Below, in pieces: positions 1-20,000 of a DNA stretch of 20,000 bases (position 1 is its first letter; each line of letters starts with the position of its first letter). The notes below the pieces were generated by a model. It was not told the DNA's origin and did not search any database. It was given only the letters and a program-made list of their open reading frames with translations. A program made the position numbers and the translations under genes. The stretch comes from an uncultured virus (IMG/VR IMGVR_UViG_3300031555_000852) (Duplodnaviria > Heunggongvirae > Uroviricota > Caudoviricetes): IMG/VR virus record IMGVR_UViG_3300031555_000852, positions 45,254-65,253 of that record; one strand, 5' to 3'.

Positions 1-1603
1 AAAGCACACCCAAAAGAATGCTCTTTGCTTGGCTTCTTCTCTCCTTACCCTCCTTATTCGTAGTGCCGTCGGGTCTAAACTCTTTGCACTCCTCGTAAGG
101 CTTGTTAAATGCTTTACTTGCAATCTCACTGTATAAGTCCTTGCCTTCCATAAAGACATTATACATCTGCGGGTCTCCGTCTTTTCGACACATAGCCGCA
201 AGTGCTTTCGGCTCTTGTTGTGAGAAGTCACTCGACATAAGAACATAGCCATCACTGGCTTTGAACATCTTACGAATATCCTTATTATGGGACGGGATGT
301 TCTGCAAGTTCGGGTCGTTAGAACTGAATCGTCCTGTGTCAGCCCCGTACTGATTGAACTTACAATGAATACGACCGTCTTTAGGATTTACACAAGTGGG
401 CAGTTTATCAATATATGTACTGATTAACTTACCAACACCTCTATATTCGAGCAGGGCATCGGTGAACGAGTTGTTAATCTGTTGCAAGATTTTTTCTCCT
501 GTGCCTCTCGGCGATTTCTCATCGATTACGCCGACCTTCATAATATCGTACAACAGAATTGCTACCTGTGCAGGTGAGTCAAGATTGATAGGGTCGGACA
601 ACTTATGCCCAGGATTTTTAGCCTTATACTCGGCAATCTCATTCGCATACATATCTATTGCACTATGCACTGCCTGCAGTTGCTTTTCCAACTCGGCTTG
701 ATACTTAACATGGAGTTCATCTGCAAGTGACATATCAAATGCCACTCCAGTGTCTTCCATATCTGCAACGACGGCTACAATGGGCATCTCAATGTTATGG
801 AACACCAAAGCAACATCTTCCAACCCACGCTCAACACACAATGTTGAATTGGGATTAAGATAGGGCTCTTGGAACTCGTACAGTTCGAAGGTGATTTTAG
901 CATCGTGTGCGGCATACAGATATGCTATGTTAATAGGCACTAAATCAAACGAAATGTCCTTGAACAAATCTGCAAACTTCGATGCAGTTCCTTCACCGTT
1001 AGTACAATACTTTTGGTGCAGAAGTTTAAGTGCGTTGGATTCTTCATTCTCGTTAAGCAGTCTCGCCCCGATATAGCAATCCCAATAACAGGTGAGATAA
1101 GATCCTGTTTGATTGCGGATTACACGAACATCGAACGGCGCATTAAACATAATGATTTTGGTATTACACTCGACCATTCTATCTAACTGCTCTTTGACAA
1201 GACGAACAGGCAACTGATTTTCAATCTTGATGCCCGTCACATACGACTTATGATTGATAGGAATATATGCAGGCTTCATACCGGGTGTATAAATGCTTAT
1301 ACCTACAATGTTATCGAGCATGGGGTCTAACCCCGTAGTCTCTGTATCTGTTGACATAATACCGTTCTCTACTATCTTATCGAAGTAGTTGACCAGTGTC
1401 ATTATGTCCTGAATACAAATATACTCATCTCTGTATTGCCCGAGATTTTTCTCTGTCAACGCCCTCGCGGTGTTTATCCTCTCAACGAGTCCCCCACCAC
1501 TGCCTTTGACAGTAGTGGAAGACTTCTTTGTAGAGTTGGCACGCTTTGCGATTGATGAGTCGGCAGAGCGTCCCGCTCTCTCAGGCACCTTAAACAGTGC
1601 CAT
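1..1603 (-). CDS. polA: Phage DNA polymerase, family A (3'-5' exonuclease + polymerase; C-terminus runs off the window)
   Basis: Not in the ORF track; translated by hand from ATG at 1603, which overlaps the SSB stop (TAATG). Motifs: ExoI DTETTGLD, ExoII FNAPFD, ExoIII YAAHDA, TGRFSSNDPNLQNIP, motif A SSDFSQQEPK, motif B RRSQAKSILLGVL. No 5'-3' exonuclease domain. Confidence 0.96.
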   Translation of the reverse strand, partial: MALFKVPERAGRSADSSIAKRANSTKKSSTTVKGSGGGLVERINTARALTEKNLGQYRDEYICIQDIMTLVNYFDKIVENGIMSTDTETTGLDPMLDNIVGISIYTPGMKPAYIPINHKSYVTGIKIENQLPVRLVKEQLDRMVECNTKIIMFNAPFDVRVIRNQTGSYLTCYWDCYIGARLLNENEESNALKLLHQKYCTNGEGTASKFADLFKDISFDLVPINIAYLYAAHDAKITFELYEFQEPYLNPNSTLCVERGLEDVALVFHNIEMPIVAVVADMEDTGVAFDMSLADELHVKYQAELEKQLQAVHSAIDMYANEIAEYKAKNPGHKLSDPINLDSPAQVAILLYDIMKVGVIDEKSPRGTGEKILQQINNSFTDALLEYRGVGKLISTYIDKLPTCVNPKDGRIHCKFNQYGADTGRFSSNDPNLQNIPSHNKDIRKMFKASDGYVLMSSDFSQQEPKALAAMCRKDGDPQMYNVFMEGKDLYSEIASKAFNKPYEECKEFRPDGTTNKEGKERRSQAKSILLGVL

Positions 1604-2307
1604 TAGAACGAACTATCGCCTCTGCGAGAGGGAGTTCTACGGCCAACAGGCTGACTCTCTCTTTCCTCTCTGCGACCTCTGTCGGTTCTATCGGCTCTCT
1701 CGGTTCTTGCGGACTCGGAACGCTGAGGTGCACCGTCGTTATTGGGGAAGCACTCGTAGTCGAGATAATACTCCATATCCTCGGCAGTCTTGTCGAGAAT
1801 GATGGTGCCGAGAACATCTGGAATCTCGGGCAAATCTTCGAGTCTGGTATCATCGCAACCAGTCTCATATACCTCATACACAGTGCCGGTGTCACCCTTC
1901 TTTCCGTGTCTCTCAACATCGAAAGTATGGGCTACAAGAGGAGTATTGGCGTTAGAATATCTCGCACAGAGCGCGGACATCTTTGCAAAGAAATTCTTAC
2001 CTCTCTCCCAAATCTTTACTTCGTCCTCTTCGATGTCGTAGAGGGGGATGTACAACTTTGCTCTCTGGAACGAGTTGTTAGCGCAGAACGGACACTTCGA
2101 CTTGGGCTCATTGTAAGAGCGCAGGCAATTCACATAACGCTTCTTGCCATCAATCTCAACCTCATGTACTGCGTAACCTACAACATCTTCCATACTGTTG
2201 TACATAAAACGCACCTTTGCTACATCGCCGTCGTCCTTCAAAGTGAAGAACGAACTGCCTCCGCTACCGCCGTAGTTATCTACTTCGTTTGCTCCAAATC
2301 TTCCCAT
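1603..2307 (-). CDS. ssb: Single-stranded DNA-binding protein, gp32-like, with putative Zn site
   Basis: Start moved to ATG 2307 (MGRFGAN..., GGAGG RBS upstream). FFTLKDDGDVAKVRF, H...C-x10-CPFC, KIWERGKNF and GKKGDTGTVY resemble the gp32-type OB-fold SSB pattern. Lies directly upstream of the polymerase. Confidence 0.8.
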   Translation of the reverse strand: MGRFGANEVDNYGGSGGSSFFTLKDDGDVAKVRFMYNSMEDVVGYAVHEVEIDGKKRYVNCLRSYNEPKSKCPFCANNSFQRAKLYIPLYDIEEDEVKIWERGKNFFAKMSALCARYSNANTPLVAHTFDVERHGKKGDTGTVYEVYETGCDDTRLEDLPEIPDVLGTIILDKTAEDMEYYLDYECFPNNDGAPQRSESARTERADRTDRGRREERESQPVGRRTPSRRGDSSF

Positions 2308-2308
2308 C

Positions 2309-2575
2309 TTACTTTTCCTCCTTTTCGTCGTTGGGGTTTGTGGTGTCGCGGTCATTAAACAACGCTCTGTCCAGCTTCGACACAAAGTCTGCGAGAAATG
2401 CAGTCATTGAAAGACCTGCTTCAAGGTCAGATGCATCGGGATCATCTCCGATGAACTTCATAACCGCGGATGCCGCAATTTTAGCGCATACTCTGTCGAA
2501 CTCTGCCTGTGTGATTTCACACACAGTTTCCGTTGTCTCGACCTCTTTTGTGGTGGTTTTCTTGGTCAACTTCAT
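2309..2575 (-). CDS. Hypothetical protein (88 aa)
   Basis: ORF 2309..2605; the ATG at 2575 (MKLTKKTT) has an AAAGGAG RBS. Abuts the SSB start. Confidence 0.75.
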   Translation of the reverse strand: MKLTKKTTTKEVETTETVCEITQAEFDRVCAKIAASAVMKFIGDDPDASDLEAGLSMTAFLADFVSKLDRALFNDRDTTNPNDEKEEK

Positions 2576-2597
2576 TGAGTTTCTCCTTTTTTGTGGT

Positions 2598-3245
2598 TTA
2601 GTCAATATATCCGTACAGGTTAATCTCGACTGCCGCTGTCTTGATAGCCTGAAGAATATCTCCGATAGAAGCTTTTACGCAGTCTACACACACGCCCGCG
2701 TATCTGCCGTGCTTTATGTTGAAGTGAACATCGCCAGTATTGAAAGTGTTGCCCCAATCTGTAAAAATGAAGATGTCAGGCAACATGAACACCTTGTAGC
2801 CGTTCTCTACTTTCTCCATAGTGCAGATAGTAATGTCATCTGCCATAACACTGCAAGAGGTGGGCGTTACATCAACAGATGCAACTCGTGCTCCAGTAAG
2901 CGCCTTTACGAAGTCCTTAATCTGGTCGTCCTCGGTTGCGAACTCCGACTTGGTGATAGGCTTAACTTCGACCTTGGGCTCTGTGTTAGGCTCTGCTTCT
3001 GCAAAGTCTGTGTAGGAAGATTCGGGTTCAACATCTTCAGGCTCTGCGAACTCATCTGCGGGCTTCTCGTCAACAACTTTTCTCCAGTTGCTCTTGAAAG
3101 CCGCAAAACTTACCTGGAAGGGCTCTGTGTTCTCGTCAAGGAAGGAGAGTTTCTTATTCTCTACATCTCTGCCGAGCAGAAAGCCAACCTTCTTGCTCTT
3201 TCTGTCCTCGTACTTCTGTCCGATAATGCCGATAGTGTCACTCAT
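2598..3245 (-). CDS. Hypothetical protein (215 aa, two domains joined by an acidic linker)
   Basis: AAAGGAG RBS; first gene after promoter P3; E/P-rich central linker. Confidence 0.8.
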   Translation of the reverse strand: MSDTIGIIGQKYEDRKSKKVGFLLGRDVENKKLSFLDENTEPFQVSFAAFKSNWRKVVDEKPADEFAEPEDVEPESSYTDFAEAEPNTEPKVEVKPITKSEFATEDDQIKDFVKALTGARVASVDVTPTSCSVMADDITICTMEKVENGYKVFMLPDIFIFTDWGNTFNTGDVHFNIKHGRYAGVCVDCVKASIGDILQAIKTAAVEINLYGYID

Positions 3246-3311
3246 TTGTTTTTCTCCTTTTTCTGTTATTTTGGTTTACGATGTGTGACTGTACTACTTT
3301 AGTACAAATAT

Positions 3312-3340
3312 AGTATAACATATTGCAAAACTAATTACAA
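3312..3340 (-). promoter_or_regulatory. Sigma-A/70-type promoter P3
   Basis: TTGTAA (3340-3335), 17-bp spacer, TG-n-TATACT (3317-3312); phased A/T tracts upstream at 3353-3382. Confidence 0.7.
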
Positions 3341-3370
3341 CGGGTGATGCAGAAAATTTTTCAAAATTTT

Positions 3371-4321
3371 TCAAAAAATTTCTTTCAGGTCTAACAATTC
3401 CTCGGGTGTGCAGTCATTCGCATCTTTTCTGCCGTCGGGCAAAACATACTCGGTAATCAGTTTGTTTCGCACATTCTTTTTTATACGAGCCCGTGCTTTC
3501 ATACCTGCCTCGTCACTATCGGTGCAGAGAATAAACTTTCTACAAGGCATTGCCCGCAACTGCTGAAACTGCAACTCATTCCCGAGGCCGTTCAAGGCTA
3601 CTGCATACTTACCGACTGTCCAAAGATAAATGGCGTCAATCATACTCTCGCAAATGATAACCTCTGTCGGGTACCGTTCGAGTTGACTCAACTCATACAG
3701 TCCGTACACAGGCTTCTCTGCTCCAGCAGGATAGTTAAAGAACTTAGTCACAACACTTCTGCGGGCTACAAATAAGCATCGGCCAGATACATCTCGGACA
3801 GGAAAGGTTATAGACTTGGTTTTGGCGTCATAACCAACATCAAATATATCCACGACTTCGGGCGTCATCTTGCGCTTCCACATATACGGATGATACACTC
3901 TGTAGGTGTCGAGTTCGTCATCACTTATATATAATGTAGACTTTTCAACAGTGGTTCTGGATAAATTGAGTTCTATCGTCTTGCGCTCCTCTACACTCAC
4001 TGTGAGGAAGTTCTTTAATAGCCACTCCCATCCAAATGCACCTACAACATCATCATCTCTGCCGAAACAGTGCGAAATCATCTCCTGCAATGTGTGAGTC
4101 TCTCCGCAAGTGAAGCAGTGAAATATGCCATCGCTTTTCTTAATACCCGCGGAGGGTCTACGCTCTTGTCCACCCTTATGATACGGGCAACACACCTGAA
4201 TATTGTCAGGTGTGTCACGCATTGAGTGGAAAAGTTGAATGCCATTTGCAGACAATTGGGAGCGCAGTTCTTCGAGAATGGACATCAAGTCAGTCTCAAA
4301 CGGAACATTGTTCAGTATCAT
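3371..4321 (-). CDS. dnaG: DNA primase (CHC2 zinc finger + TOPRIM)
   Basis: CCPYH...FHCFTC zinc finger; TOPRIM motifs ICESMIDA, CTDSDEAG and KDAND; ATGA overlap with the upstream HTH gene. Confidence 0.93.
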   Translation of the reverse strand: MILNNVPFETDLMSILEELRSQLSANGIQLFHSMRDTPDNIQVCCPYHKGGQERRPSAGIKKSDGIFHCFTCGETHTLQEMISHCFGRDDDVVGAFGWEWLLKNFLTVSVEERKTIELNLSRTTVEKSTLYISDDELDTYRVYHPYMWKRKMTPEVVDIFDVGYDAKTKSITFPVRDVSGRCLFVARRSVVTKFFNYPAGAEKPVYGLYELSQLERYPTEVIICESMIDAIYLWTVGKYAVALNGLGNELQFQQLRAMPCRKFILCTDSDEAGMKARARIKKNVRNKLITEYVLPDGRKDANDCTPEELLDLKEIF

Positions 4322-4548
4322 TTTTGCAACGCCCCCAAACTATAACCGAGAGCGCTGAGGATGCAGGTTGCGTTAAACATAGTAGGCTCACATCTGCCAG
4401 ATAAATAATTGTGTATGGTGTTAGGATGCACACCGCTCAACTTCGCCAACTTGGTCACAGTCATCTCTCGGCATTCAAGTTTATGGCTTAACCAATCCGA
4501 AAACACATCAATCTCCTCAATTTTAGAATACATCTGTTTGGTCTCCAT
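4318..4548 (-). CDS. XRE/Cro-family helix-turn-helix protein
   Basis: MTVTKLAKLSGVHPNTIHNYLSGRCEP is a typical HTH_3 pattern. Alternative start at 4533. Confidence 0.85.
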   Translation of the reverse strand: METKQMYSKIEEIDVFSDWLSHKLECREMTVTKLAKLSGVHPNTIHNYLSGRCEPTMFNATCILSALGYSLGALQK

Positions 4549-5821
4549 AGGATTTCTTTCCCTCCGCTACTTTTCTTTCCGTAGTTCTATTATCCTCAAC
4601 ATCGTCGTAAGTAGGAATAAACTCAAATTCTCCCGTGTTGATATCCCAATGGTAAGTAAGTTTACCCCCTACGGCACCAAATCTCTGCTTCTTTACGGTC
4701 ATATTAAGTACGCCGTGTTCCTTTTGATGGATAGAAATGACCTTACTTGCGTTGTGTGCGATGCCGTCGGAATCTCGAATACTCTCAAGGTCAGGAGTTT
4801 CGTCCCCACCCTTTTCAACAACACCGCTACGGTTTGCTTGGACAACGACAAGAATCGGCACACCAACTTCCATAGAGAGTTCCATTAAGTCCTCACTGAT
4901 ATTGGTAAGGCTTGTAGTCTTGTTGTCGCCTCTCTTGTATCTCTCGTCAGTCATATAGGTAATGCCGTCTACTGCAACGAGGTCTAATTTGTACTGTTTA
5001 ATCCAATTCTTAATCTTCGTCACGGTAATCTTCTTGTCGAAGTCAAGAGGGGTAGCAACTACAAACTTATTCTCCGACTGACGGAGACCTTGAATGTATG
5101 CCTCATAGTCATCTTGGTCAATATCGTCTTTGCCCCACATCAATCCACTGTTGGAATAATGACTGTGCAGGGTATCAAATCTATAACCAATGCTACTTGC
5201 ACTCATCTCGGGCGAAATGTAGCCTACATTGAAGCCTGTCTGCCATACATGGGTGCACATCTTTTCGAGAATCCAAGACTTTCCTTGATTGGTGCGGGCA
5301 AAGATTACGAACAACTCGTCTCTTCTCTGTATGCCGTGAATGATGTCATCGAGTTCTTGGAAACCACAAGTGAAGAACCACTCCTTTTGATGGTCTTTCC
5401 TCTCGACAAACTGATTGAATCGGTCATCCGCATTTGCAACAATATCAATGCCACCCAACGCATAGTTAGGTTGCAGGGTTTTCATCGCATTCAACAAATA
5501 TTCGGCGGCCGCGTTACTATCAGTCTGTAACAGTTTCGCGGCCTCTTGAATAACAGGCACAGATTTGTAGTACAGAAATTCCTCTCGGACAGTATCTACT
5601 AAATATCTGTCGGACTCTGTGACCTCAACGAGTTCAATCTGCGGAAACTCTGCGAGGAATGTAGCCTTGTCTGGCACATTTCCATACTGCTTGATGTGGT
5701 CTTGAATGAAGTTATATTCGTTCTCATAGCCAACGAAGTAATCTTCGGATAGCAGATTGTCCTCAATGATTGAGTTATTGGCAGTCTGCAAGACTTTTGA
5801 TAATATCTGCAATGTAACCAT
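4523..5821 (-). CDS. dnaB: Replicative DNA helicase, DnaB-like (SF4)
   Basis: Walker A ARTNQGKS, ISPEM, Walker B VAVDGI, VVQANR, SDGIAHNA and KQR motifs; TAATG coupling to the loader gene. Confidence 0.92.
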   Translation of the reverse strand: MVTLQILSKVLQTANNSIIEDNLLSEDYFVGYENEYNFIQDHIKQYGNVPDKATFLAEFPQIELVEVTESDRYLVDTVREEFLYYKSVPVIQEAAKLLQTDSNAAAEYLLNAMKTLQPNYALGGIDIVANADDRFNQFVERKDHQKEWFFTCGFQELDDIIHGIQRRDELFVIFARTNQGKSWILEKMCTHVWQTGFNVGYISPEMSASSIGYRFDTLHSHYSNSGLMWGKDDIDQDDYEAYIQGLRQSENKFVVATPLDFDKKITVTKIKNWIKQYKLDLVAVDGITYMTDERYKRGDNKTTSLTNISEDLMELSMEVGVPILVVVQANRSGVVEKGGDETPDLESIRDSDGIAHNASKVISIHQKEHGVLNMTVKKQRFGAVGGKLTYHWDINTGEFEFIPTYDDVEDNRTTERKVAEGKKSYGDQTDVF

Positions 5822-6489
5822 TATCTCATATCTCCTCCCTTGAAGATTATTACTTCGGTATCTTTCGAGAACACACGACTTGCCATCTTCGCCCCAATGG
5901 CTTTCGACAGACCATCAAGCGTTGTAATGTTGCCCGTATAGATGTTTGACAGGCCCGCGTTGGAACGAGCATCAAGGGGCATAATCAACTGCGTGGCATC
6001 ATACGCACTCATACCAAGACACCCAATGTCGTCCCACACAACGAGGTCGACTGTATAGAGCAACTGTTTGAGGCGCTCGAACTCTGGGTCTTTCGTATTG
6101 AAGTCTTTACACTTACCAAGAAATGTGGGTATATGAATGAACACGGCTCTCGGCTTGAAGCCGTTGCCACCCCAAATCTGGTCGAAGTATTTGTGCATCA
6201 GTTTGATGGCCCAAGTGGTCTTTCCGTTGCCCGTATGACTGCTCGTCAAATACAAACTCTTGCCATTCTCTACAAAATTCACGATGTCATCCTTAATGTC
6301 CGCCAATCTGTAGTACGCATCAAGGTCGCAATCAGGTGCTTCAAGTCTCTGTGGACATTGCTTCTTTGTAGGCAGATTACTGTTGTCCATCAAATATCGC
6401 ATCTCTTTATATCGGATGCACATATTTTGACAATTCTCACCGAACTTTTGGCACACAGACTCATACCAACAGTTAGAATGTTTTTCCAC
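5821..6489 (-). CDS. dnaC: DnaC/IstB-like AAA+ helicase loader
   Basis: Walker A HTGNGKT, Walker B LVVWDDIG, IYTGN, ASRV; Cys-rich N-terminus; GTG start with GGAGG RBS; sits between initiator and helicase. Confidence 0.88.
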   Translation of the reverse strand: MEKHSNCWYESVCQKFGENCQNMCIRYKEMRYLMDNSNLPTKKQCPQRLEAPDCDLDAYYRLADIKDDIVNFVENGKSLYLTSSHTGNGKTTWAIKLMHKYFDQIWGGNGFKPRAVFIHIPTFLGKCKDFNTKDPEFERLKQLLYTVDLVVWDDIGCLGMSAYDATQLIMPLDARSNAGLSNIYTGNITTLDGLSKAIGAKMASRVFSKDTEVIIFKGGDMR

Positions 6490-7297
6490 TAAAATTTCCC
6501 TCCTTCGTCTGTACTTTTATATCAGCGGTGTTTGGCATACCAATGTCACAGAACACCGTTTCTTTCTTATCTGCTTTCGCCGCAATTGGGTAGAACGACA
6601 GCCAACCCTTGTCAATACTCTGCTGGACCACATCTACATATTCTCGTTGACACTCGGCTACTGCTTGGTCAAGTTTTGTAAGCATGCCTTTCCAAGACGC
6701 TATACCAAAGGGCTTATCCTTTACTTCAAGTCGAATTTTGAGGAACTGTATAAGTTTCTCCCGTAAATCAGGTAGGTCTGTGTACTTATCAATCTCGGCT
6801 ACACACTTATCGAATAATGTAGGGCGTCTTGTGATGGATCTTGTACGCTTTGATTTTTTAGCACTTCCTAAGAACTCACTTCTCAATTCTTCCTTGCTAT
6901 AACCTTTGCTACTGCAATCCTCATCGGGCGTACTAATTTCATTTATGAAATTAGTATCTTCCTCTATATTATCTTCTATATTATTGATGCAACTTTGTTG
7001 TATGGGGTATGCAACTTTGTTGCATGGTGTGCAACTGTATTCGCAAAACTTAATATTGTTTTTGAAGGATTCGTGTTTCTCAATCAAGCCCGCATCGAGA
7101 AGATTTTTAAGGTTCTTCTGTATGCCAGACTTTGTAGCATTACACCAGTCTGCAAGATATTGTAGGCTGCCGGTAAATCTCGATTCTCCGTCTTGCGAAA
7201 ATCCATATATGAGTGCATATACTATCAAATCATTTCCACTTAATTTTAGGTCTGTGACCATCCATGATTGAACTACGAAATATGTATTTTCCTTCAC
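6473..7297 (-). CDS. Phage replication initiator / replisome organizer (N-terminal winged HTH)
   Basis: LSGNDLIVYALIYGFSQDGESRFTGSLQYLADW...IQKNLKNLLDAGLI wHTH; directly upstream of the DnaC-like gene; contains internal iteron-like repeats; GTG start with GAGG RBS. Confidence 0.85.
   Translation of the reverse strand: MKENTYFVVQSWMVTDLKLSGNDLIVYALIYGFSQDGESRFTGSLQYLADWCNATKSGIQKNLKNLLDAGLIEKHESFKNNIKFCEYSCTPCNKVAYPIQQSCINNIEDNIEEDTNFINEISTPDEDCSSKGYSKEELRSEFLGSAKKSKRTRSITRRPTLFDKCVAEIDKYTDLPDLREKLIQFLKIRLEVKDKPFGIASWKGMLTKLDQAVAECQREYVDVVQQSIDKGWLSFYPIAAKADKKETVFCDIGMPNTADIKVQTKEGNFSGKTF
6931..7036. repeat. Putative origin of replication inside the initiator gene (iterons + AT-rich repeats + inverted repeat)
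   Basis: 22-bp tandem repeats ATGCAACTTTGTTGYATGGKGT at 6987-7008 and 7009-7030, plus partial GCAACT. TCTATATTAT twice (6963, 6975). Perfect 12-bp inverted repeat TACTAATTTCAT-tt-ATGAAATTAGTA at 6931-6956. Confidence 0.75.
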
Positions 7298-7327
7298 GCC
7301 AGTACCTCTTATTTTCTCATTAAAGTG

Positions 7328-7427
7328 ATGAACTCACACTACACAAGGTGCGGGCCAAGTATAGTGTGAGTTCATAGTTGGTTGATATTCAGTTATCCTT
7401 GATTGATATCCCGCAATATCAACCAAC
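7328..7427 (-). promoter_or_regulatory. Structured 5' leader / regulatory element of the initiator operon
   Basis: 14-bp perfect inverted repeat 7328-7341/7362-7375 (17 bp with one G-U on the minus strand). 13-bp perfect inverted repeat 7377-7389/7415-7427. Alternative 12-bp stem 7399-7410/7415-7426. Confidence 0.65.
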
Positions 7428-7494
7428 ATAAGTTTGAGCGGCCAAGCGACAATGGGAAGTCAACTTGTGATGGGCGCTCTCAACTTACAAATAT

Positions 7495-7523
7495 ATTATA
7501 ACATATATTGTGAGTAACTTCAA
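7495..7523 (-). promoter_or_regulatory. Sigma-A/70-type promoter P2
   Basis: TTGAAG (7523-7518), 17-bp spacer, TG-n-TATAAT (7500-7495); AT-rich UP region. Confidence 0.75.
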
Positions 7524-7546
7524 ATGGATATTGAAATATTTTCTAA

Positions 7547-7780
7547 TTATTTTTTATTAGGTTGGGTCATACGAATGATGTCCTCTGCCTGTGCATCTAC
7601 GACACCATTTACGGCATCAAAGAGTGCGACACGCTCTGCCTCAATATCAATTCCCTCCACATCAGGAATTGCTCTTTTCTCTGTGTATTCGACAGTATAA
7701 AAGTTATCACGAACCTTAATGGCTACTCTACTTGTAGCACTGATTTCGGTTACGACTGCTTTTGAAGTATATTCTTTCAT
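7547..7780 (-). CDS. Hypothetical protein (77 aa)
   Basis: Strong AAGGAGGA RBS; fits the gene packing of the operon. Confidence 0.8.
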   Translation of the reverse strand: MKEYTSKAVVTEISATSRVAIKVRDNFYTVEYTEKRAIPDVEGIDIEAERVALFDAVNGVVDAQAEDIIRMTQPNKK

Positions 7781-7790
7781 ATTATCCTCC

Positions 7791-7907
7791 TTATTTCTTC
7801 TTGCTCATTGTAACCGCTACGATTACAAGCCCGATTGCACCTACAATGAGGCCGGTCAGTGCGCCCAAAAAGAATACGGCGCCTGCGGAAAGTGTTACTG
7901 TGTACAT
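7791..7907 (-). CDS. Small single-pass membrane protein (38 aa), not in the ORF track
   Basis: MYTVTLSAGAVFFLGALTGLIVGAIGLVIVAVTMSKKK*; GGGAG RBS; fills the gap between the two neighbouring genes. Confidence 0.75.
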   Translation of the reverse strand: MYTVTLSAGAVFFLGALTGLIVGAIGLVIVAVTMSKKK

Positions 7908-7908
7908 A

Positions 7909-8343
7909 TCATTCTCCCTTCTTTACTTTTTCTCTGGAAAGTCTTAACTGAACAGTCTCCGTTGTAGTTCTACAACTTTCCAACTGTCTTGCGAGGTCTG
8001 TGGAAGGCGTATTGTTGTAGAGATATGCCTCAAGGGCATCCATATCTACATACTCCTTTGTCTTGATGGCGTCAGTGATTCCGTTTTGACGAAGCACCTC
8101 AAGAAGTTTCGCCTCGTTCATAGACTCTTTGACTGCCACGATTCTCTTCACGGTGTAACCACCTGCGGAGTATTCGTTCTCGCCGAGTTCTACGAGGGCT
8201 GCCTTAATCTGCTCGTTTTCTTCCTTGCAGATTTTGGTGTAACTGTCCAACTCATTCTTATTCAACGCATATCGAGGAATAAGTTCTTCGAGGGACTCAT
8301 TTGTGGGGTTTGACGGTTCGTTTGTCAGGTTAATTCTTGACAT
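7909..8343 (-). CDS. Hypothetical protein (144 aa), possibly Gam/Gp157-like
   Basis: GGAGG RBS; N-terminal coiled coil, then IKTKEYVDMDAL, reminiscent of Mu Gam/Sipho_Gp157 proteins. Function is tentative. Confidence 0.6.
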   Translation of the reverse strand: MSRINLTNEPSNPTNESLEELIPRYALNKNELDSYTKICKEENEQIKAALVELGENEYSAGGYTVKRIVAVKESMNEAKLLEVLRQNGITDAIKTKEYVDMDALEAYLYNNTPSTDLARQLESCRTTTETVQLRLSREKVKKGE

Positions 8344-8622
8344 TTACTTGTCCTCCTTTTGTCTTGTATGTTTTTGTGTTACATCTCCAAGAACGCCGTT
8401 TCTGCCATGAGGAATGGCGTTCTTAAATTCAGTGATAGCCCAGATGTCACTCTTTTTCCAAAACCGCTTCTGTCTCTCGCCGCTCTGTGTGTAGTCGGGC
8501 AACATCTTCGCAAGTGGATGGTCCGGATGGAGTCTCTTCCATCTGTACCAGTTGTTAATCGTCTGCGTAGACGAGTTTACGAGGAGTGCGACCTCCTCAA
8601 TTCTTAACAGTCTTTCTTCCAT
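8344..8622 (-). CDS. MerR/AlpA/excisionase-like HTH DNA-binding protein
   Basis: LLRIEEVALLVNSSTQTINNWY HTH with a wing motif RFWKKSDI; AAAGGAG RBS. Confidence 0.72.
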   Translation of the reverse strand: MEERLLRIEEVALLVNSSTQTINNWYRWKRLHPDHPLAKMLPDYTQSGERQKRFWKKSDIWAITEFKNAIPHGRNGVLGDVTQKHTRQKEDK

Positions 8623-8651
8623 TGAACTTTCTCCTTTATATTTTTTAATGG

Positions 8652-10337
8652 TTAACTTAATAAAAAGTCGAGCAATTCAGTTTTATTACCTACGACTTTG
8701 CCGTCGATAATTGCATCTGCAATCATTCCCTTTTTCTCCACAATCTCATGGATTCTCTCATCGATGGTGTTCTTACACATAAGGGTGTAAATAGTGATAT
8801 TGGATTTTGTGCCGATACGGTGACATCTATCAATCGCCTGTTGCTTATTCGCCATCGTCCAAGGTTCATCCATAAATACTACAACAGTGCCCGCTGTGAG
8901 AGTCAAGCCTGTGCCCATCGCACCAATCGTGCCGAGTATGAATTTGCACTCCGGATTATTTTGGAAATGGTTCACATTCACTTGGCGCTCCACATCGTCA
9001 GTCGCACCTGTAATTACGACACCTTTGTAGTTCTTACTCAATCTATAGTAGATTGGGTCGGTCATCTGTGTCCAGTTGCTGAAAATTACAACCTTGCGAT
9101 TGTTCGCCACAGACTCCTCAACGATTTCTTCCAATCTATCAATCTTTGCGGACTCGAGGATTGTAGATGATAGAATGCCAGTGTAGCCAGTTGCTTGTCG
9201 CATACGGATAAGTTCTGCAAGCGGGTTACTGGTCATCTTAATCTTATCGATGTTCGCCTTGATGTCAGCGGAGACCTCTTTGTAAATCTGCTCTTGCTTT
9301 GCCGTCATATCTACAAACTCATCGATGTAGACCTTCTCGGGCAAGTCAAGCACCTCATCTTTCAAGCGCCTCAACATAATGCTGTCCATGCGCTCTTGAA
9401 GTTCGGGCATATTCTTGTAGCCCACAACATCGTAACCGCCGTAGCCACCCATAATGCAGTAGTGGTTCTTGAAAGAGTAGAAGGCGTGCTTCTCGTAGCC
9501 AAGCCAACGCAGGATGATGAACAAGTCAAGAGGGGTGTTCATCAACGGAGTTCCTGACATTGCTATACGCACCTCTGACTGCGCTTTAAGTATGCCTTTG
9601 CCCTGCTGACTGCTCGGGTCTTTGCATTTATGTATTTCGTCAATAGCAACCATACTGATTGTGCCGTCTTTGCAATACTCACTTATTGTAGCCGCAATAT
9701 CGGCATCTCTCAAACTTTCAACATTGGTGATAATGAAGAAATCTTTGATGCTGTCGAGGTTCTTCAAGTCCTCAAGTTTGTCTTTCGTAGAGCCGATGTA
9801 AATCTTGCCAGTTCTTTTACGCCTACGCTGGCCCAATATCCATCCACTCTCGTTGGAGTGCGTTCTAATTTCGTTCTGCCAGTTCCATTTCAATCCGTTC
9901 ACACCGCAGATAATCAAGCAACGATTTGCTCCTGTCAATTTCTTTGCCACTGCAATGTCAATGACTTGCTTTGTTTTGCCCAAGCCCTGCTCGTCACCGA
10001 GTAGCCATCTGTCGTGAGTAAGCCCGAAGTTAAGTCCGTCAATTTGGTGGTCATATGGCTTCGTCTTAAACTGAAACTCTGCGGGAACATTTGCAACCTT
10101 CTTAACTTCGTTGAAGGCCGAAAAGTCGCCCGTGATATTCACTTGGTGCTTTGTGAAGCACGGCAATAACTCTTTCAACTTCTTCGCAGGCACTTCCCAA
10201 GTTTTGTTGTCTTTGTCCCAGTATCTTTCGGACTGGCTACGAATCAACTCTACAAGAGCAGTGTCATAAGGAAAAGATAGAAAGATTGAATAATCGCCGT
10301 TACACTTATTTGACTTTGCAACCTTAATATCAATCAT
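8652..10337 (-). CDS. SNF2-family helicase/translocase with N-terminal HARP-like domain
   Basis: Q motif PYDHQ, Walker A DEQGLGKT, DEIH, SGTP, GTGLTLTA, QAIDRCHRIG; N-terminal FPYDTALVELIRSQSERYWDKDNKTWEVP is HARP-like. Confidence 0.93.
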   Translation of the reverse strand: MIDIKVAKSNKCNGDYSIFLSFPYDTALVELIRSQSERYWDKDNKTWEVPAKKLKELLPCFTKHQVNITGDFSAFNEVKKVANVPAEFQFKTKPYDHQIDGLNFGLTHDRWLLGDEQGLGKTKQVIDIAVAKKLTGANRCLIICGVNGLKWNWQNEIRTHSNESGWILGQRRRKRTGKIYIGSTKDKLEDLKNLDSIKDFFIITNVESLRDADIAATISEYCKDGTISMVAIDEIHKCKDPSSQQGKGILKAQSEVRIAMSGTPLMNTPLDLFIILRWLGYEKHAFYSFKNHYCIMGGYGGYDVVGYKNMPELQERMDSIMLRRLKDEVLDLPEKVYIDEFVDMTAKQEQIYKEVSADIKANIDKIKMTSNPLAELIRMRQATGYTGILSSTILESAKIDRLEEIVEESVANNRKVVIFSNWTQMTDPIYYRLSKNYKGVVITGATDDVERQVNVNHFQNNPECKFILGTIGAMGTGLTLTAGTVVVFMDEPWTMANKQQAIDRCHRIGTKSNITIYTLMCKNTIDERIHEIVEKKGMIADAIIDGKVVGNKTELLDFLLS

Positions 10338-10399
10338 CTTTTTAACCTCACATATCGTTTTTGTTGTTTTTGTGGGAGTATTCTCTCAACTCTATAAAT

Positions 10400-10428
10400 A
10401 TTATACTACATAAATCTCGATTTGTCAA
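10400..10428 (-). promoter_or_regulatory. Consensus sigma-A/70 promoter P1 (early operon)
   Basis: Perfect TTGACA (10428-10423), 17-bp spacer, TATAAT (10405-10400), AT-rich UP element; 63 bp upstream of the helicase ATG. Confidence 0.9.
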
Positions 10429-10602
10429 TAGGGATTTGAAAAATATTTTATAAATGTTTTTGCACGGTGACACGCTCCAATTTCGTCTATATCAAACTGG
10501 AGACCCAGACCTATTACTTACTCGATAAACGCATAAACTCTGCCGGTGCTTGCCGGTGTGAGTGGCCGGAGTGTGTTACACATATATTATATATAAATGA
10601 AG

Positions 10603-10639
10603 AAAAAAAAAATTCGGGCCCACTGCGAGAGTGAGCCCG
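10603..10639 (-). terminator. Rho-independent terminator closing the tail operon
   Basis: Minus strand CGGGCUCACU-loop-AGUGGGCCCG (one G-U) followed by AA and a 10-U tract, starting 7 nt after the stop at 10646. Confidence 0.88.
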
Positions 10640-10645
10640 GAAGCG

Positions 10646-12100
10646 TTAAACTTCTTGAATTGTGTATGTAATCTTCATCGTCTGCGAAGGTGCCTTGACG
10701 ATAGGAGTTGCCAGATTGTTTACTGTGGCGAGGTAGTGCGACAACACAACAAACCTCTCAATATCACTCTTACTGGACACATACTGTATCATCGGATGAT
10801 TGAGCACCGGAGTGCAGTGTCCGTAGAATGTCGAGTTGCTTGTCGAGTAATAGTCGATTACATCCACTCCACACGGCGTAGTGTTATCATCGCCAGGTGT
10901 TGCACTACAATCGGTGACCTGCAAGCCGCCAATTCCTTTGTAGGTGGTGTACACTGCCTGCCAGTAAATGCGGCCATCAGCGAAGTAGGAAGACCTGGGG
11001 ACCATACTTGTAGAACTCTGGATTACCTTTCCGTGAGTTGTTACCGAGTTATCGTCCAGCGAGTGGCTAATTACATTGTAGGCGTACACGGAATATCCGT
11101 TGATAGATGTACTGACAGGAGCAGCCAGGGAGTAGATTCTTCCTCTGTACACACAACTGCTCTGGATGTTCATAGAGGTTGTGTGCTTGTTAGTGAATGT
11201 TCTCTGGGTTGCGGTGCTTTCACCAAGATTTACTTCCGTAATCGAGAACGAACCACCTACAGCAAGAGTGGACGCATTTCCTACTTGCGACACAATGTAG
11301 AGAGTATTGGTCTCGGTGTCAAAGTTGTATGCGTTGTTACTCGCACTGGTAGTGTTGATACTGGAAGTAAGTGTAATCTCTACGGGATCGCCTACCATAG
11401 TAGCGCCGTGCCCAAACATAGAGTATTGGGTAATACGAACTCTACGCTTTACCAGTACCAGTTTGTTTGCTGAAGGCACTCTAAAATAGTATGCCAAATC
11501 ATTTTCGACATCGATGGCGTACAGGTGTTCGTCCTCAGTATAATTATAAATACCAGTGTAGCGGTCGTTATCATCTCTAACGAGTTTCGGGTTAGGCGTA
11601 TTGTAGATGATAGTGCCGAGTCGCGTTGAGGTATCCTTCAGTCCGAAGTCACTACGATACACGCCATAGCCACCATTTTTATGAGTAAGGCACACAGAGT
11701 TGATAGTGCCATTTGCCTGTGTCTGCGTGAAATTATACACAAGTTTAGCCATTCTCGTAGAAGGCGAAAGTACGCTCTCTGTAGCATCATAACTACCAAG
11801 ATATGTACTGCCGACAAGGTTTGCGGTGTTATATCTTGCACATCCTACAAGTTTTACGCCCGCAGGAGCGAATACCGGAAGAGGATCTCCCTCAATTCTG
11901 CTATCAAACAAAAGCAGACCTCCAAGGAAACTCGTGTATGCAGGAAGATTGTCACTCAGATTACTCGGATTTGTAAGATTTCCGAGAGTCGGGCTAAAAA
12001 TCTCCTGCAATGCACCTGTGACGGTGTTGTTCTTTTCAATGACCTGTGTCTCACCCGTGTTCACATCGGTCAATTCAATTTTAGTTGTACCTTTTAACAT
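10646..12100 (-). CDS. Putative tail fibre / receptor-binding baseplate protein (484 aa)
   Basis: Last gene of the tail module; T/S/N/Y-rich beta composition; FTQTQANGTINSVCL and C-terminal LATPIVKAPSQTMKITYTI resemble phage fibre anchor motifs; AAGGAG RBS. Confidence 0.7.
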   Translation of the reverse strand: MLKGTTKIELTDVNTGETQVIEKNNTVTGALQEIFSPTLGNLTNPSNLSDNLPAYTSFLGGLLLFDSRIEGDPLPVFAPAGVKLVGCARYNTANLVGSTYLGSYDATESVLSPSTRMAKLVYNFTQTQANGTINSVCLTHKNGGYGVYRSDFGLKDTSTRLGTIIYNTPNPKLVRDDNDRYTGIYNYTEDEHLYAIDVENDLAYYFRVPSANKLVLVKRRVRITQYSMFGHGATMVGDPVEITLTSSINTTSASNNAYNFDTETNTLYIVSQVGNASTLAVGGSFSITEVNLGESTATQRTFTNKHTTSMNIQSSCVYRGRIYSLAAPVSTSINGYSVYAYNVISHSLDDNSVTTHGKVIQSSTSMVPRSSYFADGRIYWQAVYTTYKGIGGLQVTDCSATPGDDNTTPCGVDVIDYYSTSNSTFYGHCTPVLNHPMIQYVSSKSDIERFVVLSHYLATVNNLATPIVKAPSQTMKITYTIQEV

Positions 12101-12121
12101 AGTTAAATCTCCTTATAAAAA

Positions 12122-13924
12122 TTAAGAAGTAATAGAGGACTCTACCGAGTCGTCAATGTCGCCGATTCGGATTTGAGGCTTATTGATGCGAATACTCTCA
12201 ATGATTTCAACATCTTCGGACGGGGCAGTAGGAATATGCTCTTCCGTAGTTACAGTCTCAGTGAGAGTACCTATACGAGAGGTGAACTTACCGAGCTTGA
12301 TTGCCTTCATCGTCTCCTCTACAGTAATCGTGCCATCCCAAGGCAAGCTACCAGCACTGGAGCCCTTACTTATGATTGTTGCGTTTACCTGATTTTCTCC
12401 TATAAACACTTTGCCGTGCCGAACTCGAAGGAAAACCTTGAATGTGACTTCACCACCAGTCGGTCTACCGCCTACTGTAAAGAACATAAGATTGAGCAGA
12501 TGCTTTCCATCTTCGGAGTAAGTTTCCGTAGGCATATTCGACAAAATCTGTGCTCCATTCCACTCGAAGAAACTCTCCACTATAACAGGCACCTTTTCAG
12601 TACGGGTCATAGTACATTCCGTATCGCCAATCTTGACAACTTCCTGAACTTCTCTGGTTTCGGTGCTGACCGACTCAAGGTTGACCGATGCAAGGAATAC
12701 AAGGTTCGAGGTGTGCGGCATACTTATGGAGAGTTCGATGATAGGAGTTACCACGTTTTCGATGTCGTATGCCCGATTATTCATATAAGCATAGTTCAGC
12801 AGGTCGTCTGTGATTATGTCATTGTACAGGTCATCTGTTCTTTTTTGTAGAGACAAATATTCCGCGGTCGGGGTTCTGCTGGAATTCTGTAAATACTCAT
12901 CACCGGCTGCCTGAATTTCTTGCTCTACCAGCAAGATTCCAGACAAGGTGTTTTGCAGAATGATACTGCGTGTCTCACCGATTTTTATGTAGTCGCCGAC
13001 TGACAAATCCAGATTCGATACAATCATATTTACATCACACGGCGTGTATGTAATATGACTAATTACCGTAAGATAGTTACTTACAAATTCCTGCGATGCG
13101 GCTGCATCTAAATCGAATAGCAATGAGTTATCCTTGATGATGTAAGTATTTTTTGATGGTACTGCTCCTGTGGAGTTTGTAGTGGCCACCAAGTTGCCAT
13201 CATAGTCATACAGTTCCACCGTATCCATTACAGCCGTTTGATAGCCCTCAAATTCCGATGAGTTGCGCTCATAGGAATTCGATATGTCTTTTGAGGCCTC
13301 CGTATTTGGGAATGAGATGAATCTTAACTTACCGTCTCGGCCTATGTGTGGTACAGTACACTGGATCTCACATATCCAGCGCAACATAGTGTTGAAACTT
13401 ACAGAGGACAGTGTGGCCGCTTTAGTGCAAATGAACTCATCGTTGTGTAAGGTTATGCCGTCCACATCATACTCAATTCCTGCCCACTCACAGAGACTAT
13501 TTCGTAAATACCAAAGAGGAACCTCGGTTCTACGCATCATCTCCGCAGTATTCCAAAATGTTACCCACCATCCAGCAACATTTGCGGTGCCGATGGAATA
13601 CAGGGCATCATACGCTACTACTTTTCTGTATCGTCCTTCTTTGTCCTGTTTACACGAATCTACATATCCTTCGAATATGTCTTTTTTGTTATTTCCGTCG
13701 GCATCGGTTTGGTAGACTTTTATCTTGAATCCTGCTACATCCACAAGATTAAATACAGTGGCTTCAAATCTTGTGGCGTTTGTTTCTCCAAATACGATAT
13801 TTCTCTCACACAGAATTTCCTCAAGGAGAAGCGAGCCACTTTCTATGTGGATATCTCGCACAGGCACACTTGGATTATTCGGAAACTCTATGTGAGTGAC
13901 CCGATTTAAGATAATATCTGCCAT
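12122..13924 (-). CDS. Tail tip / baseplate hub (Tal-like) protein (600 aa)
   Basis: Follows TMP and Dit; FGETNATRFEATV, IFEGYVDS, VVAYDAL and HIGRDGKLRFI fit a gp27-like hub pattern; AAAGGAG RBS. Confidence 0.72.
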   Translation of the reverse strand: MADIILNRVTHIEFPNNPSVPVRDIHIESGSLLLEEILCERNIVFGETNATRFEATVFNLVDVAGFKIKVYQTDADGNNKKDIFEGYVDSCKQDKEGRYRKVVAYDALYSIGTANVAGWWVTFWNTAEMMRRTEVPLWYLRNSLCEWAGIEYDVDGITLHNDEFICTKAATLSSVSFNTMLRWICEIQCTVPHIGRDGKLRFISFPNTEASKDISNSYERNSSEFEGYQTAVMDTVELYDYDGNLVATTNSTGAVPSKNTYIIKDNSLLFDLDAAASQEFVSNYLTVISHITYTPCDVNMIVSNLDLSVGDYIKIGETRSIILQNTLSGILLVEQEIQAAGDEYLQNSSRTPTAEYLSLQKRTDDLYNDIITDDLLNYAYMNNRAYDIENVVTPIIELSISMPHTSNLVFLASVNLESVSTETREVQEVVKIGDTECTMTRTEKVPVIVESFFEWNGAQILSNMPTETYSEDGKHLLNLMFFTVGGRPTGGEVTFKVFLRVRHGKVFIGENQVNATIISKGSSAGSLPWDGTITVEETMKAIKLGKFTSRIGTLTETVTTEEHIPTAPSEDVEIIESIRINKPQIRIGDIDDSVESSITS

Positions 13925-13939
13925 AACTTCTCCTTTCTA

Positions 13940-14368
13940 TTAGTATTCTATGCACTCAATGGTCAATTCACCATAAATAATATCATCGTCAGTAATCCTG
14001 ATAATAGGAAACTGCATATTTGGACGGTAGAATGTTCCTGTTTTATACTCATTATGCTCATCGTCCCAAAACCTAAGATTGACCTTACGTTGCTCTTGGT
14101 CGATTTCAAAGTCTGTGAAGAACTTTTGAATCTCTATCTTATCATTAAGGTGCAGAGGACTCCGCACCTTGAATGAAAAGACAGACTTCTTACCTGCGGC
14201 GGTAATACGAGTAAGGTTTCTCGTATTATCGTCGCGGTAAGCCTTAATTTCCTCACGCTGATTGGGAGTAGATGACCACGAATTGTACTGAATATATTTA
14301 TTAGGAAATACTCGCTTTGCAGTAAAATCTGCGCCGCATACTGCCAATAAATAACCTTCAAATGCCAT
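13940..14368 (-). CDS. Distal tail protein (Dit-like, 142 aa)
   Basis: Directly after the tape measure gene; size, and motifs such as YKTGTFY and C-terminal LTIECIEY, are typical; GAGGTG RBS. Confidence 0.7.
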   Translation of the reverse strand: MAFEGYLLAVCGADFTAKRVFPNKYIQYNSWSSTPNQREEIKAYRDDNTRNLTRITAAGKKSVFSFKVRSPLHLNDKIEIQKFFTDFEIDQEQRKVNLRFWDDEHNEYKTGTFYRPNMQFPIIRITDDDIIYGELTIECIEY

Positions 14369-14395
14369 ATTGTGTCACCTCGTATAATTTTTGTT

Positions 14396-17300
14396 TTAAG
14401 CCATAGCGTGGCCGGTCTGTTTGTAGCGTTTCTCTTGCTCGTCCCATACAACCTTTGCAAGCACACGACCGTTTACCTGAAGTACGATTGGCTCTCTCGA
14501 ACCAATGCCTCCGATTTCTGCCATAACTTCTGCAAGGGCTTGCTTGATAGTGTCAAGAGGAGCCTCGATATTAGTGCCATGTTTCTGGTCACCGAGCATT
14601 GCAAGAAACTCATTGTTAGGAGGAATTACTGCGCCTTGTGCAAGTTTAGGAATTTTAATCTCCTTGATTTCCTTAATGTTGAATCCGAACTTCTTGCCTC
14701 CCAAACCGGGCACCCAGTCGGGAACATCGAAGGACAACTTATTCAATGCCTTAATGACACTGTTGATTGCCTTTATAAAGCCGTTTGCAAATCCTTCGAA
14801 TCCTCCGAGAATTCCATTGATTACGCCCTTGATTGCGGTTCCTGCCTTCTCGAGGCCTTTCTGTATCGCCGAAAATGCGATTGTGATTCCGTTAGCAGCC
14901 ATCTTAACCACATCCATCAACGCCTCTACTACTTTCATCAGTACCTTAATTATCGGCACTGCTACACCTTCAATAATTCCTATAATGAATTTGAGGGCTC
15001 CTGCAAGAGGTTTGATGAGGATAGATACGAGAACTTCGATAATAGGTCCGAGCATCTCAAAAACGGCGCTCACTGCATCGAGTATAGGAGTAAGGGCCTC
15101 TAATACAGGACGAAGTATGTCACCTATTACATCACACAGAACTCCCAGAATATCCAGGATAGGTTCAAGTATTGTGATTATCGGGTCAAGAATGTTAAAT
15201 ACAATCTCCAACAGAGGACCGATGAGTTCCAGCAGCGGTGCAAGTAGGTCTGTAACCAAATTGAGTACACCTTCAATGAGAGGCATACACGCATCGAGAA
15301 GATGCACAATAACTGGTAACACGGTTTCAGTGAGCGCATCGAATATAGGCTGTAACGATGTTAGCAAATCAAGAATGATAGGCAACAGTATGCTCATCAA
15401 GTCGTCAAGAATAGGCATAAGTGCTTCAAATAACTCCACAAGCACGGGCATCACCATCTGCACCGCTGTGGAAATAATTTCTGCAATAGGCGGCAACAGA
15501 GTGCTGATTATAGGCAATATAGATTGAACGATAGGTCCGAACGCTTGTATAATGGATTCGATTGCGGGCTTAAGGATTTCAAAAGCATCCTTTATTGCAA
15601 GCACCACATCACCAAATGCAGATACAATCGGATTATCGGAGTTCTGCATAGCCGTGCCTACAGAATTGAGTATCGTCATCAATCCACTGAACAGAGTTTC
15701 TGCAATTTGTGCCCAGTTAATTTTCGTAATCGCAGTTACAAGGAAAGTAACCAATCCGTTCGCTATATGGGGCATTGCTTCGTTGAATGCGGAAGAGTCT
15801 CCATTGAAGATGTTGTTGATACCATTTGCCAGATTCGTCGCAATCATCTCAAAATCGACTGTTGCGAAGAAGTTTCCTATAACGGTCCAGAGACTGTCGA
15901 ACAGCGTTTTGATTGTAGTACCAATCTGTGCGAGGTCAAGGCGTGTAAACAAATTATTGACTGCGTTGCCTAACTGCTCTGCTACAGATGCCCAATCCAC
16001 ATTAGTGAGCATACTGTAAATCGCCGTCGTGATGCCGTTAGCAAATCCGCTAATCATTCCTGCCCACTTGCCAAAGTCGATAGTTTCAAACATCGAAGTG
16101 ATGCCAGCCGCAAAGGATGTTCCAAGATTTGCCCAATCAATACCATTAGTAAGGCCGTCGAGGAATCCCCACACAGTATTGTTGATGTTAGCAAACAATG
16201 CACCGAGTTGTGCCCAGTCGATTCCGTTTACAAGCGTGTTGACAATGGAACCAATCTTATCGCCTATTGCAGTAGCATCAAATCCTGTCAGGAAAGTATT
16301 GATGGATGCGAGTACCTTATTTACAAGACCTGTAACTCTTGGTACTATATTCTTCTCAACATTGTCAAGAACTCCGAGAAGTTTTTCCGTGACGAACTGA
16401 CCTACACCGGTGAAGTCTGCCTTTTCCCATGCATCCTTTACCATCTGTGCGAAACTCGATGCCGCATCCTCAGTAGCACTGATGTCCTGCTTCTCGTACT
16501 CATAGCCAGTGTTGTTATCTTGAATAACCTCGAGTTTATCATACGAGCCGAGTTGCTTGTTCGCATTCTTTGCGGCACCTGCTACGGAGTTGATGTCCTT
16601 GGCAACTGCTTTGTAGATGTGGCCTTGCCCAGTAAGCGTAGCCATGAACTTGCCCATACCTTCAAGCACACCGCTCATATAGTTCATAAAGCGTGTAAGA
16701 ATAGGCATTACTACCTGAGCCAGAGGCTGAAATGCTGTGGCGAGTGAGCCTTTGAGACGATTGAATGATTCCATCATCTCTTTCATAGGTTCGCCGACCT
16801 CGTCAAACTGGTCGCCCATTACCTTGAAGCCTTCGATGAAGATGTTACGGAGTCGCTTGATAGCGTAGTATGCAGTTCTAAATCCGAGACCAAACATCAA
16901 GAAGTTTCTGGTAAGTTTCTTGAACCTGGAGTTCATATCGTTAGTAGACTTCTTGCCAGATTTGCCAAACAAGTTCATATTCCGTATACTACTGAATATG
17001 CGTTTACCAAGATTGACAAATCCTGTTGCTATTCTGCCTACAGCAGATGCGACTTTGCCAAGTACCTTAACGGCGCCTACAAAGCCCTTGCCGATTGCTA
17101 CTGCAACTTTGCCTGCGACCTTAAGCACTTTGCCAAAGCCTACTGCAATCTTGCCCGCCACATTGAGCACTGCGGCGAGTTTAGGATGAGTGGCTCCGAG
17201 AGCAGTTAATCCACCTTGAGCCTTCTTTGCATTAGTGACTACGCCCGTAAGTGTGGATTGTAATCCTGCAGACTTATCACGGAGTTTCTGTATCTCTGCA

Positions 17301-18418
17301 TCAGCATCACCCGTACCGAACTTGAACGCTCCGCCCTCATTCACCATATTCATAAGGTGATTTTTGACTTCGTCTACTTTCACATCGAGACTCTCTGCAT
17401 CGTAGGCTAACGACTCAAACTGCTTTTTGGATGCTCCGAGTTCAATCATTTTTGCGGACTTCTTTCGGATAGCCTCTATTTTCTTTTCAAGTTTATCCAG
17501 TTCATTAAGAGATTTCTGGTATTCCTCAGTATACGGGCTCTCGTTAGATTTGGCTCGTGTTTGAATGTTGCCCGCTCTATTGCCAGCAGACATTGCAAAA
17601 CTGTTTACCTGACGAGATAATTCACCCTTATTGCCTTCGCCAAATCTAAATGCCTTGCCAGTCGTAACTGCCTCTCTCATTTTCTTAATGAGTTTATCCA
17701 TCTCAGTGGAGACCTGCTCGGTGTCGTATCGCAATGCTTCCCACTGCTTATCCGTGGCACCGAGGGCTTCCATACGCTTGGATTTTGTGTCAAGGTCCTC
17801 TAACTTCTTCTTGTACGCCTCCGCTTGCTTGACCATCTCTGCGTACTCGTCAGTGATTTTGTTATCCTTGACGGTCTGGTTAAAGTTCTCACTTTTGGCA
17901 TTGAGGGCTTCCTGTGCAGACAGAACCTTTTTGTAAGCGTTGGCAACTTTTTCAAGTTGGATAGGCTGTGCCTTATCTACAAAATCCAAAGGATTTATGT
18001 TATTGCGAGCCTCGATGAGAGCGTCCAGTTCTTTTCTCGCCTCTGCGAGATGCGGGGCCGCAGCCGGGCCCAACTGCGACAGTTCGTTTATCAACGCTTC
18101 CTGACCTCTTATGGCCGCATTGACTTCGGATATTTTACTTTTATATTCTTCTGTAGATGCTCCTGCGCGTATGAGGGCTTCCTGATACCGCAATTGGGCA
18201 TCTTCTGCGGCCTGCAGGCTCTTTTTTACAGAAGTCATTGCCGCGTCTATAGGCTTGTTGATGGCTGAGGCGTCAATTCCCTTAAACGCATCCTGGATGG
18301 ATTTCTTAATACCTGTCATCTGTGCAGATATGGCTTTTTGTGCGTCCTTCAAATCCAGGCTCGACATATCAATATCTGTAACTTCCAGCTGTACAGGTAC
18401 AATTACGGGTTCAGCCAT
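14396..18418 (-). CDS. Tail tape measure protein (1340 aa)
   Basis: Long helical/coiled-coil protein with D-W/F periodic repeats, an 11-residue Pro-periodic hydrophobic region and C-terminal IPKLAQGAVIPP; follows the chaperone genes; GGAGGTG RBS. Confidence 0.93.
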   Translation of the reverse strand: MAEPVIVPVQLEVTDIDMSSLDLKDAQKAISAQMTGIKKSIQDAFKGIDASAINKPIDAAMTSVKKSLQAAEDAQLRYQEALIRAGASTEEYKSKISEVNAAIRGQEALINELSQLGPAAAPHLAEARKELDALIEARNNINPLDFVDKAQPIQLEKVANAYKKVLSAQEALNAKSENFNQTVKDNKITDEYAEMVKQAEAYKKKLEDLDTKSKRMEALGATDKQWEALRYDTEQVSTEMDKLIKKMREAVTTGKAFRFGEGNKGELSRQVNSFAMSAGNRAGNIQTRAKSNESPYTEEYQKSLNELDKLEKKIEAIRKKSAKMIELGASKKQFESLAYDAESLDVKVDEVKNHLMNMVNEGGAFKFGTGDADAEIQKLRDKSAGLQSTLTGVVTNAKKAQGGLTALGATHPKLAAVLNVAGKIAVGFGKVLKVAGKVAVAIGKGFVGAVKVLGKVASAVGRIATGFVNLGKRIFSSIRNMNLFGKSGKKSTNDMNSRFKKLTRNFLMFGLGFRTAYYAIKRLRNIFIEGFKVMGDQFDEVGEPMKEMMESFNRLKGSLATAFQPLAQVVMPILTRFMNYMSGVLEGMGKFMATLTGQGHIYKAVAKDINSVAGAAKNANKQLGSYDKLEVIQDNNTGYEYEKQDISATEDAASSFAQMVKDAWEKADFTGVGQFVTEKLLGVLDNVEKNIVPRVTGLVNKVLASINTFLTGFDATAIGDKIGSIVNTLVNGIDWAQLGALFANINNTVWGFLDGLTNGIDWANLGTSFAAGITSMFETIDFGKWAGMISGFANGITTAIYSMLTNVDWASVAEQLGNAVNNLFTRLDLAQIGTTIKTLFDSLWTVIGNFFATVDFEMIATNLANGINNIFNGDSSAFNEAMPHIANGLVTFLVTAITKINWAQIAETLFSGLMTILNSVGTAMQNSDNPIVSAFGDVVLAIKDAFEILKPAIESIIQAFGPIVQSILPIISTLLPPIAEIISTAVQMVMPVLVELFEALMPILDDLMSILLPIILDLLTSLQPIFDALTETVLPVIVHLLDACMPLIEGVLNLVTDLLAPLLELIGPLLEIVFNILDPIITILEPILDILGVLCDVIGDILRPVLEALTPILDAVSAVFEMLGPIIEVLVSILIKPLAGALKFIIGIIEGVAVPIIKVLMKVVEALMDVVKMAANGITIAFSAIQKGLEKAGTAIKGVINGILGGFEGFANGFIKAINSVIKALNKLSFDVPDWVPGLGGKKFGFNIKEIKEIKIPKLAQGAVIPPNNEFLAMLGDQKHGTNIEAPLDTIKQALAEVMAEIGGIGSREPIVLQVNGRVLAKVVWDEQEKRYKQTGHAMA

Positions 18419-18420
18419 TA

Positions 18421-19008
18421 TTAACCACCTCCTTTATTCCAAATATCACGAACAAGATTATTGAGGTCTTGCTCTTTCGCCGTCTGCCTCCATACAAAGT
18501 ATTTGGGATTGTTCTTCTTGAAGTCTTTTTCCCACTGCTCCAACTTTTTATGGTGTGCGATTTTATCTCGGATACCCACGACAGTCGATAGCACAGATTG
18601 TCCTACTGACATATAGTAGCCTAAAAATGTCCACCAGTGTAGATATTCTACGGAACGAATTTCTTGATTGGCTACATTATTCACTGCGGCACAAACGATT
18701 TGGGAGTCTTGTTCCCAATCGACAAGCGAGACATCACGCTCTGCCCCTGGTGAATTGTCCTCTCCTCCATTGATGAATTTGTACATCTCTTTCACAAGGT
18801 CATTGAGTTGTGGCTCATACTCTCGCAAATCATCGAGGTCGTTAAACTCGTTATAGAATATTAAAAGAGAAGCGAGGACACGGTAGTCCTCGCTTAATTC
18901 TTCATCCTGGAGTGCTTTGAAGCAATCTAATACCATACGAAAGTCGCCGCGTTCCCTAATATTAAATTCGAGGTCGCCCGCTATAACTTTTGTAGGTAAT
19001 CTGTACAT
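18421..19008 (-). CDS. Gp15-like tail assembly chaperone
   Basis: DFRMVL...DWEQD...YLHWWTFLGYY...VVGIR motifs, as in the Listeria phage A118 Gp15 family; immediately upstream of TMP; own GAGGAG RBS. Confidence 0.82.
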   Translation of the reverse strand: MYRLPTKVIAGDLEFNIRERGDFRMVLDCFKALQDEELSEDYRVLASLLIFYNEFNDLDDLREYEPQLNDLVKEMYKFINGGEDNSPGAERDVSLVDWEQDSQIVCAAVNNVANQEIRSVEYLHWWTFLGYYMSVGQSVLSTVVGIRDKIAHHKKLEQWEKDFKKNNPKYFVWRQTAKEQDLNNLVRDIWNKGGG

Positions 19009-19010
19009 AC

Positions 19011-19505
19011 TTATCTCCTCGTATATTTGTCAGTATGCTTCTTCAACTGCTTCTCCATCTGCTTAAACTCGGACTGGAGATTATCCTCGTACTGCTTCAT
19101 CATCAAGGCGATGATGTGTTCGTATCTAAAACTACCGTTGAACGGGTCATACATCGAACCGCTCGGTGCGGCAGCCTGCGATACAGGAGCATCGAACATA
19201 AAGTCAAGCAGTTCTCTCATCTCGCCATCGACCGTAGAAAGTCTTTCTGCCATCGTGGTGATGCCTTCGAATGCTTCGCCTTCTTCAACGCTGACTCCTT
19301 CAGTCAGTTTAGAAGCCTTCTCCTGCAGATTCTGGAGTTTAGGATATGCCTCGCTGACTCTCTGCATCAGGTTCATATCCGAAGTGTTCACTTCGACTAC
19401 TCTGGTGTCATCTTTGTCGAAACGGAATTTCTTCTTCCGTGTGGCAGAGAGGTCAAGGTCGATAATTTCATTGTTGACGGTGTTGAAAGTGGGGTCCTTA
19501 ATCAT
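19011..19505 (-). CDS. Tail assembly chaperone (164 aa)
   Basis: Lies between the major tail protein and the Gp15-like gene; helical and acidic; AAGGAG RBS. Confidence 0.72.
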   Translation of the reverse strand: MIKDPTFNTVNNEIIDLDLSATRKKKFRFDKDDTRVVEVNTSDMNLMQRVSEAYPKLQNLQEKASKLTEGVSVEEGEAFEGITTMAERLSTVDGEMRELLDFMFDAPVSQAAAPSGSMYDPFNGSFRYEHIIALMMKQYEDNLQSEFKQMEKQLKKHTDKYTRR

Positions 19506-19537
19506 AGTACATTCTCCTTATAAATAGATTTGTTTTC

Positions 19538-19565
19538 GTGAGAGAGTCCCACAGGACTCTCTCAC
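19538..19565. other. Perfect 12-bp stem-loop after the major tail gene
   Basis: GTGAGAGAGTCC-caca-GGACTCTCTCAC; no U-tract in the coding (minus) direction. Confidence 0.7.
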
Positions 19566-19579
19566 TTGTTAAACTTTAA

Positions 19580-20000
19580 TTAGGCAGTTGCGACATCCTT
19601 CGTGAACTCGAAATCGTCTGCCAACTTGTCTACAGTACCAACCTCGATGTCGTTGCTGTAGTGTACCTCGATGGGCATAGATACATACGCATCACCGCCG
19701 AGAGAGGTAGGAATGATGGAGCAACCCTTGTGCATAACAGTCTTGTACTTGGTTGCCGCAGTCGTACCGCTCTTATCGTTGATAAATGCGGCAATGATGT
19801 AAACATTGAACTTACCGTTGTAGTCGTTGATTCTGTTTTCGAGGGCCGCATCAACAAGATACTCGCCGAGCTTGGAACCACCGAGAAGGAAGAAGGGGTC
19901 GAAGCTCTGCTGAGGCTCGGTCTTGTTTACATCGGTGTAGGTAGTGCCGAGAATATCCGTAGAAGTTGCAACATCCGCGTTGAACTCGATAGACGAATCC
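19580..20000 (-). CDS. Major tail (tube) protein, C-terminal part
   Basis: Not in the ORF track. Open frame from the window edge: DSSIEFNADVATSTDILGTTYTDV...SIIPTSLGGDAYVSMPIEVHYSND...TKDVATA*. Position upstream of chaperones and TMP supports the call. Confidence 0.8.
   Translation of the reverse strand, partial: DSSIEFNADVATSTDILGTTYTDVNKTEPQQSFDPFFLLGGSKLGEYLVDAALENRINDYNGKFNVYIIAAFINDKSGTTAATKYKTVMHKGCSIIPTSLGGDAYVSMPIEVHYSNDIEVGTVDKLADDFEFTKDVATA

What the first reader, a model, noticed from the sequence alone, without database searches (positions are those of the whole stretch)
7298..7494. Switch-like structured leader with complementary loops upstream of the replication initiator
Seen: about 190 nt separate promoter P2 from the initiator GTG, in an otherwise tightly packed genome. 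On the minus-strand transcript, segment 7427-7415 can pair with a distal partner (7389-7377, 13 bp perfect) or a proximal partner (7410-7399, 12 bp with 2 G-U, loop GCGG); the two are mutually exclusive. A 17-bp hairpin follows (7375-7328, 1 G-U). UGCGGG (7415-7410) at the first stem's loop is complementary to CCCGCA (7354-7349) in the second loop. All three stem imperfections read as G-U only on the minus strand, which favours selection on RNA. Known: IncI/IncB plasmids control rep translation through a loop-loop pseudoknot and an antisense RNA. Inference: this may be an undescribed cis-regulatory RNA switch controlling the phage initiator-loader-helicase-primase operon.
Basis: partly seen in the sequence, partly recalled or inferred. 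Interest (0 to 1): 0.75.

Follow-up and report, generated by a model that had tools for sequence, protein, structure and literature searches.

The report
Refolding kissing-loop leader before phage initiator
In front of its DNA-replication genes this uncultured gut phage has a folded RNA leader in which one hairpin tip can pair with the tip of a stop-type hairpin, but only before the first hairpin refolds and hides it; dozens of related phages keep this design with different letters, so it is a real, uncatalogued element that probably decides how often the replication genes are transcribed.

Summary
The element is a real, conserved sense-strand RNA. Of 80 related loci, 63 gave distinct two-hairpin leaders. 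Loop 1 and loop 3 match over at least 6 contiguous bases in 61 of 63, against 3.2% of 3,906 mismatched combinations, with 45 different loop words. New here: loop 1 is open in the early fold and hidden in the late fold in 61 of 61, much more than with shuffled linkers. The second hairpin is terminator-like (U-tract in 58 of 63, weak in this window) and does not cover the ribosome site. No antisense promoter or leader peptide is conserved, so the IncI/IncB model fails. Best reading (inferred, 0.6): a transcription attenuator. A loop-loop kiss made during transcription blocks the terminator, as in guanidine-IV riboswitches; refolding of hairpin 1 closes that window. The input is unknown; my preferred guess is the released leader acting in trans, P4-style. 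No Rfam match, and not found in the papers searched. This scan has noted similar leaders on other DNA. No RNA data.

The parts
7547..7780 (-). 77-aa conserved ORF of unknown function (beta-hairpin plus long helix). It was the handle used to collect homologues and is not required for the leader design.
   Evidence: no clear fold match; the design also occurs at loci without it
7495..7523 (-). sigma-A-type promoter TTGAAG-17-TATAAT with extended -10 TG; +1 inferred near 7488
   Evidence: strong sense promoter score in 60 of 63 homologues
7428..7488 (-). 5' hairpin P0; variable, absent in the shortest homologues
   Evidence: L197-L201 have X only 5-6 nt after the -10 box
7415..7427 (-). X, the 5' strand shared by the early and late folds
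   Evidence: slowest-changing segment (3% differences in 19 close pairs)
7410..7415 (-). loop word L1 (UGCGGG), exposed in the early fold and buried in the late fold
7399..7410 (-). proximal partner of X (early hairpin P1a, G-U rich)
   Evidence: 97% of cells paired, 6 of 10 pairs with two-sided changes, 0 of 500 shuffles reach the score
7390..7397 (-). linker that pairs back onto L1 and the start of the proximal partner in the late fold (masking helix P1c)
7377..7389 (-). distal partner of X (late rod P1b)
   Evidence: helix 1: 96% paired, 7 of 12 pairs with two-sided changes
7328..7375 (-). terminator-like hairpin P3 (17 bp plus a 2-bp upper stem), followed here by a weak U-tract (4 U in 8)
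7349..7354 (-). loop word L3 (CCCGCA), complement of L1
7305..7308 (-). Shine-Dalgarno GAGG, outside all hairpins
6473..7297 (-). HTH_36 replication initiator (274 aa, GTG start), followed by a DnaC-like loader (5821-6489), DnaB (4523-5821), an HTH protein (4318-4548) and primase (3371-4321)

Best explanation
A transcription attenuator with a built-in timer. SHOWN (sequence comparison and folding): a strong promoter makes a 90-200-nt leader. X first pairs with its near partner, leaving L1 as a hairpin loop. About 25 nt later the far partner and linker can take X over and bury L1. A long, bulged terminator-like hairpin follows, whose loop L3 is the complement of L1, then the SD and the initiator gene. 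INFERRED: if the early hairpin survives until L3 emerges, L1 and L3 kiss. The kiss hinders completion of the 17-bp terminator, so polymerase reads into the initiator-loader-helicase-primase genes. If the late rod forms first, or L1 is already occupied, the terminator closes and a short leader RNA is released. The two states are close in computed energy (mean difference -2.7 kcal/mol), so a small input can tip them. GUESS at the input, given an attenuator: released leader acting in trans on nascent L1, as self-limiting feedback like P4 CI RNA (~35%); pure folding kinetics, a fixed leak (~30%); a phage or host protein (~25%); a metabolite (~10%).
For: Loop match in 61 of 63 against 3.2% non-cognate; 45 loop words. 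Both X helices covary. L1 is unpaired 0.84 early and 0.38 late, lower in 61 of 61. Opening L1 costs 6.7 kcal/mol against 2.4 with shuffled linkers, real higher in 57 of 61, and no early pair survives in the late fold. U-tract of at least 5 in 8 in 58 of 63; SD outside P3. No conventional antiterminator pairing with either P3 arm, so L1:L3 is the only conserved long-range contact. An initiator motif lies within 110 nt in 51 of 63, across six unrelated N-terminal types. The same three-part design occurs in temperate phages lacking the 77-aa gene (late masking in 7 of 11 tested). Tested precedent for loop-to-terminator-loop antitermination: the guanidine-IV riboswitch (PMC11611296, PMC7736828, passages).
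Against: No RNA or bench data. The window's own U-tract is weak (4 of 8), as in 4 other homologues. At equilibrium the late fold is complete about 25 nt before L3 appears, so the kiss needs a kinetic delay that folding programs cannot show. The polarity (kiss = ON) is borrowed from another RNA. Loop words change no faster than P3 stems (0.118 against 0.154), so there is no sign of the diversifying selection expected of an immunity determinant. Temperate carriers also have ordinary CI/Cro pairs. Element boundaries were curated by hand on sense-strand folds, which favours the strand test.
Confidence: 0.6

Rival explanations
1. Stand-alone small RNA or mRNA-stabilising structure: the kiss is a tertiary contact of a finished ~100-nt RNA with a job of its own, and the initiator is made by unregulated leak through P3.
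For: Promoter, compact structure and terminator together make a complete sRNA unit; in L197-L201 it starts at about +1. Six initiator types, and sometimes inserted genes, follow it (12 of 63 lack an initiator motif within 110 nt).
Against: The finished fold buries L1, which a structural kiss would not need. The element stays with the start of the replication operon even when tRNA genes or a second promoter are inserted upstream (L145, L146, L153). One copy per genome.
Confidence: 0.15
2. Opposite polarity: the kiss helps P3 form or hold and so promotes termination, while burying L1 allows read-through.
For: Not excluded by any computation here. With the linker unpaired, early hairpin, kiss and P3 could coexist. 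A weak U-tract, as in this window, might need help.
Against: P3 is stable alone (-13 to -29 kcal/mol). In the one tested architecture of this kind the kiss opposes the terminator.
Confidence: 0.1
3. IncI/IncB-type control: a counter-transcribed antisense RNA blocks a pseudoknot that is needed for translation of the initiator.
For: Same target class (a rep gene) and same logic of one loop with a competing partner (PMC8383071 passage). P3 and P1a have antisense-like bulged stems and 6-8-nt loops.
Against: No conserved antisense promoter, no leader peptide, SD not sequestered. A promoter for another sigma factor, or one more than 120 nt downstream, was not scanned.
Confidence: 0.08
4. DNA-level element: cruciform or single-strand hairpins at an origin, or repeated protein-binding sites.
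For: Long near-perfect inverted repeats beside an initiator. X is well conserved and its two partners form a direct repeat.
Against: The sense strand folds better than the antisense strand in 59 of 63 (P1a) and 51 of 63 (P3); many G-U pairs; a one-sided U-tract; loop-loop covariation.
Confidence: 0.04

Closest known systems
Guanidine-IV (GGAM-1/mepA) riboswitch and its Gd4v variant (PMC7736828, PMC11611296, PMC9788692; passages read)
   Same: Two hairpins joined by a loop-loop pseudoknot, the 3' one a Rho-independent terminator, with no overlapping antiterminator strand. There the kiss gives read-through within a short transcription window.
   Different: No conserved nucleotides in the kiss (45 loop words) and no Rfam match. 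It sits before phage initiators, not guanidine genes. It has an extra far partner and linker that refold hairpin 1 and hide its loop.
Satellite phage P4 immunity: CI RNA with seqA and seqC (passage in PMC4825925)
   Same: A self-complementary leader of a phage replication operon, controlled by premature termination; in P4 the regulator is cut from the same strand.
   Different: No sequence or Rfam similarity. One 6-8-nt seed instead of two targets. Trans action is only a guess here. Gram-positive-type promoters and SD; temperate carriers keep CI/Cro.
IncI-alpha ColIb-P9 repZ pseudoknot with Inc antisense RNA (review passage, PMC8383071); the IncB parallel is recalled
   Same: A rep leader in which a hairpin loop must pair downstream for expression.
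   Different: The output there is translation through RBS access, and the inhibitor is an antisense transcript; neither feature is found here.
pT181 and pIP501 antisense-driven transcription attenuators (review passage and reference titles)
   Same: A terminator in the rep leader with two exclusive folds, in Gram-positive hosts.
   Different: Those need a counter-transcript; their antiterminator overlapping the terminator stem is recalled. No such pairing or promoter is conserved here.

Membership tests
IncI/IncB rep pseudoknot system | cis-encoded antisense RNA with its own promoter over the first hairpin | tested here: not met
   best antisense score mean 6.5 against 6.5 in coding controls; 9 or more in 8 of 63 against 6 of 56; no position shared by more than 7%. 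Only sigma-A promoters within 120 nt downstream of P3 were scanned.
IncI/IncB rep pseudoknot system | rep SD or start codon sequestered in a stem that the pseudoknot opens | tested here: not met
   SD motif 7 or more nt after P3 in 61 of 61 found; no cognate pairing of upstream parts with the SD region
IncI/IncB rep pseudoknot system | translated leader peptide coupled to rep (recalled feature) | tested here: not met
   an SD-led start in 11 of 63, at no common place
IncI/IncB rep pseudoknot system | hairpin loop pairing with a downstream leader sequence, covarying between replicons | tested here: met
Guanidine-IV / Gd4v riboswitch | upstream hairpin loop pairs with the loop of a terminator hairpin | tested here: met
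Guanidine-IV / Gd4v riboswitch | [quoted passage not shown] | tested here: not met
   45 distinct loop words in 61; no Rfam match in the window or 14 homologous loci
Guanidine-IV / Gd4v riboswitch | upstream of guanidine transport or acetyltransferase genes | tested here: not met
   followed by phage initiators
Guanidine-IV / Gd4v riboswitch | ligand-dependent read-through | not testable with these tools
   needs transcription assays
P4 CI / P1 c4 same-strand immunity RNA | match to the family models | tested here: not met
   no Rfam family at E <= 5 (window) or E <= 1 (homologues) apart from a tRNA and one sub-threshold SR6 hit
P4 CI / P1 c4 same-strand immunity RNA | RNA from the leader acts in trans to force termination | not testable with these tools
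   no RNA holder listed; loop evolution gave no support
pT181/Inc18 attenuator | counter-transcript and an antiterminator overlapping the terminator stem | tested here: not met
Intrinsic terminator (P3) | stable hairpin followed by a U-tract | tested here: inconclusive
   met in 58 of 63 homologues; weak in this window (4 U of 8), and not called by the terminator scan

The most novel reading that the evidence does not exclude
A replication counter with no antisense gene and no protein. Each terminated leader folds so that L1 is hidden and L3 is displayed on an antisense-like bulged hairpin. It then kisses the briefly exposed L1 of nascent transcripts and forces them to terminate. One strand is thus attenuator, timer and diffusible inhibitor, giving a burst of initiator after infection, then shut-off and possibly exclusion of phages with the same loop word, in a wide range of gut and rumen phages.
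Probability: 0.22. Interest if true: 0.85.

Novelty: new variant of a known kind. Interest (0 to 1): 0.63.

Why it matters
How phages with lambda-O-like initiators but no obvious repressor limit initiator synthesis is little studied outside a few enterobacterial models (own knowledge). This is a widespread, strongly covarying RNA element at exactly that point, shared by integrase-free 60-70-kb phages and ~35-kb temperate phages, in front of unrelated initiators. It would be a further natural use of terminator-loop capture beyond guanidine-IV riboswitches, with an added refolding timer and apparently no ligand pocket. It is only about 100 nt and testable in vitro. Its 45 natural loop words might also serve as orthogonal attenuator parts.

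Tried and rejected
Rfam: nothing in the window; in 14 homologous loci only a tRNA and a sub-threshold SR6 hit. Cultured-phage DNA search: only weak promoter-region hits. Antisense promoter, leader peptide, hidden antiterminator or SD pairing: none conserved. A second copy or trans partner in the own genome: none with the model; only chance-level 10-13-mers in four genomes. A shared operator between the CI/Cro region and the leader promoter: none in 3 genomes. Faster evolution of the loops: not seen. Correlation of the two stem lengths: not significant (rho 0.20, p 0.13). P3 pair counts on the MAFFT alignment were poor (56% paired) because its register is off; P3 rests on per-sequence folds. 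Phage-plasmid idea: no ParA in 22 of 22 records of the 77-aa group; no 77-aa gene in plasmids or cultured phages. The Eubacterium eligens 60-kb circle is a recombinase-bearing phage with similar gene order but no such leader. The 77-aa protein as the regulator: no clear fold match (best Z 5.4), no named cluster, and the design exists without it. Sequencing runs: no RNA holder listed; two DNA contigs span the element unchanged. The supplement of PMC5737381 could not be read, and 3 files of PMC10690425 were not searched, so an unnamed candidate motif there cannot be excluded.

Full report
Setting. The window is the last 20 kb of G000, a complete 65,253-bp phage record with direct terminal repeats. 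The leader lies on the minus strand between a 77-aa ORF (7547-7780) and an HTH_36 initiator (6473-7297), which is followed by a DnaC-like loader, DnaB, an HTH protein and primase. No integrase was found among 50 other proteins or by family search. The host is unknown; the promoter and SD look Gram-positive (inference). The one real hit of 2 in genome contigs is a 19-kb contig in a Bacteroidaceae MAG, which may be mis-binned.

Observation. The region folds far better than shuffles (z -6.7 minus strand, -4.8 plus strand). Taken alone, a 6-nt loop match arises in 2.5% of shuffled loops, so homologues were needed.

Homologues. An alignment of the 77-aa protein returned 80 viral loci, the best 80 of 89. 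I dropped 13 duplicates, 2 loci cut before the leader (L139, L155), 1 with no element (L180) and 1 with a simplified form (L193). That left 63 distinct leaders, the window included as L138. Boundaries were curated by hand; loops were then defined automatically as 12 nt centred on each apical loop. L1 and L3 of the same leader share at least 6 contiguous Watson-Crick pairs in 61 of 63 (mean 6.8), against 3.2% of 3,906 non-cognate combinations. The two misses are a parsing slip (L152) and a one-base mismatch (L197). There are 45 different loop words. On an 18-sequence alignment, the early hairpin is 97% paired with 6 of 10 pairs changed on both sides, and the late helix is 96% paired with 7 of 12. 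For the covariation score 0 of 500 shuffles reached the observed value in either call, and for the early hairpin the slid controls are much lower. The P3 register in that alignment is off (56%), so P3 rests on per-sequence folds: median 17 bp, bulged in 54 of 61, loops of 6-8 nt in 50 of 61. The sense strand folds better in 59 of 63 (early hairpin) and 51 of 63 (P3), with the caveat that boundaries came from sense folds.

The switch is real and hides L1. In all 61 leaders with a clean kiss, at least 4 positions of X change partner between the early and late folds, and no early pair survives. L1 is on average 0.84 unpaired in the early transcript and 0.38 in the late one, lower in 61 of 61. This is not just added length: opening L1 costs 6.7 kcal/mol, against 2.4 when the linker is shuffled (real higher in 57 of 61, p <= 0.05 in 34; the window itself p 0.11). 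The late fold lies within 5 kcal/mol of early fold plus kiss in 51 of 61 (mean -2.7), a crude sum that ignores loop geometry.

Output. P3 is followed by at least 5 U in 8 nt in 58 of 63 (the window has 4). The SD motif starts 7 or more nt after P3 in all 61 where one was found. No upstream segment pairs with either P3 arm or the SD region better than non-cognate controls. A strong sense promoter is present in 60 of 63; antisense promoters match the coding control (8 of 63 against 6 of 56) with no shared position. No leader peptide is conserved. An initiator motif lies within 110 nt in 51 of 63, in six unrelated N-terminal classes. G000 holds one copy.

Wider range. A second sample was chosen by the initiator instead (80 of 467 loci). 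A rough parser passed 12 of 49 distinct loci without the 77-aa gene and mis-picked several others. Of 11 such loci picked by eye, 7 show the same late masking, 1 forms the rod with little masking, 1 has no rod and 2 were mis-parsed. Simpler forms, in which the 5' end pairs with the terminator loop, occur in L002-L005, L193, L238, L282, L286 and L299. The cultured Flavobacterium phage FCV-1 has a two-hairpin form with an 8-nt match and no rod, one short gene upstream of its initiator (L311:1180 and 1235). Among 50 of the 66 records I had listed, the 77-aa group has a tyrosine integrase in 2 of 22, and a serine recombinase or ParA in 0 of 22. The leader-bearing second group has a serine recombinase in 9 of 12, mostly with CI/Cro-like HTH pairs. 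Records I judged leaderless have an integrase in 12 of 16. The design therefore spans lifestyles and does not replace a repressor.

Mechanism. Shown: the anatomy, the covariation, the masking and the absence of the IncI parts. Inferred: the kiss antiterminates. In guanidine-IV riboswitches a kiss between an upstream loop and the terminator loop opposes the terminator within a narrow transcription window (PMC11611296, PMC7736828; passages). Here the far partner adds a clock, since L1 is available only until the rod forms. A kiss made first would also close the terminator's 5' arm into a ring that a helix of more than one turn must wind around (my reasoning, untested). What sets the outcome is open. 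I lean to the released leader acting in trans, because it ends with L1 hidden and L3 displayed, and P4 controls its replication genes with an RNA cut from the same leader (PMC4825925 passage). Against that, loop words change no faster than P3 stems (31 of 263 against 100 of 648 in 19 independent pairs). At equilibrium the rod is complete before L3 appears, so the ON state needs a kinetic delay.

What is known. There is no Rfam family. Nine full-text searches gave no description of it. I read passages of PMC5737381, PMC8383071, PMC11611296, PMC7736828, PMC4825925 and PMC9788692. For PMC10690425 I saw the listing and abstract start and searched 6 supplementary files without a hit, with 3 not searched; the supplement of PMC5737381 could not be read. 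An unnamed candidate there is possible. This scan has noted kissing-loop leaders before phage initiators on other DNA; those notes are leads, not support, and one of them pointed me to guanidine-IV.

Verdict. A real, uncatalogued RNA family. It works most like a guanidine-IV-type kissing-loop attenuator aimed at a P4- or plasmid-type target, and is a member of none of these families. New variant of a known kind; interest 0.63.

Noticed in passing
L145:2855-2926 (same record as L011): A tRNA gene (Rfam) and a second tRNA-like stretch lie between the promoter and the element, which stays next to the initiator.
   Followed up: partly
L181, L167, L174, L189, L154, upstream of X: A small shared hairpin with CCTCA/TGAG-like arms just after the promoter; the linkers of two other subgroups share an ACCTCATA-like word. 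Unexplained.
   Followed up: no
L147, L162, L182, upstream of X: A shared ~20-nt motif (CCCAAC...GGCT.GTGAA) in longer leaders; not matched by Rfam.
   Followed up: partly
L153:2900-3250 and L191:2900-3200: A further ~250-nt structured non-coding unit with its own promoter and terminator between the 77-aa gene and the leader promoter.
   Followed up: no
L002-L005 2800-3000; L238; L282; L299: A variant design: a very long (~27-bp) terminator hairpin whose loop carries a 9-16-nt complement of the transcript's 5' end.
   Followed up: partly
L311:1165-1275 (Flavobacterium phage FCV-1, NC_041845.1): A cultured phage with a two-hairpin kissing leader (8-nt match, no late rod) upstream of gp52 and the initiator-like gp53.
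   Followed up: partly
L309/L314 (NC_012782.1): The 60-kb '[Eubacterium] eligens plasmid' is a complete recombinase-bearing tailed-phage genome, with a reverse transcriptase beside a tail gene and a replication gene order like this window's.
   Followed up: partly
G000 C1:42469-44586 and 23761-25799: Glucosyltransferase-like genes flanking a ParB-like gene, and a methyltransferase with a QueC-like gene: probably DNA-modification clusters.
   Followed up: no
G000 C1:~15900-22600: About 7 kb with few convincing ORFs and no PHROG hit among the 6 tested there.
   Followed up: no
window 7790-7909, minus strand: A 38-codon hydrophobic ORF (possible small membrane protein) between the 144-aa and 77-aa genes, below the ORF cut-off used.
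   Followed up: no
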